The notes under the pieces: model-generated | Told to the model about the DNA's origin: nothing | Seen by the model: only the letters and a program-made list of their open reading frames with translations | Database searches by the model: none | Translations under genes and position numbers: made by a program | Part shown: positions 1 through 64,000 of the stretch, one piece after another | Position numbering within the stretch: position 1 is the stretch's first letter | Layout: each line of letters opens with the position of its first letter | Source of the DNA: a virus | Lineage: Duplodnaviria; Caudoviricetes | Strand: one strand, 5' to 3' | IMG/VR virus record: IMGVR_UViG_3300033068_001704 | Location: 158,155-222,154 of that record | Length of the DNA stretch: 64,000 nt

Positions 1-552
1 CTCTTCGACCTCGGAGACCGGGTTGCCGCAGATCTCGGTGGACTCCTGGATCCACTTCTTGAGGACCGTGAGCTTCCCACCCGAGGCCATCCGGATCCCA
101 GCCAGCTTGAACAGGCGGGGGATGGGGCTCTCGACCTCGGAAGCCTGGACGACACGGATCGCCTGCGAGGAGTCATCACCGAAGACGTCACGAAGAACGT
201 TCTGGTGCGACTTCAGTCGCGGGAGGAAGAACTCCAGGAACTGCGTCCGGTTCGCGTACGCCATGACGCCGCTGCCTCGGAGCGCCTGGTCGAGCCGTGT
301 CTTGATGCGGAGCTTCGCCTTCTCGGCGGCCTCGCGGCAGATCGAGTCGATCCCTGCATCCACAGACGGGGAAATCCGACGCAGAATGATCGTCGCGTCC
401 CCCCTGTGTGCTCGAAGTCGAGCTGCATCGACCCCCGAGTGGAGCGCGGGATCTGAGTCCAGATCGGATAGGACCCGGTCTACCGCGGCAACAGCCAGGT
501 AGAAGGAGGTCATGTCGAGGAAGTCGGGGGCCTGGATCTGGTCGTTTGCCAC
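1..552 (-). CDS. Hypothetical protein, partial (runs off the window start); MANDQIQAPDFLDMTSFYLAV...
   Basis: Manual translation: open frame from GTG at 552 to position 1, GGAGA upstream, phage-like codon usage. Absent from the ORF track because there is no stop in the window. Confidence 0.7.
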   Translation of the reverse strand, partial: MANDQIQAPDFLDMTSFYLAVAAVDRVLSDLDSDPALHSGVDAARLRAHRGDATIILRRISPSVDAGIDSICREAAEKAKLRIKTRLDQALRGSGVMAYANRTQFLEFFLPRLKSHQNVLRDVFGDDSSQAIRVVQASEVESPIPRLFKLAGIRMASGGKLTVLKKWIQESTEICGNPVSEVEE

Positions 553-616
553 GTGGGGATCTCCACTCGCCTACGGCGCGCTACCCTAACCCCCTTATCG
601 CAGGAATAGAGCGACG

Positions 617-1225
617 ATGCCTTATCGACACGCACCGCTCCCCGAGCCTGATGTTGCGGGGCTAGACACTGCCTTCTGGCAACAGAAGAATACCGTCTCG
701 GGGGAGGGCTCTGCAATCCGATCGGCGGACACGCAGATCGTCAACGGTCTTACGCGTTTCGTCCAGGATTGGTACAAGGAAACGCAGCGGCGCTACCCGA
801 CGACGTACCACGTCATCCTCCACGACCTGAACCAGGCGGCGAGCGGGCGCGGTACGTACCTGAAGGTCCGTGGGAAATCGAGGTTCCTCCTTGGGGTCCT
901 CGCCTCGATCGCGGAGCTGGGGGGATGGCTCTCGGTGAACCCCGAGCTGTTCGACCAGGCGAAGGCCACGCACGCTGAGGTGTCGGCTTCGGTCAAGGAG
1001 TCCGCGATCCGGTGGTCCCAGCAGGACCCTCAGATCCGCCGTGTCCTTTCGGCCGCGTTTCGGTCGAACTCAGCGAAGTTGGACCCGGATCTCCTGTACG
1101 GGTACCCCATTCCGCCCGAAGACATCATGGAGGGGGTGTACTTCCGCTCGGTTGCGCAGTACGACTTCTTGTTCTTCGAGTCCCCCCGGACGGCTCAGAA
1201 CCTGTTTCTGTACCTGTACGGCTGA
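617..1225 (+). CDS. Hypothetical protein (202 aa)
   Basis: Clean ORF divergent from the previous gene, typical GC3 codon bias. Confidence 0.75.
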   Translation: MPYRHAPLPEPDVAGLDTAFWQQKNTVSGEGSAIRSADTQIVNGLTRFVQDWYKETQRRYPTTYHVILHDLNQAASGRGTYLKVRGKSRFLLGVLASIAELGGWLSVNPELFDQAKATHAEVSASVKESAIRWSQQDPQIRRVLSAAFRSNSAKLDPDLLYGYPIPPEDIMEGVYFRSVAQYDFLFFESPRTAQNLFLYLYG

Positions 1226-1270
1226 TTCCCTGGGTCCCTGACCCCCCTAGTGACGGTAACGCTTACCGTC

Positions 1271-2875
1271 ATGTCTCAGAATGATCTCGCGGCCCTACAC
1301 GCCAAACTCAAAGACATCCGGACGCGCACGGACCTCCAGACGCGACCCACCCCGCTTCTGAAGCTGAAGTTCATCGCGCTCGACGGGAGCGAGCGCGAGG
1401 TCAAGCTCCGCTACTACCAGGTTCAGGGGGTCATGCACCTCCTGGCCATGAAGCGGTTCCTGCTGGGGGACGACACAGGCCTTGGAAAGACGCTTCAGTC
1501 GATCGCCGCCCTCTGCTTTCTTTGGGAGCGGAAGCCCGACCTCAAGGTTGTGATTCTCACGACGAAGTCGGCGGTCGAGCAGTGGGCCTCGGAGTTCGAG
1601 CGGTTCACCACCATCCCTCGACCCCTGGTTTGCCGGGGAAACCCAGCTCAGCGGACGAAGATCAGGGAGAAGTTCATGGCGACCGAGGGCCCGGCCGTCA
1701 TGGTCATGGGGTATCGGTCCGCTGTCCAGGATCTCACGGAGATCCAGGAGTGGGGTGGGTTCATCCTCATCACGGATGAGGCGACGGCCTACAAGAACCA
1801 GAAGACGCAGTGCCACCAGGTCATTCGGCACCTTTCGATGCGGGCGGAGCGTCACTGGGCCCTCACGGCGACCATGATCAAGAACGAGCTGGTCGAGGGG
1901 TGGGGGATCTACAACGCCCTCGTCCCTGGGCTCTTTGGGAACCACAACAGCTTCCTGAACGAATACTGCATCACCAGGATGGTGAAGTTGCCGAAGTCGA
2001 ACCGCCAGATCCCCATGATCGTCGGGTACCGGCAGCGCGACATCGACGCGTTCAGAGAGAAGATCGACCCCTACTTCCTCGGGAGAGCGAAGTTCGAGGT
2101 CGCCTCGGAGCTTCCCCCTCTCTCCACGAAGCACGTCAAGGTCACCCTCACGAAGTTCCAGCAGGAGAAGTACGCGGAAGCGCTCTCCGGGCTCCTCGCG
2201 GTCGGGAAGGGGGACCAGGCAGAAGAGAAGGAGGTCACGAAGCTCACCGCCGTGACCTACTGCCAGCAGATCGTCAACCACCCTGAGCTGATCGGGTGCG
2301 ATGGGGACTCGGACAAGCTCGACACACTGCTCGATCTTCTGACGGAAGGTGATCTCGCTGACCAGAAGGTCATCGTCTTTTCCCGCTTCAAGAAGATGGT
2401 GGACATCATGCTCCTCGCCTTGAAGAAGGCAGGGATCAAGGCCACGCGAATCACGGGGGATGAGGACGAGAAGGCGCGCAAAGCCAACCAGGACGCCTTC
2501 CAGGACCCGAAGTCGGAGATCCGAGTCATCTGCATCACCACCGCAGCATCGGAAGCGATCAACCTTCAGGCAGCGAAGGCGATCGTGTTCTATGACACGC
2601 CGTGGAGTGCCGGGGAGTATCTTCAGCTCCTCGGTCGCATGATCCGCATCGGGAGCACGCACGACCGCTGCTACGCGATTCACCTCAACGCGGTGGATAC
2701 GATCGACGAGCGAGTCGCGAAAGTTCTGACGAAGAAGATGGATCTCGTCGAACGCGTCCTCGGAAAGCGTATCAAGGGGGAGGACGATGCGAACACCATC
2801 GTCGGGGTGGAGAACGACATCTCCGACCTGTTCAGCACGCTGGTCGAGGATGCGAAGCGGAGACAGACGACTTGA
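1271..2875 (+). CDS. SNF2/SWI2-family SF2 helicase/ATPase
   Basis: LLGDDTGLGKT (motif I), ITDEA (II), ALTAT (III), VIVFSRF, EAINLQ, QLLGRMIRIG (VI). Start placed at ATG 1271; the ORF track starts at GTG 1250. Confidence 0.92.
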   Translation: MSQNDLAALHAKLKDIRTRTDLQTRPTPLLKLKFIALDGSEREVKLRYYQVQGVMHLLAMKRFLLGDDTGLGKTLQSIAALCFLWERKPDLKVVILTTKSAVEQWASEFERFTTIPRPLVCRGNPAQRTKIREKFMATEGPAVMVMGYRSAVQDLTEIQEWGGFILITDEATAYKNQKTQCHQVIRHLSMRAERHWALTATMIKNELVEGWGIYNALVPGLFGNHNSFLNEYCITRMVKLPKSNRQIPMIVGYRQRDIDAFREKIDPYFLGRAKFEVASELPPLSTKHVKVTLTKFQQEKYAEALSGLLAVGKGDQAEEKEVTKLTAVTYCQQIVNHPELIGCDGDSDKLDTLLDLLTEGDLADQKVIVFSRFKKMVDIMLLALKKAGIKATRITGDEDEKARKANQDAFQDPKSEIRVICITTAASEAINLQAAKAIVFYDTPWSAGEYLQLLGRMIRIGSTHDRCYAIHLNAVDTIDERVAKVLTKKMDLVERVLGKRIKGEDDANTIVGVENDISDLFSTLVEDAKRRQTT

Positions 2876-3798
2876 CGACCCCCGGGAAGAAGAAGTCCGC
2901 ATGCCCCAAGGGGGACGAGTGCCCGGTGTGCTTCGGGCTCGGCTTCTATGAGGACGGGTCCACGACGAAGGTCGGGGAGACTGTGGTCGGAACACCGGTC
3001 ACTCGACCGTGCAAGTACGCGCTCGCCCAGGAGATCTCGTACCTCCTAGACCAAGCGCACCCGGGCCTGTCGGAGGCCAAGAAGGTCAGCTCCTCGGAGC
3101 TGTTCGGGCGGGAGGACGACGACCTCTACATCACCGGGTCGATGGCGGCCTTCCTGTCCCACCTCAAGTTCGTGGCGATCCGCATGGGTCGCACGAGAGG
3201 CGTCAAGGTGGTGTCTGATTCGGAACTCGTCACGGCCTGGCTCGGAAGCGTAAGCCTGGGTGGGGGAGAGATTCTCGACCCGGATGCCGCAGCCGTATCG
3301 TCCAAGAAGTTGACGCTGGTCGATCTCATCGAGCCCCCGGACCTTCTCGTCATCCGTCTCGGCGTCAAGTCGGCCCGGAACGTCGCGATGTGCGAGGTCT
3401 TCGAGGAGGCGCTCCGGCATCGGTCTCACCGCAACAAGGCCACCTGGGTGTACGACCCGGACTGGTACGCTGACTCGTTCGGTTCTGAGAACCTGAAGAT
3501 CAGGGCTGACCACCGTTGTTACTCGATCCGCGTCGAGGAGTACATGGCCCCCTGGCCTCACGTGAAGCTCGATGCGGGAGGTCCCAGACTTCAGGTAGAG
3601 ATGTACACGGGGAAGGAAGAGGGATCCGAGACGGCAGCTTCAGGGGAGGACACGCCGGCTACGTCGATCACGAATTTCATCCCGACCCTTTCAGGGGCCC
3701 ACAACTCGGCCAACACCGGAGCGCGCCGTTTCGAGCGAGAGACGCGCGAACCCAAGCAGAAGAAGACCCCTTACAAGGGTAGCCGCGGGGATTCATGA
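2872..3798 (+). CDS. DnaC/IstB-like helicase-loader homologue with N-terminal Cys cluster; Walker motifs degenerate
   Basis: CPVCFG...PC N-terminus, LYITG, DLLVIRLG, EEALRHR...ATWV pattern; TTG start overlaps the SNF2 stop; lies immediately before the DnaB-like gene. Confidence 0.55.
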   Translation: MTTPGKKKSACPKGDECPVCFGLGFYEDGSTTKVGETVVGTPVTRPCKYALAQEISYLLDQAHPGLSEAKKVSSSELFGREDDDLYITGSMAAFLSHLKFVAIRMGRTRGVKVVSDSELVTAWLGSVSLGGGEILDPDAAAVSSKKLTLVDLIEPPDLLVIRLGVKSARNVAMCEVFEEALRHRSHRNKATWVYDPDWYADSFGSENLKIRADHRCYSIRVEEYMAPWPHVKLDAGGPRLQVEMYTGKEEGSETAASGEDTPATSITNFIPTLSGAHNSANTGARRFERETREPKQKKTPYKGSRGDS

Positions 3799-5348
3799 AG
3801 TTCCTGATCCGTTCCACGTTCCTGTCGGTCCCCTCGGACGACAAGGAACTCACGTTCCGGAATTTCCTCCTTCTCGATGACTCGGGGCTCGGATTCGATG
3901 TCCCTGAGGACCTCATCCTCTGGGAGTTCGTCCGAGACTTCTCCCGCACACACAACCACTCCCCCGACATCCGCACGATCCGGTCTCACTTCGAGTCGTT
4001 GCGGAAGCCTGAGCCGGTGGACCGGCTGGAGATCATCTCCACCCTCAAGCCGCTCTATCGTGGCGACTTCATCAAGCGCCTGGAAGAGCGGGCGGAAGAC
4101 CGGCGGACGAAGCGCACCCTGGAGGTCCTGAGGGAGGCTGGGCAGATCCTTCAGGTGGGGATCGAGATCCAGGAGGGGAAGGATCGGCGCAACAAGAAGA
4201 TGCTCCGGGGACCCATCGACGCGGTCCGGTACGTCATCGAGAAGTCCCACGACATCGTCACCCCCACGAGCAGCGCACGCCTCTCAGGAGAAGCCCTGGG
4301 AGACGGTGATGACTTCCAGGCGGAGTACGAGAGGATCAAGAACGACCCTCTCGCAGGCATGGGCCAGTTCACCGGCATCCAGCAGCTCGACGAAACGCTC
4401 AAGGGGGCGAAGCGGTACGAGCTGTGGACTCACGCAGCTTTCACTGGTGGCATGAAGTCCACGTTCGCGATCAACTGGTTGTACAACCAGGCCGTCTACA
4501 TGAAGCACGACGGCTTGATGTTCTCGCTGGAGATGCCGTACAACCAGGTCCGCCGGATTCTCTTCTCGATCCACTCGATGCACGGCAAGTTCCGCGAGAC
4601 CCGCATCAAGCTCGGCATCCAGAAGGACGGTAGGAACGTCGGGATCCCCTACGAGAAGCTGAGGGACGGGGACATGTCCCCGGCGGAAGAACAGTTCCTT
4701 CTCCATACGGTCATCCCCGACCTCAAGAGCAGCGAGTACGGCAAGATTCATATCGAGGTCGCGGACCCAGACAAGAGCGAGTTCACCGTTCTCGACATGA
4801 AGAGCCGCGCGGAGCTGATCTACGCGAAGTCCCCGTTCGCCCTCCTGATCTGCGATCACGCAGGCCTCATGGCCCCACGTCATCGCATGGGAAGCACGAC
4901 CGAGAACCTCAACGAGGTGATCCGAGATCTGAAGCGGCTCGCGATGAACTTCAACAGAGGCGCAGGCATGGCTGTGCTCTCGCTGTTCCAGATCTCCCGA
5001 GAAGGCTTCAAGGCAGCGGAGAAGGCCGTCGAGAAAACTGGTGCATCCTTCAGCACCGGGCCCTACAACCTGACCCACCTCTCGTACGCCAACGAGTGCG
5101 AGCGATCCTCGGACATCGTGACCGCTTCCTACGTCAACGACGATCTCCGCTCGCAGAATCGTGTCCTCTTCCAGTGCCTGAAGACGCGCGACCAAGCCCC
5201 CTTCTCGAACTTCTTCACTCGGGTCGAGTGGACGTCGAGACGAATGCTCACCTCCCATGAAGTCCCGATGGTTCAAGGGAGACCTGATGGCGATGCTGCC
5301 AAGGAAAAGATGAAAGAGACCCTGGACGAGATCATCGAGGCGATGTGA
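3795..5348 (+). CDS. DnaB-like (SF4) replicative DNA helicase
   Basis: TGIQQLDE..G, AFTGGMKS (Walker A), FSLEM, LICDHAGLM, LFQISR, ERSSDIV, LKTRD. Confidence 0.88.
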   Translation: MKFLIRSTFLSVPSDDKELTFRNFLLLDDSGLGFDVPEDLILWEFVRDFSRTHNHSPDIRTIRSHFESLRKPEPVDRLEIISTLKPLYRGDFIKRLEERAEDRRTKRTLEVLREAGQILQVGIEIQEGKDRRNKKMLRGPIDAVRYVIEKSHDIVTPTSSARLSGEALGDGDDFQAEYERIKNDPLAGMGQFTGIQQLDETLKGAKRYELWTHAAFTGGMKSTFAINWLYNQAVYMKHDGLMFSLEMPYNQVRRILFSIHSMHGKFRETRIKLGIQKDGRNVGIPYEKLRDGDMSPAEEQFLLHTVIPDLKSSEYGKIHIEVADPDKSEFTVLDMKSRAELIYAKSPFALLICDHAGLMAPRHRMGSTTENLNEVIRDLKRLAMNFNRGAGMAVLSLFQISREGFKAAEKAVEKTGASFSTGPYNLTHLSYANECERSSDIVTASYVNDDLRSQNRVLFQCLKTRDQAPFSNFFTRVEWTSRRMLTSHEVPMVQGRPDGDAAKEKMKETLDEIIEAM

Positions 5349-5350
5349 AG

Positions 5351-5722
5351 ATGAGTACGAAGTGGATTTCCGACAGTGAGTGGACGTGTGCTCGACACAT
5401 CCCGATGACGCGGTTCCCTGTGAACCTGGAGCAGTGCTGGTACTGCCGAGCGGAGAGACCCCCGCTCGATGGTCGAAACCCGGTCATCCCGCCGCGTGTG
5501 GCTCCCCCTCAGCCTCGGATCAAGACCGCGGCGGCGGTGACGGGAAAGTGCGCCTGGGGACCGTGCAAGAACGCGAGCGCGAGCAACTCGAAGTATTGCA
5601 GTCGCACGTGTTCGAACCGGAACGCACGCGCTCGCTTCAGCAAGAGTCAGGAGCTGACCCCTGAGCCGGCCCCCACCCGTCCGAGAACGTTGCGGGATAC
5701 CCCCAGAAGGGCAACGACGTAG
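5351..5722 (+). CDS. Small Cys-rich zinc-finger protein
   Basis: CARH...CWYC and CAWGPC...KYCSRTCSNR (CGNR-like). Confidence 0.6.
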   Translation: MSTKWISDSEWTCARHIPMTRFPVNLEQCWYCRAERPPLDGRNPVIPPRVAPPQPRIKTAAAVTGKCAWGPCKNASASNSKYCSRTCSNRNARARFSKSQELTPEPAPTRPRTLRDTPRRATT

Positions 5723-6303
5723 TGAGCCGCTCGCGCGAACGTGCTGATCGAATCCGTACTGAGATCCCGATCGTGGATCTGCTGGCTACGTACGGGTACG
5801 AGGTCCGTGCCAGCGGGGGTGACCGAGAACAGCAGTTTTCGTGTGACCTCCATGGCGACGGAACGGATTCTAAGCCGTCCGCGCGAGTCTATCCTGAGTC
5901 GGGTCACTGGTACTGCTTCGCCTGTGCGACGAGTCGGGATGCGATCCAGACGGTTCGTGAGAAGGAGGGGCTCGACTTCGCTGCTGCGTGCGCGCTCCTC
6001 GAACGTCGGTTCAACCTTCCTACGCTCCCTTGGAGCGATGACAACGACTCCCCCACGAACGAACTCTCGGCCTCCTTGGAGGCTCCGGTTCCGACGGTCT
6101 TGGACGCGCAGAGGCGCGTCTCCTCGCTCCTCAAGGCGTTGACGGAGGAGAGGTCTCTTTCCCTCCACGAGACCCTGGTGTTCTGGGAGCAGTACGACCG
6201 CGTCTCGTTCGCGATGTCGAAGGGTGTCGAGGGCGCGTCGGAGGCCTTCCTGAAGCTGAGGGACCGGTTGGTCCAGGCGGTTGGGCATCAGGCCGCAGCA
6301 TGA
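5722..6303 (+). CDS. CHC2 zinc-finger (DnaG primase N-terminal) domain protein without TOPRIM domain
   Basis: IPIVDLL...CDLH...KPSARVY...WYCFAC...DAIQ.V...EGLDF..A...L. Confidence 0.85.
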   Translation: MSRSRERADRIRTEIPIVDLLATYGYEVRASGGDREQQFSCDLHGDGTDSKPSARVYPESGHWYCFACATSRDAIQTVREKEGLDFAAACALLERRFNLPTLPWSDDNDSPTNELSASLEAPVPTVLDAQRRVSSLLKALTEERSLSLHETLVFWEQYDRVSFAMSKGVEGASEAFLKLRDRLVQAVGHQAAA

Positions 6304-6725
6304 ACGGGGTTGTGGTCACGACCATCCCAGACGCGGCATGGGGCAACCCCAAGATCGCTCGGGCCGTGGGGGATGACCGCGATCCGTGGGGCGTCCTCGC
6401 CCCGCTGCGTGAGACACCCTGGGAGGACCTCATTCCTATCGTTCCTGCCTCGATCCTCGATCAGGCATTCCGGGGGCACGCGACGCCCCTGATGAAAATC
6501 CTAGGGCCGCCCCCCAGCGCGCTCATGAGGAGACTTCCGGTTCAGTACACCCAGTGCCGAGAGAGGCGTTCCTGCATCAACGCGGGGCCCCTGTGCAGGC
6601 CGGGTCCGAAGATGCCGGACTGCTGGGAAGGTGAAGGTCTCGACAGCGCAGCCGTTGCCGTGGCCTCTCAGATCGCCCGTCTTTGGCGGGAAGGCACGAT
6701 TGTGATCGTCTTGGAGGATTCATGA
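6300..6725 (+). CDS. Hypothetical protein
   Basis: ATGA overlap with the previous gene; Cys cluster. Confidence 0.7.
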   Translation: MNGVVVTTIPDAAWGNPKIARAVGDDRDPWGVLAPLRETPWEDLIPIVPASILDQAFRGHATPLMKILGPPPSALMRRLPVQYTQCRERRSCINAGPLCRPGPKMPDCWEGEGLDSAAVAVASQIARLWREGTIVIVLEDS

Positions 6726-7333
6726 GCATCGTTGCAGAGCAGATCAGGTACGAGGAAGGCCGTCGCGTTGGGCGGACCACGCAAAGTCTTCGCCATGCAC
6801 TCAACTTGGCGGCGGAGGGGCGGAAGGTTTCTTACGTCACCCACACGACGGATGCTGCGACCGTACTTCGCCAATTCATCATGGGTGACGAGTCCTTCGC
6901 AGACATCCGAGCGAAGATCGCTCTCCACTGCAAGAACGAGATCCGCTTTGAGGGCGGGGGGGTTGTTCGGTTCTTCAGCTTCATGCAGGACCGTCAGGGG
7001 AGGATGCGTGGGTACACGACGGCCGTGATCCCCGACCACTACGCCTACGAGCAGGCGGTCGAGGCCTTGCGGGCGCAGGACGCTCGGGTCGTCAGGCTGG
7101 AGGGGCAGCTACACGCTCAGGATGGGCGTCTCGATGAGTCCCTTTCCCAGAACCTCCGGCTGATGGATAGGATCCGTGATCTGGAGCGCTCGCTGGCGCA
7201 AGCCACGGATGGAAGTGAGGACGAACGCGTCCGCACGGCCTACCTCAAACTCTCAGAAACCCGCAATGCGCTGAAGGAATCGGAGGAGACCATGTCGCTT
7301 CTGCGGGACCTGCTCGGGAGGTCTCAGGGGTAA
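6722..7333 (+). CDS. Hypothetical protein, degenerate P-loop-like N-terminus plus coiled coil
   Basis: ATGA overlap; GRRVGRTT and RMRGY..VIPDH; heptad-rich C-terminus. Confidence 0.6.
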   Translation: MSIVAEQIRYEEGRRVGRTTQSLRHALNLAAEGRKVSYVTHTTDAATVLRQFIMGDESFADIRAKIALHCKNEIRFEGGGVVRFFSFMQDRQGRMRGYTTAVIPDHYAYEQAVEALRAQDARVVRLEGQLHAQDGRLDESLSQNLRLMDRIRDLERSLAQATDGSEDERVRTAYLKLSETRNALKESEETMSLLRDLLGRSQG

Positions 7334-7345
7334 CCTAGGTTCCCC

Positions 7346-10075
7346 ATGAGTGATGACGGCATCTTCGAGTTCCTCGAACAGGTAAAGGCCCACAAGGTCG
7401 AGCCGAAACGCTGGATGACGGATGGTTCTCACCATCTGAAGCGAGGCACGACCGAGACGCTCCCAGAGATCGTGGACGCGTGCATCGAGTCCGGTCTCTA
7501 CTCCCTGGACCTGGAAACGACAGGCCTCGACAACCGAGTCTTCGACGGGGAAACCGTCTGCAAGATCGTCGGGGCCTGTCTTTCCCCCGACGGGGTCACC
7601 GGGTACTACATCCCGGTCCGCCACAAGGTCGGGATCGAGCACAACATCCCGTGGAGCGTGTTCAAGCGGGAGATGACGCGTCTCATCGCGTCCCCTGCGC
7701 GGGCGATCTTCCACAAGGGCAAGTTCGACCAAGAGTTCCTCCAGTTCTGCGGGGGTGACGCCCTCGGTGAATGGGATGAGCCTGGGAAGTGGGAGGACAC
7801 TCTCATCCTCGGATACCTCCGAGACACCCGACAGAAGCGGCTCGGCCTGAAGTTCATGGCCAAGCAGGAACTCGGGATGGAGATGATCGAGCTGGAGGAT
7901 CTGTTCCCCGAGGAGAAGCGCAAGGGGAACCTCGACTTCTCGGAGCTGGATCCCTCGTGGGATCCGGTGATCTGGTACGCCGCGTCGGACGCCATCTGCA
8001 CCTGGAAGCTGTATCCCGTCCTCTCGAAGCCGGTGCTGGAGCCGGACGATGGGAACGCCGGTCAGAAGACGGTCTACCAGTTGGAGAAGCTCTGCGTCGC
8101 GGCGACGCGGTGGATGGAGCGCGCACGCATCCTGACCAACCAGGAGAAGGCCAGGGGCCTGATCCGGCTCGGTCAGAAGGAGTGGATGGAGGCCATCGAG
8201 GAGGTCTACCGGTCCGCTTCGGAGATCGTGGGTCGCGACGTACGACCTGGGTTCTACCGCCTGATGACTGGTCTGGTCGAGGGTCATGCCTCGCACAAGT
8301 TCGACATTGAGGAGGTCTCCCCGTCGTACATGGAGCGTGTGGACAACGCGAGGCGCGAGGCGGAGAAGCTGAAGCTCGACCCGACGGCCTCGAACGGGAA
8401 GAAGATCGCGATCGAGACGATCTCGAAGCGCGTCCCCTCTCTCGTGAACAAGGGGCAGACCGAGGAGGTCTCGTTCCCGGTCGTCTACGACATCCTCAGT
8501 GCCCAGCAGCTCGGGTCCCTCTTGCGCGAATGCAAGGTTCCCGGACTCGGGGTGACCGAGAAGTCGGGTCAGGTCGCAACGGGCAAGGATGAGCTGGACC
8601 GCGTGCTCGAAGAGCAGGGGGCCAGATTCCCGTTCGCTGCGAAGATCAAGCGCTTCCGAGAGGTGGGCAAGGCTCTCTCCCAGTACCTCGTCCCGCTCAT
8701 CGAAGACTGTGCCCCCGACCACACGCTGCGGGCGAGCTTCAACGCCCACAAGCTCGACACGGGGCGGTTCAACTGCGAGTCCTCGAAGCGCCCTGAGGTA
8801 GACGGGGGAACGCGCTTCCCGTTCCATGGCACCCCTTCGACGTACGACCCGAACCGACCGGAGTGCCTCGCGCGGATCCGAGAGTGCCTCATCTCGCGGC
8901 CCGGGAAGAAGATGGTTGCCATCGACTTCTCGGGTGTTGAGCTTCGGATCGTCACGAACCTCTCCTACGAGCCGAAGTGGCTCCGAGAGTTCTTTCACTG
9001 CTCGGGCTGCGATCACATGTTCGAGGGCGGCAACGGGGAAGTGACCCCGGCGCCCCCTCCTCCCTTCTGCCCCCTCTGCGGATCGGACAAGATCGGAGAC
9101 CTGCACACGCTCACGGGCATGGCGATCTACGGGGATGAGGCCCCCAAGCGGGAGGACTGGAAGGTCCTTCGTGGCAACGCAAAGGCCACCAACTTCGCTC
9201 TGTGCTACGGCGGCGGCGGGAACGCGGTCGATACAGCGACGGGCTGCGGAAAGAACGAAGGCTGGCGCATCAAGGACCAGTTCGACAAGGCCTACCGAGG
9301 TCTGAAGGCATGGTGGGGGCATCAGCACGCCTTCGCGAAGAAGTACAAGTACGTCCTGACGGCATTCGGACGGCGCTACCCACTCCCGGACATCGACAGC
9401 GAGCTGGGTGGGTTCCGCTCCAAGGCGGAGCGGAACGCGACGAACGGGCCCATCCAGGGGACTTCCGCGGACATCACCAAGCTCGCGATGGGCCTGATCT
9501 ACAAGGAATGCAAGAAGCGCGGGTGGTTGGAGAAGGTGCACCTTCTCATCACGATGCACGATGAGCTGGTGTTCGAGATCGACGACGACATCCTCGCGGA
9601 GGCCATCGAGATCTTTGCGGTTCTCATGAACCGGAACGCCGCGATCCTGAAGCTGAAGTGGCCGGTGCCCCTCACGTCCGACGTCGAGATTGGGCACGAC
9701 TGGACGGTGCCGTGGAACCTCAACAAGATCCGCCACTACAAGAAGTGGCCGGAGGAGTTGCGGACCCTCTTCGTGGAAGCGGCAAACGGGGCTCCCGCAG
9801 GGACTTCGGAGAACCCCGAGGCGAAGTCTGAGCCGGTCGCCCCGAAGCGAGAGAAGGTCGTCTTCGTGTACCGGATCAAGTCCTTCGGGCTCAACGAGGT
9901 CCACGAAATCGCCAAGATCCTCGTGTCGGCCAAGGGAGGAGTGAAGAACCCCGCCACGTTGAAGATCGTGGGTCCGTCTGGGGAGGACCTCACTTCTTCG
10001 ATGATGATGGTGTGGGGTGGCCCGCTTCCGGAAGTCGAAGCTCCGGTGGTTTCGGAAGCTGAGGTGGCAGCGTGA
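7346..10075 (+). CDS. polA: Family A DNA polymerase (3'-5' exonuclease plus polymerase)
   Basis: Exo I SLDLETTGL, Exo II HKGKFD, Exo III YAASDA; TGRF; motif A IDFSGVELR, motif B RGNAKATNFALCYG, NGPIQGTSADI, motif C MHDELV. Confidence 0.96.
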   Translation: MSDDGIFEFLEQVKAHKVEPKRWMTDGSHHLKRGTTETLPEIVDACIESGLYSLDLETTGLDNRVFDGETVCKIVGACLSPDGVTGYYIPVRHKVGIEHNIPWSVFKREMTRLIASPARAIFHKGKFDQEFLQFCGGDALGEWDEPGKWEDTLILGYLRDTRQKRLGLKFMAKQELGMEMIELEDLFPEEKRKGNLDFSELDPSWDPVIWYAASDAICTWKLYPVLSKPVLEPDDGNAGQKTVYQLEKLCVAATRWMERARILTNQEKARGLIRLGQKEWMEAIEEVYRSASEIVGRDVRPGFYRLMTGLVEGHASHKFDIEEVSPSYMERVDNARREAEKLKLDPTASNGKKIAIETISKRVPSLVNKGQTEEVSFPVVYDILSAQQLGSLLRECKVPGLGVTEKSGQVATGKDELDRVLEEQGARFPFAAKIKRFREVGKALSQYLVPLIEDCAPDHTLRASFNAHKLDTGRFNCESSKRPEVDGGTRFPFHGTPSTYDPNRPECLARIRECLISRPGKKMVAIDFSGVELRIVTNLSYEPKWLREFFHCSGCDHMFEGGNGEVTPAPPPPFCPLCGSDKIGDLHTLTGMAIYGDEAPKREDWKVLRGNAKATNFALCYGGGGNAVDTATGCGKNEGWRIKDQFDKAYRGLKAWWGHQHAFAKKYKYVLTAFGRRYPLPDIDSELGGFRSKAERNATNGPIQGTSADITKLAMGLIYKECKKRGWLEKVHLLITMHDELVFEIDDDILAEAIEIFAVLMNRNAAILKLKWPVPLTSDVEIGHDWTVPWNLNKIRHYKKWPEELRTLFVEAANGAPAGTSENPEAKSEPVAPKREKVVFVYRIKSFGLNEVHEIAKILVSAKGGVKNPATLKIVGPSGEDLTSSMMMVWGGPLPEVEAPVVSEAEVAA

Positions 10076-10413
10076 GTGACCAGGAAGAGAAACCGACGGA
10101 TCTGAGCCCCATGGATCGGCTGATGGTTCTGGAGCGAGACCTCAAGACCATCGCTGGGGTGGTTTCTGCTACGGCAGACGACACTCTGCGGGTATGTCTC
10201 GTCCTCCAAGAGATGGCAGAGGCGGGGTTCCTGCCTGAGCTGCCGTGGGGGCTGGCCTCAACAATCGTGGACCTCCGATACGCTCAGATGGCCGCGGTGG
10301 GTGAGGCGGACCTGGATGGGTCGCTCGCAGCTCGCATCACGGAGCTGGGGGCTCGGATCGAAGAGCTACGCGAGGAATTCCGGAAGAGGGCGTATGAGCA
10401 GCAAGCCGGTTAG
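10072..10413 (+). CDS. Hypothetical protein
   Basis: GTGA overlap with the polymerase stop. Confidence 0.65.
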   Translation: MSDQEEKPTDLSPMDRLMVLERDLKTIAGVVSATADDTLRVCLVLQEMAEAGFLPELPWGLASTIVDLRYAQMAAVGEADLDGSLAARITELGARIEELREEFRKRAYEQQAG

Positions 10414-11131
10414 GAGTCTCAACCTTCTCCGAGACTGTAACGACCAGGGAATCCCCCCCGCGGATTTCATGGGCACGTTCTGTCAGCGGTGTCGCAACCC
10501 GGAGTGCGTCAACGCAGGGTGGGCGGGCTCAACCTGGTCCGGTCGTATGGCCACGCAGGTCGATCGACTGCTAACCTTCCCTTCCTTCGCGAACCCGGAT
10601 GATCCGAGGTTCGAAAGGCTGCGGGATCTGGAGTTCCGTCAGGTCGAAGCTCCGATCGTCTGGAACCCGAGTGACCCTTGGGCGGGACCGTCGGTCCATC
10701 TCGTGGACCCGGAGCGTAAGACAAGCCACTCCCAGGATGTGGAGGAGGCCATCAAGTCGCTCGCTGAGACGCGCGTCAAGAAGGCCCCTGAATCTCCGGG
10801 GAACCCTGAACCTGAAGCTGCGGCTGAAGCCGCTCCCGAACCCTCACCTCAACCCACCCCCGTCCAAGCGCCCGTCGCTGAACGCACCTCCGCCCCCAAG
10901 CACTACGTACTCGATACGCTGCCGGCTGTACCGCAAATTCAGGCCCCCGCCCCGACGCAGAGGGTGGTCAACACCCCGTTCCCTGAGGAAGGGGTGATGC
11001 TCGACGGAAGTCCTCTTCCTTCACCTCAGGTGAAGGAAGAGATCGATCCGTGGGCCGTCAAGCCTGGTGGAGATGCGGTGAAAGTCCCTGTCGGCGCTAG
11101 GGTGCGGATGGGGGGAAACCCGAAGAAATGA
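10394..11131 (+). CDS. Hypothetical protein with Cys cluster and Pro-rich C-terminus
   Basis: DCN...FCQRCRNPEC; start taken at ATG 10394. Confidence 0.7.
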   Translation: MSSKPVRSLNLLRDCNDQGIPPADFMGTFCQRCRNPECVNAGWAGSTWSGRMATQVDRLLTFPSFANPDDPRFERLRDLEFRQVEAPIVWNPSDPWAGPSVHLVDPERKTSHSQDVEEAIKSLAETRVKKAPESPGNPEPEAAAEAAPEPSPQPTPVQAPVAERTSAPKHYVLDTLPAVPQIQAPAPTQRVVNTPFPEEGVMLDGSPLPSPQVKEEIDPWAVKPGGDAVKVPVGARVRMGGNPKK

Positions 11132-11469
11132 CCCCCAGTTACAGTCTTGAGCTTCTTTCCGTTCTCAACACCGCCCGCTTCCAGGATGGATGGTCCGTGC
11201 TTCTGGTTCCGAGCAGTCGGTACAAGGAGACGCTTCTGACCATCTCCGCGCTGTGTGACCTTCCGGTCAGTGGTCGGACGATCGTCTGGCCGGACATGGG
11301 GAACAAGCTCTCCGTGGTCCACACGGGCCAGGAGAAGATCCTTCCCGAGGGGCACCCCTACACCCTGTTCGTCGCTGGGTGGTCCCAGTCCAGCCCTGCT
11401 GAGTCCGGTACTCTGAAGGAATGGCGGACGGGGGCGAAGGAATTCGTCTCGATCGAGGCGCGCGCGTAG
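11128..11469 (+). CDS. Hypothetical protein
   Basis: ATGA overlap, codon bias. Confidence 0.65.
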   Translation: MTPSYSLELLSVLNTARFQDGWSVLLVPSSRYKETLLTISALCDLPVSGRTIVWPDMGNKLSVVHTGQEKILPEGHPYTLFVAGWSQSSPAESGTLKEWRTGAKEFVSIEARA

Positions 11470-11495
11470 CGAGCCTATAACGCCATGGGGAAACC

Positions 11496-11819
11496 ATGGC
11501 GAATTGGTGGTTCGACGCCCAGGGACGCAACACGCTCAAGGGTGTTGACGACGACCCGACCAACCGACCGGTTCTTCCGGTGGACTCGATCATCGAGTTC
11601 CTCCTTGGAAACCCGTTCGCGAGACGGGATTTCCAGCTCATTCTCCCAGCGATGCTCCCGGCTGAACAGGAGCGCCTGAACGCGATCGTGGAACAGAACC
11701 CGAGGTGTCTGAGGGACGATCCAGACCCTGACCCTCAGGTTCTATCCGATCAGTTCATGGGGGCGCTCAACAAGCCCATCACGTTCTTCGACGCGAACCG
11801 ACGTACACGACGTCGGTGA
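11496..11819 (+). CDS. Hypothetical protein
   Basis: Clean ORF with GGGGAA upstream. Confidence 0.65.
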   Translation: MANWWFDAQGRNTLKGVDDDPTNRPVLPVDSIIEFLLGNPFARRDFQLILPAMLPAEQERLNAIVEQNPRCLRDDPDPDPQVLSDQFMGALNKPITFFDANRRTRRR

Positions 11820-11852
11820 GGTCTGAGCATGTCTGCAACCTGAACGGAGAAG

Positions 11853-12281
11853 ATGCTGATGAGATCCTTCTTTCTGATCGCCCTTTCGGTCGTCACCCTC
11901 TCGGGTTGCGCCACCATCCGAGACAAGAACGTCTATGCGACGGAGATCCAGTTCTCGGATCTCACGGTTCAGCGTCAGGCGCCGTTCGTTCGGGACTTCA
12001 TCTCGGCATCCTGCACGTGTTCGGAGTCCGCATGGACGGCTTCCGCCGCGGGCGTCACGGATGCGTCGTGCGCCTCGGCCGCGGACTGGTACGCGGTGTA
12101 CGCCGCTCGCTGGGCCTGGCACATGGAGATGATGCGGTACAACGGGGGGCTGATCGAAGGCGACCCCGGTGCGGCCCCTGAGATCCCGCAGGGATGCGAG
12201 CTTCCGGACATGGATGATCGCGCCCCGGCACCGGAGGCACCGAGCGTCCCTACGGATCCGACGGCAGGGGGTGAGGCGTGA
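11853..12281 (+). CDS. Predicted lipoprotein
   Basis: Hydrophobic signal plus lipobox LSGC; GGAGAAG RBS. Confidence 0.7.
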   Translation: MLMRSFFLIALSVVTLSGCATIRDKNVYATEIQFSDLTVQRQAPFVRDFISASCTCSESAWTASAAGVTDASCASAADWYAVYAARWAWHMEMMRYNGGLIEGDPGAAPEIPQGCELPDMDDRAPAPEAPSVPTDPTAGGEA

Positions 12282-12673
12282 CCGACATCCTGAAGGATGG
12301 GAGCACGGTGCTCTTCGACCTCCTGAAGAAGGAGGGGATCCCGGCGGTCACCGACTCACTGGACAAGCTCGCTGGGGAGGCCACCGAGGGGTGGCAGAAG
12401 ATGCTCCTCAAGCTCGGGACCCAGCTCGTCTCGAAGCACGGCCCCGATGGCCTCCATCTCTTGGAGGACTACGTCAGCCGGATGATGGCGGGAAAGCCGG
12501 TGGATCTCACCGGGCTCACGATGCGTGAGGCCAGCGACCTCCTCGCAGTGATGCAGAGGAAGGAAGCGGACACGAAGAACCAGGTCCTCCTCTGGACGAA
12601 TCTCATCATTGAGGAGATCGGCAAGGGTCTCGCCCTGCTTGTGTCGGTACTCTTCAAGGAACTTTCTCTGTGA
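12278..12673 (+). CDS. Hypothetical protein
   Basis: GTGA overlap; strong codon bias. Confidence 0.7.
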   Translation: MTDILKDGSTVLFDLLKKEGIPAVTDSLDKLAGEATEGWQKMLLKLGTQLVSKHGPDGLHLLEDYVSRMMAGKPVDLTGLTMREASDLLAVMQRKEADTKNQVLLWTNLIIEEIGKGLALLVSVLFKELSL

Positions 12674-12694
12674 GAGAGTGAAGGAGATTCACCT

Positions 12695-13096
12695 GTGACC
12701 CGTCGCTCCCCCAACCGCGCTTCTCATGGTCCCGCTCACATCTTCCCCGGGGCAGGCAAGCCTGCCGAGGTCGAGAAGCCCGCGAAGCCCGTGAAGAAGT
12801 CCGCCCCCCGATCAGCTCTGAAGGAGCTGAAGGTCGAGAAGACCGAGGGGAAGTCCAAGGGACAGAAGGCCGAGAAGGCCCCCAAGGAACCCAAGGCCGA
12901 GAAGGCCCCCAAGGCCGAGAAGACCGTCGTGACCGAGACGGTCACCGAAGTCGTCACCGTATCGGAGATCGACATCGAGGTGGATCTCGGTGACGTCGAT
13001 TCTGACCTGCCGAAGGCCGCGAAGAAGTCGGCGAAGAAGTCGGCGAAGAAGTCGGCGAAGAAGTCGGCGAAGAAGGCTTCTACGAAGGCTTCGTGA
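12695..13096 (+). CDS. Lys/Ala-rich histone H1-like basic protein
   Basis: KAEKAPK x2 and (AKKS)n tail; AAGGAG RBS. Confidence 0.7.
   Translation: MTRRSPNRASHGPAHIFPGAGKPAEVEKPAKPVKKSAPRSALKELKVEKTEGKSKGQKAEKAPKEPKAEKAPKAEKTVVTETVTEVVTVSEIDIEVDLGDVDSDLPKAAKKSAKKSAKKSAKKSAKKASTKAS
13019..13074 (+). repeat. Tandem 12-bp coding repeat GCGAAGAAGTCG (about 4.5 copies)
   Basis: Visible directly; encodes AKKS repeats. Confidence 0.9.
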
Positions 13097-13527
13097 TCCC
13101 TGTGATTCTCACTGTCTCCAAGTACGTTCCGGAAGGAATGTACGGGTTTTTGGAAGGGCAGGGGGAGCGGGCTTTCTTCCACCTCTCGGAGTTCGATCCG
13201 AGAGGTGGGCCGCCCCCTATCATCGGTGAGGAAGTCGAAGCCGAAAGACTGGATCCGAACGGGGACAAGAGCCCTCGTGCGAGATCTGTCGTGCGTCTGC
13301 ATCCACCGATCCGTCTTGTCGGGGAAGTGACCCGCTTCGACTACAACGTCGGATACGGGTTCGTGACTTCTGAGGAACGTCAGTTCTTCTTGCACCGAAG
13401 TGACTTGGCGAACGGCGCACTGCCTGCCCTAGGCATGATGGTAGAGTTCTACGCCAGCCAGGAAACCTCGGACGCCAAAAGGCCGAGGGCTTGCCACGTT
13501 CGAATCATGGATCGAGGGGCTCGATGA
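13093..13527 (+). CDS. Tandem cold-shock (CSD/OB-fold) domain protein
   Basis: Two copies of YGF...FFH.S (RNP1/RNP2-like): MYGFLEG..RAFFHLS and GYGFVTS..QFFLHRS. Confidence 0.8.
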   Translation: MIPVILTVSKYVPEGMYGFLEGQGERAFFHLSEFDPRGGPPPIIGEEVEAERLDPNGDKSPRARSVVRLHPPIRLVGEVTRFDYNVGYGFVTSEERQFFLHRSDLANGALPALGMMVEFYASQETSDAKRPRACHVRIMDRGAR

Positions 13528-14099
13528 GCAGCAACCGCAACGTCTTCGGGGGGATGAACCCGTTTGGCGTGTACGTGCCGATGTCGGAGACGGAGCAGGA
13601 GCTGCTTCATCGATTGGTCGAGGCGAACGAGCTGGTAGTGATCCTCCATGGGTGGGGCCACTTCGAGGCTCCGAAGATTGCGATTGGGGACGCGGCCCTC
13701 CACATCCCCCTCACGCTTCAGTTCGACCGCCCCGAGAACCCGATCCCTGTCTATTTCTTCGACCTCGAACTCCAGACCCGCTCTGGGCTGACTCTCTATC
13801 GTGAGAAGCAGCCGACCGTGTACGGAGGTCAACCCATCGGGGTTGGTGCCGGGACGGAGATCCACATGGTGTGGGACATCGGCATCAAGTGCATCGACCC
13901 CCAGCTCGTCAAGAGGCTCATGCCTGGGACGAGCGGGTTGACGAGCCGGCTGCTCGACAAGGATACGGGGGCCCTCACTCTCACCGGCAACATGAAGCTC
14001 GACTCCGCGAAGGCGAAGCTCCTGAAGCGGGTTCGTGAAGGTGAGGCGCGGGTTCGAGCGGACAAGGAAGCCCAGCTTCGCAAGTACGGGAAGCGGTAG
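13524..14099 (+). CDS. Hypothetical protein
   Basis: ATGA overlap; start at ATG 13524. Confidence 0.7.
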   Translation: MSSNRNVFGGMNPFGVYVPMSETEQELLHRLVEANELVVILHGWGHFEAPKIAIGDAALHIPLTLQFDRPENPIPVYFFDLELQTRSGLTLYREKQPTVYGGQPIGVGAGTEIHMVWDIGIKCIDPQLVKRLMPGTSGLTSRLLDKDTGALTLTGNMKLDSAKAKLLKRVREGEARVRADKEAQLRKYGKR

Positions 14100-14134
14100 G
14101 GAAGCTATCTCCCGCCTCGGTCGAGGCGTGAGCG

Positions 14135-14746
14135 ATGAGTGAAATCGGGAGCGGCGAGAGAGTCGTCATTCTCAGCGACCGGATGAGCACCAGCTCTCCG
14201 GTCGGGGCGGATCAGAACACCCCTGAAACGGGTCGGGTTCTGATCTTCCTGGATTCCGCCAGAGATCTGTGGTCGAAGGACTCGGCAGGAGTCGTCAAGC
14301 CCCTCAACGGGGGGACGCTGTCGGACGCCTCCTGGGAAGCCGTTCTTCCTGCCACGGACCCCACGCCCATCGGGGACATCACCCACCGTGGGAATGCCGC
14401 AGTGGGTCTCCCCCTTGCGGGTCCGATCCTCGCTGGGATCCGATTCCAGGTTGTCGGAGACACGGCGGCTCAAGGCTCCCTCTACGTGGGGGAGATGGAT
14501 GAGTCGGCCGATGTGGCGGACCACAACCAGGTCTTCTCGGACTCGGTGGACCATGGCCTCTTCGCGAAGCCGGACAGTCTTCCGGCGCGTCGGATCGATG
14601 CCCCTGGACTCATCCGCAAGACGCTCCCCGCGTCGGAAACCGTTCGAGTCCCCAACGGCTCCCAGTACCTCACGTATGGGAGCTTCAGTCTTGGGGCAGG
14701 CGCTTCGATCGTCCTCGAAGGCGACGCTGACCTTGTGATTCTGTGA
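14135..14746 (+). CDS. Putative virion protein
   Basis: First gene of the fibre cluster; beta-rich C-terminus. Confidence 0.55.
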   Translation: MSEIGSGERVVILSDRMSTSSPVGADQNTPETGRVLIFLDSARDLWSKDSAGVVKPLNGGTLSDASWEAVLPATDPTPIGDITHRGNAAVGLPLAGPILAGIRFQVVGDTAAQGSLYVGEMDESADVADHNQVFSDSVDHGLFAKPDSLPARRIDAPGLIRKTLPASETVRVPNGSQYLTYGSFSLGAGASIVLEGDADLVIL

Positions 14747-14753
14747 GGACTGT

Positions 14754-15728
14754 ATGAGCAAGATCGTACTGACCGATTCCGCTACGAATCCTGACTCTCC
14801 CGTCTCTGGACAGTCGGCGGTCTTCACGAAGAGTGATGGCCTCTACCTGAAGAACAGCGCGGGGGCGGTCACAGGCCCTCTTGGTGCTGGTGGTGGTGGG
14901 AGCCCGTCGGGTTCGGCGGGTGGGTCCCTTTCTGGGACCTACCCGAACCCTGGGCTGGCCGATGGTGCCGTCGTCGAGGCGAAGCTCGCGGACGGATCCG
15001 TCACGGTCAACAAGATCGGGGCTGGGGCGGTCAACAACGCCAAGCTCGCAACGGACGCAGTCGCGACCGGCAACATCCAGAACTCCGCTGTGACCACGGC
15101 GAAGATCGCGAACGGGAACGTGACAGAGGGGAAGCTCGCCGATGGGAGCGTGAGCCTCACGAAGCTCGTGGGACCTGGGGGCGGGGCGTTCTCCTATGCT
15201 TCCATCCAGGCGGATGGGACCGGGGCCCTGTGGACCATCGGGTACCCGTCCGAGATCCGTTTCGCCTCACCGGACAGGCTTTCTCTCTCGGGGGATGGGG
15301 GGACTGGGACGCCCCTTTTCCTTCAGGCGACGGACTTTTCGATGTCTCAGCCGGCAGGGTACATCCCTCGCACGCAGACCGTCTACCTGACTCCGGTGTC
15401 GTTCCCGACGGTCGTTTCCCTCGATGCGGGACCGTCCACGTTTCATGTGAACGGGGCGGCCGAATCTTGGATCTACCTTCCTGACTCCGCCCTCTATCCG
15501 CCTGGATTCGAGATCGTGGTGTGGAACGCAGAGGGTTCGGATCTCTTCATCGGGGCGAACGGGTCGGGGGTACCGGTCATGCCGACGCCCCCCCTCAACC
15601 GTCGAATCAACAACGTCACAGGGGACCGTGATCTCGCGGAGAACACGGGCCGTCGATTCATGACGCTTGGGACGAGCGTCAACCCTCCCCTGCCTGGCGG
15701 CGGATGGATCGAGATCGGAACCTTCTGA
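14754..15728 (+). CDS. Tail-fibre-like protein
   Basis: GGSLSGTYPNP motif and repeated (A/G)VT..KLADG units typical of phage fibres. Confidence 0.7.
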   Translation: MSKIVLTDSATNPDSPVSGQSAVFTKSDGLYLKNSAGAVTGPLGAGGGGSPSGSAGGSLSGTYPNPGLADGAVVEAKLADGSVTVNKIGAGAVNNAKLATDAVATGNIQNSAVTTAKIANGNVTEGKLADGSVSLTKLVGPGGGAFSYASIQADGTGALWTIGYPSEIRFASPDRLSLSGDGGTGTPLFLQATDFSMSQPAGYIPRTQTVYLTPVSFPTVVSLDAGPSTFHVNGAAESWIYLPDSALYPPGFEIVVWNAEGSDLFIGANGSGVPVMPTPPLNRRINNVTGDRDLAENTGRRFMTLGTSVNPPLPGGGWIEIGTF

Positions 15729-15731
15729 GCC

Positions 15732-16550
15732 ATGGCTGGGAAGTACAACTTCAAGGACGTCGGGTCCGTCAGTCTGGCGCAGACGGACGAGCTTCCTGAT
15801 GTGGATGTGGAAGCTGGGCAGCTTTCCTTCGACGGGGACACCCTCGTCTTGAGGAAGGTGGATGGTCAGACCACCTCTACGATGAGGTTCGTACGGGATG
15901 AGTACGTGGACTACGTGGTGGGTATCGACAACTTCACCGAGCACCTGTTTGCTGCTTGGTTCGAAGAGGCGAATGGGGGGACGGTCGAGATCGGGCCGGA
16001 CCCGAACGCCATCTCGATGAGCCCGCAGCTCTGCGCCACGCTCCCCTTCATGGCAAATGCGGAGTTGCCTTTCTACGCCAGAACGTGGAGAGAGAACACG
16101 TGGTTCTATCCCGCACAGAATCCGGACATCGAGTTTCGGTTCTACCCCTCCCCCAGCAACAACTTCCCCTGGGGGATTGGGCTGTCAAATCCGGACGGGA
16201 CGGCGGTGATGTTGAAGTCTGTGGACATGAATGGCACTCAGGTATGCCAGCTCGTGTTTCAACAGAGCGGGGACATCACCTCCGCGGAGAATGTGACGCT
16301 TCCGGCGCTGGGAAACGCCACCGCCTATCGGATGCGCCTGATCGTGACCGAAGAGGGGGCCACCCTCTTCATGTGTCCGGATGGGGGGACTCTGACAGAG
16401 GTGGCAGAGCTGGTGGAGGAGATCGAATCCACCAATTACATGCCCTACGTCGAAGCGACGACTGACGAAGGCGTCTCAGATACCTCTTCCCTGGTGGTGG
16501 ATTACTGTCGGTGGAGAGCCCTTCGAGTGTTCGCGAACGCCCCCAAGTGA
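15732..16550 (+). CDS. Putative virion protein, possible lectin-like beta-sandwich
   Basis: Beta-rich, ends LVVDYCRW; located in the fibre cluster. Confidence 0.5.
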   Translation: MAGKYNFKDVGSVSLAQTDELPDVDVEAGQLSFDGDTLVLRKVDGQTTSTMRFVRDEYVDYVVGIDNFTEHLFAAWFEEANGGTVEIGPDPNAISMSPQLCATLPFMANAELPFYARTWRENTWFYPAQNPDIEFRFYPSPSNNFPWGIGLSNPDGTAVMLKSVDMNGTQVCQLVFQQSGDITSAENVTLPALGNATAYRMRLIVTEEGATLFMCPDGGTLTEVAELVEEIESTNYMPYVEATTDEGVSDTSSLVVDYCRWRALRVFANAPK

Positions 16551-16553
16551 ACA

Positions 16554-17372
16554 GTGCCGAAGATTGTCTTTCAGAACGATGTGGTCTCTCCGCTGTCGAA
16601 CACGGGGAAGACCATCATCTTCACCAAGGCGGATGGCGTCTACGTCATCACGGAGGACGGGGTAGAAGTCGGTCCTCTTGGTGCTGGCATGGGGTCGATT
16701 GCGGGGGGTGATCTCTCTGGCACGTACCCGAACCCTCAGGTCTACGGTCTTGGGGGAATCCCGATCGACCTCTCCGCCCTCGCTGCGTTCGACGTCCTGA
16801 CCTACGACGGGGCGGAGTGGATCACGATGCCTGGGGGGTCCGGTCCTCCGACAGGTGCTGCTGGCGGAGACCTGGGAGGTCTGTACCCGAACCCGACGGT
16901 CATTCAGATCGGTGGGAACCCGATCTCGAATGATGTCCCCGATGCGGGGGACGTTCTTCAATGGGACGGGTCGGAGTGGGTCCCCAGCGCGAGTCTCAGC
17001 TCGAACGCGGTCACCTCTGGTGCAGGGGCTTGGCTGGCAGGGGAGACCCTTGCGGTTGGGGACGTCGTTCGAGCTTCCTCTACACCCAACACGGTCGTCC
17101 GAGCCGCTCACACCAGCTTCGCGAATGCGACCCCGGTGGTTGGGGTGGTCATCGACCTCCCGTCGGTATCGACGGCCACTGTGGCATACCTTGGGGAGAT
17201 CCTCTGGACTGGTGCGGCCCTGACGCCAGGGGCGACCTACTATCTCAGCTCGACACCTGGGGGGATGACGCTGACCGCGACGACCACCCCCGGGAACGTC
17301 TCCCTTCGGGTCGGATTCGCGAAGAATTCCAACACGTTCGTGATCGCTCCTGGGGAGCCGATCCGGCTGTAG
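16554..17372 (+). CDS. Tail-fibre/decoration-like protein
   Basis: GGDL.G.YPNP x2, GDVL.WDG..W, C-terminal AGE.LA.G...YYLS..PG.MT module. Confidence 0.7.
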   Translation: MPKIVFQNDVVSPLSNTGKTIIFTKADGVYVITEDGVEVGPLGAGMGSIAGGDLSGTYPNPQVYGLGGIPIDLSALAAFDVLTYDGAEWITMPGGSGPPTGAAGGDLGGLYPNPTVIQIGGNPISNDVPDAGDVLQWDGSEWVPSASLSSNAVTSGAGAWLAGETLAVGDVVRASSTPNTVVRAAHTSFANATPVVGVVIDLPSVSTATVAYLGEILWTGAALTPGATYYLSSTPGGMTLTATTTPGNVSLRVGFAKNSNTFVIAPGEPIRL

Positions 17373-17414
17373 TCCAGATTCGTCTATACCCCCGACTTCA
17401 TCGGGATCCCCCCG

Positions 17415-17741
17415 ATGGCTGAAGCACGTCGATACAAGCTCACGCAGGACGTGATCGACTCCTGGTACACCCAGGATGGGCGGTTTCGGTTCCGCATCGG
17501 GTTCGACAAGGACAACGGCCACATCTTCTGCCCTGCCCAGCGTTGCCCGACGATCGACATCGCGGACACCGACGTCATTCAGACGACCAACGCCATGGCT
17601 CAGAAGTGCCTTCGTTTGTACCGCATCCCGCAGGGGGTTCGTCGCAACGGGGAGCCTCCCCCCTCTGGTCCGACGTTCGAGGACGTGACGGACTGGACCC
17701 ATCACGTGGACGTGGATCTCGATCCGTTTTTCACGGGCTAA
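17415..17741 (+). CDS. Hypothetical protein
   Basis: Clean ORF. Confidence 0.65.
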   Translation: MAEARRYKLTQDVIDSWYTQDGRFRFRIGFDKDNGHIFCPAQRCPTIDIADTDVIQTTNAMAQKCLRLYRIPQGVRRNGEPPPSGPTFEDVTDWTHHVDVDLDPFFTG

Positions 17742-17753
17742 CCAGGCGGAGCC

Positions 17754-20700
17754 ATGGCGAATCAGATCCCCCTTTCTGTTGATGCTGGTCGAGTCATCCG
17801 TTTTGGATCGACCGACCAGGTCCTTGCTGATGGCGTCGTTCCCCGGTCTGGCACGACGCTCAGTCTGGGTGATTCGGACACGACCCTCGTCACCGTGGCT
17901 GGGGCTGCGGCAACGGGGATCACGCTCGGTGGCGCTGGGACTCTCGTAGCAATCCCCGGAGACCTGGAGGTCACGGGATCGCTCACCGTCAACTCGGACT
18001 CGATGTTCGACGGAGACACGATCATCGGCGATGCGACCAGCGACACGCTGACGCTGACTGCCCGGATGATCACCTCGATCCTCACCACGGGCACTTCCAC
18101 TGCGACGACGAACGGGTGGGATCTCGGGTCTGGGGCGAACGGATGGAACAACGTCTTCCTGGCGCGCGATGGCGCTGGGAATGCACTCGCAACGGCTCGT
18201 GCTCTGTCGTCCACCAGTGTTGGGGCCTCGGGCGCGACCCTTGTTGGCGTGGACATCACGGCCCTCGCGGTCTCTCCGGCGAACAGCACGCTTCAGGCGG
18301 TTCTGGAGACGCTCTCCACGACGGCAACGGGGGGTTCGTTCCAGACCACGTACGACAACGGACCGGATGTCACCCAGGATGCAACCGGCGGCATCGCGAT
18401 TACGCGGGGGGCCACGAGCGCTGACACGCATGTCCTGCGTCTCGTTCATGGGCAGACCGGCTCTGATGACGTGCTGGAAATCGACCGCTCTCCCGCAGGC
18501 GCGGCGGCGGGTCGTGGCGTCCATGTCGCCATGGGCGCGAACGCGTCGGATGCAGGTCTTGAGGTCTCTCACTCGGGAACGGCAGCCGGGTCGAGAGCAG
18601 CCATCTTCAGCGGTGTCTCCCTCACGTCCAACCGGGGCGTTGTCGAGGTCACGCATCAGGGGTCCGGTGCCGGTCACGGCGTCGTGGTGAACCTTGGGGC
18701 TGCCTCCACCCAGAAGCACCTTCGGCTTGCTCGGGATGCGGGGGCAACCGTCACGACCCTCGACGAGGCCGGCATCACCATCAACGGTGACAGTGCTTCT
18801 GGGACCATCGCGACCTTCAACATCTCGGCGGAGGTCTCCTCTTCGGATGGTGTGGCTGGGACGAACATCGAGATCTCCGCGGCCCCCGGCTCGGCGAGCG
18901 CCTCTATCCAGGGTGGTGATGGCGGCAACCTTGTGTTCGCAGCCGGCGACGGAGCCCTCTCAACAGAGGCTGCCTCAAGCGGTGGTCTGGGTGGTTCGCT
19001 TTCCTTCGTGGCAGGTGCGGGGGGTGATTCCGGCGCCTCGGTGGGACCTGGGTCGGGTGGCTCGATCTCCTTCGTGGCAGGGTCTGCCTCATCAGTTGGG
19101 GCCTTCGGTTCGGCTGCGGGTGGGGGTGTCACCTTCCTGGGCGGGGACAGCTCGGGGGGGAACGGGATCGGGGGTGTCGTCTCGCTCGATCCGGGCCTTG
19201 GGGCAGGGTCGAACGGTTCGATCCTCCTTGGGGTAACGAACACCCCTTACGAGATCCAGTCCGGTTCGAATGGTGGGCGGACGGAGTGGACGCACTTCGG
19301 TCGGATGGTTGTGGATGGGAGTGCTGACGACTCCCTCCTGACGGTTCGAGAGGAGTTTGCCAACCGGTTCGTTGTCTCGACCGCGGGGGGCGCTGGGGCA
19401 CCTCTCGTCACGGTTTACGGTGAGACGGCGGCCAGCTCGAACTACGCGACCGAATTCGAGTTGGCCGACTCGGAGTTCTTGCTCCAGCCGGTCACGGTCC
19501 ATCTCGCGGAAGTCAGTCCGGAAGGTGTCATCGCAGCACTTCCTGGCTCGACCTGTCACGTCCGATTCCCGAGCGCAAACGCAAGCGATGGTCTGTGGGT
19601 CAAGCTCACGGGATCGGGAAACACGGGATGGTCCAAGGTCCAGGCGGGGTCTGGGACCGTTGATTCTCTTCAGTCGGCCTACGAGGCTGGCAACACGGTT
19701 TCGGTCACTACCGCGGAGGGTTCTCTCGCGTTCTCGAACTCTGCGGATGCCACCGACATCCTGACCCTGACGCGAACCTTCGCGGGAGCGGGGGAGGGCC
19801 TGTCGGTTGGGATGGGTCCGAGCAACCAGGCGGTAACGGGTCGAGGCGTCGAGATCATCTCTGGCACTGGTGCCACTGGGTCGATGCTCTTCGTCAACAA
19901 CCTCGGGACGGGGAACGCTCTTCAGATTCAGGACGGAAGCAACGACGTCTTCACGATCGCCGGGACGGGGGCGGTGGCGTTCACCCCGACGAGCGGGTCC
20001 AACCTCTCCGCTACCACGGCAGGGGCCGGGGAGATCACCGTCCAATCCGCCGCTGGTGCCCTCAACATCGTCAACGATGTCTCGACGGGGGCGGGTGGTG
20101 GGATCTCGATCCGCGCAACGTCGTCGGGCTCAGGCACGAGCGGGGATCTGCTTCTGTACTCGGCCACGACTGGGTCTGGTTCGGGGGGCGTCCTTCTCTC
20201 TGCTGGTGTGGCGGTCGCGAACCCCTTGACGGGTCAGATCATCATTCGCGGGAGCGCGGATCTCGATCTCGACGGGGCAAGCGCGACCCTCGACACGACC
20301 GGGGCCATCTCTCTGGATGCTGGTGCGGCATCGAACTTCACGACCTCCGCAGGTGCCCTCACACTGACCAGTGCAGCGGCAGCCACCTGGGGGACGGCAG
20401 CAGGTGCCCTGACTCTCAACGGGGTCTCGGGGATCAACCTCCAGTTCAACGGAAGCACGAAGCTCGCGGTCGCTACCTCCACCCTCACGGTTCAGACAGG
20501 AACCGTCCTCGGAACGACCAACACCGGCAACATCAACCTCCCGAACAACGGGGCGGCTCGGTTCCAGGTCGAGGGGGCGGCGGTAGGGGCGACCGTAACG
20601 GCCGCGAACCTCGACACGCTCACGAACGGGTCGAACGCGGATGCTCTCCATGTCCATGGGGCATCGGGTCTGTTGGTTACGGCAGGGGAAGCGCTCGCTG

Positions 20701-21059
20701 CTGGGGCGCCTGCTGTCATCGCTAACAGCGCGGGGAACTCGCGGGCCTTCAACGGTGATGCAGACCTCTCGACCCGTTTCGACGTGGTGGGTCTGGCATC
20801 TGCCGCGATTTCCTCGGCAGCCACCGGAACCCTCAACATCACGGGCGAGATGACGATTCCGGATGCGATCTTCGATGTCCCTCCCGTTGCGGCAGACAAC
20901 GGGAAGCGTGTGTACCTGAGTGCGAACGTCGGGAAGCTCACGCTCACGGCTCCGTCCGCAGCGGGCACCTGGACGCAGAAGCTCGGGATCGTGACGCGTC
21001 ACAGCGTGACTGGGTCCTCCTTGGTCCTCATTCAGATTGGCGATGGCTACCTGAACTGA
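17754..21059 (+). CDS. Long Gly/Ala/Ser/Thr-rich fibre or spike protein (1101 aa)
   Basis: Beta-helix-like GxGG repeats, LQ.AY..GN modules, C-terminal module shared with the 16554 gene. Confidence 0.75.
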   Translation: MANQIPLSVDAGRVIRFGSTDQVLADGVVPRSGTTLSLGDSDTTLVTVAGAAATGITLGGAGTLVAIPGDLEVTGSLTVNSDSMFDGDTIIGDATSDTLTLTARMITSILTTGTSTATTNGWDLGSGANGWNNVFLARDGAGNALATARALSSTSVGASGATLVGVDITALAVSPANSTLQAVLETLSTTATGGSFQTTYDNGPDVTQDATGGIAITRGATSADTHVLRLVHGQTGSDDVLEIDRSPAGAAAGRGVHVAMGANASDAGLEVSHSGTAAGSRAAIFSGVSLTSNRGVVEVTHQGSGAGHGVVVNLGAASTQKHLRLARDAGATVTTLDEAGITINGDSASGTIATFNISAEVSSSDGVAGTNIEISAAPGSASASIQGGDGGNLVFAAGDGALSTEAASSGGLGGSLSFVAGAGGDSGASVGPGSGGSISFVAGSASSVGAFGSAAGGGVTFLGGDSSGGNGIGGVVSLDPGLGAGSNGSILLGVTNTPYEIQSGSNGGRTEWTHFGRMVVDGSADDSLLTVREEFANRFVVSTAGGAGAPLVTVYGETAASSNYATEFELADSEFLLQPVTVHLAEVSPEGVIAALPGSTCHVRFPSANASDGLWVKLTGSGNTGWSKVQAGSGTVDSLQSAYEAGNTVSVTTAEGSLAFSNSADATDILTLTRTFAGAGEGLSVGMGPSNQAVTGRGVEIISGTGATGSMLFVNNLGTGNALQIQDGSNDVFTIAGTGAVAFTPTSGSNLSATTAGAGEITVQSAAGALNIVNDVSTGAGGGISIRATSSGSGTSGDLLLYSATTGSGSGGVLLSAGVAVANPLTGQIIIRGSADLDLDGASATLDTTGAISLDAGAASNFTTSAGALTLTSAAAATWGTAAGALTLNGVSGINLQFNGSTKLAVATSTLTVQTGTVLGTTNTGNINLPNNGAARFQVEGAAVGATVTAANLDTLTNGSNADALHVHGASGLLVTAGEALAAGAPAVIANSAGNSRAFNGDADLSTRFDVVGLASAAISSAATGTLNITGEMTIPDAIFDVPPVAADNGKRVYLSANVGKLTLTAPSAAGTWTQKLGIVTRHSVTGSSLVLIQIGDGYLN

Positions 21060-21087
21060 CCGGCTCGGTATCGTCTCTCGAAGACGC

Positions 21088-21108
21088 GGGTCGGGAAACT
21101 TCCGACCC
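21088..21108 (+). terminator. GC-rich hairpin after the fibre gene
   Basis: GGGTCGG-GAAACTT-CCGACCC; no clear U tract. Confidence 0.3.
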
Positions 21109-21131
21109 CCCTACTTGAGGGGTTCTACGAG

Positions 21132-21434
21132 ATGACGGCGATCGAGAAGAAGACCGCGAAGGCGAAGCTTGGGGCGGTCCAGGAGCCGGCGAAGGTCGAA
21201 GCACCTGTGGTCGAGGCAGAGGCGGACGCAGGTGAGCCCCTCACCGAGCTGGAGGCCCACAAGGTGGCGCTCGCCCAGGAACGCATCACGAGCGCACAAC
21301 TCACTCTTCAGGCTCGGCAGAAGGAGATGGAGGGGCTGATCCTCGCGCTCAAGGCGAAGTACGAGGAGGGGGGGCGGTACCAGCTTCTCCAGCTCGACCC
21401 GTCGCGAGGGACGATCGTCAGGAAGCCTGTCTGA
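21132..21434 (+). CDS. Small coiled-coil protein (possible fibre chaperone)
   Basis: Heptad pattern; position after the fibre gene. Confidence 0.55.
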   Translation: MTAIEKKTAKAKLGAVQEPAKVEAPVVEAEADAGEPLTELEAHKVALAQERITSAQLTLQARQKEMEGLILALKAKYEEGGRYQLLQLDPSRGTIVRKPV

Positions 21435-21814
21435 TGGATCTCGTCATCATCGAGAGCCCGTACGCAGGCGCGACCCCGGAGATCATCGCCAGGAACATCG
21501 CCTATGCTCGGGCAGCGATGCGTGACGCGCTGGGGCGTGGGGAGGCCCCTTACGCCTCCCACCTCCTCTACACGCAGCCGGGGGTACTGCGGGACGAGAT
21601 CCCGGCTGAGAGGGACTGGGGGATCAAGGCCGGGTTCGAGTTCCGCAAGCTCGCCAAGAGGTCCGCGTTCTACACGGACCTCGGCATGAGTAGCGGGATG
21701 GAATGGGGCCTCAAGCATTCCACGGAGAGTGGGATCGAGGTCGTGTACCGCTCGATCCCGTTCGTGTGGCCCCTCGACCAGAGTTCGGGGCCTCATCGCA
21801 GTCCGGGTTGGTGA
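21434..21814 (+). CDS. Conserved phage protein, nucleoside 2-deoxyribosyltransferase-like fold
   Basis: VIIESPYAG...NIAYAR...RGEAPYASHLLYTQ...YTDLGMSSGM. Confidence 0.7.
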   Translation: MDLVIIESPYAGATPEIIARNIAYARAAMRDALGRGEAPYASHLLYTQPGVLRDEIPAERDWGIKAGFEFRKLAKRSAFYTDLGMSSGMEWGLKHSTESGIEVVYRSIPFVWPLDQSSGPHRSPGW

Positions 21815-21904
21815 GATCACGTTGATTGGTGGGTCCGTAGGACCTAACCCCACACGACCGCAGGGGGCATCGGCCCTATCCGGTCTATTCGGAGTGATCC
21901 TCGG

Positions 21905-24382
21905 ATGCCTGCGCCTGTATACGGCAATGCTGGACGCCTTCAGCGCTACTCCACCGAGCAGATGACTCTGGGGGATGGGCTGGTCTCGGGGCCCATCTAC
22001 ACCTTCACCAGCGACCCGGACACGGGCGTGTGGCGCATCGGGACTGGTGCGGTTGGCATCGCTGGGGACGGCCTCCAGGTCATCCGCTTTCAGGCTCCGG
22101 GCGGGGTCAACCCTCAGGTCATCGTCCCGATGGGGACGGCGGCGAATCCTCCGATCTCGTTCGATGACACGTTCTCTACGGCGGGGTTCTACCAGCCGGC
22201 AGCGGGAACGGTGGGGTTTGTGTCTGGGGCGGCGGAGAGATGGAGGCTGAATAGCGGGTCCTTCACGGCCATCAGCTCGGATGCGAAGATTCTCTCTGGT
22301 GTGGCGAACCAAGCGCTGCGTCTCGTGTCGAGTGTTACGAACGGCACGACAGACCCCGCCTTCGTGTTCGACAACAATTCTGTGTCGTACACGGCCTCGA
22401 CCGGGTTGCAGAGGATTGTTCGGATCCCCGCAACGATCTTGCAGACCGGTTCTGCGGGCAGCACGGCCCTTGAGATCGATGTTACGAACACGACTCTCGG
22501 GATCGGCGCGCATCGATTCTTGGATCTCAAGATCGGTGGGTCCACTGTTTTTGCCATCAAGAACAGTAGTTCCACGGACGAACAGGGTCAGGTCCAGCTT
22601 GGTTCAGGGGCAGTGGGGTCCCCCTCCCTCTCGTTCATCACCGATAACGCCTTGGGCGTTTACCGAATCGGTGCGGGCATCCTTGGGGTGTCGGCGAATG
22701 GGTTGGAGGTCGCTAGGTATCAGGCCCCGAGCGGGGCCAACCCCCAGCTCAAGCTCCCCCTCGGCACTACGGCACTGCCGAGTCTTTCGTTCGGGTCTAG
22801 TAATCAGATCGGCCTGAGCGCACCGACCGCGAACCAGCTCAACGTCACCACAAACAACATCCTCACTGCTGCGTTCAACTACCTCGGCACCACCATCTAC
22901 TACAATGGCACCGGGTACGTTACGTTCGGAGCTGCGACAGCAACGTTCCAGGGGGCTGGGACTTACTCGCTCCACTGCCTCGGCACCCAGATGGGGCTGA
23001 TCATCGGTGGTCGTCGCGACACCAGCGTCAACGCTGCGTACACCAACGACGCGTCGGTTCAGTTCACTCAGTACGCAAACCTCGCGTTCGTCGGTGCTGC
23101 ATCGACGACCCAGAGGATGCTTCGTGCGTCGGCCGTGGTGAACCAGACGAGCACCGCTGCGTTCAACATGCTCGAACTCGACGTGACGAACACGGCGCTC
23201 GGCAGCGGTGCTCAGAACTTCCTCGACCTCAAGGTCGCCGGCACGACCATCTTCACGATCACGAACGGCACCACCACCGCGAGTCGCGGTCGGATGCTCG
23301 CGGGCCCCGGTGCGGCGGCAACCCCCAGCATCTCGTTTTACGGCGACCCCGATACTGGTCTCACCAACGTCTCGGCGAACACGGTCTCTGTCGTCACCGG
23401 CGGCACGGAGGCCTGGAGGTTCAACGGGGGGGACTTCAACTCCTACGTCTCTGGGGCGTACATCCAGCAGCTCGCCGCAGACTCGGGCCTGACGTTCTCT
23501 GGCAACATCGGCGCGACGACCTCTCCGAGCTTCGGGTTCGAGAACTTCAACTCGTTCACGGGTGGTACTGGGGTCAACCAGCGGTTCGCTGTGTTGGGTG
23601 CCGCGGTCAACCAGACGAGCACGGCGGGGTTCTCCTTCCTCCAGCTCAACGCGACGAACACGGCCCTGGGGTCCGGCGCTCAGTATTTCCTCGACGTCAA
23701 GGTCGGCGGGACCACTGTCGCAGCCATCACGAACGGATCGACGTCAGCAACTCAAGGGAGGCTTCTCGCAGGCGCAGGCGCCTCTGCCACCCCGTCGCTG
23801 TCGTTCCTCGGCCAGACGGCTGACGGGTTCTACTCTCAGAGCAGCACGAACATCGGCGCTACGGGCAACCTCAACCCGGACATCACTGCGACCTGGAGCC
23901 TCGGGACTTCTGTGCTGCGGTGGAATCAGGTCCACGCGTCCACCGTGGTGGTCAACGAGCTGTCGATCAATTCTGGCGGTGAGGTCATCGGTTGGCCCTA
24001 CACCACGATGCACTTCCACGGGAAGGACATGCTCTTCGACAACGCAGGTGAAGAGTATTGGATCGACACCGGTGGGCACTTCTACTCCAACAGTGATGTG
24101 GCCTATGCAGTCACTCGCAACTCGAAGGTGTACTCTGTCAACGTCAACATCTATGTGAACACGTTGGACGACGACGCTGAATTTCGCCTCTGCATCAACG
24201 GGTCCTTCTTCGCAGCGGCTCTCATTCCCTTCGGATTTGTTGGGACGATCGACATGTCAGGGGACTTTGACGGGGCGGGTCTCACTTACGGGGATGTGTT
24301 CAACTGGGCATGCACTGGAACTGAGAAATTCCCGGCGGGGACACTTTCGCTCACCGTGACTCACCAGCTTCGATCGCAGTAA
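21905..24382 (+). CDS. Tail fibre protein with internal repeats (825 aa)
   Basis: Repeated PS.SF..D.DTG units and three copies of QT...F..L..TNT.LG.GA..FLD.K.GGTT. Confidence 0.75.
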   Translation: MPAPVYGNAGRLQRYSTEQMTLGDGLVSGPIYTFTSDPDTGVWRIGTGAVGIAGDGLQVIRFQAPGGVNPQVIVPMGTAANPPISFDDTFSTAGFYQPAAGTVGFVSGAAERWRLNSGSFTAISSDAKILSGVANQALRLVSSVTNGTTDPAFVFDNNSVSYTASTGLQRIVRIPATILQTGSAGSTALEIDVTNTTLGIGAHRFLDLKIGGSTVFAIKNSSSTDEQGQVQLGSGAVGSPSLSFITDNALGVYRIGAGILGVSANGLEVARYQAPSGANPQLKLPLGTTALPSLSFGSSNQIGLSAPTANQLNVTTNNILTAAFNYLGTTIYYNGTGYVTFGAATATFQGAGTYSLHCLGTQMGLIIGGRRDTSVNAAYTNDASVQFTQYANLAFVGAASTTQRMLRASAVVNQTSTAAFNMLELDVTNTALGSGAQNFLDLKVAGTTIFTITNGTTTASRGRMLAGPGAAATPSISFYGDPDTGLTNVSANTVSVVTGGTEAWRFNGGDFNSYVSGAYIQQLAADSGLTFSGNIGATTSPSFGFENFNSFTGGTGVNQRFAVLGAAVNQTSTAGFSFLQLNATNTALGSGAQYFLDVKVGGTTVAAITNGSTSATQGRLLAGAGASATPSLSFLGQTADGFYSQSSTNIGATGNLNPDITATWSLGTSVLRWNQVHASTVVVNELSINSGGEVIGWPYTTMHFHGKDMLFDNAGEEYWIDTGGHFYSNSDVAYAVTRNSKVYSVNVNIYVNTLDDDAEFRLCINGSFFAAALIPFGFVGTIDMSGDFDGAGLTYGDVFNWACTGTEKFPAGTLSLTVTHQLRSQ

Positions 24383-24392
24383 TGAGGCCCGT

Positions 24393-24638
24393 ATGAGTCA
24401 GCTTTCGGATGACATCGAAGCGATTGACCGGAAGATTTCGGGCGATCCTGCGTGGAAAAGGATTAGACGTCTGCTCCTTTCCGGACATCTCGGACACGCC
24501 ATCTCAGAAGAGATGGAGTCTCGGAGGTTGTCTCCGGATCCCCGCATGGAGGTCACGGACCTTGCGGAGGAGCCGACAAGACGAGAGCGCCACCCTTCGA
24601 GCATGACCAAGATCCCCCAGCAGGATCCGAAGAAGTGA
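24393..24638 (+). CDS. Hypothetical protein
   Basis: GAGG RBS, operon position. Confidence 0.55.
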   Translation: MSQLSDDIEAIDRKISGDPAWKRIRRLLLSGHLGHAISEEMESRRLSPDPRMEVTDLAEEPTRRERHPSSMTKIPQQDPKK

Positions 24639-24832
24639 TGGACCAGGAACCCACCCAAGAGGCCCCGAAGTACCCTCCGGGAGCACCCTGGCTAGAGATC
24701 GGCTTGTTTCTCTTCTTGGGGATCATCCTCCTTTTTGGGTTCAAGACCTGCTTCGATGCCTTGACTGAAACCCGACCCGTCACGCACGAGGAATTCCAGG
24801 TCGGTAAGGTGTTCGATGGAGGGTTGAGATGA
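24635..24832 (+). CDS. Small membrane protein
   Basis: One hydrophobic segment LEIGLFLFLGIILLFGF. Confidence 0.55.
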   Translation: MMDQEPTQEAPKYPPGAPWLEIGLFLFLGIILLFGFKTCFDALTETRPVTHEEFQVGKVFDGGLR

Positions 24833-25242
24833 AGATCAAGGTAACGCGCCCGGACGGGACGGTCATCGAGGCGGAAGGCACCGTCGAGGAATGCGAACGC
24901 TTGGTGAGCGGACCGCCCTCGAAGTCCTCTTCCGAGGAGCTTCTGGAGTTCCTCAAACAGATCAAGCCCGAGACTCAGCCGGATCTCCCGTTCGTCCCGT
25001 ACGTCCCGGTTCCCTACTACCCCCCGGTCATGCCGTGGGACCCCACGGTCCCGTCGCTGCCCTGGTCTCCCGAGTTCCCGTACCGCGTCGGTCCCAACGT
25101 GAGGTGGGGATGGACGACGGATCGGATCACGCTCGGGGACAACACCCAGGGGGTCACGGTTACCTGCGTCGATGACGTTCCGATCACGAGCAGCCACGTC
25201 ATGCTCTCGACGGTCATGTCGGGCCAGTGCTCGTACACCTGA
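24829..25242 (+). CDS. Hypothetical Pro-rich protein
   Basis: ATGA overlap. Confidence 0.65.
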   Translation: MKIKVTRPDGTVIEAEGTVEECERLVSGPPSKSSSEELLEFLKQIKPETQPDLPFVPYVPVPYYPPVMPWDPTVPSLPWSPEFPYRVGPNVRWGWTTDRITLGDNTQGVTVTCVDDVPITSSHVMLSTVMSGQCSYT

Positions 25243-25282
25243 CCCCCTTCCCTATGACGACTATCCCCGGTCTGGGTGAGAT

Positions 25283-28200
25283 ATGACTGCGGAAATCGTC
25301 AAGAGGGTCGCTCTCCTCAAGCTCGCGGAAGACGAAGCTCAAGAGCTTACGTTCCAGGAGTGGTTGAAGGACCAGCCCGCATCAGGGATGTCCGACCCGA
25401 TCTCGGAGCGGATCTACCCGCGCTTGCGCTCGAAGCTCGGGCCGATGGCGATCCCGTTCTTCCAGCTCTACGGGCAGACCCGTCTCATGATGGAGGGGGC
25501 CCCTCCTCCGGAAGAGGGCCTCGTCCAGGCCTGGAAGAACGCCACGAAGGGACTCACCCGGGTCCTCGCGGCGAAGCTGGGGGACCAGGGTCCCCCGCAG
25601 CTCATCAACTCGATCTTCGATCGCATGACCGCGGTTCGCCCGGTACTTCGGAAGATCGAGCAGGGGTACGGGCTCTACGCGTTCCGCACCGCCGGTGACC
25701 AGATCTCCCAGGTCATCGCGGACGTCTGTCGGGCAGTAGGGCTTCCGGTCACGATTCGTCCCGGCGTGGATGCGGCGAAGTGGCCCCTGGTTCGTCGTTC
25801 GAGCGAGAAGGAGCAGCAGCTCGATCGCCTGAAGGCGGACAACCCGTCCCTCTACGCTCAGATCGTTGAAGGGCGTGAGAAGCTCCGCAAGATCGACATC
25901 CAGGTCGTCGAGTCGATCCAGCGGGCTGGGTTGCTTCCGACCAAGACGAAGATCCGTGGCCGGCTCGTGAACCTGGGCGTGGACCCCGTTACGAACGAGC
26001 GGATGGTCTACACGAATGATGGTCGTGTGGTCTCGGTCGAGCAGTTCTCTCAGGAGATGGTCGAGGGTCACGCAGTTCGAGAGCGGTCCTCGAAGATCTT
26101 CCCGAATGGTCTCCCGAAGGGAGGGAAGACGGACCCCTCTCTGGAGGGTCTCCGCATCCTCACGGATGTGCAGGTCTCCGACCCCGACGTCATCCCGCAG
26201 CAGGAGATCATCTACCGAGCCCTCACCGACGATCTCGCGGCAGAGGGTGGCACCCGTGTCTACCCGACGAAGATCGATGCAAAGGGTCGCCCGGTCGTCA
26301 TCGATGGTCGATTCAAGGGCATCTATCTCGACGACCTCGTGAACCGTGCAGGCCGCCTCATCGAGGGCGCCGCGTTCGACTTCGACGCACGCGGCAAGAT
26401 GGTCCGGTTCGAGACCAAGAACCCCGATGGTTCCCCCAACCTCGCCGCCCGCAAGGAGCCGTACGTGACGGTCACGGCGGATGGGCGGCTCATGGTCAAG
26501 GTCCCGTTCAAGGGGAAGAACGACCCGTTCACCAGCGCCCGCCAGGAGATGGACCGGCTTGCGCGCCCCACGCGCATCCCGACGATCGAGAAGGTCGCGG
26601 GGACGATGAACACGACCTTCATCTTCCCCGAGAAGGACTACGCGGCCGTCCGACGCGCTGTGGGCGGCATGGTCCTCTCGAAGGCCGCGGCCGACAAGCT
26701 CAAGGCGTACTTCGATCAGCTCGAACGCCAGGAACGAGCCCTCACCGAGGAAGCGACGAAGAGCTACACCCTCTCGGCGATCGGTGGCTTCAAGATCGAG
26801 GCGCTGATCGACCCGGCCTCTGGGCTTCCGTACGATCCCCCGCGGTTCAAGCCGGACCTCTTCGGGAAGCAGAAGGAGGCGATCTCCTGGGCGGAGTCGA
26901 AGGGCTACCGTGGGCTTCTCGCGCTCGACACCGGCATCGGCAAGACGCTGACTTCGATCGCCACCATGAAGAAGATGGAGCGGGACGGGTTCGCCCAGGA
27001 TGGCACCCGGTTCCTGTACATCTGCCCGACGAAGCTTCGGGGGAACTTCGCCAGGGAGGCGCGCGCGAGCCTTCAGGAGGCGGGGGCCTTCCTGAGCAAG
27101 GTGGACGTCATCTCCTACCAGCAGTTCGCCAGGAAGCGGAAGGAGAACCCCAAGTTCGGGACCGTGGACGGCGACCCGGCAGCGGGGGTCCCCCCGTACG
27201 TGGCGGTCTTCTTCGACGAGGCTCACGTCCTCGTGAAGAACCCGTCGTCGGTCGGCTCACGGGCGGCCCTGAGTCTGAAGCACCCTCGGAAGATCCTGCT
27301 CACGGCATCCCCGATGGAGGATGACCCGGACGAGCTGTACATCGGGGTGGCGATCACCAACAACATCGACCTGAACGAGCGCGGTCCGGATGGCGGGGTC
27401 TCCCCGGCGGTTCGAGACATGATGCGGTTCCGGTCCCGGTTCTGTCAGACGGTCGGCGGACGCACCCTCGGCTTGAAGGCCGCGGACGCAGAAGATCCGA
27501 CCAAGACGGAGGACTTCTACGCGTGGGCGAAGTCCAACTTCTACGCCGCGAACAAGCGCGACGTGGTCGAGAAGCCGCTGCCCGAGCTGCGTCGTGAGTC
27601 GAAGACCATCACGATGGACCCTGCGGTCGAGACGATCTACCGCGAGGAAGCCCAGAAGGTCGCCGAGGTCCTCAAGGCCGCCGTGACGGTCTTCCGAGAC
27701 AAGGGCAAGGTTCGGAGCGATCAGGTTCGAGACCTCTTCGGCATGAAGCTTCGGAAGTCGTTGGCAACGCTCAACGACCTGTCGAACATGCCTGCGCTCC
27801 TCATCCCGGGTTCGCGGTCCCCCAAGGTGGAGGCCTCGGCCGAGATCGTGGTGGACCGGATCTCTCGTGGTGGTCGAACGATCCTGTTCACCGACAGCCC
27901 GAAGTTCGCCGAGTACACGGTCCTCGAACTGTCGGTTCGGGTCCCGTCGCTGCTCCATGCTGTCGCGCTCTCCGGTGAGATCGCCGTCTACCAGAACGGT
28001 CGCAAGATCGCGAAGTACGGCCAGCGCATCTACCGGAACAAGGACGGGGTCGAGATCCCGAAGCAGGAGTGGGCGAGCTTCGTCCTGCGCGAGATCATCG
28101 GGGCCGACCAGCAGGTGTCGAGCCTCGTGTTGACGAGCGGCTACTCCTTCGGTCAGAACCTCCAGATGTTCTCGACGGTCGTCCATCTCGATCGAGATGG

Positions 28201-28570
28201 GTTCTCCTCGGAGACGATGAAGCAGCGGACGGCGCGTGCGTGGCGTACCGGTCAGGATTCAGCGGTGGACGAGATCACCCTGGACATGGCCTACAACGAC
28301 ACCGAGTCCACGACTGACTCGACCCTCGACGAGGTCCGCCGGTACATCCAGGAAGTCCAGGAGACCCTCTTCAACGAGATCGTCGGCAAGTCCCAGGCTG
28401 CCGCGATCGGTAAGGAGTGGTCCGAGATGGCGAACGTGGACGCGAGCCTCGTAGCGGTGAACCGGAAGCTCGTGGAGATGACGCTCGCGCCCCTTGCCGC
28501 GGCGATGGGTGAAGCAGACGCTGCCGAGCGTTCGGCCGTGGTTGTGTCCAGGACGGTGATGGTGTCATGA
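25283..28570 (+). CDS. Large SNF2-like SF2 helicase with about 500-aa N-terminal extension
   Basis: LALDTGIGKT, FFDEAH, LLTASP, SPKV, ILFTD, GQNLQ, QRTARAWRTGQ. Confidence 0.88.
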   Translation: MTAEIVKRVALLKLAEDEAQELTFQEWLKDQPASGMSDPISERIYPRLRSKLGPMAIPFFQLYGQTRLMMEGAPPPEEGLVQAWKNATKGLTRVLAAKLGDQGPPQLINSIFDRMTAVRPVLRKIEQGYGLYAFRTAGDQISQVIADVCRAVGLPVTIRPGVDAAKWPLVRRSSEKEQQLDRLKADNPSLYAQIVEGREKLRKIDIQVVESIQRAGLLPTKTKIRGRLVNLGVDPVTNERMVYTNDGRVVSVEQFSQEMVEGHAVRERSSKIFPNGLPKGGKTDPSLEGLRILTDVQVSDPDVIPQQEIIYRALTDDLAAEGGTRVYPTKIDAKGRPVVIDGRFKGIYLDDLVNRAGRLIEGAAFDFDARGKMVRFETKNPDGSPNLAARKEPYVTVTADGRLMVKVPFKGKNDPFTSARQEMDRLARPTRIPTIEKVAGTMNTTFIFPEKDYAAVRRAVGGMVLSKAAADKLKAYFDQLERQERALTEEATKSYTLSAIGGFKIEALIDPASGLPYDPPRFKPDLFGKQKEAISWAESKGYRGLLALDTGIGKTLTSIATMKKMERDGFAQDGTRFLYICPTKLRGNFAREARASLQEAGAFLSKVDVISYQQFARKRKENPKFGTVDGDPAAGVPPYVAVFFDEAHVLVKNPSSVGSRAALSLKHPRKILLTASPMEDDPDELYIGVAITNNIDLNERGPDGGVSPAVRDMMRFRSRFCQTVGGRTLGLKAADAEDPTKTEDFYAWAKSNFYAANKRDVVEKPLPELRRESKTITMDPAVETIYREEAQKVAEVLKAAVTVFRDKGKVRSDQVRDLFGMKLRKSLATLNDLSNMPALLIPGSRSPKVEASAEIVVDRISRGGRTILFTDSPKFAEYTVLELSVRVPSLLHAVALSGEIAVYQNGRKIAKYGQRIYRNKDGVEIPKQEWASFVLREIIGADQQVSSLVLTSGYSFGQNLQMFSTVVHLDRDGFSSETMKQRTARAWRTGQDSAVDEITLDMAYNDTESTTDSTLDEVRRYIQEVQETLFNEIVGKSQAAAIGKEWSEMANVDASLVAVNRKLVEMTLAPLAAAMGEADAAERSAVVVSRTVMVS

Positions 28571-28815
28571 CCCCGAAGACCCTTCAGGAATGGTCGAGCT
28601 ACATCGACACCCTCTCCGGCCGGGACCTCTACGAGGCGGCAAGGGGAGCGGGATCGGTGAAGTTCATGCTCAAGCTGCGGGCTGAGGGCAGCGAACCGAA
28701 CGACGTGACCGAGATCCAGAAGATGTTCGCGATCCGATTCGTGGAACTCGGGATCGAACCTCCGGGCCGAGCGAACGGATGTGTCATCGACTTCCGGCGC
28801 CTCTCGGGCGTATAG
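28567..28815 (+). CDS. Hypothetical protein
   Basis: ATGA overlap. Confidence 0.65.
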   Translation: MTPKTLQEWSSYIDTLSGRDLYEAARGAGSVKFMLKLRAEGSEPNDVTEIQKMFAIRFVELGIEPPGRANGCVIDFRRLSGV

Positions 28816-28820
28816 GAGGG

Positions 28821-28988
28821 ATGCAGAAGATCTCTCGGTTGGTGGCTGGGGTCCTGGTCGCGGCGATGGCGTGGCTCCCCGCCAAGGTGCTCGGGGAGTA
28901 CCCGGCAGTCCTCGGGTCGGCGATGATCGTGAGCGTTCTCTTCAAGATGCTCGGGATCGATCTCGGTGTGCGGGAGTACGCGGCATGA
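28821..28988 (+). CDS. Small two-TM membrane protein
   Basis: AGGAGGG RBS; two hydrophobic segments. Confidence 0.55.
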   Translation: MQKISRLVAGVLVAAMAWLPAKVLGEYPAVLGSAMIVSVLFKMLGIDLGVREYAA

Positions 28989-29215
28989 GCCCGTTGGAGA
29001 AGGCCCGCAAGATCTGGGACGACCTGGATACCTACGGGAAGTCCCAGCTTCTAATCTGGGGCACCTCGTTCACGACCTATGAGGACGAGGGTCCTGAGGT
29101 GTGTGGGTACTTGGGCGAGATCGTGACAGACATGAGGGCGCAGGTGAAGGCCCACGGCAACGTGGTGTGCGGAAACCTGCTATGTGAAGTCTGCGGAGAA
29201 GCAACGAACCGGTAG
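28985..29215 (+). CDS. Hypothetical protein (MSPLEKAR...)
   Basis: ATGA overlap; C-terminal CGNLLCEVCG. Confidence 0.6.
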   Translation: MSPLEKARKIWDDLDTYGKSQLLIWGTSFTTYEDEGPEVCGYLGEIVTDMRAQVKAHGNVVCGNLLCEVCGEATNR

Positions 29216-29224
29216 GAGGGTGTG

Positions 29225-29909
29225 ATGGAAAGCGTGATCGTGGAGATTCGAGCTGGTGAAGGCGGAGACGACGCCAAGGCCCTGGTCCTCGAACAGTTCG
29301 GTGTGTACGGCCGGCTGATCGAGCGGAAAGGTCTTTGACGTCGCTCTGATTGAGTCTCGCTCCGGGTTCCTTTCCTTCCAGGCGAGCGGCAAGGGAGCCA
29401 AGAAGACGTTCGAGCGCGAGTCGGGAGGTCACCGCTGGCAGCGTGTACCCCCGAACGAGAAGAGAGGTCGCGTTCAGACCTCGACCGTCACCGTCGCTGT
29501 GCTGGAGGAGCCGAAGGAGGCTGACCTTCGCATCGAAGAGCGGGACATCGAGTGGATGACGTGTCGCGGCTCAGGGGCCGGCGGACAGCACCGCAACACG
29601 ACCGACTCCGCGGTGCAGATGACGCACCTTCCGACTGGGATCCGAGTCCGAGTCGAGAGCGAGAGGTCTCAGCATCAGAACCGGGACACGGCGTACCGGA
29701 TCCTTCGCGCGCGTGTGTATGAGGCCCGACAGGCTGCGACGTCAAAGGCGCGGGATGCGTCTCGACGTCAGCAGATCGGGTCCGGGATGCGCGGGGACAA
29801 GATCCGAACGATCCGAGAGCAGGACGGTCAGGTCACTGACCATCGCTCCGAGACCCGGATCCGGTACAAGGACTACATCCGAGGGAACTGGGAGGGCCTC
29901 CTCCCGTAA
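29225..29909 (+). CDS. Short class I peptide chain release factor (RF1-like, lacking domain 1), expressed through a +1 programmed frameshift at 29333-29339; about 227 aa
   Basis: Frame 0: MESVIVEIRAGEGGDDAK...KGL then TGA. The +1 frame continues ESGGHRWQRVPPNEKRGRVQTSTVTVAVL, GAGGQHRNTTDSAV, RSQHQN, DKIRT. The junction is CTT TGA C. Confidence 0.88.
29321..29339 (+). promoter_or_regulatory. prfB-type +1 ribosomal frameshift site (purine-rich run, then CTT TGA C)
   Basis: GAGCGGAAAGGTCTTTGAC; heptamer identical to the bacterial prfB shift site. Confidence 0.8.
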
Positions 29910-29912
29910 GGG

Positions 29913-30089
29913 CTACGCGCCCGAGCCGTGCGGAGGCAGGTTCTCTGCCTCCGCGTCCTCATCATCAGGGGGTGTGGTGTGCGGCCCGATGTACACGCTC
30001 GTGTTCACCCCCGACCCCGGAGCTGAAGTCTCCTTCGAGTCGAAGGCAGGCCCGAGCTTGATGCGCCTTCGGGTCGGGGGCTCCTCCAT
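29913..30089 (-). CDS. Small hypothetical protein
   Basis: Coupled to the upstream minus-strand genes. Confidence 0.4.
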   Translation of the reverse strand: MEEPPTRRRIKLGPAFDSKETSAPGSGVNTSVYIGPHTTPPDDEDAEAENLPPHGSGA

Positions 30090-30349
30090 CACCAGCTCCC
30101 GAACTCGTTCTCCGAGTCCACGAAGGACACGGCCCAGGTCGTGACCTTCTTCAGCTCTTCCTGGGTGAGGGTTCGGGAAGAACCTTCGTGGGTGTCGTAG
30201 CACCCCGTCATCTGGAGGACGATCCCCTGGTTGGCGCGGTGGACCTGGAAGTGGGTGGCGATGACGTGGTCGTCCCCCTGACCAGCCGTCTCCCACGTCA
30301 CCTTCACGAAGCTTCCATCAGCGAGGAACTCACGGGTCCGAAGATTCAC
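30089..30349 (-). CDS. Hypothetical protein
   Basis: GTG start overlapping the previous stop. Confidence 0.55.
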   Translation of the reverse strand: MNLRTREFLADGSFVKVTWETAGQGDDHVIATHFQVHRANQGIVLQMTGCYDTHEGSSRTLTQEELKKVTTWAVSFVDSENEFGSW

Positions 30350-30594
30350 AGGGCCTCCGTTACGGTGAGGGACCCTACCTCGACCATGATGAATCTCCGG
30401 ACCGTGAACTCCTTCATGTCGTGCCCACCCCTCTTGAGGCGGTCCATCTCCATCTCGATGGTCTTGTCGGAGGTGTACGCCGTGGCGTGGAGGGGGCTGC
30501 TGACGAAGGTGCACCCGAGACCCTGATCGGAGTACCGGCCGGGGATCAGCCACCCCTTCTCGCGGTGGTGGATGTACGCGACATCGAGGCTCAT
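30346..30594 (-). CDS. Hypothetical protein
   Basis: ATGA overlap with the comM-like gene. Confidence 0.6.
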   Translation of the reverse strand: MSLDVAYIHHREKGWLIPGRYSDQGLGCTFVSSPLHATAYTSDKTIEMEMDRLKRGGHDMKEFTVRRFIMVEVGSLTVTEAL

Positions 30595-31850
30595 CGGAGG
30601 GCCTCCGTCTGCGCGGCCGAGCGCGTGACCGAGACTTGGGGGGTGTGGTCGCGGTTGTTGTGACGCACGTCTCGGATCGTGATGACGATGTCGAACAGGT
30701 CCTGGAGAGGAGCGATCCTGGACTTGAACGCCTCGATCCGAGCCGGCGTGCACGAACAGGTGTTGATCAGCTCCCCGTGGTAGCCGCACGGGCACGGAGC
30801 CATGGACCCGATGACGATCGGTCGTGCCGGCATGGTGGTGTGGGTCTCCTCTCGGACGACGACCACCTCCCCCTGCTTCAGCGCGTGGGCGAGGGCGTGC
30901 AGCGCGGAGAGCTGGAACTCCGGAAGCTCATCGAGAAACAGGACGCCGTTGTGCGCGAGCGTCACCTCCCCCGGTCGGATCGGGTCCCCTCCGCCGGTCA
31001 GGGCCGCCGTGCTGGCGGTGTGGTGAGGGGCCCGGAACGGACGGGAGAACGTCGAGGCGAGCATCCCCGAAGCGCTGGCGATCGAGGCGATCTCCTTCTC
31101 TTCGTCCGGGCTCGGGGTCGCGAGCAGGCTCACGAGGCACCGACCCAGCACGAGGCGACCCGAACCGGGAGGTCCGACGAGAAGGACGTTGAGCTTGTTC
31201 TTAGCCGCGAGCTTCAGCGCCTCCTTCGCCTCGTCGAGGCCGCGGATGTCGTCCAGGTTGGGGCCTTCCCGGTCCGGGACCTCTGCCGGGGGTTTCGTTG
31301 CCAGCACCGACCCGGGGACCGCGTCCAGGAGCGTCTTGATGGAGACCACGTCCTGGAGCGTCTTGACCTCGAAGAGGTCCATGCCCGGAACGAACTTGGC
31401 GTACCGAGCCGAGTCGCGTGGAACGAATGCCTGACGGACACCACGGTCGTAGGCTTCGAGGAGGATCGGGAGGAGACCTCGGACCGGGCGGACGTCCCCC
31501 GACAACGAGAGTTCACCCACGTAGATCGCGTCGTCCTCCATGATCCTGCCGGTTGCGGCGATGCAGGCCACGGCGATCGGGAGGTCGAGACTCGCCGACC
31601 CACGCTTCGGCAGATGAGGGCCGTTCACGGTCGCGGTCCACGCCTTGTCGGCGCGGGAGTCGTAGTAGCCGAATCGGAAAAGAGCCGAGGACACGCGGAT
31701 CCGGGTCTCGTTGTTCGAGACCTCGGTCAGCTTCGGACCCACGACGTCGATCGGACCTCGTCTCTGGTCCCCGCCTTCACCTACCTCGATGGTGATCGGA
31801 TGGCCCTTGACCCCTACCACGAACCCGGACTGAACTCTGAACACTGGCAC
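30591..31850 (-). CDS. ComM/YifB (Mg-chelatase-like AAA+) homologue, C-terminally shortened, Walker A Lys replaced by Arg
   Basis: LDLPIA, GELSLSGDVRPVRG, LLVGPPGSGR, RPFRAPHHTAS, PGEVTLAHNGVLFLDELPEF, PCPCG. Confidence 0.9.
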   Translation of the reverse strand: MPVFRVQSGFVVGVKGHPITIEVGEGGDQRRGPIDVVGPKLTEVSNNETRIRVSSALFRFGYYDSRADKAWTATVNGPHLPKRGSASLDLPIAVACIAATGRIMEDDAIYVGELSLSGDVRPVRGLLPILLEAYDRGVRQAFVPRDSARYAKFVPGMDLFEVKTLQDVVSIKTLLDAVPGSVLATKPPAEVPDREGPNLDDIRGLDEAKEALKLAAKNKLNVLLVGPPGSGRLVLGRCLVSLLATPSPDEEKEIASIASASGMLASTFSRPFRAPHHTASTAALTGGGDPIRPGEVTLAHNGVLFLDELPEFQLSALHALAHALKQGEVVVVREETHTTMPARPIVIGSMAPCPCGYHGELINTCSCTPARIEAFKSRIAPLQDLFDIVITIRDVRHNNRDHTPQVSVTRSAAQTEALR

Positions 31851-31860
31851 CTCCGGTATA

Positions 31861-31891
31861 TAAACGAGTGGGGCGAGGGTTCTTACCCCCC
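31861..31891 (-). promoter_or_regulatory. Phage promoter-like motif copy (GGGGGGTAA-N16-CGTTTA)
   Basis: Upstream of the comM-like gene. Confidence 0.65.
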
Positions 31892-31931
31892 AACGGCTCC
31901 GAGGCTGCGTCTATAGCTGCGCGTGGGAGAG

Positions 31932-33161
31932 ATGGCTGAACCGAAGATCGACCCGGCATGGGTGAAGGGCATCAGGGCATGGGTCAAGAAGACCTTCGCC
32001 CCGAAGACGTACCGCACCCCCGAGGAGGCACAGGCCCACGTCCAACGCCTTCTCAGGATCGAGTTCCCTCGGCTGGAGGAGTACCTCCTGCTCAAGAACG
32101 GGATGCTCCCTCGCCCCGGGAACGACCCGAAGCTCAAGTCGATCCTCGACAAGATGCGCGACAAGGTCTCTGAGGAGCTTGCCGCTGCTCGTGAGCAGAT
32201 CGACGAGGGGGGCGGGAAGATCCGGTTCTACATCGACGCCCTGACCCCCGGGACGAACGAGTACGAGTACCGCGATGACATGCGCAAGTTCTACGAGGGG
32301 AAGGAAGACGCCTACCTGAAGGCGGTGTCGGAGTTCGCTGACGAAGCGATCAGCAAGGCCGAGGCGATTCTCTCTGGGAAGCTTCTCCGCTTCCTCTCCA
32401 CGTGGCTCGCGAAGTACAGCGATGGGGTGGCGTTCGAGCCCGATGGGATCCTCACCGAGTACGCCATCGGGAAGATGAAGTTCGTCTGGGACGCGAACAC
32501 GTTCCCGAAGAGCCAGCGCAGGGACCCCTACACCCTCAAGGACTACGTCCCGCACCTCGCGAAGGCCCATGCTCTCCTCGAACGGAAGGGGCTCGGGTCC
32601 GTCTGGTACGGGGTCACCCTCATCTCATGCAAGGGCTGCGGGGGCGACAACCCTCATGGTATCCACTTCGGTGTCGGGGGCCACTGGCGCCCCGACCTCG
32701 ACAGAGTTGTGATCTTCAGCGACCCCAGCCGGTACATCACCGAGCTGATGGTCCACGAACTGGGTCACCGCTACTTCTACAAGAACATGAGCCAGGGCGA
32801 CCGAGCCCGCTTCAATTCGTACTTCGGCGAGGTGGGCGCAACGTCCACGTATGGTGCGACGGCGAGCGAGGAGGACTTCGCTGAGGTCTTCTCCTCATTC
32901 GTCCTCGGCCGAGACATGACCCGCGACCAGATCGAGCGCTTCAAGGAGTTCCTCGCGGGCGAGGACCGAAAGCGTCTCGCCTCCCAGCAGGATCCGATCG
33001 TGAAGTCCGTGCAGGCCGTCTTGGAGCGTCATGGTCATGGAGGTTCGTACGCAGAGGACATCGCGTACGAGGTTCAGAACCAGCTCGCCGGCCGCATGGC
33101 CTCCAGTGTCGCGGCGCGCGCCATCGATAACTACTTTCTGGGACGGGTAGGATCCGAATGA
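31932..33161 (+). CDS. Zincin-like metallopeptidase domain protein
   Basis: MVHELGHRY...STYG...EEDFAEVF. Confidence 0.75.
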   Translation: MAEPKIDPAWVKGIRAWVKKTFAPKTYRTPEEAQAHVQRLLRIEFPRLEEYLLLKNGMLPRPGNDPKLKSILDKMRDKVSEELAAAREQIDEGGGKIRFYIDALTPGTNEYEYRDDMRKFYEGKEDAYLKAVSEFADEAISKAEAILSGKLLRFLSTWLAKYSDGVAFEPDGILTEYAIGKMKFVWDANTFPKSQRRDPYTLKDYVPHLAKAHALLERKGLGSVWYGVTLISCKGCGGDNPHGIHFGVGGHWRPDLDRVVIFSDPSRYITELMVHELGHRYFYKNMSQGDRARFNSYFGEVGATSTYGATASEEDFAEVFSSFVLGRDMTRDQIERFKEFLAGEDRKRLASQQDPIVKSVQAVLERHGHGGSYAEDIAYEVQNQLAGRMASSVAARAIDNYFLGRVGSE

Positions 33162-33829
33162 CTCTTCGTAAGACCTCGGCGGAACGGGTGGCGAGGGTTG
33201 CATCCCTCAAGATGGCACTCGATACGAAGCAGTGGGGACCCTTCCGCTTCGAGATCGACCGTCCGAAAGGCTTCGTCAAGGAGTGGCCTCAGGACGATGG
33301 GTCGGTGAAGAAGTACAAGTACCCGGTGGACTACGGGTACTTTGTCGAGCACACGGGGGAGGACGACGAGGGTCTCGACGCCTTCGTCGGAGACGACCCG
33401 ACCGGCAAGATCGAGAGCTTCATGAAGATGCGTCGCGACGACGACGGGAAGCTCATCGAAGACGAGACCAAGTTCCTCATCGGCCTGACTGCGGAAGAAC
33501 GCAAGAAGGTCATGGGGCTGTATGAGAAGGGCGAGATCGTTGATCTCCGTGAGTACGAGGATTTCTACGAATTGGTGAACACTCTCAAGGGCTTCAGGGA
33601 CAAGACTGCGTCCCGCGTGGCTTCCCGCTTCATTCAGGCACGCGCATCGGTGCCGGACCGCCTCCGAGTCAACGGGATCGCGTTCGACGTGATCTCCACG
33701 ACCTCCAACGGGCTGTTCATCTACCTCTCGGACCCTGCCTCCCCCAAGGAGAAGCACGTCCTCGCGTACCACGAGCGAGCCGGCTGGACGCTCGACCGGA
33801 AGCCCGTGAAGACGATGACCGCAGGCTGA
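33158..33829 (+). CDS. Inorganic pyrophosphatase-like domain protein
   Basis: EIDRPKG...YPVDYGY...GEDDEGLDAFVG...DETKFLIG. Confidence 0.75.
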   Translation: MTLRKTSAERVARVASLKMALDTKQWGPFRFEIDRPKGFVKEWPQDDGSVKKYKYPVDYGYFVEHTGEDDEGLDAFVGDDPTGKIESFMKMRRDDDGKLIEDETKFLIGLTAEERKKVMGLYEKGEIVDLREYEDFYELVNTLKGFRDKTASRVASRFIQARASVPDRLRVNGIAFDVISTTSNGLFIYLSDPASPKEKHVLAYHERAGWTLDRKPVKTMTAG

Positions 33830-33880
33830 TCCTTTTCGGGAAGTAAAAGCCGGCGCCAGGGGGCGTAAGGGAAGGGAGCA

Positions 33881-34978
33881 ATGGCTACCCTCATCCCCGC
33901 CCAGGGCGAGACGACTCAGATCGAGGCCCCAACCACCCTCCGAGAGGTGGATGCCCTCGTGCGCGCCCCCTCAGGGGAGTTCGTCCGTCGGGTCTACCAG
34001 GACCCGGCGGGGGGCATCTTCGTGTCGGATGCCCAACCCACCACGCTCAATGAGCGAGGGACGAAGCTCGTCCAAGCGAGGGGTGGGAGCGGGATGAAGG
34101 TGTACGGCACCTTGATCTACCTCTCCGTCTCGGAGTGGCAGATCATCCTTGTGGATGAGGCGGTGAGCGACCCCAGCCCCCAACCCCTGAACATCACCGG
34201 GCCGGCGGCGGTGAAGCCCGCGCAGAAGGCGATGGTCCCTGTCCATGGGAACACGTTCCCGGTGAAGGGCAAGCTCAAGGCGCTCGGGGGGCTCTGGGAC
34301 TCGAAGGAGGGGGCGTGGATGGTCCCTTTCGATCGTGAGGGGGAGGCCCTGGCGATCGTTGCGTCGCAGGACACGACCCCCACGGAGGAGTTGACGAAAC
34401 GTCAGAACTCCCAGGGGGACAACTGCATCCGATGCAACACCTACTGCCCCATCCGAACGGGGCGGATCGTCGTGATCAACGGCAAATCTCGTGTTCAGTG
34501 CAGTGACACGTCGGCATGCTCGGAGCGAGTGTCCGACCGTAAGGAGGGGAAGAAGGGGGAGAACTACGAGGCGAGGCGTGTGTCCCTGGTGCATGGCCTG
34601 GTGAAGACCACATGCGGGACGATCCGTGGTCTCCCCGCTCGACTCTCCTACCTTCGTGTTGCCCAAGGGCTCACGGGCGGGCGAACGGCACGGCTCTGTG
34701 AGACGCGGCTCAGTGACGGTCGCCTTGTCTATGTCGAGACCCTTGCCGCTGACTCGAAGGGGATGGAGACGGTCTACTACTACCTGCCCATGGATGCGGC
34801 CGAAGAGGCGTGGGGTCGGTACGCGATGACCGAGCAGATCTCGAAGGAAGCGGCGGAGGATTGGCTTCGGGGGAACCGCGGGGACGTGGACACCGAGATG
34901 TATGAGTACCTCGCCTCCCTCGCAGACTCCGGGGTGACCGCTCCCGTCCAACAGATGCGGTACGGTGGAGGACAATGA
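33881..34978 (+). CDS. Multi-domain hypothetical protein
   Basis: GNTFPVKGKLKALGGLWD..W small domain and CxxC motifs. Confidence 0.7.
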   Translation: MATLIPAQGETTQIEAPTTLREVDALVRAPSGEFVRRVYQDPAGGIFVSDAQPTTLNERGTKLVQARGGSGMKVYGTLIYLSVSEWQIILVDEAVSDPSPQPLNITGPAAVKPAQKAMVPVHGNTFPVKGKLKALGGLWDSKEGAWMVPFDREGEALAIVASQDTTPTEELTKRQNSQGDNCIRCNTYCPIRTGRIVVINGKSRVQCSDTSACSERVSDRKEGKKGENYEARRVSLVHGLVKTTCGTIRGLPARLSYLRVAQGLTGGRTARLCETRLSDGRLVYVETLAADSKGMETVYYYLPMDAAEEAWGRYAMTEQISKEAAEDWLRGNRGDVDTEMYEYLASLADSGVTAPVQQMRYGGGQ

Positions 34979-35217
34979 AGGAGATCCTGGTCGCGGCGTG
35001 CCTCAGCGCGTGTTCTGGGTTCGGCGGAAATCTCGTTTCTGTGGACTTTTCGATGAGTTTCATCGAGGGTCCCGAAGGCGAACCGTGCCGCTGCCGGGAC
35101 GAAGTCGGGAAGTTTCGGACCGTGTTGTACCCTGCGGCCGATGACTTCGCGACGAGTGCTGGGGTCGAACTCGATTGTGGGATCGACGACATGAACGACA
35201 ATCGAGGGATCGAGTGA
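34975..35217 (+). CDS. Hypothetical protein
   Basis: ATGA overlap. Confidence 0.5.
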   Translation: MKEILVAACLSACSGFGGNLVSVDFSMSFIEGPEGEPCRCRDEVGKFRTVLYPAADDFATSAGVELDCGIDDMNDNRGIE

Positions 35218-36095
35218 GCACCCAGAAGAAGGAAACTCAGGCCCAGATCGCCGCTCGTCTGGGGATCACCCGCCAAGCTCTGCACGCCAGGCGCAAGAAG
35301 TGGGGGGACAAGAGAGCCGAGGCCACGCCGAAGATGGCGGACAACCCCAGGTACCGAGGGGTGGACACCATCACGGCAAGGTGTGCTCGTCTCGGGCTCG
35401 CCCCCAACACGTACTACTCCCGTCGAGCAAGAGGTCTCTCCCCTGAGGAAGCTTTCGGCGTGGATGTGGCGGTGAAAGGCGTAAGCACCTCTACCATGCT
35501 CTCGAACATCGCCGGGGACCCCGCCCTCACCCCCAGAATCCACGCTGCGATCGACGCCACGAAGGTGTACAGCCGGAGCTACTGGGATCAGATCTGCGCG
35601 CAGCGAGACCCCCGCCGATCGACGGCGGCTGGAAGTGTTCTCGCGTTGCGCTCCAGCTACCAGGGGTCCATCGAGGATGCCCTCCGATCCGCCGAGTGGG
35701 CGGAGTTCGAGCACAAGGAGATCACGAAGGGGGTCTTCGGGTTCCGCACGTTCGACCTTCAGGGGCAGTTCGGGATCGTGGACCTGAGGTCGATCCCGAA
35801 GGAGGTCGCTTCGGTCGAGAAGGTGCTCCTCATCGACCCGAAGGAGACCGGGTTTGCGGAGGCACAGATCGCCCGTCCGCGCGGCCAGGACGTCGCGTAC
35901 GTGACGATCCTTCTCGGGGCGAGCCCCAACGACCCGAACGTGGAGATCGTCTGGACGTTCTTCCCCGGACCCCCGATCTCTCCGTCCCAGCTCGCCAACC
36001 CCGGCTTCGCCCAGCGGGAAGTTACGGTCGCCGAGGCGGTTCACCTCGGACTCCAGTGGGCGAAGTGCGTCGAGCCCTGGGGGTCCCTCTCGTGA
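35214..36095 (+). CDS. HTH DNA-binding domain protein
   Basis: TQAQIAARLGITRQAL and a second HTH-like unit (CARLGL...YYSRRARGLSPEEA). Confidence 0.65.
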   Translation: MSTQKKETQAQIAARLGITRQALHARRKKWGDKRAEATPKMADNPRYRGVDTITARCARLGLAPNTYYSRRARGLSPEEAFGVDVAVKGVSTSTMLSNIAGDPALTPRIHAAIDATKVYSRSYWDQICAQRDPRRSTAAGSVLALRSSYQGSIEDALRSAEWAEFEHKEITKGVFGFRTFDLQGQFGIVDLRSIPKEVASVEKVLLIDPKETGFAEAQIARPRGQDVAYVTILLGASPNDPNVEIVWTFFPGPPISPSQLANPGFAQREVTVAEAVHLGLQWAKCVEPWGSLS

Positions 36096-36343
36096 GGCAG
36101 AAGACGGTCGGCGAGGAGGCGCGAGAGACCGCGGCCTCCCTGGTCGTGCAGCCGAAGACGGCGAGCGACCCGCTTGAGCCCTTACTGTGCCCGTTCTGCG
36201 GTTCGAGCATGGTCGAGGTCTGTGGCCCTACGGCTCCGTGGAAGACCTACCACGTCCGATGCAACGAGGTCGCCTGCGGATGTGACGGTCCGGGTGGGAT
36301 GACGCGGGACGAGGCGATCGAGAAGTGGAACGCGGGCCCGTGA
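36092..36343 (+). CDS. Lar (restriction alleviation) family zinc-ribbon protein 1
   Basis: LCPFCG...VRCNEVACGCDGP...TRDEAIEKWN. Confidence 0.7.
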   Translation: MRQKTVGEEARETAASLVVQPKTASDPLEPLLCPFCGSSMVEVCGPTAPWKTYHVRCNEVACGCDGPGGMTRDEAIEKWNAGP

Positions 36344-36645
36344 AGTCGTACCGACTCAAAGCCGAGCCCGGGGTCCTGAAGGAGTGCCCGTTCTGTCGGG
36401 GGGAGACGCTCCAGGTCTGCTTCAACGGCATCGAGCACTTCGTGCTCTGCACCGGGGCCCCAGAGATGCTTCCGGGAGAGGTCGTCCGCTCGACCCGCAG
36501 GGATGACGCCCCGGGGTGCGGGGCGTCAGGCCCGGCGAGCACGATGTCTCGGACGGTCGCGATGGAGAAGTGGAACTCCCGGGGCAAGATCGAGGTCGCC
36601 GAGGTCCTCACCAGGTGGGAGACGGAGAAGGTCCTCGGGGGGTAA
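36340..36645 (+). CDS. Lar (restriction alleviation) family zinc-ribbon protein 2
   Basis: LKECPFCRG...VLC...GCGASGP...AMEKWNSR. Confidence 0.65.
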   Translation: MKSYRLKAEPGVLKECPFCRGETLQVCFNGIEHFVLCTGAPEMLPGEVVRSTRRDDAPGCGASGPASTMSRTVAMEKWNSRGKIEVAEVLTRWETEKVLGG

Positions 36646-36667
36646 ATCCTCCGACCTGTCCCGTTAC
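36637..36667 (+). promoter_or_regulatory. Phage promoter-like motif copy (GGGGGGTAA-N16-CGTTAC)
   Basis: 19 nt before ATG 36687, which has an AGGAGG RBS. Confidence 0.7.
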
Positions 36668-36686
36668 CTGTCAGCAGGAGGATCTG

Positions 36687-36956
36687 ATGGCATCGTTCGA
36701 CCTGACCCCCTACCGTCTCACCGATGGGCGCCTGCTGGCGTTCTCTTCGTACGGCAGCTACCCCCTCGTCTACATCACGGCGGACGGTGGTGACCTGTGC
36801 GCCAAGTGCGCGCACGAAGAAGGGAGCACGGATGACGACGCCGAGAAGCAGTGGCGGATCATCGGGGTGGATGCCAACTGGAGCGACCCCGATCGGAACT
36901 GCGCGCACTGCTACGAGCGCATCGAGTCGGCGTACGCGGAAGACGAAGTCGCATGA
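36687..36956 (+). CDS. Hypothetical CxxC protein
   Basis: AGGAGG RBS; LCAKC...NCAHC. Confidence 0.7.
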   Translation: MASFDLTPYRLTDGRLLAFSSYGSYPLVYITADGGDLCAKCAHEEGSTDDDAEKQWRIIGVDANWSDPDRNCAHCYERIESAYAEDEVA

Positions 36957-37324
36957 GCGACCTCCTCGTTCGGGTCCCTCTCGCTGATGCCGAGGACTTC
37001 TGGAAGGAAGTCTCGTTGGAGCGTGGGTCCTTCGATTGGTGGAAGCTCGACCGGAAGCCGAAGCGGTTTCGGAGCGACCTCCTCTTCTTCGCGCTCGGCG
37101 ATCACGTGGTCGCATGGGCCCACAGCACGATGTTGAACAGCGGCAAGCTCATCTTGCCGGACGGCAAAGAGGTGTGGGGCGAGTACGTCACCTGGCCGGC
37201 GGAGACGTTCAACAAGATCGAGAACCCGATCCCACTGGCAGACATCGGGATCCCGGTTCCGCGTGGGTTCGCGTACTGCGACCGCACGAACCTGAGGGAG
37301 CTGGTCAGATGGACGAGCACGTGA
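36953..37324 (+). CDS. Hypothetical protein, possibly PUA/ASCH-like
   Basis: ATGA overlap; WWK..RKPK...LFF...PVPRGFAY. Confidence 0.55.
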   Translation: MSDLLVRVPLADAEDFWKEVSLERGSFDWWKLDRKPKRFRSDLLFFALGDHVVAWAHSTMLNSGKLILPDGKEVWGEYVTWPAETFNKIENPIPLADIGIPVPRGFAYCDRTNLRELVRWTST

Positions 37325-37770
37325 ACGCAGAAGACTCCGAGTTCATCCGCCAGGCCGACCTGAGCAACGACGAGGTCTTCGCCGAGGTCGTGCGTCGGGT
37401 CATCCATTCGATCGGTGCGACCGCGGTCAGCTCGGCGCTGCGGGTGTCGATCCCAACGGTCGATCGTTGGGCGTATGGGATCACCACCCCGCATGAAAGG
37501 ATGCGGGAGCCGATCCGGCGTCTCGCTATGAAGGAGAAGGCCGATCCCGATCCGGGGGACCTCGCGTTCTACTGGTGTGTGCTGGAGGCGGATGTTGTCG
37601 TAGGGTACTTCACCGACGCCTCCCCTGTCTGGACCAACGACTGGCGGCAAGCGAGGATGTACCGGAGCGCATCGGAAGCGAGGGATGGCTGTGCGAGTCG
37701 GGATGGGGAGGACTGGATCCTCCTTTCGGTCCAGCGTGTTCCCGAGGCGGCGTGGCGCCTGAAGAAGTAG
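37309..37770 (+). CDS. HTH-containing hypothetical protein
   Basis: VSSALRVSIPTVDRWAYG..TPH. Confidence 0.55.
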   Translation: MDEHVNAEDSEFIRQADLSNDEVFAEVVRRVIHSIGATAVSSALRVSIPTVDRWAYGITTPHERMREPIRRLAMKEKADPDPGDLAFYWCVLEADVVVGYFTDASPVWTNDWRQARMYRSASEARDGCASRDGEDWILLSVQRVPEAAWRLKK

Positions 37771-37775
37771 GTCCT

Positions 37776-37991
37776 ATGGTTGTCGTACTCACGGGCAAGA
37801 TTCTCTTCGGGATCCTGGGTTGGATCCTCGCCATCTTCACTGCGGGATTCCTGGCTGGGGCGGTGGTCACCTATCGCCGTGCCATCGTGTATCTCAACGA
37901 GGCGAAAGAGGTGCTCGACGTCAACGAAACGACGCATGGGATGATCGCCTCGATGAAGCAGGAAGCGGAGGCAGACCGCTCGGAGCAATGA
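37776..37991 (+). CDS. Small membrane protein
   Basis: Long hydrophobic N-terminus. Confidence 0.55.
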   Translation: MVVVLTGKILFGILGWILAIFTAGFLAGAVVTYRRAIVYLNEAKEVLDVNETTHGMIASMKQEAEADRSEQ

Positions 37992-38015
37992 GAGGTCTAT
38001 CCGACCCGCTTCTGC

Positions 38016-38627
38016 ATGAAGCGCTGTCTCGGAATCCTCCTCGCCCTTCTCCCCATCGTGGTTGCGGTCCCTCTGCTGGGATGTCCGCCCCCGCTTCCCC
38101 CCGGAGCGATGCGACCCCCGAGCGCACCGGACCTCCGCGCCCTCGACCTCGTCATCGCTGAGGCTTCCGCCCGCGGACTCAACGTCCAGGGGCGTTGCAT
38201 GGAGGAGCGGGAAGATCGCTTCGTGATCGTCGTGGCCGACGACGCCACGATGCAGCGGGGAGTTGGGTACTGCGCGAGTCAGGGGGACATCTGTCTCTCG
38301 ACCGCTTCTCTACCCACGGCGGAGGAGCGCTTCTACGCCAGGGCCGAGCAGGGGTGCCTTCTCGGGAAGTGTGTCAGCGGGGCAACTACCTGGGCGCAGG
38401 ATGACGTGTGGCCGTTGAACCTCGGCCGTTGGCGGGTCGAGATGTACGTTTCGGCGTACGTGGACGAGCGGACACATGCGAATGTCGTGGTGCACGAGGC
38501 AGTGCACTGGATCTTGAGCTGCGCGGCTGGCGGCGCAGACCATGGTCACGCGACGCCTGGGATGTGGGGCGGAGCCGGCTCGTTGGAGGGAACGGTCCAG
38601 GCCGCACTCGCGGCTGAACTGCCCTGA
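38016..38627 (+). CDS. Predicted lipoprotein with HExxH metallopeptidase motif
   Basis: Signal peptide with LLGC lipobox; VVHEAVHW...DHGH. Confidence 0.65.
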   Translation: MKRCLGILLALLPIVVAVPLLGCPPPLPPGAMRPPSAPDLRALDLVIAEASARGLNVQGRCMEEREDRFVIVVADDATMQRGVGYCASQGDICLSTASLPTAEERFYARAEQGCLLGKCVSGATTWAQDDVWPLNLGRWRVEMYVSAYVDERTHANVVVHEAVHWILSCAAGGADHGHATPGMWGGAGSLEGTVQAALAAELP

Positions 38628-38642
38628 TCGGTACCGTAGGTC

Positions 38643-38870
38643 ATGGGCGACCATGAGAGGGATGACATCCTGATGCACTCTGAGCATCGGGAAGATGGCT
38701 GGTACGTCATCGTGAGGGTCGTCCCCTCAGGACATAGAGATCTCCCCTTCGATCATCCGGATGTACAGGCATGGGAATACGGGCCCGTCGATACGGAAGA
38801 GGAGGTGGAGATCATCCGGGACAGGGTCCGGAAATCCATCGCCCAACTCGTCACCCGGCTGCTCAACTAG
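38643..38870 (+). CDS. Hypothetical protein
   Basis: Clean short ORF. Confidence 0.55.
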   Translation: MGDHERDDILMHSEHREDGWYVIVRVVPSGHRDLPFDHPDVQAWEYGPVDTEEEVEIIRDRVRKSIAQLVTRLLN

Positions 38871-38882
38871 GTATGATGGCTC

Positions 38883-39089
38883 ATGGCCATCTACACAAAC
38901 TTCATCTGTGAGCATGGGACCCCGGGGAACCATTGTCCCATGATGCCTCTGAACTTCGACTCGCTGGAAGAGACATGGGGTGACATGGTCGCCTTCGCTC
39001 AGTCCCACGGGTGGAAGTTCGAGGGGGGCCCCAAGCAGGCCGAGATGAAGTGCTGGTGCCCGAAGCACGCGGACGAGGCCTGTCGCTGA
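38883..39089 (+). CDS. Small Cys/His protein
   Basis: ICEH...HC...WCPKH. Confidence 0.55.
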   Translation: MAIYTNFICEHGTPGNHCPMMPLNFDSLEETWGDMVAFAQSHGWKFEGGPKQAEMKCWCPKHADEACR

Positions 39090-39099
39090 TGTAGACGTC

Positions 39100-39969
39100 A
39101 TGTCATTCGGTTTCACAGGATTTTTCCGCCAAGGAGCATGGCAGGCGCTTCGCACGTTCATCTTGAACGAGCGTCGAGACGCCTTGCCTCGTATCCGCGC
39201 AATCAACGCGGAACTCTCCAGGATCGGGTACGTGCGGGTTCTCTACGCGAGAACAGACCCGAGCGACCCGAACAGTCCGATGAGCGAGGCTCGGGTGGGG
39301 ATCGACATCTCCCCGAACTCCAGCCTTGAGCGCCTCTTTCAGGCGTACATCGCGATGGGCGGGAACCCGTTCGACATCTCCCTCTTCCTCACGCCGGACT
39401 CGTTCGAGGTGGTCGAGGAAGTCAACGAGGAAGACGACTCTGCGTCCATCTCGTTCCGCGAGACCGAGCCCTACGGTGGCATCCTCTCCCCTCGCACGGC
39501 TGACCCCGTCACGCAGGGTCTCTACACGGGCGGGTGGCTTCCGTTGTGGCGCTACCCGCCTCGGAAGTTCGGGTCGAACGTGACGTACGTCTCCGAGAGC
39601 GCGGAGATGACCACGACGATTCGTGCAGCTCGTGACTGGGTCTCCAAGGAGATCCGGACGAAGCGCAACGACATCGAGGCCCGCATCCTCAAGCTGTGCG
39701 ACCTGAGGGAGCAGCTCATTCAGGAGCGCGACGAGATCTTGCCTCAGGCGATCGGCAACGTGATCCCCACGGTCACGTTCAACGAGGACTTCGCGATCTC
39801 GTTCCACGTCTCGTCCATCGTGAACGCGATCGACGGCGTGTTCTACCAGGTCGGAGACGACGGGAACTACAACTTCGCGCAGCCGAGGTCGAGCCAGCCC
39901 AACCCCCCGTATCCCGTCCTTCTGGAGGACGCAGACACGGGCGAGGAAGACTGGACCGGTCTAGGCTGA
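39100..39969 (+). CDS. Hypothetical protein (possibly virion-associated)
   Basis: 289-aa ORF with strong codon bias. Confidence 0.7.
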   Translation: MSFGFTGFFRQGAWQALRTFILNERRDALPRIRAINAELSRIGYVRVLYARTDPSDPNSPMSEARVGIDISPNSSLERLFQAYIAMGGNPFDISLFLTPDSFEVVEEVNEEDDSASISFRETEPYGGILSPRTADPVTQGLYTGGWLPLWRYPPRKFGSNVTYVSESAEMTTTIRAARDWVSKEIRTKRNDIEARILKLCDLREQLIQERDEILPQAIGNVIPTVTFNEDFAISFHVSSIVNAIDGVFYQVGDDGNYNFAQPRSSQPNPPYPVLLEDADTGEEDWTGLG

Positions 39970-40200
39970 TCCGGTCGGCTTCGACGGCCGGGGGCCAACC
40001 TGCTCTCGGGCGTCGAGGATCGGCGCCTCACCGGCCATCGCGAGCTGGGCTGCGAACACCCCCTTGGCGTGCTCCAGTCGTTCAGGTGGGCCGTTGAACA
40101 TGCACTCGGCGCAGACGTCCTTCCCGCCAGGGCCGTACGGTCGAAGCTCTCGGGGACCGAGACCTCCGGGCTGACCGCAGTGCATGCACGTCCTACTCAT
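39961..40200 (-). CDS. Small CxxC protein
   Basis: CMHCG...ELRPYGPGG..VCAEC. Confidence 0.65.
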   Translation of the reverse strand: MSRTCMHCGQPGGLGPRELRPYGPGGKDVCAECMFNGPPERLEHAKGVFAAQLAMAGEAPILDAREQVGPRPSKPTGSA

Positions 40201-40490
40201 AGGACTGCCGACGCCCCTCGGTGAGGACACCCTTGACCACTCGGGTTACGGAGTCCGTTGAGGAACAGCTTCTCGGCGAAGAAGACGTCTCGGGCCATCC
40301 CTCCGATCGTCTCACGTTTGTGATTCTGAACCGTGAGGACTTCGCTGTGGCTGTAGACGAACCAGTTCAGTTCGTTGTTCAGGATCGTCGCTTCGGCCCT
40401 CACGTGGGCGCGCGGATCATGGGTGCGGATGATCGCTTGGCATCGCTCGATCACGCCCACGACGTCTTCCATGGTGTTCTTGGGTTGCAT
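40197..40490 (-). CDS. Hypothetical protein
   Basis: AAGGA RBS; start at ATG 40490. Confidence 0.55.
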   Translation of the reverse strand: MQPKNTMEDVVGVIERCQAIIRTHDPRAHVRAEATILNNELNWFVYSHSEVLTVQNHKRETIGGMARDVFFAEKLFLNGLRNPSGQGCPHRGASAVL

Positions 40491-40501
40491 CTGGGTTTCC
40501 T

Positions 40502-40843
40502 TCAGTCGCACGTGTCGGAGATTGAAAGCTCGCAGGGACCGGAACACGTGCCTGGATTCCGCGGTCTCCCGCAACAATCGCACGTCGCAGCGAGTGAGAG
40601 TTCGTCGATGATCGAGAGCAGCCAATCGACGTCCTCCCGGGCGTGGGCGATGAATTCCCCGTCCGCAGGGCGGATATAAGGAGAGACCAGCACCCTCCCA
40701 CTGGGAGACTCGATGCGGTCGTCGCATCCCATCTTCAGTCCCTCGTGTGCGGTCCATGGGCCTCGCGTAGCAGCGAGCAGTCTCTTTCGGATCGCTTGGA
40801 AGCGGGCAGCCTCCATCTCTGCGTAGCTCTGTTTCTCGTTCAT
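40502..40843 (-). CDS. Ead/Ea22-like phage protein
   Basis: AATRGPW...ADGEFIAHAREDVDWLL. Confidence 0.65.
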   Translation of the reverse strand: MNEKQSYAEMEAARFQAIRKRLLAATRGPWTAHEGLKMGCDDRIESPSGRVLVSPYIRPADGEFIAHAREDVDWLLSIIDELSLAATCDCCGRPRNPGTCSGPCELSISDTCD

Positions 40844-40846
40844 CTG

Positions 40847-41260
40847 TCAAACCCCCGCCTTCTTCTCCGCTTCGATGAGCGCCAGAGCCGTGCGGAGGCA
40901 CTTCTCGCACACATATGCCGTGCTGGAGTCGTAGTCCGGCTCGTTCCCGATCTCGACGATGATCGGGCTCGGCTCGTTGCACGAACCGCATTCCCCAAGC
41001 GTGGGGTCGCGGCGCGGGGTTCCGTTCGGCCACAGGGGGTTGTGCTTGAGGTGGAGGTCGTTGACGGCATCCGGACCCACGTCTTCGGGCATCTTCGCGA
41101 GTTCCTTGAGGAATGCGTAGTACCCTGCGTGGGGGGAATCGGAGGGGAAGTTATCGATAACCCCCTGAAGGCCATCGTGCAGCTTCTGGGTGCCCAGGAC
41201 TGCGAGGACGCGCAGGCGCTCCGCCTCCTGTCGGCGCGTGTGTGAGATCTTCATCGGCAT
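40847..41260 (-). CDS. Hypothetical protein with CxxC pair
   Basis: ECGSC...VEIG...YDSSTAYVCEKCL. Confidence 0.6.
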   Translation of the reverse strand: MPMKISHTRRQEAERLRVLAVLGTQKLHDGLQGVIDNFPSDSPHAGYYAFLKELAKMPEDVGPDAVNDLHLKHNPLWPNGTPRRDPTLGECGSCNEPSPIIVEIGNEPDYDSSTAYVCEKCLRTALALIEAEKKAGV

Positions 41261-41263
41261 TGT

Positions 41264-41569
41264 TTGTCCCTTACGCTTCGGTACGGTCGTCTGGAGGACC
41301 TGATGGTCGAACACGAAGACGACGAGATCCACATCACGATCAGACGCGACCGCTTCACCGGCAAGTTCGAGTTCGGATACTCGCACGGTCGAACCGGAGG
41401 GGAGAGCGGGGGGTCAGATGACCCTCGGATGGCGGTCCTCGACACCGTCACTCACTGGTGGCAGGAGGTGAACCATCGGGTCCACGAGGCTCGCCAGGCT
41501 CACCGGGAGGAACAGGCAGCTCGCAAGGAGGAGCTGGCCCGTCTCCTTGGCGACGGTCCTCTACTCTGA
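41264..41569 (+). CDS. Hypothetical protein
   Basis: Likely start at ATG 41303 after GGAGG; single plus-strand gene within a minus-strand run. Confidence 0.5.
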   Translation: MSLTLRYGRLEDLMVEHEDDEIHITIRRDRFTGKFEFGYSHGRTGGESGGSDDPRMAVLDTVTHWWQEVNHRVHEARQAHREEQAARKEELARLLGDGPLL

Positions 41570-41851
41570 GGCCGCGCTGTTGGTGAAACCTTCCGGGAGC
41601 TTCGAGTAGAGCCCGATGAAGTGGGCTCCACCCAGCGTCCGATCGAGGAGGTAGTCCTCGGATGACGTGACGTGGAACGAGGTGGCTTCCTTCGGCTCGG
41701 CCACCTCGATCACCCACCCCTGGCGCTGTACCACCTCGCGGTGGGCCTGGGACTTGGCCTCCCAGGCCGCTCTGGCCTCTTCCGTATCGAAGATGTGGAA
41801 GGTGGTGAGCTTTCGGTCGTCTTTCGACCAGGTCATGGCGCACAGAATCAT
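41561..41851 (-). CDS. Hypothetical protein
   Basis: GAGGAG RBS. Confidence 0.6.
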   Translation of the reverse strand: MILCAMTWSKDDRKLTTFHIFDTEEARAAWEAKSQAHREVVQRQGWVIEVAEPKEATSFHVTSSEDYLLDRTLGGAHFIGLYSKLPEGFTNSAASE

Positions 41852-42327
41852 GTGGGTGTCTCCTCTGAATCAGCAGGGGGAGAGCCCATTACGCCCCCAT
41901 CCGTGATCTGAACCTCCCACGCATGGCACTGAAGTTCGTTGACCGGGGTCAGGCCGGTCTCATCGCACGCTTCGCATCCGTAGCCACGGTTCCCATGCTT
42001 GGAGCAACTCACGCACGGGGCGAAGCGTTGCTCCCGGCTGAGATGGTGACCCACGGCGGGCAGGCTGTTGCAGGGGGCGTCGATGAAGTCTTCGCTCGTG
42101 AGGTGCCGTCCGATCCTGGCCTCCAAACATCGGAAGTGGAGGTACCCCTCCCTTTCCAACGGGGACTTCGTCGCCATCTCCCACAGCTCGTGCTGAACCA
42201 TGTAGAGTTCATCCGCGCAGTCCGTGCCACAGTGGCAGCAGATCAGGATGTACCACCTGGGAAACCCGTTCTCGTTTCGGCCGAAGCCGATCGTCCAGGG
42301 CTTCTCGAACCTCACTACCTGAGCCAT
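41848..42327 (-). CDS. Cys-rich hypothetical protein
   Basis: CCHCG...YMV..ELW...CLEARIGRHL...DF. Confidence 0.6.
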   Translation of the reverse strand: MAQVVRFEKPWTIGFGRNENGFPRWYILICCHCGTDCADELYMVQHELWEMATKSPLEREGYLHFRCLEARIGRHLTSEDFIDAPCNSLPAVGHHLSREQRFAPCVSCSKHGNRGYGCEACDETGLTPVNELQCHAWEVQITDGGVMGSPPADSEETPT

Positions 42328-42328
42328 C

Positions 42329-42751
42329 TCAGTCCTCCTCGACCTGGTGGATGTCGCCCCGAAGGTACTCGGCAAGATCGACTCTTCCCCCGAAGGACAC
42401 CGGGATGGTTTCGGCCTTGAGTAGCCGGTGGGCCATGTACCGGTGCCACCCGTCCAGCAGAACCGGGATGGCGTAGATGTGCCCACGATCGCACTCACAG
42501 TCGATCTCGATCGGGACTTCCAGCTCGTAGGGGTTGGTCATGAGGAAGCGGACCCGGCCCGCATGTTCCTCCCCAGTCCACCTCAGGGCATGTCCCTCGG
42601 CCTCGTAGAACGCCGAGTAGCTCTCGGAGATCATGGGTGAAGATTCGACCATCTCTCGGTCGAACCCAGCCTGCCACGGGTCTTCGACGTCCCCGAAGAA
42701 CTCCTCCAGGCGGCTCATCAGGAAGAACTCGACGTCTGCGACTCGGCTCAT
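42329..42751 (-). CDS. ParB/Srx-like N-terminal domain protein
   Basis: PIEI...VLLDGWHRYMA...IPV. Confidence 0.65.
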   Translation of the reverse strand: MSRVADVEFFLMSRLEEFFGDVEDPWQAGFDREMVESSPMISESYSAFYEAEGHALRWTGEEHAGRVRFLMTNPYELEVPIEIDCECDRGHIYAIPVLLDGWHRYMAHRLLKAETIPVSFGGRVDLAEYLRGDIHQVEED

Positions 42752-42758
42752 CGAGGCG

Positions 42759-43028
42759 TTACGCCTTTTCGGCTATCCCGGTGACTTCAAGCGCTCTCGT
42801 TCGCATCACCTCGACCATCGCCATGGCTGAAGCGAAGGCAGAGGACTTCCGGACCGGGCCTTGGGCAGCGAGGATGACCCCTGAGGTGACTCCGAGCCAG
42901 TATTGGTAGAGGCCCCAGTTCTTCAGGATGGCCTCCTGGTCCCCGGCCTGAACCCCTCTCTCAACATGACGCAGGGCGGACTCGGCTTCGGCGACCGCCA
43001 CGGTCAGGTGCGTTTCGATGTGTGCCAC
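42759..43028 (-). CDS. Hypothetical protein
   Basis: Clean ORF. Confidence 0.5.
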   Translation of the reverse strand: MAHIETHLTVAVAEAESALRHVERGVQAGDQEAILKNWGLYQYWLGVTSGVILAAQGPVRKSSAFASAMAMVEVMRTRALEVTGIAEKA

Positions 43029-43126
43029 GGTCTCTTTTACGCCTCGCGACCCAGATCCACCAGCCTCAACCTGTCCCCGGGCCCTCCGACGGCGGTTCAG
43101 CCCCTATCGAGGCGGGTAAGGAGAAC

Positions 43127-44239
43127 GTGGCGAAAGACTTCCAAATTGCCTTCCCGTGCCCTCATATCATCGGGGAGGAGCGGACCCAGCTCGCGTCCGA
43201 CCGGAGGACCCTTCGGACCACGAAGCCGATCTCCGGCGCGGGTCTGCTCGAAGTAGTTGTCAACGACAAGTACACGGTCAGCCCTTCGATGGGGCTCCAG
43301 TCGTCGGCGATTCTCACCTCGGGAAAGGCGGAGCCGTACCTCGTGGTGGCCGGTTCCACGTCTCTCACGATTCGCACGCAGGCCCGAACGCTGACCCTCA
43401 CGCTTCCGACGGGGTACGCCAACTCCGAGCGGATCGTATCTCTCATCAACGCGGCGGTCTTCTCGGTCAACGAGCGCCCGTACCTCGTGGCCTCGACGGT
43501 GAACGGGGTCCTGACGCTCCAGGAGAACCTTGCGACGGGGCCGGAGTCCTGGATCCGCGTCTCCGGCTCGGCGGTGCTGGGCTTGAACTTCACCGACCAG
43601 GTCGGGGCGATGGGTCAGACCATCCTGCCTGCCTGGAACATCTACAGCCGGGCGATCGAGGCTGAAGAGGGTGTGGTCGAGAACGGGTACTTCATCCAGT
43701 TCGATCGCCCCGTTCGGACCAACCCCTACTTCTCCATCACGTACGCGGTCTTCGGAAACCAGTGCCTGCGATGCCGCGGGACTGAGGTCGAGAACGACTT
43801 CCGGTTCGACGCTGATGGGGCTGCTCGTCTCGTTCGAGATGAGAATCTCCTCTACCAGTCGTGCCTGAAGATTCTCCTCACAGAGCTGAAGAGCAACATC
43901 TACGCGCCCTGGTACGGCACGGACCTGATGAGCCAGATCGGATCGAAGGTAGGGTCAGGGTCGGATCTGAGCATCCAGCAGTCGATCCGCCGGGCGCTCA
44001 CGGACCTTCAGTCCCTTCAGGCGACCCAGTCGAAGTACCAGAAGATCACCCCCCGCGAACGGCTCTACTCGGTGGACAACATCGCGGTTCGGCAATCCCC
44101 CAATGATCCCACCATGTTCCTCGCGGACGTGTCGATCCGAAACTTCGCGTTCGAGCCGATTCACATCTCGATCGTGTACACGGCGCCTGGGGCGTTCGCC
44201 TTGGCTGGTACGAACGGTCTCTCCTTGGGGAACTTCTGA
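43127..44239 (+). CDS. Baseplate wedge protein with C-terminal gp25/GPW-like domain
   Basis: LYQSCLKILLT..SN..PWYGTDL..IG; adjacent to the baseplate J-like gene; AAGGAG RBS before GTG 43127. Confidence 0.7.
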   Translation: MAKDFQIAFPCPHIIGEERTQLASDRRTLRTTKPISGAGLLEVVVNDKYTVSPSMGLQSSAILTSGKAEPYLVVAGSTSLTIRTQARTLTLTLPTGYANSERIVSLINAAVFSVNERPYLVASTVNGVLTLQENLATGPESWIRVSGSAVLGLNFTDQVGAMGQTILPAWNIYSRAIEAEEGVVENGYFIQFDRPVRTNPYFSITYAVFGNQCLRCRGTEVENDFRFDADGAARLVRDENLLYQSCLKILLTELKSNIYAPWYGTDLMSQIGSKVGSGSDLSIQQSIRRALTDLQSLQATQSKYQKITPRERLYSVDNIAVRQSPNDPTMFLADVSIRNFAFEPIHISIVYTAPGAFALAGTNGLSLGNF

Positions 44240-47200
44240 TGACTCTCAAAGTCCTCGGTCCGGACGGAACCTACTGCGATGAGGTGGTCTTCTCGACCAC
44301 TTCGACCTCGCGTTTCTTCTCCGGCACGATCAACAACGACACCGCGGACTTGGAGGTGTCGATCCGCGGGGCCGCGTTCACTTCCGACCCGTCTCTCGTG
44401 TCGTTCTCTTCGGAGGGTTGGATCGTCCCGAACCCGACGGCGTACCCGAACGGCTTGGAGCTGTTCGCGGGAGAGAACGTCATCGAGGTCCGGTCGATCC
44501 CGCTCTCCGGGGCCCCCTCTGCCCCGATCTCAGCAACGGTCATCCTCCTCGCTTCGGCGGTCGTTCAGGAGCTTCCGGCGCCCACGGCGATCACGGTCGA
44601 GCGTCTCGACGCCTCGGTGAAGATCTCGGCGCGTGGACTCACGGATGAGCGCGTCATGGGGTACAACTTCTACGCGAGCGCGAACGCTGGCGGAGGAGTC
44701 ACCGGATACAGTCGGGTGAACGCTCAGCCGGTGACGACGGCGGTGACGAAGGAGAACTCCCAGACTCTCTTCAACCTGACGAGCAAGAACACCGCGCAGT
44801 CGGTGGACCCGCTCTTCCTCCGGGCCGTCATCACGCAGGAGGATTCCACGCAGACGACGCTGGAGACCGACGTGGACTCCCCCGTTGAGATCCCCGAGGG
44901 CGTGACGGAGATCCAGACCGAGATCACCGTCTCCTCCATCGAGCGGGTCTCGTACTACGAGTTCCTCCACAACCGCCGGTTCAACCTCGCGTCGCTCCCC
45001 TCGACGATCCCGATCGGCGCCTTCGCCACCCTCCCGGCGACCGAGCCGCTCTACTACGTGGTCTCGGCGGTCTACTTCGACTCGGTCTCCCAGACCGAGT
45101 ACGAGAGCTACTTCTCCCCCGAGGTCGTCGCGAACCCGATCGAGGTTCGGATCCAGATGAAGACGCTCCCGAGCGTCAGCCGTCAGCAGATCACCCAGAA
45201 CTCGATCGCAGTCATTCACCGCAAGGACAAGGACATCCAGATCCAGCCTGGCGCGGTGATGCGGGACACGTTCATCGATCCTCTCGCCTCCGAGGCTGAG
45301 CGGATCCGATTCCTCCTCGACTTCCTGTACCGGGCGTCGAGCTTCGACACTCTTCTGGCGATCGACGACCCGAACGCAACGGGCGTCTCGATCGACCCGA
45401 AGGCTTCGGCCTACAAGATCGCGCTCGCGAACGCGCTCTATCTGTCGAACGTCTCTCTCGTCCAGGGCATCATCGACGGCGCCTTCGACAAGCTCGCGGG
45501 GAACTTCGGAGTTCAGCGAGACCCGGGCCGGCGCGCGATCGGTGAGGCGCGGTTCTTCACCTCGGCCGCCCCGACTTCGACGCGGCCCATCCAGCTCGGG
45601 ACGATCGTGTACGCCGGGGAGGTCGCGTACCGAACCACGCGCAGTGCCGAGATCGCGGTCGAGCGCCTGGCCTCCTACTACAACCCGAGCACCCGGCAGT
45701 ACAGCATCGTGGTTCCCGTCCAGGCGGTGAACCCTGGGATCTCTGGGAACATCGGTCCCCGTCAGATCTCGTCGGGCGCCCCGTACGGCCTCTCGGTCAC
45801 CAACGACAACTACACGTTCGGCGGGCTCAACTCCCAGACGAACGCCCAGCTCGCGGCGGAAGCACGTGGGGCACTCTCCGCGGTCGATACCGGCACGACG
45901 CAGGGCTACGCCCAGGTCGCAGCGGGCGTGCCCGGGGTGATCCAGGCACAGGTCGCAGAAGCGGGGAACTCGCTCATGCAGCGGGACTTCGATGCAGACC
46001 TGGGGCGCCACATCGGGGGCAAGGTCGATGTCTGGGAGCAGGGGCTCCGACTCGCGACCGTGACCGACACCTTCGCGTTCACGTATGTCCGCAAGCGGGA
46101 CATTCAGTTCGTCGTGGTGGGGCCGGCGGATGCGTATCGGCTTCAGGCGGTCGATCCCGACCTGACTCCCACGAACCCGATCGCCGAGATGCTCAACTAC
46201 CCGAGCATCGGGCTCGGGCTGAGGAACGCCACGACTGGTCTGACGTACAACCTCACCGGCGTCACGATCCTGAACTACAACACGATCCAGCTCTCGCTGG
46301 ACGTCTCTCAGCCCTGGGTTCCCCCGACTCTCACGGACGTCATCCTCGGGGACTACCGCTACCGCACCGGCGAGCAGTTCACCCTCACGAGGCAGCCGGT
46401 CGAGACGGTGGATTCGGTGGTCGGGGAAGTCACCGGCACGCTGGACGAGTCGGTCTACGCCCTCGTGCACCCGAACTCCCCGCTGGGGCTCGGGCGTTCG
46501 ACACAGGCCGGCGACTACCTGCTCATCACGGGGTCGGAGGACACGTCCCTGGCTTCTCCGACCGGGGCGATCCTCAACATCACGAACGAGCAGCACATCA
46601 TGGTGGGGGACTACGTCGAGTACGTCCTGCGCCTCGGTGCTGACTCTCTGAGCGTGGTGGTGACCTCGGCGGATGGGTCCGTCACGTACGCAGGGCCGTT
46701 CTCTTCGACGAGCCCGGACTACACGATCGTCGAGGGCGGACAGACAAGCCCCCTCGGGATCAAGCGCACCAGCGGAAGCTCCATCACGGATGGTCAGACC
46801 GTTCTGATCTCCTACAGCTACGTCGAGAACCTGACCGTCACGTACCAGGTCAACCTGGTCACGCAGGCGCTTCAGGACAGGATCGATGCGGAGAAGCACT
46901 CGACGGCCGACGTCCTGGGGAAGTCTGCCATCCCGGTTCCGTGGGATCTCACCTCGACCGTCGTGCTCAAGCGAGGGTTCGTGCAGAGCGCCGTGGATGA
47001 TGCGATCCGCACGCGGCTGGGTCTCCTCACCTCAGGCCTTCGGATGGGCACCCCGCTCCGTCGCTCCGACGTCATCCAGGTCATCGACAAGACGCCGGGC
47101 GTCTCCTACGTCGTGCTCCCCCTGACGAAGATGGTTCGAGCGTTCGGTTCGCAGGTCGCCCGCGACGACATCAACTCGTCGCAGATCTCGGACTCGACCC

Positions 47201-47661
47201 GCATCGAGGCGTGGAGCAACGAGCGCATCGGGGTCTGGCTCCTGACCAACAAGCTCGTGGCAGCCACGACGACCGGCGGCGGCCCCTTCGGCGCGTTCCG
47301 AGGAGTCTTCCAGAACGACTACCTCACCACGCTCCAGGAGACTCTCCCCGAGCGTCTGGGCGAGGCGTCGGGCCGATCGTTCATCATCGGGGACAACGGC
47401 CTGCTCATCCCGGGCTACTCGGACGACGCGACTCTCATCTCTCAGGGGTACGTCACGGCCTCCGACATCACGACCCGCCGTCGTGAGATCACCTCGAACC
47501 GCATCCTGCTCTCCCTCGTGACAGGAGATGCGCCGCTCAACCACAGCTACTGGGCGACGTACACCGTCGGCCTGGAGACTGGGGAACGCGACATCGACCC
47601 CTCGGCCGCTGAGTACCTGACGCCGGGCGTCTGGGTATTTTCGTACGATGAAGATCGGTAG
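44239..47661 (+). CDS. Baseplate J/gp47-like protein (1140 aa)
   Basis: PGAVMRDTFIDP, FDKLAGNFGVQR, VPVQAV.PG.SGN, FGG.N.QTN..L, GT..GY, GGKVDVW. Confidence 0.8.
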   Translation: MTLKVLGPDGTYCDEVVFSTTSTSRFFSGTINNDTADLEVSIRGAAFTSDPSLVSFSSEGWIVPNPTAYPNGLELFAGENVIEVRSIPLSGAPSAPISATVILLASAVVQELPAPTAITVERLDASVKISARGLTDERVMGYNFYASANAGGGVTGYSRVNAQPVTTAVTKENSQTLFNLTSKNTAQSVDPLFLRAVITQEDSTQTTLETDVDSPVEIPEGVTEIQTEITVSSIERVSYYEFLHNRRFNLASLPSTIPIGAFATLPATEPLYYVVSAVYFDSVSQTEYESYFSPEVVANPIEVRIQMKTLPSVSRQQITQNSIAVIHRKDKDIQIQPGAVMRDTFIDPLASEAERIRFLLDFLYRASSFDTLLAIDDPNATGVSIDPKASAYKIALANALYLSNVSLVQGIIDGAFDKLAGNFGVQRDPGRRAIGEARFFTSAAPTSTRPIQLGTIVYAGEVAYRTTRSAEIAVERLASYYNPSTRQYSIVVPVQAVNPGISGNIGPRQISSGAPYGLSVTNDNYTFGGLNSQTNAQLAAEARGALSAVDTGTTQGYAQVAAGVPGVIQAQVAEAGNSLMQRDFDADLGRHIGGKVDVWEQGLRLATVTDTFAFTYVRKRDIQFVVVGPADAYRLQAVDPDLTPTNPIAEMLNYPSIGLGLRNATTGLTYNLTGVTILNYNTIQLSLDVSQPWVPPTLTDVILGDYRYRTGEQFTLTRQPVETVDSVVGEVTGTLDESVYALVHPNSPLGLGRSTQAGDYLLITGSEDTSLASPTGAILNITNEQHIMVGDYVEYVLRLGADSLSVVVTSADGSVTYAGPFSSTSPDYTIVEGGQTSPLGIKRTSGSSITDGQTVLISYSYVENLTVTYQVNLVTQALQDRIDAEKHSTADVLGKSAIPVPWDLTSTVVLKRGFVQSAVDDAIRTRLGLLTSGLRMGTPLRRSDVIQVIDKTPGVSYVVLPLTKMVRAFGSQVARDDINSSQISDSTRIEAWSNERIGVWLLTNKLVAATTTGGGPFGAFRGVFQNDYLTTLQETLPERLGEASGRSFIIGDNGLLIPGYSDDATLISQGYVTASDITTRRREITSNRILLSLVTGDAPLNHSYWATYTVGLETGERDIDPSAAEYLTPGVWVFSYDEDR

Positions 47662-47707
47662 GATCTACCTCCTCCATCACACTGGTCGGGACGCATCCCG
47701 TCGAATG

Positions 47708-48682
47708 TCATTTTGCGTGATTGCGCTTGGGTGGCTTCCACCCAGGGGAAAGTACCCGCAACGGGATCTCCCCTCCTTTGCGAACACCCTCAGCACGGAT
47801 CCGGAGATAAAGCATGTTTGCGGTCACGGACTCTGTGGCCAACGACTCTACAGAAACAGGGATAGAGTCGATCTGATACATACCCTCAAATCTAGTGCAC
47901 TGACCGCATGAACCATGATTTTTCAGTATGTATGCTGGTCTCTGGGTCTTGAGGCCGCATTTCATACACTCACATGACACACAACCTTTCTCATCTCGGT
48001 TTGCATCGGTTACTCTAAACGGGCCAAATATGTCACCAACTCCAACCTTCGACCTCAGGTTTTCACTACTCTCCGCGCTGGCACACTTCCTACATCGCGT
48101 ACTTTTCCCACTGAGCAAGTTGTGTGTTTGGACAACAGCTCGATGACCGCCACACGTACTACCGTGGCAGACACACAACCAAGCACGCTTTGTAGAGCTA
48201 AGGTCTTCCTCCAGAGCCTCCCAAAGACCAAACCTTTGTCCGGCTCTGTCAGAAGGCTTTTTGGGTGCTCCGTAAGAGCGGCACTCGGTGCAAGAGGAAT
48301 CCCCCCTTCGCCTGCAACTATTCAAGTCTTTCTTAGACCGGTATTGCTCGTTCCCACACTTGCACCGGCAGAGCCAGGTGAGCTTTTTGACGTTATCGTT
48401 CGGTCCAGGGCAAACCACAGTCCATGGTCCGAACAGGGATCCGGAAACCATCTCGGGGTCGTGGGCGGCCCTTATCCGTCGCGCACCACTGCGCTGCGCG
48501 CATGTCCGGCACGACGAGGCGTTTTGACTGGTGAGATAGCTTGCCTTGAGTGGCTTCTTCGTCCCACACTCACACTCACATTCGTACCATAGTGCACCGC
48601 GATTATCGCGAACCGGAGGGGTATTCAGAACGGTCCACTTACCGAATTTATCTCCGGTTGAGAGCTTAGTCGCCTTGCTCAT
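47708..48682 (-). CDS. Protein of four Cys-rich repeats of the type found in phage HNH/AP2 homing-endonuclease-like proteins
   Basis: FG.WTV...W.C.C.CG...L....SC..C repeated four times; locally AT-richer DNA. Confidence 0.7.
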   Translation of the reverse strand: MSKATKLSTGDKFGKWTVLNTPPVRDNRGALWYECECECGTKKPLKASYLTSQNASSCRTCAQRSGARRIRAAHDPEMVSGSLFGPWTVVCPGPNDNVKKLTWLCRCKCGNEQYRSKKDLNSCRRRGDSSCTECRSYGAPKKPSDRAGQRFGLWEALEEDLSSTKRAWLCVCHGSTCGGHRAVVQTHNLLSGKSTRCRKCASAESSENLRSKVGVGDIFGPFRVTDANRDEKGCVSCECMKCGLKTQRPAYILKNHGSCGQCTRFEGMYQIDSIPVSVESLATESVTANMLYLRIRAEGVRKGGEIPLRVLSPGWKPPKRNHAK

Positions 48683-50046
48683 CCTACTGCCTCCGCGAGT
48701 TTCCGTTCGACCCACTTCGACGATTCACCGCGTTGACGAGCCAGCCTCTCCAGGACTTTGCGGATCTCAGCCCTCTCATCATCCGCGCGCTTCCGTTTCT
48801 CCAGCTCGGCGTTTTTCAGTTCCTTCAGCTCACGGGTCCGCCTTTCCCGCTCTTCCGAGTAACCTTCCCCGCAGAACGGGCAGGCGAGTGTTCCAGGTGC
48901 GACTTCGGAGACGCGCTCGCACTCGGGACAGTGCTTCCGAACGGGATCCGATGCGTCTTTCACTCGGCCATCCAAGTTCCAGTGACGCGGGTTCTGGGGG
49001 TGGCCGTGGCGGTCGAAGTTGCCGGCGTGGTCGATGTGGATGCAGACCTTGCCCTTCACCGGGCGGACGCCGCGGCCGACGCGCTGGAGGTACTTCGTCA
49101 GGCTCTTGGTGGGACACGCGTCGATCACGCACTTGGCATCGCAGTCGAAGCCTTCCGTGAGCACGTCCACGTTGACAATGACGTCCAGTTTCCCGGCCTT
49201 GAGCTTCGCGAGGATCTCTTCTCGCTCCACCGAGGGGGTCTCTCCGTCCACGTAGCCGACGCGCCGCTTCGTGCCCCGCTTGAACCGATGGACGATCTTC
49301 TGCGCGTGAGCCCGCGAGGCAGCGAACACGATCGCAGCCTCTCCCCGTCCGTGCTTCTCGTATGCGCGAACGACATCACCAACGAGGATGTTGGCGCTCA
49401 TCTGCGAGCCGAGCTGGGAGCGGGCGTAGTCGCCTCCTTGCGACTTCACCCCATTCACCATCGCGCGGATCTTCTCCGGGGGGAGCCCGTAGCTCTCGAC
49501 CTTGGCGATGAACCCGCCCTCGTGCAGCTCGACCGGATTCGACACCTCGAACATCTCCACGAAGGTCTCTCCGAGGCCCTTCCCGTCGAGTCGCTCGGGG
49601 GTAGCGGTCAGCCCGAGGACCATGGCGCGAGGCCGCGCAGCGAGGACAGCCTGGTATCCGTTCGCCTGGATGCGGTGCGCCTCATCGACGATGATGAGGT
49701 TGACGTTCGGGATCTCATCCAGGTGCCCCTGGACGGTCTGGATGCTTGCGACGAGGATGCGGGCGTCGCGGTTGTAGTTCTTGTGCCCGCTCCAGACGCC
49801 GATGTCCTTCTTCGGGACGTTGGTCCGTTCGATGTGCTCGACCGCCTGGTTGAGCAGCTCCTGACGATGTGCCAGCCAGAGCACCTTCGTACAGGGCCCG
49901 AGCTGACGGGCGATCTGGAGGACAACCGAGACGCCGATGACCGTCTTGCCGCTTCCGGTCGGGGACACTGCCACAACGCGACGCGATTTCTGCAAGAGGG
50001 CGACGATCTTCGGAACGGCCTTCTGCTGGTACGGGCGAAGCTTCAT
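48679..50046 (-). CDS. SF2 DEAH helicase (RadD/YejH/UvsW-like) with C-terminal zinc ribbon
   Basis: LRPYQ, SPTGSGKT, IVDEAH, GLTATP, LTEGFD, QRVGRGVR, CPEC...CPFCG. Confidence 0.92.
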   Translation of the reverse strand: MKLRPYQQKAVPKIVALLQKSRRVVAVSPTGSGKTVIGVSVVLQIARQLGPCTKVLWLAHRQELLNQAVEHIERTNVPKKDIGVWSGHKNYNRDARILVASIQTVQGHLDEIPNVNLIIVDEAHRIQANGYQAVLAARPRAMVLGLTATPERLDGKGLGETFVEMFEVSNPVELHEGGFIAKVESYGLPPEKIRAMVNGVKSQGGDYARSQLGSQMSANILVGDVVRAYEKHGRGEAAIVFAASRAHAQKIVHRFKRGTKRRVGYVDGETPSVEREEILAKLKAGKLDVIVNVDVLTEGFDCDAKCVIDACPTKSLTKYLQRVGRGVRPVKGKVCIHIDHAGNFDRHGHPQNPRHWNLDGRVKDASDPVRKHCPECERVSEVAPGTLACPFCGEGYSEERERRTRELKELKNAELEKRKRADDERAEIRKVLERLARQRGESSKWVERKLAEAVG

Positions 50047-50092
50047 TTCCAAGTCCCAGGTGAGTCCCCACGCGCCGTTCGCGTTCTAATAG

Positions 50093-50123
50093 GGAACGGC
50101 CGGGCCGTTGGTTTTTACCCCCC
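50093..50123 (-). promoter_or_regulatory. Phage promoter-like motif copy (GGGGGGTAA-N16-CGTTCC)
   Basis: Upstream of the DEAH helicase gene. Confidence 0.65.
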
Positions 50124-50220
50124 AGACCAAGACATTGGGGAAAGATTCGACGTGGCAGCGACCAAGATGTGGGAGATCCGGTCACACACAGCTTCGAGTG
50201 TGTGACCGGATCCCATCCAG

Positions 50221-50706
50221 TTACCGCCGCGCTTCCTCGATGAGGAGGTGGAGATTCGCCTGGACTTCGGCGAGGGTGACCGTCTCTTCTTCCCACCGAG
50301 AGGGGGGAGCCGAGGGCTTGAGGATGGAGGTGAACCAGGTGATGAGCCTCTGGTTGGCCTCGTGGAGGGTTCCCATCGGGACCGGCTTCCCCTGGAGCTT
50401 CTGAAGCTCTGTGATCGGGACGCCAGGTCCGCGAAGTTGCTCGATGACCTTGGGGACCTGGAGGGGTCCGGTCTGCACGACTTGGAGGATCGGGGGAGGC
50501 TGGGCGGGGCGTTCCGTTCTCTCGAAGTTGAGAACCTCTGCGAGGTCCGGGACACCTTCGGTGCCCTGGGCAATCGCGGCAGCTTCTGCGGTGGGGATGA
50601 ACAGCGCTTGGAGACGTCGATCTCCGCGCGGGGTCTTCACCTGGAACTGTTCGTCCAGTTGGATTCCAGTGTGTGCGGTCTTTCGGACCGCGGTTTTTCT
50701 TGCCAT
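50221..50706 (-). CDS. Hypothetical protein
   Basis: Start taken at ATG 50706 (MARKTAVRK). Confidence 0.55.
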   Translation of the reverse strand: MARKTAVRKTAHTGIQLDEQFQVKTPRGDRRLQALFIPTAEAAAIAQGTEGVPDLAEVLNFERTERPAQPPPILQVVQTGPLQVPKVIEQLRGPGVPITELQKLQGKPVPMGTLHEANQRLITWFTSILKPSAPPSRWEEETVTLAEVQANLHLLIEEARR

Positions 50707-50767
50707 GGGGTGACCATACCCACGGCCTTTCGGGGGCCCTGAACCCACGAAAAGCGTAACGGGGGGA

Positions 50768-51235
50768 ATGCGCAAACCCATATTTGCCGATGAGGATGTG
50801 AAACCCGTCTCTGGGGGGTCCAAAGGGTTCATCGTCGTCAAGAAGAACGACGACAACCCCCCCGAGGAATACCTCTATACGGAGTTGGAAGAGCTATGGC
50901 AGGCGGCGGAATCCATACGGAAACGTCCTCTAACGGAGGATGAGATTCAGACGATGAGGCAACGGAAATTCCGACAGGGTATGTACAGGGAGGACAGGGG
51001 CCTCATCCTCTACTTCGAGGGCGTGAAGCACCTCGTGGACCCGATGCTCTGTGGCATGTTGAAGGAGATGAAGGCAGGGACCGGGTTCGCGTGCTGGAGC
51101 TACGATCGGACTCTCGCAAAGAGTCTCAGTCTGGAAGAAGCGGAAGCATTTCTAGCCACGTGCAACTTGAGGCTCGAACACGAGCCCTACGTATCTTTCT
51201 GGATCGAGTCCTTCGACGCGTCTGCTCAGGCGTAA
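50768..51235 (+). CDS. Hypothetical protein
   Basis: Clean ORF. Confidence 0.6.
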   Translation: MRKPIFADEDVKPVSGGSKGFIVVKKNDDNPPEEYLYTELEELWQAAESIRKRPLTEDEIQTMRQRKFRQGMYREDRGLILYFEGVKHLVDPMLCGMLKEMKAGTGFACWSYDRTLAKSLSLEEAEAFLATCNLRLEHEPYVSFWIESFDASAQA

Positions 51236-51242
51236 GGGTGGG

Positions 51243-51620
51243 ATGTCCTACCTGAGGGTCGAAAAGGTCGAGTTCCTGTACATCGGCTTCTGGGAGCCCC
51301 TGTCGTTCGAGTCCACGTCCCTTGAGATGGACGTGGACGGGGAGGTCTCCGGAATGATCGTCCACGTCGGGCCGACACACGAGCCCCTTCGGGCGATCAT
51401 CGATCGGGAGTCGAGGTACCACTCCTACCCGCTGCGCATCTTCACGGATGAGGGGTGCTGGTCGCTGCCCCTGGCGAGGTTCATGGTCGTGAGAGACCTG
51501 AACGGAACGAGGATCTGCGTTGCGGCCTCGAAGAGCTACTTCGCGAGGGCACCGAGACCGGGATTCGACGAGGATCTACGTCTCGGCCTTGAAGAGCGAC
51601 TTCGCCAGGGCAGCCGCTGA
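51243..51620 (+). CDS. Hypothetical protein
   Basis: Clean ORF. Confidence 0.6.
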   Translation: MSYLRVEKVEFLYIGFWEPLSFESTSLEMDVDGEVSGMIVHVGPTHEPLRAIIDRESRYHSYPLRIFTDEGCWSLPLARFMVVRDLNGTRICVAASKSYFARAPRPGFDEDLRLGLEERLRQGSR

Positions 51621-51636
51621 AGATTCTCCGTCGCTC

Positions 51637-51667
51637 GGGGGGTAAAGACTCGGGTCCGCGCCGTTAC
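51637..51667 (+). promoter_or_regulatory. Phage promoter-like motif copy (GGGGGGTAA-N16-CGTTAC)
   Basis: Intergenic, before ATG 51691. Confidence 0.7.
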
Positions 51668-51690
51668 GTTTGTGACCACGGAGGTCGCAG

Positions 51691-51963
51691 ATGAAGGCGC
51701 TGGATTTCAAGGGGACTTCGACGGGAATGCTCGTCACCCGCAGCGAGCACTGGAACCGCGAGCGTTGCGTCAAGCCCGGGACCGAGCCCCAGCTCGGGAT
51801 GATCGTCGGCCACGAGTTCTTCGTGGACAAGGTGTGTGGGGTCGTATGCTTCCCCATCATCCACTGGGAGGGGCAGGTCGGCGGGTCCATGACGCACCCT
51901 GCGAACGCCGTCCCCTACCGGGAGAAGGACCGTGTCCTCCCCGAGATCGACGTGGAGGAGTGA
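51691..51963 (+). CDS. Hypothetical protein
   Basis: GGAGG RBS. Confidence 0.65.
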   Translation: MKALDFKGTSTGMLVTRSEHWNRERCVKPGTEPQLGMIVGHEFFVDKVCGVVCFPIIHWEGQVGGSMTHPANAVPYREKDRVLPEIDVEE

Positions 51964-51964
51964 G

Positions 51965-52231
51965 ATGGCCGGACGAGGCACGGGGGTTCCGATCTACTTC
52001 GGCTGCGCGAAGTGTCGGCTCAGCATGTCCCCCCACGCATCGCGGGGGGAACGCCTTCTGACGAGGGTCACCCGCACGGGTCGTACGCGGCCTCTCCGGG
52101 GTCCTCAGAGGACGAATGGTCCGCCTCGCACGCTGCGCGAGCAGCACGAGTACAAGTGCACGGGGTGCGGCCACATCGGCTGGTCCCGCCACATCGACAT
52201 GCTCCAGTCCCCGATCGAACCGGTGAAGTGA
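51965..52231 (+). CDS. Small zinc-ribbon protein
   Basis: GCAKC...EYKCTGCGH. Confidence 0.6.
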   Translation: MAGRGTGVPIYFGCAKCRLSMSPHASRGERLLTRVTRTGRTRPLRGPQRTNGPPRTLREQHEYKCTGCGHIGWSRHIDMLQSPIEPVK

Positions 52232-52452
52232 TGCAGCCCCAGGAGACGACCTGGCACTTCGTGGACATCGAGGAGGAGGCCGGGGAGGGTTGGTGGGTCG
52301 TGGTGCTCGGGGTGAACCCGGACGGCTCCCAGGAAAAGCAGCACCGAAAGCTGTTCAGGCACAGCAAGATCGACCGTGGGCTGGCTCGGTGGTCGGCTCA
52401 CCTACTCGCCTGGCACATCGCTTCGAAGGAAGGGGTCCGGTACCTCGCATGA
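52231..52452 (+). CDS. Hypothetical protein
   Basis: Coupled to the previous stop. Confidence 0.5.
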   Translation: MQPQETTWHFVDIEEEAGEGWWVVVLGVNPDGSQEKQHRKLFRHSKIDRGLARWSAHLLAWHIASKEGVRYLA

Positions 52453-52559
52453 CCAGCAGACACCACAATCCCGAGCGCAGCGCGTGGCGCGGTCGCTCAC
52501 ACAAGAACGGCGGGGAGCGCGTCCGCGCCCTCCGGGAAGCTCCGAACCGTGAGGATGCC

Positions 52560-52733
52560 ATGAGCGAGAGCAAGGTTACGATCGTGGTCCGCGTCACCTG
52601 CAAGGAGTCGGAGGCCGACTCGATCGAGGCCTCGATCCGCAACCACATCCTGACCATCGACGAGGTCGAGAACGTCGAGTGGTCCTCGGAGGGCGGTGAC
52701 ACCGACGACTTCTGGCGAGAGGACCGCGCGTGA
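52560..52733 (+). CDS. Small acidic protein
   Basis: GAGGA RBS; an alternative in-frame start exists at 52449. Confidence 0.5.
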   Translation: MSESKVTIVVRVTCKESEADSIEASIRNHILTIDEVENVEWSSEGGDTDDFWREDRA

Positions 52734-52936
52734 CCTCTCCGAAGCGCATGACCCCGGAGCGGTTCGCCGAGATCCAAGAAGGTGTGCGCTCAGGTTCGGG
52801 CAAGGTGTGGCTGTATGAGGCGGCAGACGAGCTGATCGCCGAGATCTGCGCACTGCGCGTGGACCTGAGCAACACCGAAGAGGCCGCGGAGCGCATCGCT
52901 GAGCGAGCACGTATCTGCCCGACGACGCGTCCCTAG
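52730..52936 (+). CDS. Hypothetical protein
   Basis: GTGA overlap. Confidence 0.55.
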   Translation: MTSPKRMTPERFAEIQEGVRSGSGKVWLYEAADELIAEICALRVDLSNTEEAAERIAERARICPTTRP

Positions 52937-52944
52937 GGGCGCGC

Positions 52945-52975
52945 GGGGGGTAAAGACCGGGGGCTGGTTCGTTAC
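52945..52975 (+). promoter_or_regulatory. Phage promoter-like motif copy (GGGGGGTAA-N16-CGTTAC)
   Basis: Intergenic, before the 52980 gene. Confidence 0.7.
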
Positions 52976-52979
52976 CAGG

Positions 52980-53261
52980 ATGAGGAAGACCAAGATGACC
53001 GACAAGATCCCGAACGCGCATGCGCTCTACAGCTACGCCCAGCTGGAGCAGGAGATGGCCAAGCGCCGCATCATGGACAGCGTGAAGCTGCTCCGCAGCT
53101 ACCTCGACGACGTCGAGCGTGGGCTCGCCAAGGGCCGGGCTCCGACGGGGGAGGCAGCGAACATGGGCCAGCACGTCGCCCGCATCTCGGAGTGCGCCGG
53201 GAGGATGGACCTCCTGGATGATCTCTCGGGATGGACGACCCCGGCCAAGAGCAAGCCGTGA
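52980..53261 (+). CDS. Small helical protein, paralogue A
   Basis: Similar to 53508-53729. Confidence 0.7.
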   Translation: MRKTKMTDKIPNAHALYSYAQLEQEMAKRRIMDSVKLLRSYLDDVERGLAKGRAPTGEAANMGQHVARISECAGRMDLLDDLSGWTTPAKSKP

Positions 53262-53506
53262 GCACCCCCGACAACGAGCCGGACTGGAAGGCCATCGCGC
53301 TGTACTTGGCCGACTGTCACGCCGCGACGGCCCAGCACGAGGGCAGCATGTCGCGCACGAGCAAGTCGTCCAAGGACCGCTTCATCTCGATCTGCGAGAA
53401 GGCAGCGGGGATGATCCGGAACCAGGACAACATGCGGCACCTGGCCAGCCAAGAGAGTGTCCTCGCGCGTCTCGATTCCGCGGTCAACGCCCTGAAGGAG
53501 AAGTGA
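53258..53506 (+). CDS. Hypothetical protein
   Basis: GTGA overlap. Confidence 0.6.
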   Translation: MSTPDNEPDWKAIALYLADCHAATAQHEGSMSRTSKSSKDRFISICEKAAGMIRNQDNMRHLASQESVLARLDSAVNALKEK

Positions 53507-53507
53507 G

Positions 53508-53729
53508 ATGAGCACACAGATCGACTCGGGGCTCGCGAAGATGGAGTCCGACAACGCCAAGCGGCGGATCCTCGATCACGTCGCCACCCTCCGACGCACC
53601 CTCGACGAGATCGAAGGCGCCATCAAGAACGGGAGGCCGCCCACGGGTGAGGTCGCCAACATGGGCTTCCAGGTTGCCCGGATGGCGGAGAACGCGGGGA
53701 AGCTGGACCTCCTGGATTCGCTCGGATGA
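53508..53729 (+). CDS. Small helical protein, paralogue B
   Basis: Similar to 52980-53261. Confidence 0.7.
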   Translation: MSTQIDSGLAKMESDNAKRRILDHVATLRRTLDEIEGAIKNGRPPTGEVANMGFQVARMAENAGKLDLLDSLG

Positions 53730-54013
53730 TGCCCGAGTACGAATCGGTCGAGGCGTTCGTGGAGTTCCTCCTCGACGAGGATCGGACGTCCTTCGCCCAC
53801 ACAGACCTCGGGGAGCTGGCCTTTCAGCTTCAGCGCTCCCGGTCCAAGATCCGGGCGGAACTCGAAGAGTACGGGCTCACGCTCTCGGAGCGCCCGATCG
53901 AGAAGAAGGTCCGCGGCTTCACCTCGAACAACCACAACCGCTGGCACGGCAACCCCTGTGGGGGCGGCACGGGCTGGGAACAGATCAACGGGTTCGCGGG
54001 GCAGGCAGGATGA
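53726..54013 (+). CDS. Hypothetical protein
   Basis: ATGA overlap. Confidence 0.65.
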   Translation: MMPEYESVEAFVEFLLDEDRTSFAHTDLGELAFQLQRSRSKIRAELEEYGLTLSERPIEKKVRGFTSNNHNRWHGNPCGGGTGWEQINGFAGQAG

Positions 54014-54210
54014 TCTCCGTCCGGGTCCAATTCCTCGCTCCTTGGGAGCACCGCGAGAACCGGGTTCCCCCCCAGGGCTACTGGACAGTGGATGCCGGGA
54101 AGTACCCCCCGGTCTCTCACTTCCCGGACACAGTCTGGTGGGTGAGGTTTGCGGGGGTTCGGGTCGAGCTTCAGTACGAGCCTCAGAGGAAGCAGGGGAA
54201 CGATGAGTGA
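54010..54210 (+). CDS. Hypothetical protein
   Basis: ATGA overlap. Confidence 0.45.
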   Translation: MISVRVQFLAPWEHRENRVPPQGYWTVDAGKYPPVSHFPDTVWWVRFAGVRVELQYEPQRKQGNDE

Positions 54211-54409
54211 GAAGCCCACCATGAACCCTCTCAAGAAGCTCCTGAACATGCCCATGGTCGAGGTCATGACCCTCTTTGAGGGAGGGTCTGAGCGGCATTG
54301 GGTTCCGCTCCACATGGCCTTCAACCTGGTCCTGTACGCGTTCTTCGTGGGGGTGATTTCGGGGGGTCTCCTTGGGATCGCTGCCTTCATTTTCGGTCAG
54401 GCGGCGTGA
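54203..54409 (+). CDS. Small membrane protein
   Basis: Hydrophobic C-terminal half. Confidence 0.55.
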   Translation: MSEKPTMNPLKKLLNMPMVEVMTLFEGGSERHWVPLHMAFNLVLYAFFVGVISGGLLGIAAFIFGQAA

Positions 54410-54420
54410 TCTGCGGGTGA

Positions 54421-54450
54421 GGGGGTAAAAACCCAGGTGACTCCCGTTAC
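54421..54450 (+). promoter_or_regulatory. Phage promoter-like motif copy (GGGGGTAA-N16-CGTTAC)
   Basis: Intergenic, before the 54457 gene. Confidence 0.7.
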
Positions 54451-54456
54451 TGGAAC

Positions 54457-54837
54457 GTGGAGAACACGATGGACACCGAGCTTCCCAGCAAAATCAAGGC
54501 GACGATCTATCACAAGGGCCCGGACGGCTCGATCGGCAAGACCGAGGGCTACGTCACCGAGACCAGCACCCACGGCGTCACGATCATCCCGGCGCGCGGT
54601 CGGCGCGAGCGCATGCTCATGTCGTACTACACGCCCTTCTGGATGGTCGTCGAGGGCTGGGGCCACCCCACGCCTGGCAACGGCCAGCGCGTCGTCTCCT
54701 CGGGTCCTGGCGTCACCGTCACCCAGGGCGCGTACCGGAGCCAGGATCCTCGCTGGGTCGAGGACTTCTTCGCCGGTGCGGGTCAGGGACTTCAGCCCCT
54801 GGCGATCTACCGCGATGGGGTCCTGACGACGAAGTGA
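54457..54837 (+). CDS. Hypothetical protein
   Basis: Strong codon bias. Confidence 0.7.
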   Translation: MENTMDTELPSKIKATIYHKGPDGSIGKTEGYVTETSTHGVTIIPARGRRERMLMSYYTPFWMVVEGWGHPTPGNGQRVVSSGPGVTVTQGAYRSQDPRWVEDFFAGAGQGLQPLAIYRDGVLTTK

Positions 54838-54870
54838 CTCAGATCCCCCGGTGACGGCGTAAGACGGGGG

Positions 54871-55224
54871 ATGAACGAGAAGACCTCGGAAGATCTGCTT
54901 GGGGAGATCGCCACCCACATCGTGCTGATGGCTGCTCAAGCCCCGGACGTAAAGAGTGGGGACGAGGAACCGGAAACCGTACGCGAGTTCTGGTTCCAGC
55001 TCTTCGAGCGGTACGGGGAGACAATGCAGCGGGAAGAGCGCGATCAGCCCATCCCGATGCGTCTCCACTGTCCTGAGTGCCATGAGCTTCACCTTGACGA
55101 AGGCGACTTCGCCACGAAGCCTCATCACACTCACGCGTGCCAGGGGTGTGGGAACGTGTGGCGCCCCGCCGTCCGCAACACGGTTGGGGTCCGGTTCCTC
55201 CCTGGATTCAAGAACGACCCCTGA
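54871..55224 (+). CDS. Hypothetical zinc-binding protein
   Basis: LHCPECHELHLD...PHHTHACQGCGNVWRP. Confidence 0.65.
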   Translation: MNEKTSEDLLGEIATHIVLMAAQAPDVKSGDEEPETVREFWFQLFERYGETMQREERDQPIPMRLHCPECHELHLDEGDFATKPHHTHACQGCGNVWRPAVRNTVGVRFLPGFKNDP

Positions 55225-55622
55225 TGATCCGCTTCGTCAACCAGGCTGAGGTTCTCTCCCGAGAGTCTGAGTTCCGTGCATGCACGGAGGGACCCGGGTC
55301 GGACATGAACGTGATGCTTGACCGTCTCATCAGCGGGAAGGTCACCCAGTTCGTCGCCGTGGTCATCGAGGACGGGAGCCGTCTCGTTGGATGGGCCTCG
55401 GCCTACACATGGGGGGAAAAGTCCAGGCACATGATGGACGTGTACGTCTGTCTGGGAGCCCGATGTTGTGGGTTCGGTCGCCGACTCGTTCAAGCTTTGC
55501 TCGACGAGAATGCGCGCCTCGCGTACCCCCAGCCGATCGCGGATGACGACCCCAAGTCCTTCTGGGCAGCGTTCGAGGGGCAGGTAGTTCCCGTCTCTGT
55601 CGCTTTCGCCCACCTCTTGTAG
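55224..55622 (+). CDS. GNAT-family acetyltransferase-like protein
   Basis: LVGWAS...VYV...RCCGFGRRLV (motif A-like)...SFW. Confidence 0.55.
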   Translation: MIRFVNQAEVLSRESEFRACTEGPGSDMNVMLDRLISGKVTQFVAVVIEDGSRLVGWASAYTWGEKSRHMMDVYVCLGARCCGFGRRLVQALLDENARLAYPQPIADDDPKSFWAAFEGQVVPVSVAFAHLL

Positions 55623-55631
55623 GGAGTAGGT

Positions 55632-55967
55632 ATGTCCGCGCTCGATCTCCTCAAGAAGAAGTGGTTGAAGGACAAGCTCACCCGCTTCGACTTCACCAAC
55701 GCGTGCGAGGACATGCTCCGCGCCGGGGCGTCGTTCGACGACCTCTACGGGGCGGCAACCGTGGACCGGCAGATCCTCAAGCTCTGGGTGAGGCAGATGA
55801 ACTCCCTCTGCTTCGAAAACCCGGAGAACATGATCACGCTCTTCGGCGGGTGTAGCCGGGGTCCTGTGGACCACCCTCCGTTCCAGCCTCTCCCCGACGA
55901 CCTGAAGGCGAGGCTGGTGGAGTGGCTCACCCAGAACGGGCTCGTGCTGCCGGAGATAGAAACGTAG
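55632..55967 (+). CDS. Hypothetical protein
   Basis: Clean ORF with RBS. Confidence 0.65.
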   Translation: MSALDLLKKKWLKDKLTRFDFTNACEDMLRAGASFDDLYGAATVDRQILKLWVRQMNSLCFENPENMITLFGGCSRGPVDHPPFQPLPDDLKARLVEWLTQNGLVLPEIET

Positions 55968-55971
55968 GCCT

Positions 55972-56003
55972 GGGGGGGTAATTCCACGGGGCTGAAGCGT
56001 TAC
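55972..56003 (+). promoter_or_regulatory. Phage promoter-like motif copy (GGGGGGGTAA-N16-CGTTAC)
   Basis: Intergenic, before ATG 56034. Confidence 0.7.
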
Positions 56004-56033
56004 AAAGGTGTAACCCCCCAAGAGGATCACCCG

Positions 56034-56255
56034 ATGCGCACCCGACAGCAGGATCTGACCGAACGGCTCCACCGGCACAACCGTCAGCAGGAGCTGACCG
56101 AGCAGCTTCACCAGATCCAGCGGAAGCAGCAGCGCCTCACCGAGGAGCTTCTCAAGCACGCGCATCGCGAGTACCAGCGTGTGATGGGTCCGGTCCACGA
56201 GATCTGGAACCGGAACGCGCGCCGCACCGAGGAACGCATCGGACGGTGGGGCTGA
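56034..56255 (+). CDS. Small coiled-coil protein with internal RQQ.LTE.LH repeats
   Basis: AGAGGA RBS; three similar units. Confidence 0.6.
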   Translation: MRTRQQDLTERLHRHNRQQELTEQLHQIQRKQQRLTEELLKHAHREYQRVMGPVHEIWNRNARRTEERIGRWG

Positions 56256-56485
56256 TGGCTGGGAAGCCGCCTCGCCCCGAGATCCGGTACGGCCGGGCAC
56301 TCCGAGCGAAGTCGAAGGCGGAGGAGCGCCCCATGGTCGCCCTCGCCATCAACGGGGACCTCACGGACCTGCCATGGGTCCCGGTCTCCGCGGAGTTCAT
56401 CGGCCTCGGCGATGAGGAGCTGGTCAAGGACCTGTACGGCGCTCTGGTGCGGTACACGGAGCGGATCGGGAAGAAGGAACGATGA
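56255..56485 (+). CDS. Hypothetical protein
   Basis: TGATG coupling. Confidence 0.55.
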   Translation: MAGKPPRPEIRYGRALRAKSKAEERPMVALAINGDLTDLPWVPVSAEFIGLGDEELVKDLYGALVRYTERIGKKER

Positions 56486-56682
56486 TTCCCGAGATCGCAG
56501 TCAGCTTCTCGGACGGGTCGTTCATCACCCGCCAGTTCGTGCTCGGTGGTGGGTGCGTCCACTGCGGGACGACCGGCAAGTACCACTTCACCTACGTGGG
56601 GGTGTTGGACACGACGCCCCTCGGACTGTGTTGTTCGCTACGGTGCGCCGAACGGCGTACGAAGAGATTGGGGTTGCGATGA
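56482..56682 (+). CDS. Small Cys-rich protein
   Basis: CVHCG...CCSLRC. Confidence 0.55.
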   Translation: MIPEIAVSFSDGSFITRQFVLGGGCVHCGTTGKYHFTYVGVLDTTPLGLCCSLRCAERRTKRLGLR

Positions 56683-56891
56683 GTCAGAAGACGGTTCGAG
56701 TCCGCATCGCGGTGGCCGTGAAGGCCGACAAGGACGCCATCGGCGGGGCCGTCTGGGGCGCGCGCGGGGAGTGTGGGCACTCGGACGAGGACGTCGTGGA
56801 GGCGCTCAAGCCCGATCCGACCGAGACCATCGTCTGGGTCGAGGCGGACATCCCCATCCCGTCGGTGGTCATCGGGACGGTCATCTCGTGA
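56679..56891 (+). CDS. Hypothetical protein
   Basis: KTVRVRIAVAV...WVEADIPIP. Confidence 0.6.
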   Translation: MSQKTVRVRIAVAVKADKDAIGGAVWGARGECGHSDEDVVEALKPDPTETIVWVEADIPIPSVVIGTVIS

Positions 56892-57247
56892 AGAAGCGCC
56901 TTCGGAAGAAGAAGCGGGTCGGCGAATTCGCCATCCAGGGCATCGTCTTCGAGGGCGTGTTCGTCTCGGTGGATGACACGTTCGAGAACGTCTTCATCGA
57001 TCGCCTCATCGAGTTCGTCGAGACGTTCGGGATGTCGTGCGGTGGGGGCTCCAACAGCGAGACGTTCGGATTCATCGTCTCCGGCTACCGGTACGACCCG
57101 AACCGTCGAGGTGGTCGAGGGGGCTACTACCCGGTCAGCACGACCGAGGCGGAGTGGAAGGCCGTCGCCACCTGGCTGAGCGTTCAGCCGGACGTGAAGA
57201 GCTTCACCATCGGCCGGACCGATCTGTACGGAGGAGGCTCGGAGTGA
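56888..57247 (+). CDS. YggL/DUF469-like (ribosome-associated) protein
   Basis: KKRLRKKKRVGEF...FIDRLIEFVE..G.SCGGG...STTEAE...V..WL. Confidence 0.7.
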   Translation: MKKRLRKKKRVGEFAIQGIVFEGVFVSVDDTFENVFIDRLIEFVETFGMSCGGGSNSETFGFIVSGYRYDPNRRGGRGGYYPVSTTEAEWKAVATWLSVQPDVKSFTIGRTDLYGGGSE

Positions 57248-57510
57248 TCGACTTCGAAGCCCGGGTGAAGGCGCTCCGAGAGGCCATCGGACCCACCTCG
57301 ACGACCGACGGGGAAGTCCTTCTCGCAGCGCTCCAAGACGTTGCCCTCGCCGCCGGTGCGGCGGAACGGGAGGCGTGTGCAGCGCTCTGCGCCCAGGTGC
57401 GCTGTCGCAATTGGGACTCGAAGGAGTGCGCTTCGCAGATCCGCAGGCGGCCCGAGACGGACCCGGCAACGGTGACCGGCGTCGGGTTCAAAACGGACGT
57501 GAGGGGGTAA
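57244..57510 (+). CDS. Hypothetical protein
   Basis: AAEREACAALC...ECASQIR phage motif. Confidence 0.6.
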   Translation: MIDFEARVKALREAIGPTSTTDGEVLLAALQDVALAAGAAEREACAALCAQVRCRNWDSKECASQIRRRPETDPATVTGVGFKTDVRG

Positions 57511-57532
57511 GAGACCAGCCCCCATCCGTTAC
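57503..57532 (+). promoter_or_regulatory. Phage promoter-like motif copy (GGGGGTAA-N16-CGTTAC)
   Basis: Immediately before the helicase fusion gene. Confidence 0.7.
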
Positions 57533-57554
57533 TAGATGGGGGCTGGAGACCGTG

Positions 57555-60161
57555 GTGAAGAAGAGCGAAAATACTCTCAGCGTTCGAGGTTTCCAGGGCA
57601 ATCTGGGGAAACACGACGCGTACCGGAAGAACATCGAGATCTTCCAGCGGGAGTCCGGACAGAAGAAGCTTCGCCCCGACCAGCAGTATTGGACCCTTGT
57701 CCTCAACAAGAGCGACGAGGCCACCATCATGAGCCGAGATCTCGGGGTTTCTCCGAGTCAGTTCCATGGTGTGAATCGGGACCCTGAGGTGTACGAGAAG
57801 TGCCTCGCCGAGTACCCCGGGGCCAACCTGTATCTCGGGGATTGGTGTGATGTTCTCGACCAACAGGAAATCTGCCCGAACGGGGGTCTGATCTACATCG
57901 ACTCCACAAGCGAGTTCGATCGCGAGAACGGACACCCGATCGCTTCTGCCATGGTGACGAAGGCCCTCAACCGTGCGGGGGTTGGGACGCTTGTCTGTAT
58001 GAACATGTGTGCCGAGAACCTTCGGCACCCGTCCGCCGAGATCTCCGAGAAGACGTTCGCCGAGCGTCTGCGGAGACAGACCGACAACCCTCAGATGGTG
58101 TCGTACATCGACCGCTACGAACCGCAAAAGAGCTACACCACTCAGATGAGGTGTTTGTACTTCTGGAAGGAAGTACGCGTCAAGTGTGCATCGAGCATGG
58201 TGTACACGTCCAACTCCCCGCCTCCCCCTGCGGACCAGCCTCGTTCGGACGACAAGACCGTCCTGTATCCGTGGCAGAGCGGTTTCGCGAAGGGGATCGT
58301 ATCTTCGTGGAGATCGCGAGTGATCGCGCCCACTGGATCCGGCAAGACGACGCTCATGAAAGCGGCGGGGCAGCTTGCCAACAACGAGGGCAAGCGGGTC
58401 CTGTTCGTGGTCCCTCAGAGGCACATCGGCCTGGCCTTCATTCAGAGGGCGGATCTCATCATCGACGACATGGGGCTCTCTTGCCCTCGCATCGAGCCCA
58501 ACAACGTCTACCTCGACAGCAAGAACGAGTCGTATGGGCGAGATGGGTTCGCCAACGGGCTGTTCACGTGGCTTCAGTCCGCGAAGGCTTCGAATGGGAA
58601 AGGCTCGGCAATCACGTCGATGCACACCCTCGTCCGAGTCGCTGAGCGGGTGAAGGAAGCGGGTCTCAACATCGATGACCTTCTGATCTTCCAGGACGAG
58701 GCTCACCACATCTCCAACGTCTCCATCTCGGCAAGCGATGAGGATTGCACTGAGGAGGAGATCGCTCTGGAGCAGGAGACTGGGACAAAGCTGGGGGCCT
58801 TCTACGAGTACGTCCTGAACCGCACGAAGGCAGGGGTCTGCATCGTCTCCGCCACCCATTTCCGCGGGGACAAGGTCCCGATGTTCCTGGACGATGCGGC
58901 CTACGCACTCCAGAAGTTCGAGCTTCCGTTCCTGGATCATTGGAAGTGGCTCGGGTTCAAGTCGTTCAACTACGACTTCATCGGGTACGACGGGACCTAC
59001 TCCATCGAGACCCTGATCCAGACGATCCGATTCGAGCGTGGCGAGAAGCACATCGTGTGCGTTCCTGGGGACGGTCGGAGGTTTCGCTCCGACCCTGCAT
59101 GGGTCACCCGCCTCTTCACTGCGCTTCGCGCTGAGTTCGGCGAAGATCGAGTGCTCGATCTCGTCACGCCGGGTGGGGTCAGAGACCGAAACAAGATCTC
59201 GATGTTCGAGGACAACGATCTGTTCAAGAAGGGAGAGGAAAGCCGCTTCGATGTCATCGTGGCCTGCAACCTGATGCGCGAAGGCACGGACTGGGGTCCG
59301 GCGACGCGCATCCATGACATGGCCCCCTCGGCAAGCTTGACCAGGACGGTCCAGACGATCGGGAGGCTTCTCCGCAAGGACCGGCATGGGAGGAAGGTGA
59401 CCGTCGCCTACCGTCCGTACTTCAAGAATCTCGACAAGAGAGCGGGTGAGGAGGAGATCCGCGCCCTCACTGCGGACCATGCGAACGTATCTCTCGCGAC
59501 ACTGACCCTGTCCGAAACTCTCTTCGATCCCCCGGATGCTGTCCCTTCTCCGTCGGGAGGTTCGAGCGAACCGAGAGAGACCCTGACGGATCGCCTTGAA
59601 CGTGTGTTCGGGGACCGAAAAGAAGCGGTCCTGAACAGGCTCGTCGCTTCCCTGAACCCGGCCATCAACCCGGCCCGGGGGGATCAGGAGGACAGGGTGA
59701 TCTGGGCACTCCAATCGACGTCCTACAAGGAATTCCTCCAAGATGAATCCCTGAAGGGGCAGGCGCTTTCCGCGCTGAAGGCATTCGCGAACCACCACCT
59801 CCGCAGCGAACATGCGGGGGCAGGGATCGAGATCACCCCTCCCCTGCGTGTCCTCGGAATGAACCCGGAACAGATCCGAGAGGCTGGGTTCGACAAGACC
59901 GTCCGTGGAGATGAGTTCTCGTTCGAGACGAACATGGACACGGAGCAGTTCGAGGAGCTTCAGAAGGTCCTGCGGAAGATCGCTGCCCCTCGCGGGAGCG
60001 ACAAACGGGACAAGGCTGACGCGACCGACCTGAAGCACAACTCGAACAAGAAGAAGGCCCGAAGGGTGAAGACCCTCCTCAAGAAGGGGAAGCTTCTCGG
60101 CCACTCCTCCATCCACTCGACGGAACAGGCCTCGGCGCATGAGAAAGAAAATTTCGACTGA
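57555..60161 (+). CDS. SF2 (DEAH, restriction-type) helicase fused to an N-terminal Rossmann/MTase-like domain
   Basis: LYPWQ, APTGSGKT, QDEAHH, VSAT, LMREGTDW, QTIGRLLR; N-terminal FHGVNRD...LYLGD...LIYIDS. Start inferred from the GGAG RBS and promoter motif. Confidence 0.8.
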   Translation: MKKSENTLSVRGFQGNLGKHDAYRKNIEIFQRESGQKKLRPDQQYWTLVLNKSDEATIMSRDLGVSPSQFHGVNRDPEVYEKCLAEYPGANLYLGDWCDVLDQQEICPNGGLIYIDSTSEFDRENGHPIASAMVTKALNRAGVGTLVCMNMCAENLRHPSAEISEKTFAERLRRQTDNPQMVSYIDRYEPQKSYTTQMRCLYFWKEVRVKCASSMVYTSNSPPPPADQPRSDDKTVLYPWQSGFAKGIVSSWRSRVIAPTGSGKTTLMKAAGQLANNEGKRVLFVVPQRHIGLAFIQRADLIIDDMGLSCPRIEPNNVYLDSKNESYGRDGFANGLFTWLQSAKASNGKGSAITSMHTLVRVAERVKEAGLNIDDLLIFQDEAHHISNVSISASDEDCTEEEIALEQETGTKLGAFYEYVLNRTKAGVCIVSATHFRGDKVPMFLDDAAYALQKFELPFLDHWKWLGFKSFNYDFIGYDGTYSIETLIQTIRFERGEKHIVCVPGDGRRFRSDPAWVTRLFTALRAEFGEDRVLDLVTPGGVRDRNKISMFEDNDLFKKGEESRFDVIVACNLMREGTDWGPATRIHDMAPSASLTRTVQTIGRLLRKDRHGRKVTVAYRPYFKNLDKRAGEEEIRALTADHANVSLATLTLSETLFDPPDAVPSPSGGSSEPRETLTDRLERVFGDRKEAVLNRLVASLNPAINPARGDQEDRVIWALQSTSYKEFLQDESLKGQALSALKAFANHHLRSEHAGAGIEITPPLRVLGMNPEQIREAGFDKTVRGDEFSFETNMDTEQFEELQKVLRKIAAPRGSDKRDKADATDLKHNSNKKKARRVKTLLKKGKLLGHSSIHSTEQASAHEKENFD

Positions 60162-60164
60162 TCA

Positions 60165-60193
60165 GGGGTAAAACCACCCCCCTGATTCGTTAC
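60165..60193 (+). promoter_or_regulatory. Phage promoter-like motif copy (GGGGTAA-N16-CGTTAC) upstream of the cas12-like gene
   Basis: Between the helicase stop and ATG 60211 (GGAGAG RBS). Confidence 0.7.
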
Positions 60194-60210
60194 TCCTGTA
60201 CGGAGAGACC

Positions 60211-62100
60211 ATGAAGACCAAGACCAAGACGGCCACCAAGACGGCCACCAAGACCCACATCGACCTCGTTCTTCGTGCCCGTCTCGCGGAGCGCGGTTCG
60301 GCAGGTTCGGCCGTTCGTCGCGAGGCCCGGATCGTCATCTTCGGGGCGGACCAGCAGACCCCGCACCCGGACTCGGAGAAGATCGTCGAGGACGATCTCC
60401 GAGGCACCCACGAATACTACAACCGCCTCGTTCGGGCGGTGTCCCCGAAGTACAAGAAGGCACGGGGACTCGTCGTCGGTCCGGAGGCGCGCAAGCAGGA
60501 GCTTCGGGAGAAGCAGATCTCTGCCCTGTATCAGGAGCGTCACGACTGCGCGAAGTCGGAGGAGGCTCGGATCAACGAGGAGATCCTGAAGCTGAAGCAG
60601 GAACGCCGAGAGTCCTGGGCGCTCGTGGACAAGGAGCGGACGGCCCTCCGGAAGAAGAACGCGGAGAAGATCCAGGACCTCATCGGACCTTCGACGATCA
60701 CGCCCCTGATCAAGGCGGAACGCAACCGCGTCTCCGTCTACGGGAAGACCCGCCAGAGCAGCGACCCGACGATCGGTTGGGGCAACTACACGCTTGCGGA
60801 GAAGGACTTCGGTCTCGCGACCCGCAAGGCGTTCAATCTCAAGAGCATCCCCCACTTTCGTGGTGAGGACCGTGATGGGACCGCCCCCGAGGACTTCCGG
60901 GCGTACAAGTTCTGGCAGAAGGACGGGACGCTTCGCTCCGACTTCACGCAGAAGAACCACCACGCACATCGCACGCCCGAGGCGATCTTCGGTGGGAAGG
61001 GGAAGCTGATGACAATCCGCCCCTTCGAGGAGTCAGACCTGGCTGCCTTCAACCTCCCTGCCGCGTTCTGGGACCAGATCGCTCGGCATCGCAGCGAGGG
61101 AAAGCCCGACCGGTGGTACGTCATCCTCATCGTCCGGAACGGGACCAAGGTCCCCGATGCGGACTGGTACGGGGTCGTCGCCAACTTCCCCGCTGGGTCG
61201 AAGCAGACCCCGAGCCTCTTGGATCGACTGCGATCGGTCGATCACGTCACGGAAGCTCGGATCGTGAGGAAGAAGCAGGGCCTTCGACTGGAGACCCACG
61301 TCAACCTCCACGTCAAGATCGCGGTGGCTGCCAAGGTCGCACGAGAGACGGTCGAGGTGAGCTGGGGCTCGTTCACGAACAAGGGGGTCGGGAAGCTTCT
61401 CGTCACGTACCCCGATGGTCGAGTGGACGAGTTCTCCGAGGCGAACGTCCCCGCGCTGCTTCGCTGCCGTCAGCACGAGGAGACGAGCAGGAAGCTCCAC
61501 GAGTCCCTCTCCAAGCATGAGAAGGATGCTCGGAAGGCCTTCAAGACGCTGAACCTCGACCCCTCGATCATCTGGGATCGGGAGGAGTTCCCCCGGAGTC
61601 CCGGATCGATCCGCCACGTGTATCGGCGACTGTTCCGAGACGAGATGGTCGAGGCGCTGGGGGGAGAGGCTGCCCGCGAGAAGCGCGATGAGATCATGCG
61701 CCTGTGCCTCAAGCTCTACCGTCAGCCCGGACCGGATGGTGAGAAGAACCCCTACGGGGGAGACCCGGACCAGGCACGGGAGATCGTCGCCATGCGGATG
61801 GCAGAGATCTTCCCGATCTCCGAAGACAAGGCCGCCGCGATGGCAGTGGTGTTCGTCTTCATGGAGCGGTTCAACCACCTCGCCGACTGGGCGCACCGGT
61901 CCGGCTTCCGGTACCACACGTCTCGACGCGAGTTCTACCGCACGTTCGCGGCGGAGCTGTGCCAGAAGTACAACGTCACGTACCTTCGTCCGCCCAAGGC
62001 AGGTCGTAAGGTCTCGGGAGACCGGAGCGTGGTCGCCCCGTTCGTCCTGGAGACGATCCTCAAGACCGCGGCGCTGAAGATGGGACGCGCGTGGGAGTGA
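60211..62100 (+). CDS. Type V CRISPR effector, Cas12m-like, predicted nuclease-dead and C-terminally truncated
   Basis: Abuts the CRISPR leader. Cas12m-like segments: IFG...LRGTHEYYNRLV, coiled coil, IGWGNYT, FW..DGTL, HLADW...RREFYRTFAAEL...Y, RSVVAPFVL..IL..AA.K.G. No RuvC D/E/D triad or zinc finger recognisable. Confidence 0.7.
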   Translation: MKTKTKTATKTATKTHIDLVLRARLAERGSAGSAVRREARIVIFGADQQTPHPDSEKIVEDDLRGTHEYYNRLVRAVSPKYKKARGLVVGPEARKQELREKQISALYQERHDCAKSEEARINEEILKLKQERRESWALVDKERTALRKKNAEKIQDLIGPSTITPLIKAERNRVSVYGKTRQSSDPTIGWGNYTLAEKDFGLATRKAFNLKSIPHFRGEDRDGTAPEDFRAYKFWQKDGTLRSDFTQKNHHAHRTPEAIFGGKGKLMTIRPFEESDLAAFNLPAAFWDQIARHRSEGKPDRWYVILIVRNGTKVPDADWYGVVANFPAGSKQTPSLLDRLRSVDHVTEARIVRKKQGLRLETHVNLHVKIAVAAKVARETVEVSWGSFTNKGVGKLLVTYPDGRVDEFSEANVPALLRCRQHEETSRKLHESLSKHEKDARKAFKTLNLDPSIIWDREEFPRSPGSIRHVYRRLFRDEMVEALGGEAAREKRDEIMRLCLKLYRQPGPDGEKNPYGGDPDQAREIVAMRMAEIFPISEDKAAAMAVVFVFMERFNHLADWAHRSGFRYHTSRREFYRTFAAELCQKYNVTYLRPPKAGRKVSGDRSVVAPFVLETILKTAALKMGRAWE

Positions 62101-62286
62101 GGTAGGTGCGAGAGGGTCGGTGGCCCTCAAAACCCTGGACCCGCTCGAACTCCAGTAAATCCAGGTATTTGCCTGGCTTTGACAACTGAATAAGTGCCTT
62201 AGAACCCACTATGAAAAGTGGGTCTCTTGGGGCCTCTCGCAAACCAGACTGTAACTAGTCGAATTTGCTAGGGTCCCAAGGGACCC
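62101..62286 (+). promoter_or_regulatory. CRISPR leader
   Basis: Non-coding, AT-richer, TTGACA at 62179, TGCGAGAGG/CCTCTCGCA inverted pair, adjacent to repeat 1. Confidence 0.8.
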
Positions 62287-64000
62287 TCTCCAGAGCCTCC
62301 CGATCGGCTTCGTAGATCAGACATGCCGGTTACGATTCTCGACCCTGTAACCACAGACGATGTCTCCAGAGCCTCCCGATCGGCTTCGTAGATCAGACAG
62401 GCGCCCCCCGAGAGCGTCGGGAACAACGTGCTCGGTCTCCAGAGCCTCCCGATCGGCTTCGTAGATCAGACGTAGGGATCCACTTCCCCCCTGCGAGCAT
62501 CAGCTCAAGAGCTTCCAGAGCCTCCCGATCGGCTTCGTAGATCAGACAGGAGTCGGCACTGCTGGAGTTCGACCGTGATCGCCGTGCTTCCAGAGCCTTC
62601 CGATCGGCTTCGTAGATCAGACAACCTCGTGCCGGACGACCTCTCGAACACGACGAGCGTCGCTTCCAGAGCCTCCCGATCGGCTTCGTAGATCAGACAA
62701 CTGGCGGAACACGGATGACCGGCGTGAACACCAGCGCTGCTTCCAGAGCCTCCCGATCGGCTTCGTAGATCAGACTCGTCGTGTACGTGGCAGTGCCCGA
62801 GCACGCCCCGGTACTTCCAGAGCCTCCCGATCGGCTTCGTAGATCAGACTTCAGAGAAGCGGACTCGGCAGGCGCTGCGATCTCCATCTTCCAGAGCCTC
62901 CCGATCGGCTTCGTAGATCAGACTTCAGCATCGCAGCGCCCTTCACGGAGTAGGTGGGGTGACTTCCAGAGCCTCCCGATCGGCTTCATAGGTCGGACAG
63001 TCAGTCCACGGTGAGCGGTCGCGCTCCCCGCGTGATCTTCCAGAGCCCCCTGATCGGCTTCGTAGATCAGACCTCGTAGCGGTCGCGGAGAGAGACCACC
63101 GCGCCCTCCTTCCAAAGCCTCCCGATCGGCTTCGTAGATCAGACGAGAGCCTAGACTCGTTCCTGAAGCGTTGGACCGCTTCCAGAGCCTCCCGATCGGC
63201 TTCGTAGATCAGACGGCAGGTAGCCCTTGGGCAGAGGGTTCTGCGGGATGACGCTTCCAGAGCCTCCTGTTCGGCTTCGTAGATCAGAATACACGCGAGA
63301 GCTTCTCGACTCCATGCCTCCGTGGTTGACTTCCAGAGCCTCCTGATCGGCTTCGTAGGTCAGACGGCAAGCTCTACTTCACCATCCTCGACTTCCGGGA
63401 GGCGACTTCCAGAGCCTTCTGATCGGTTCGGTGCTGGGACTGAAAAGACCCAAAGCCCCCCGATCGGCCTCGTAGATCGGACCAGGCGAGGCCAGAGCAC
63501 GTCTCGGAACGATGCCCCCCTCCAAAGCCCCCTGATCGGCCTCGTAGATCGGACAACCTGCACACCAAGCCTCCCGATTGGCTTCGTAGATCGGATGGCG
63601 GTGGATCGCGAACGGCAACCACCTGCGGATCACGTCACTCTTCGAGCCTCCCGATTGGCTTCGTAGATCGGACTGCCCCGACCAGCGCAAAGTAGAGCCT
63701 CCCGATCGGCTTCGTAGATCAGACCTGACGCAGAAATGGCCGGTAGCTCGGTGTCCGACTCCCCATAGCCTCCTGAATGGCTTCGTAATTCAGACTGGAT
63801 CTATCGCCACTGGGCCTCCCGATTGGCTTCGTAGATCGGACCATGCTCGCGCAGCGTAGCCACGAGGCCGGTGACCTTGAGCCAGGACTTCACTTCACTC
63901 ATCGACACCCGGTTACTGCCTTCCAGAGCCTCCCGATCGGCTTCGTAGATCAGACAGCTCCTGCCAGCCTTCGATCACGACGAAGAGCAGCCCGTCTTCC
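62287..64000 (+). CRISPR. CRISPR array, 36-nt repeat CTTCCAGAGCCTCCCGATCGGCTTCGTAGATCAGAC, at least 24 repeats plus the start of another; continues past the window end
   Basis: Repeats start at 62287, 62363, 62436, 62512, 62587, 62663, 62740, 62814, 62888, 62963, 63037, 63109, 63179, 63254, 63330, 63406 (truncated), 63447 and 63519; degenerate copies run to 63841; intact repeat at 63920; partial at 63996. Unique spacers are mostly 34-41 nt. Confidence 0.98.

Follow-up and report, generated by a model that had tools for sequence, protein, structure and literature searches.

To our knowledge, the nuclease-dead type V systems described so far either work by themselves (Cas12m, Cas12c) or direct a transposase, a sigma factor or Cas3. 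Silencing by Cas12m proteins needs no partner (PMC11013384), and the RuvC pocket of Cas12m2 serves tight binding (PMC10442227). Nuclease-less CRISPR effectors joined by helicases also have precedent (PMC11656645, PMC10910872), as in the Cas12m-Cas3 and DinG-HNH pairings (PMC10910872). Moreover, a phage-encoded V-M protein, MvCas12m, is described with an array and no cas1/2/4 (bioRxiv 10.64898/2026.09.14.751636); it keeps D305, E463 and D555, and, as far as the accessible text of that preprint goes, no helicase or MTase partner is reported.

The locus described here lies on a 222-kb contig whose phage origin is shown by a terminase, a major capsid protein, 38 tRNAs and a tmRNA, and was analyzed in a window of 64,000 nucleotides. 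Its cas12 gene (60211..62100, plus strand) encodes a nuclease-dead Cas12m derivative of 629 aa (pI 9.8) with WED, a REC1/REC2 coiled coil and a RuvC core. An earlier note on this DNA had called the protein Cas12m-like from motifs, which are indeed present in the ORF, and structure comparison finds the WED/REC/RuvC-like fold with Cas12m as its nearest neighbor: the best four Foldseek matches are all Cas12m (E 9e-15 to 2e-10, the next being 6e-5), and VIA gives Z 16.9, rmsd 9.4 and 459 aligned residues against Cas12m, with Z 11.3 for the next family. By sequence, membership in the V-U1/Cas12m family is given by the PADLOC Cas12u1 model (E 1.5e-6 here, and about 1e-28 in two relatives) and by the family profile, which retrieves only Cas12m chains from the PDB at E < 1e-5 (best 1e-34). 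Pfam, NCBIfam, PHROGs and single-sequence PDB searches with the protein gave no match, and word-indexed homologue searches returned only itself and one weak match.

A comparison with the V-M enzymes (MmCas12m2, PDB codes: 8hhl/8hio; GoCas12m, PDB code: 8pm4; also 23vw and 23vu; PMC10442227, PMC11013384) shows a common fold with the sickle REC2, a size of about 600 aa, a 36-37-nt stem and pseudoknot repeat ending in AC, and no expected DNA cleavage. However, the characterized orthologues keep an HDD, NDD or DED triad, whereas the present protein has no RuvC triad, the profile alignment to solved Cas12m placing S384 at the RuvC-I position and L592 at the RuvC-II position, with the third catalytic position deleted. 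The loss of the acidic RuvC-I and RuvC-II residues noticed earlier is thus confirmed, as is the early end of the ORF: the structure model aligns to residues 1-549 of the 604 of GoCas12m and 1-538 of MmCas12m2, the aligned part reaching neither the TNB zinc finger (His549-Cys572) nor Asp579 (PMC10442227), and RuvC-III is absent as well. On the other hand, the idea of an even more reduced, minimal form does not hold. The protein is remodelled, and a family-specific helical RuvC insertion of about 58 aa (about residues 480-545) makes it longer than MmCas12m2 (596 aa).

These features are those of a family. In thirteen full-length relatives, whose identity is about 20-40%, the C-terminal end falls in the same region, without the zinc finger that would lie between RuvC-II and RuvC-III; Asp or His at RuvC-I is absent from every aligned relative, and CxxC from 12/12 family members. 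Because the 13 relatives share this end point, the early stop cannot be put down to an assembly error or to recent decay, the two events that the earlier note had named as possible objections. A comparable case is found in flagellin-associated TnpBs cut short before RuvC-III (PMC10691335), where RuvC-I/II are also substituted, the C-terminus is lost and the role is binding only; however, these are TnpBs with a predicted non-CRISPR guide, without array or helicase. Also, in CasMu-V (PMC10910872) a Cas12 was inactivated via RuvC-III loss and given a partner. In that case the partner is Mu transposase, whereas none was recognized among the Pfam-labelled neighbors of the present loci, many neighbors being unlabelled.

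Right after the cas12 stop codon begins the CRISPR leader (62101..62286, plus strand), with no recognizable zinc-finger coding remnant, followed by the array (62287..64000, plus strand), as had been read from the sequence before. The array has at least 23 repeats and runs off the contig end: 23 copies of the 36-nt repeat ending in AGAC are present, and a further, more degenerate one lies near 63406. Of the units, the first 15 are regular (spacers of 34-41 nt), and the distal part is decayed. The repeat has the Cas12m-type 6-bp stem and pseudoknot, with a loop of 9 nt against 8 nt in MmCas12m2. Across the repeats of ten loci, 58/60 stem cells and 37/40 pseudoknot cells are paired, a result reached by 0/20000 shuffles and with slid controls at 14-24, although these controls favor the structure, which was read from the same ten-locus repeats. 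Judged from their sequences, the ten-locus repeats show covariation that preserves the Cas12m stem and pseudoknot. For a tracrRNA, no repeat-like copy was found beyond the array and Rfam gave no match. A 16-nt repeat complement at 59353-59368 was considered as part of one, but it lies in helicase motif VI codons and was taken as chance.

Upstream of cas12, an 868-aa ORF with a GTG start at 57555 combines an N-terminal class I SAM-methyltransferase-fold domain of about 200 aa (57555..58181, plus strand) with an SF2 (ResIII/XPB-like) helicase part (58242..60161, plus strand). This does not fit the minimal single-protein system proposed earlier, since such partners are nearly always encoded upstream: an SF2 helicase stands directly before cas12 in 13/14 loci, and an MTase-fold gene precedes the helicase in 12/12 of those whose contig extends far enough. 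The two are fused here and in L001/L023, and separate genes in most relatives. The helicase, whose motifs are invariant across relatives (Walker A, DEAH and motifs III, V and VI being intact), has XPB/Rad25 and LlaGI as best PDB matches. The supported clades of the helicase tree and the Cas12 tree match (Mantel rho 0.52, p 0.012, n=11), so that by sequence the trees appear broadly congruent, for which vertical inheritance of a phage gene block could be the source. The methyltransferase assignment comes from an alignment with 8 homologues and from the model of the L012 homologue (pTM 0.84; Z ~12.9, rmsd 3.3-3.6, ~170 aligned; Foldseek E 4e-7), nearly all of whose top structural matches are SAM-MTases, and which predicts a Rossmann-like SAM-MTase fold. 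A pattern scan of GTDB contigs, an insensitive method, did not find the three-gene module.

Two of the 21 window spacers have an assignable target. The translation of spacer 12 (63145..63178, plus strand) resembles the C-terminal region of EcoAI/EcoEI-type HsdR (score 34.7; 2/20000 shuffles as high), and that of spacer 15 (63366..63405, plus strand) resembles, in EcoAI-type HsdR, the stretch that follows helicase motif VI, both in coding sense and both at the protein level only. No nucleotide-level protospacer or PAM was found in phage and plasmid collections, exact IMG/VR scans, three other phage records and one MAG, and a PADLOC scan gave no assignable targets in the arrays of three relatives. 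In HsdR homologues, the flanks point weakly to a Tyr codon ahead of spacer 12, and a T-rich PAM would be a guess. As for the host, the one genome match probably represents a second phage contig, within a MAG. Two further candidates were rejected: a possible match between L012 spacer 2 and HsdR (p 0.0013 among ~50 spacers), which breaks a conserved motif, and self-targeting by the 3' half of spacer 4, an 18-nt match at 44583-44600 of the window that is distal to the expected seed. Because the active site is lost and two guides match a restriction gene, the system probably silences defences of the host and leaves the DNA uncut.

With somewhat better than even confidence, we read the locus as a three-part type V-M variant of large phages that does not cut, is assisted by a helicase and serves mainly for counter-defence, like type IV-A with DinG. 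One promoter type would drive both the MTase-helicase and the dead Cas12m in the phage, with a timing that we infer, and the array would yield Cas12m-type crRNAs, presumably self-processed as for Cas12m, with spacers supplied by a host adaptation module in trans. The Cas12m-crRNA complex would then bind PAM-flanked dsDNA, without a cut. In Cas12m2, the TNB/RuvC-III end holds the displaced strand. As this end is missing here, the displaced strand would be exposed, and the helicase could load on it and, by ATP-driven translocation, reinforce the transcription block or carry it further, the role that DinG has in type IV-A. The MTase-fold domain may accompany the helicase as a SAM-binding regulator or modifier. 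Targets would include the type I restriction subunit gene, and given the protein-level match of two spacers the restriction system would be silenced and the DNA spared. In this proposed reading, the likeness to type IV-A (Csf complex and CasDinG) lies in an element-borne, nuclease-less, often adaptation-less system with a silencing helicase. However, type IV-A uses the multi-subunit Csf complex, whereas the present effector is a single class 2 protein, a Cas12, and the helicase is XPB/ResIII-like, DinG models giving only weak matches, to its N-terminal motifs.

The strongest competitor, which we hold unlikely although still a serious one, is a dead Cas12m that represses targets such as hsdR as a CRISPRi roadblock by itself, the MTase-helicase being a co-regulated neighbor with its own job. 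The partner-free silencing by Cas12m proteins (PMC11013384), the separate promoter motif before each gene, the absence of the adjacent pair at L010, where dead Cas12 and array are present, and the pairs found without Cas12 (L019, L022, L028, L029, L032) agree with it. However, the adjacency in 13/14 loci persists although identity is only about 20-40%, GC varies from 35 to 63% and the flanking genes are unrelated, the array at L016 sits between helicase and cas12, and a lone roadblock should keep a RuvC pocket such as that used by Cas12m2 for tight binding (PMC10442227), which is gone here.

It is more doubtful that the mark itself is the output, with the dead Cas12m bringing in an active transferase and the helicase spreading it, for RNA-guided DNA modification. 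The class I fold with ten invariant residues (Y35, W36, E45, G62, G85, G101, D106, T133, N138 and M194), the fusion with the helicase, and the tandem peptide repeats (INT_rpt, HNH_repeat) carried by or adjoining the module in several Cas-less relatives point in this direction. Nonetheless, in the consensus and homologue alignment the protein has no GxGxG, DPPY/NPPY or PC in the C5-MTase position, the structures that match it best belong to generic small-molecule and RNA MTases, with 6-14% identity, and a separate target-recognition domain is absent. The same repeats, which may read DNA and suggest a swappable DNA-recognition part, lead to an equally doubtful scenario, where a remodelled dead Cas12m became the programmable targeting head of an older phage MTase-helicase module, which now chemically marks and silences chosen host defence genes along the helicase track.

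Destruction in the manner of Cas3, with the helicase unwinding from the R-loop and a nuclease in trans degrading the target (a host gene or rival element), is improbable. The Cas12-Cas3 hybrid (Cas12m and a type I-C-like Cas3; PMC10910872) likewise pairs a non-cutting Cas12m with an SF2 helicase, DinG-HNH is a further precedent from the same source, and genes downstream of the array, within which the contig stops, are out of view. However, the present partner is not Cas3: a SAM-MTase-fold domain takes the place of the HD nuclease, the helicase has neither an HD nor an HNH domain, its Cas3 model scores (27/400 and 21.8/102 bits) are far under the cut-offs, and the relatives with long flanks have no nuclease gene in common among their annotated neighbors. 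A relic in decay, or a pseudogene, for which the degenerate distal array, the helicase split over two ORFs and degenerate array of L002, and the lack of an array in the 4.8 kb downstream at L004 could speak, is highly improbable against full-length open ORFs that end at the same point despite deep divergence, helicase motifs that are intact, 15 regular leader-proximal units, and compensatory changes in the repeats.

If the helicase-assisted reading is true, the clade links a class 2 effector with a helicase that has no nuclease and with an MTase-fold protein, as a class 2 counterpart of type IV-A. The type I restriction subunit, matched at the protein level, would be the first candidate target for the truncated Cas12m family, and with it two genes and a mini-array would be enough to test directly whether phages turn non-cutting CRISPR against innate immunity. 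Moreover, if Cas12m works without zinc finger and RuvC-III, it shows which parts a binding scaffold needs; use as a stand-alone compact CRISPRi scaffold may require the partner. The three-gene module is apparently undescribed, in line with the possible new type V variant suggested before, as no published description appeared in searches of largely non-subscription literature.

Regarding the surroundings of the locus, the earlier statement that cas1, cas2 and cas4 are missing from the window extends to the 222-kb contig, which gave no match to Cas1/Cas2/Cas4, but it holds for a contig whose completeness is about 50% and whose end falls within the array. The phage promoter motif that had been placed before cas12 is real: GGGTAA-N16-CGTTAC occurs in 8 copies genome-wide, with a spacing of 16 in 8/8 and 0 at spacings 10-15 or 17-24. 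One copy (60165..60193, plus strand) precedes cas12, and another (57504..57532, plus strand) precedes the MTase-helicase gene. The second box of this last copy is in the loop of an inverted repeat.

The Cas protein, a basic 629-aa ORF (60211-62100), is followed immediately 3' by a 186-nt leader and then by the array. Standard family searches with this protein gave no match, and an exhaustive search recovered 15 relatives, of which 13 extend far enough to cover the C-terminus. Cas12m is the nearest structure to its AlphaFold model (pLDDT 78, pTM 0.56), with a Foldseek E of 9e-15 and a VIA Z of 16.9 over residues 36-629, which align with GoCas12m 1-549 and MmCas12m2 1-538. In MmCas12m2, the zinc finger comprises His549-Cys572 and the triad His317, Asp485, and Asp579 (PMC10442227); since the alignment stops at 538, the window protein terminates just ahead of the zinc finger. 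By profile alignment, the catalytic positions are occupied by S384 (RuvC-I) and L592 (RuvC-II), the former position being non-acidic in the relatives as well. Because the relatives end in a short tail beyond the same last RuvC strand (somewhat earlier in one of them, P0007) and lack CxxC, the C-terminal truncation is old and common to the family. This supports the earlier description of a nuclease-dead protein stopping before the zinc finger, but not of a "minimal" system: the RuvC helical region has ~57-59 extra residues compared with two solved Cas12m proteins (75 positions versus 18 in one comparison and 106 versus 47 in the other), and therefore the family is remodelled.

The window array contains at least 23 repeats of 36 nt and extends past the contig end, its 15 leader-proximal units being regular (spacers of 34-41 nt) and its distal part degenerate. 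Arrays were detected at ten loci. Although right-anchored repeats diverge strongly in sequence, a 6-bp stem closing a loop of 9 nt is retained ahead of the terminal AC (58 of 60 cells paired), as is a pseudoknot of the loop with the 5' part (37 of 40), with changes on both sides; in the window, 10 of 23 copies correct a C-A mismatch of the consensus stem. This fold agrees with the published Cas12m crRNA (stem and pseudoknot), and therefore the array orientation is +. The array of a relative, L021 (10950-11830), has ~18 degenerate short repeats with a 46-49-nt period and spacers of roughly 16-20 nt, near the 17-bp heteroduplex of MmCas12m2, and that of L002 is likewise short and irregular; both are possibly streamlined guide arrays. 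L002 also carries a single repeat-like copy ~2.3 kb upstream of the module (5057-5077). One phage, L007, has several leader and mini-array copies (7870-7905, 10185-10372, and 12952-13125) and a repeat-like sequence immediately ahead of the cas12 start codon.

Based on fold, sequence profile, and crRNA, descent of the window protein from V-M is indicated by all three comparisons. However, it lacks the triad and zinc finger of characterised Cas12m and is therefore a derived V-M variant, not a plain member. In contrast, phage MvCas12m retains the triad. The accessible portion of the 2025 CRISPR classification contains no variant of this kind, and a literature search found no paper on the dead-Cas12m/helicase/MTase variant. 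The Cas12m-Cas3 hybrid and CasMu-V (PMC10910872) have parts of the logic in common, although with different partners.

An SF2 helicase (~650 aa) is encoded directly upstream of the dead cas12 in 13 of 14 loci (the closely related L001 and L023 both counted), with Walker A, DEAH, and motifs III, V, and VI invariant. It differs from both Cas3 and DinG and lacks an HD domain. In all 12 of the helicase loci with enough contig, the helicase is preceded by a 190-240-aa protein; the two are fused in the window (GTG 57555 to 60161) and in L001/L023. The small-protein model folds as a class I SAM-methyltransferase (Z 12.9), with the GxGxG and DNA-MTase catalytic motifs missing. At L016, the array sits between helicase and cas12. 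L010 is the exception, having dead Cas12 and an array and no adjacent MTase-helicase pair. The helicase and Cas12 trees agree in their supported clades (Mantel rho 0.52, p 0.012), which could also stem from common phage descent. Twelve of the 13 Cas-linked helicases fall into a single supported clade, and that of L016 clusters with two Cas-less helicases. More distant MTase-helicase pairs exist without Cas12 or an array, several with fused or adjoining tandem peptide repeats, among them INT_rpt and HNH_repeat. We infer that the pair is an older module accepting various DNA-recognition heads, the peptide repeats being candidate protein-based DNA readers. C-terminal repeats in Cas-less relatives of the helicase include 55-aa, 95-aa, and INT_rpt types (L019:722-4549; L029:883-3672; L030:2199-5075). 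In a bacterial or plasmid-like setting (L022), five unevenly spaced 25-nt repeats (7042-7362) precede genes for sigma-70 and HNH_repeat proteins as well as a Cas-less pair.

The phage promoter motif proposed previously is confirmed: GGGTAA-N16-CGTTAC has eight occurrences in the record, at 16-nt spacing only (window 36639, 51639, 52947, 54422, 55975, 57504, and 60165, and contig position 21), two of them standing ahead of cas12 (60165) and of the gene upstream (57504). The motif resembles an alternative-sigma promoter, and both copies ahead of the module overlap short inverted repeats. In lower-GC relatives, cas12 has its own sigma-70-like TTGACA promoter between cas12 and the helicase gene (L004:1660-1700; L008:9950-9985).

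At the level of sequence, the dead active site, lost zinc finger, and conserved crRNA fold are established, as are the conserved, co-regulated partners, the intact helicase motifs, and the resemblance of two spacers to a restriction gene. We lean toward helicase-assisted silencing by dead Cas12m, in which the crRNA would be processed, binding would be PAM-dependent, the helicase would load on the exposed strand, and its ATP-driven action would strengthen or spread silencing. The RuvC pocket of MmCas12m2 grips the displaced strand (PMC10442227); its loss would weaken a lone roadblock and favour a helicase-loading platform, so that stand-alone CRISPRi is a distinctly less probable explanation. 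RNA-guided modification would call on the MTase-fold protein, but this lacks the motifs named above and the reading is unlikely. A nuclease supplied in trans is improbable, and a relic still more so. Helicase-assisted silencing would be functionally like type IV-A, of which the window system is no member.

No DNA-level protospacers were found for the spacers. Translated spacer 15 (63366-63405) matches NF046051, the EcoAI/FtnUII restriction subunit, with an E of 0.007 that is marginal when taken alone after multiple testing; it is the sole PADLOC match among 61 spacer frames, and 5/5 tblastn matches in plasmids fall within this subunit's gene. Translated spacer 12 (63145-63178) independently matches a second HsdR region. 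In a comparison with the three HsdR sequences that resemble spacer 15 most, spacer 12 scores 34.7 (2/20000 shuffles as high), spacer 15 scores 51.0 (0/20000), and the remaining 19 spacers at most 20.7; against a broader nine-sequence HsdR profile, spacer 12 is weaker (p 0.03). Both spacers are in the coding sense of HsdR, so the template strand would be the one bound by their crRNAs; in this arrangement, dead Cas12a is most effective at blocking elongation. The 3' half of spacer 4 has an exact 18-nt match in a large phage gene (window 44583-44600), and this spacer may have been acquired from a related phage.

The absence of cas1, cas2, and cas4 asserted in the earlier note extends to the whole contig (222 kb, ~50% complete), and no Cas1 was detected in a 360-kb relative (91% complete). 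The record is linear, with 63% GC, the window being its final 64 kb, and it encodes a terminase, an HK97-fold capsid, 38 tRNAs, and one tmRNA. The host may be a member of Myxococcota, a guess prompted by the 63% GC and some secreted-protein styles. A 37-tRNA cluster lies at G000:C1:9273-20013, and the tmRNA at 74947-75329. A second SF2 helicase, stand-alone and unrelated, is encoded at window 48679-50052 (-) and carries a zinc-ribbon tail.

Follow-up and report, generated by a model that had tools for sequence, protein, structure and literature searches.

What would a phage gain from carrying spacers that read as fragments of a bacterial restriction enzyme? The question is raised by the last 64,000 nucleotides (hereafter the window) of the virus record IMGVR_UViG_3300033068_001704, i.e. 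positions 158,155 to 222,154, where a CRISPR array follows a gene for a Cas12-like effector. A first-pass annotation of this DNA had suggested that two spacers are directed against hsdR, the gene of a host type I restriction subunit, and that the phage uses a non-cutting Cas12 to silence it without destroying the host chromosome. Here, we examine the array, the effector and its neighbor, the putative targets and their genomic context, and consider which mode of action they are compatible with.

Organization of the array

The record comprises 222,154 bp with 63% GC, encodes 38 tRNAs and a tmRNA, and is about 50% complete; the window forms its end. The array (62287-64000, + strand) is composed of a 36-nt repeat and about 21 spacers of 34-41 nt, and is interrupted by the end of the contig. 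The repeat contains a 6-bp stem with a 9-nt loop directly before the terminal AC. This hairpin is no more stable than those of shuffled sequences; its position within the repeat is the same in the repeats of homologous loci, and this conservation sets the orientation of the array, with transcription on the + strand from the effector side. The segment between the effector and the first repeat (62101-62286, + strand) is the presumed leader on the basis of its position. Neither a sigma-70 promoter nor a clear terminator was found near the module, and a search of IMG/VR with the array repeat returned no match.

Decay of the repeats sets in past 63400. In the decayed part, a 78-nt gap between repeats (63842-63919) probably corresponds to two spacers fused through the loss of a repeat, and very short inter-repeat intervals of 6-15 nt are also present. 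Degenerate repeat copies, with spacers of 17-22 nt, are likewise found at the end of a 22,832-bp contig (record 7 of run X1, depth 11.7, absent from G000), which is probably the continuation of the array and of the genome past the window. No cas1 or cas4 gene was found in the assembled half of the phage (the record being 50% complete), and therefore the spacers probably derive from the host machinery. Comparison of the spacers with G000 revealed no full self-target. The 18 PAM-distal bases of s4 (62548-62586) match G000:202737-202754, in the antisense direction, within a gene for a probable virion protein of 1,140 aa; the seed half of s4 does not match there, and s4 is possibly a spacer against a related phage.

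A Cas12m-derived effector predicted to bind without cutting

The gene at 60211-62100 (+ strand) encodes a protein of 629 aa, which structure, profile and alignment together predict to be a nuclease-dead, C-terminally truncated relative of Cas12m. It has no match in Pfam or NCBIfam, and we found 15 relatives. The best Foldseek match of its model is the Cas12m structure 8pm4 (E 8.7e-15), the profile of its family retrieves the Cas12m entry 23vw (E 1e-34), and the top four structure matches are all Cas12m (Z 16.9, rmsd 9.4, 459 aligned residues), with the REC1/REC2 coiled coil and the WED domain of the Cas12m fold. The model stops at Cas12m2 residue 538, and the protein ends ahead of the HCCC zinc finger (549-572) and of Asp579 described for Cas12m2 (PMC10442227). 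At the RuvC-I and RuvC-II positions no acidic residue is conserved, and neither a catalytic triad nor a cysteine cluster is conserved among the 16 homologues.

Since the effector possesses neither the RuvC catalytic residues nor the zinc finger, it is expected to bind DNA without cutting. Model and alignment strongly indicate an RNA-guided, Cas12m-derived DNA-binding protein unable to cut, so that the non-cutting Cas12 proposed at first pass is upheld as a prediction and assigned to a defined family. With respect to the features by which Cas12m is recognized, the RuvC triad and the zinc finger are absent from the effector, and the adjoining array with its 36-nt hairpin repeat is of the Cas12m kind; we regard the system as a type V-M variant that lies outside the RuvC and zinc-finger definition, yet should act like Cas12m.

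Two spacers match the same hsdR genes

Spacer s15, the 15th from the leader (63366-63405, + strand), corresponds to a conserved stretch of EcoAI-family hsdR just after helicase motif VI, and s12, the 12th (63145-63178, + strand), to the EcoEI_R_C region of these genes, both in the sense strand. An exact 29-mer of s15 is found in five GTDB genomes, every time within a gene for a type I HsdR of ~800 aa and in the sense strand; the overall identity in these five genes is 36-37/40, with 37/40 in three Polyangiales hsdR genes. The best match of s12 lies in the same hsdR genes, in frame and 350-435 nt downstream of the s15 site. In four of the five GTDB genes with the 29-mer, the best local match of s12 falls in frame at a distance of ~340-400 nt downstream, with the highest identity in the two Polyangiales (28/34 and 26/34). 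Over the Polyangiales as a whole, s12 reaches 28/34 in L005/L047 (a Sandaracinaceae MAG) and 26/34 in four others. Within a single hsdR gene of 2.4 kb the best values are 37/40 for s15 and 28/34 for s12, and the pairing of the two spacers recurs in the wider Polyangiales hsdR set. The HsdR of L005 clearly qualifies as an EcoAI/FtnUII-family protein (1196 bits against the subunit R model NCBIfam NF046051, cut-off 550), and hsdM follows hsdR in all 15 Polyangiales loci whose context was read.

In a chance test, 1,500 decoy sequences drawn from the phage genome were compared with 22 hsdR genes of Polyangiales, and none reached 28/34 (s12) or 37/40 (s15), the decoy maxima being 26/34 and 29/40, and those of shuffled sequences 24 (s12) and 26 (s15). 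When an HsdR profile was compared with 431 spacer translations, the peptides of our two spacers were the only ones selected (with E values of 8.5e-4 and 2.4). For the match to hsdR, s15 is decisive by itself; the significance of s12 depends on the prior choice of the hsdR set through s15 and does not extend to whole genomes, about one 28/34 match being estimated to occur by chance over 400 genomes. The chance that both matches fall in hsdR, and not in hsdM or hsdS, is about 0.2 from length alone. These results bear out most of what the first-pass annotation had read from the spacers: both are genuine members of the array, their in-frame translations are as claimed, they match the same EcoAI/FtnUII-family genes in the two HsdR regions it had named, just after motif VI and in the C-terminal part, and they do so in the coding sense; the resemblance is also recovered by the HsdR profile.

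Neither exact nor degenerate searches of GTDB, JGI metagenomes and the probable source run recovered the exact protospacers of s12 and s15, and therefore we infer the host hsdR copy, its context and its PAM from the homologous genes. Among the contigs listed for run X1, which show presence, not absence, none besides the phage's own matched s12 or s15. No better match to s12 was found in 401 Myxococcota genomes; a search for its PAM plus seed gave two matches outside hsdR, of 22/34 overall, which we take to be due to chance. No spacer matched hsdM, hsdS or 267 kb of hsdR neighborhoods (integrase, primase and IS91 genes included).

The spacers that match hsdR are 2 of about 21, and both, at positions 12 and 15, are old. 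The repeat before s15 retains the 6-bp stem, and the crRNA handles of both spacers are intact. As for the other spacers, INPHARED phages yielded no match, and their matches to 401 Polyangia genomes are at chance level, none of them convincing. The in-frame peptide of s14 (63290-63329) is, in our opinion, reminiscent of the large subunits of phage terminases. About 95 spacers from six homologous arrays gave no match to this HsdR/HsdM/HsdS family, the sole restriction-modification family compared; therefore, anti-restriction targeting is at most a candidate trait of the effector family. The largest homologous array had no match in plasmids.

PAM and guide pairing

Spacer s7 (62776-62813, + strand) is the only spacer for which the probable source run yielded a protospacer. 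It matches 34/39 positions on a 20,871-bp contig (record 3 of run X1, absent from G000), with TTC directly 5' of the match, in agreement with the TTN PAM of GoCas12m (PMC11013384). The contig has a depth of 12.6, compared to 11.8 for the phage itself, and may represent either the half of the phage that is missing from the record or a relative present alongside it. Spacer s7 seems to run antisense to a reading frame with, presumably, an amidase-like motif; the peptide has no match in Pfam.

At the hsdR sites, the preceding codon (for Phe or Tyr) is TTC or TAC in 21 of the 29 genes for s15 and in all 17 genes that match s12 over at least 20 bases, and TTC precedes both sites in three loci (L050, L053 and L057). 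These codons are fixed by the protein sequence, so that the pattern agrees with a shared PAM at the hsdR sites and does not prove one. In 3 of the 29 Polyangiales hsdR genes (L051, L053 and L054), TTC is accompanied by a perfect match of the 20 PAM-proximal bases of s15; as Cas12m2 pairs only 17 bp of its guide (PMC10442227), s15 would be a perfect guide, with a PAM, on these three genes. The seed of s12 matches at most 15 of 17 bases in known hsdR genes. The idea that both spacers hit one hsdR gene behind a shared 5' PAM is supported as to the gene family and the codon class (TTC or TAC) before both sites; the exact protospacers were not recovered.

The orientation of the spacers had also been put forward as favoring repression by a dead Cas12. 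A PAM facing the promoter is indeed the effective orientation for repression by TldR, dCas9 and dCas12 (PMC10705468). However, GoCas12m confers protection with guides on either strand (PMC11013384) and s7 is apparently antisense, so that the strand does not help to tell the possibilities apart.

The helicase and methyltransferase-fold partner

The gene at 57375-60161 (+ strand; true start probably near 57500-57560) encodes a fusion of a SAM-methyltransferase-fold domain with an SF2 helicase, a partner that was missed at first pass and that may change the mechanism. The domain of ~200 aa (approximately 57558-58200) adopts a Rossmann methyltransferase fold, with Z of 13-14 to several methyltransferases over model residues 6-206; for the methyltransferase 3c0k, Z is 14.0 with an rmsd of 3.6 over 172 aligned residues. 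It has no sequence match in Pfam or the PDB. A glycine-rich SAM-binding loop is not evident, and hence the domain may be inactive. The SF2 helicase motifs are all intact and invariant. No nuclease domain was recognized in the partner protein, and models of Cas3 score far below the cut-off against the helicase, the match being confined to the surroundings of Walker A.

Of the homologous loci, several lie on viral contigs of 135-360 kb and most have arrays. Wherever the DNA ahead of the effector is available, in 11 loci, the helicase gene immediately precedes that of the effector, and 10 of the 11 also have the small gene. The two parts are separate genes in most homologous loci, and fused in the phage studied here and in L006. 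Some of the related loci show peculiarities of their own. L090, whose main array (L090:11300-14731) has over 40 spacers and would lend itself well to statistics on PAMs and targets, contains a second array of five repeats between the methyltransferase-like and helicase genes (L090:6730-7040). In L037 the array (L037:8389-9961) shows strong degeneration, some spacers being irregular or duplicated, and the helicase gene is split in two.

The host and the genomic context of hsdR

The best joint matches of s12 and s15 are in Polyangiales (myxobacteria), and the host of the phage is probably a myxobacterium. This agrees with the suggestion that the protospacers could point to the host. The phage also encodes a di-haem cytochrome c-like protein (L092:3183-4727; G000:103182-104729), a host-type gene whose nearest clusters are commonest in Myxococcota. 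Searches with the cytochrome and the tmRNA in Polyangiales gave weak matches only, and confidence in the host assignment therefore stays moderate.

The EcoAI/FtnUII-family hsdR is found in 36 of the 401 Polyangiales genomes searched (the tally includes the unpublished genome G643, left out of the chance and PAM statistics), and also on plasmids. We read the context of 15 Polyangiales loci up to 20 kb, some on short contigs, and between two and four of these have a mobile appearance. An element inserted at tRNA-Ser in L086 (L086:5850-19928), with an integrase, a Prim-Pol and hsdRMS as cargo, looks like a satellite-type defence island; in L085, the neighbors of hsdRMS are an integrase and an IS91 transposase. 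Two further hsdR loci lie near tRNA-Ser or tmRNA. With the queries used, 11 of the 15 loci gave no sign of an integrase, a tRNA or a tmRNA in the vicinity of hsdRMS, some contigs being short. In several loci hsdM starts ~20-30 nt after hsdR, and therefore a roadblock in hsdR could be polar on the methylase.

Possible mode of action

We propose RNA-guided repression of a host-resident restriction gene as the best reading of the locus, with a probability of roughly 0.55. According to this scenario, crRNAs from s12 and s15 would lead the effector to two TTC-flanked coding-strand sites in a host-resident hsdR of the EcoAI family, the family being given by the matches, and the particular copy and the PAM at its s12 and s15 sites being extrapolated. 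The bound complex would halt transcription elongation, with the PAM facing the oncoming polymerase, and the co-encoded SF2 motor would probably assist the block, in analogy to Cas12m and CasDinG. The synthesis of HsdR would stop and the chromosome would remain unharmed. HsdR already present would leave the first incoming genome unprotected, and because it acts at entry, any gain would have to come in replication or in a long infection: it is plausible that newly replicated, unmethylated phage DNA, or long-lived infections, would be protected. HsdR of type IB is turned over by ClpXP. The host methylase would continue to mark the progeny if hsdMS has its own promoter; in E. coli, hsdMS has a separate one. 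Other elements would also be targeted by the same array. Precedents for the RNA-guided repression of host genes by phages are provided by TldR (PMC10705468) and by an inferred dCas14 (PMC7162821).

It is tempting to go further and to consider the nuclease-dead Cas12m, the SF2 translocase and the methyltransferase-fold protein as a three-part phage system, in which the adaptive array would serve as a programmable anti-defence device, restriction would be shut off actively by the motor or by methylation instead of by a passive roadblock, and one guide on a conserved hsdR motif would cover several host species. We regard this extended version as a long shot. A related possibility, which we find very improbable, is that the target is right and the simple roadblock is wrong: the effector would recruit the partner to mark, unwind or clear a long stretch of DNA, or to pass it to a host nuclease. 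The placement of the partner genes ahead of the effector in every homologous locus that extends that far, their fusion here and in L006, the invariant SF2 motifs, the SAM-methyltransferase fold of the small domain and the existence of Cas12m-Cas3 hybrids (PMC10910872) agree with recruitment; on the other hand, no nuclease domain is recognized in the partner, and the domain that would do the marking may be inactive, given that its glycine-rich loop is not evident.

The spacers themselves could have another origin. They may stem from a competing mobile element, be it a satellite, an integrative element, a plasmid or a prophage, with hsdRMS among its cargo. The system would then be a weapon between elements of the usual V-M kind, and hsdR would be struck simply for belonging to the element; V-M systems show an enrichment on plasmids and serve in competition among elements (PMC11656645). 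The elements in L086 and L085, the two loci near tRNA-Ser or tmRNA, the patchy presence of the hsdR family (36/401, plus plasmids) and the phage-like depth of the contig targeted by s7 speak for such an origin. Nonetheless, a non-cutting binder interferes only via essential genes (PMC11013384), and hsdR is not essential, which weakens this explanation; moreover, among the flanking genes compared, including the integrase and the primase, there is none with a match to a spacer, and silencing of an island-borne hsdR would be anti-restriction all the same. We consider it unlikely, if far from negligible. Alternatively, Cas1-Cas2 of the host, acting in trans, could have inserted chromosomal fragments by accident, the second being taken from close to the first through a priming-like clustering. 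These could have been kept because the effector is harmless, with no selected role in anti-defence. The lack of cas1 and cas4 in the assembled half of the phage, the spacing of ~400 nt on the same strand, the absence of the pattern from homologous arrays, and the fact that s12 and s15 are old, mismatched to all known genes and located where the decay of repeats begins, would all fit an accident. Random uptake from the chromosome should also strike conserved housekeeping genes, however, and 401 Polyangia genomes yielded no other convincing match: the sole chromosomal-type gene matched is that of an anti-phage nuclease, and the crRNA handles of both spacers are intact. We consider such an accident rather improbable, and it stays among the alternatives since the spacers are old, few, and without an echo in the ~95 spacers of homologous arrays.

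Relationship to known systems

Among phage CRISPR systems directed against an anti-phage function resident in the host, the complete class 1 system (type I-F) of phage ICP1 reportedly cleaves the satellite PLE (Seed et al. 2013, cited in PMC7162821), whereas the phage studied here would silence a gene by means of one dead effector. The closest relatives of the module are the type V-M systems (MmCas12m2, 8hhl/8hio; GoCas12m, 8pm4; PMC10442227, PMC11013384), with which it shares the fold, the 36-nt repeat, no adaptation genes seen, and cleavage that is not expected; a TT-type 5' PAM may be a further common trait, given TTC at one protospacer and TTC or TAC at the hsdR sites. It differs from them in that the RuvC-I/II acidic positions are not conserved and the zinc finger and RuvC-III are absent, as well as in its fixed helicase and methyltransferase-fold partners, its occurrence in jumbo phages and its two spacers on a bacterial defence gene. 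A Cas12m beside an SF2 helicase is also found in the Cas12m-Cas3 hybrid (PMC10910872), in which, however, the helicase is a Cas3 with an HD nuclease; the N-terminal part of our partner protein folds like a methyltransferase, and no nuclease is recognized in it. For the pairing with a helicase, this hybrid and the helicase-linked type I-C variant mentioned below are the closest cases in print. MvCas12m of the myxophage MV-1 (bioRxiv 10.64898/2026.09.14.751636) is another Cas12m with an array, and without adaptation genes, on a myxobacterial phage; it keeps D305/E463/D555, no targets were found for it, and a helicase partner is not described.

With TldR of fliC-carrying prophages (PMC10705468), the module has in common that it is phage-borne, belongs to the nuclease-dead TnpB/Cas12 family, lacks a C-terminal zinc finger and represses (here as a prediction) a host gene under the guidance of RNA. 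TldR is derived from TnpB, and uses one fixed, omega-RNA-like guide to target a promoter and remodel flagella, whereas our module is derived from Cas12m, has a multi-spacer adaptive array, and would target the coding region of a restriction subunit. The CRISPR systems of huge phages (PMC7162821), among them an inferred dCas14 against glycyl-tRNA synthetase and a helicase-linked variant of type I-C, resemble it in the jumbo phage, the lack of Cas1/Cas2 and a catalytically deficient effector on a host gene; their effector is different, and the targets named are genes of transcription and translation, not of restriction-modification.

Conclusions

Phage-encoded dead effectors that repress host genes (demonstrated for TldR, deduced for dCas14) and a phage CRISPR system against a host defence element (that of ICP1) are already known. 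In an incomplete search of the literature, we came across no description of hsdR-directed spacers in phage CRISPR arrays or of the silencing of restriction by them, and we found no three-part, helicase-linked dead-Cas12m module in print. To our knowledge, the known anti-restriction strategies of phages are protein inhibitors, modification of DNA and avoidance of sites. Spacer s15 is a natural guide with a perfect seed and a TTC PAM in three Polyangiales hsdR genes, which makes the claim directly testable, and the finding suggests that this uncultured jumbo phage infects myxobacteria. If our reading is true, these spacers provide the first concrete targets and PAM for the helicase-linked dead-Cas12m module of jumbo phages, and RNA-guided repression of a restriction gene would constitute an adaptive route of anti-restriction, one that could be rewritten for each new host defence.
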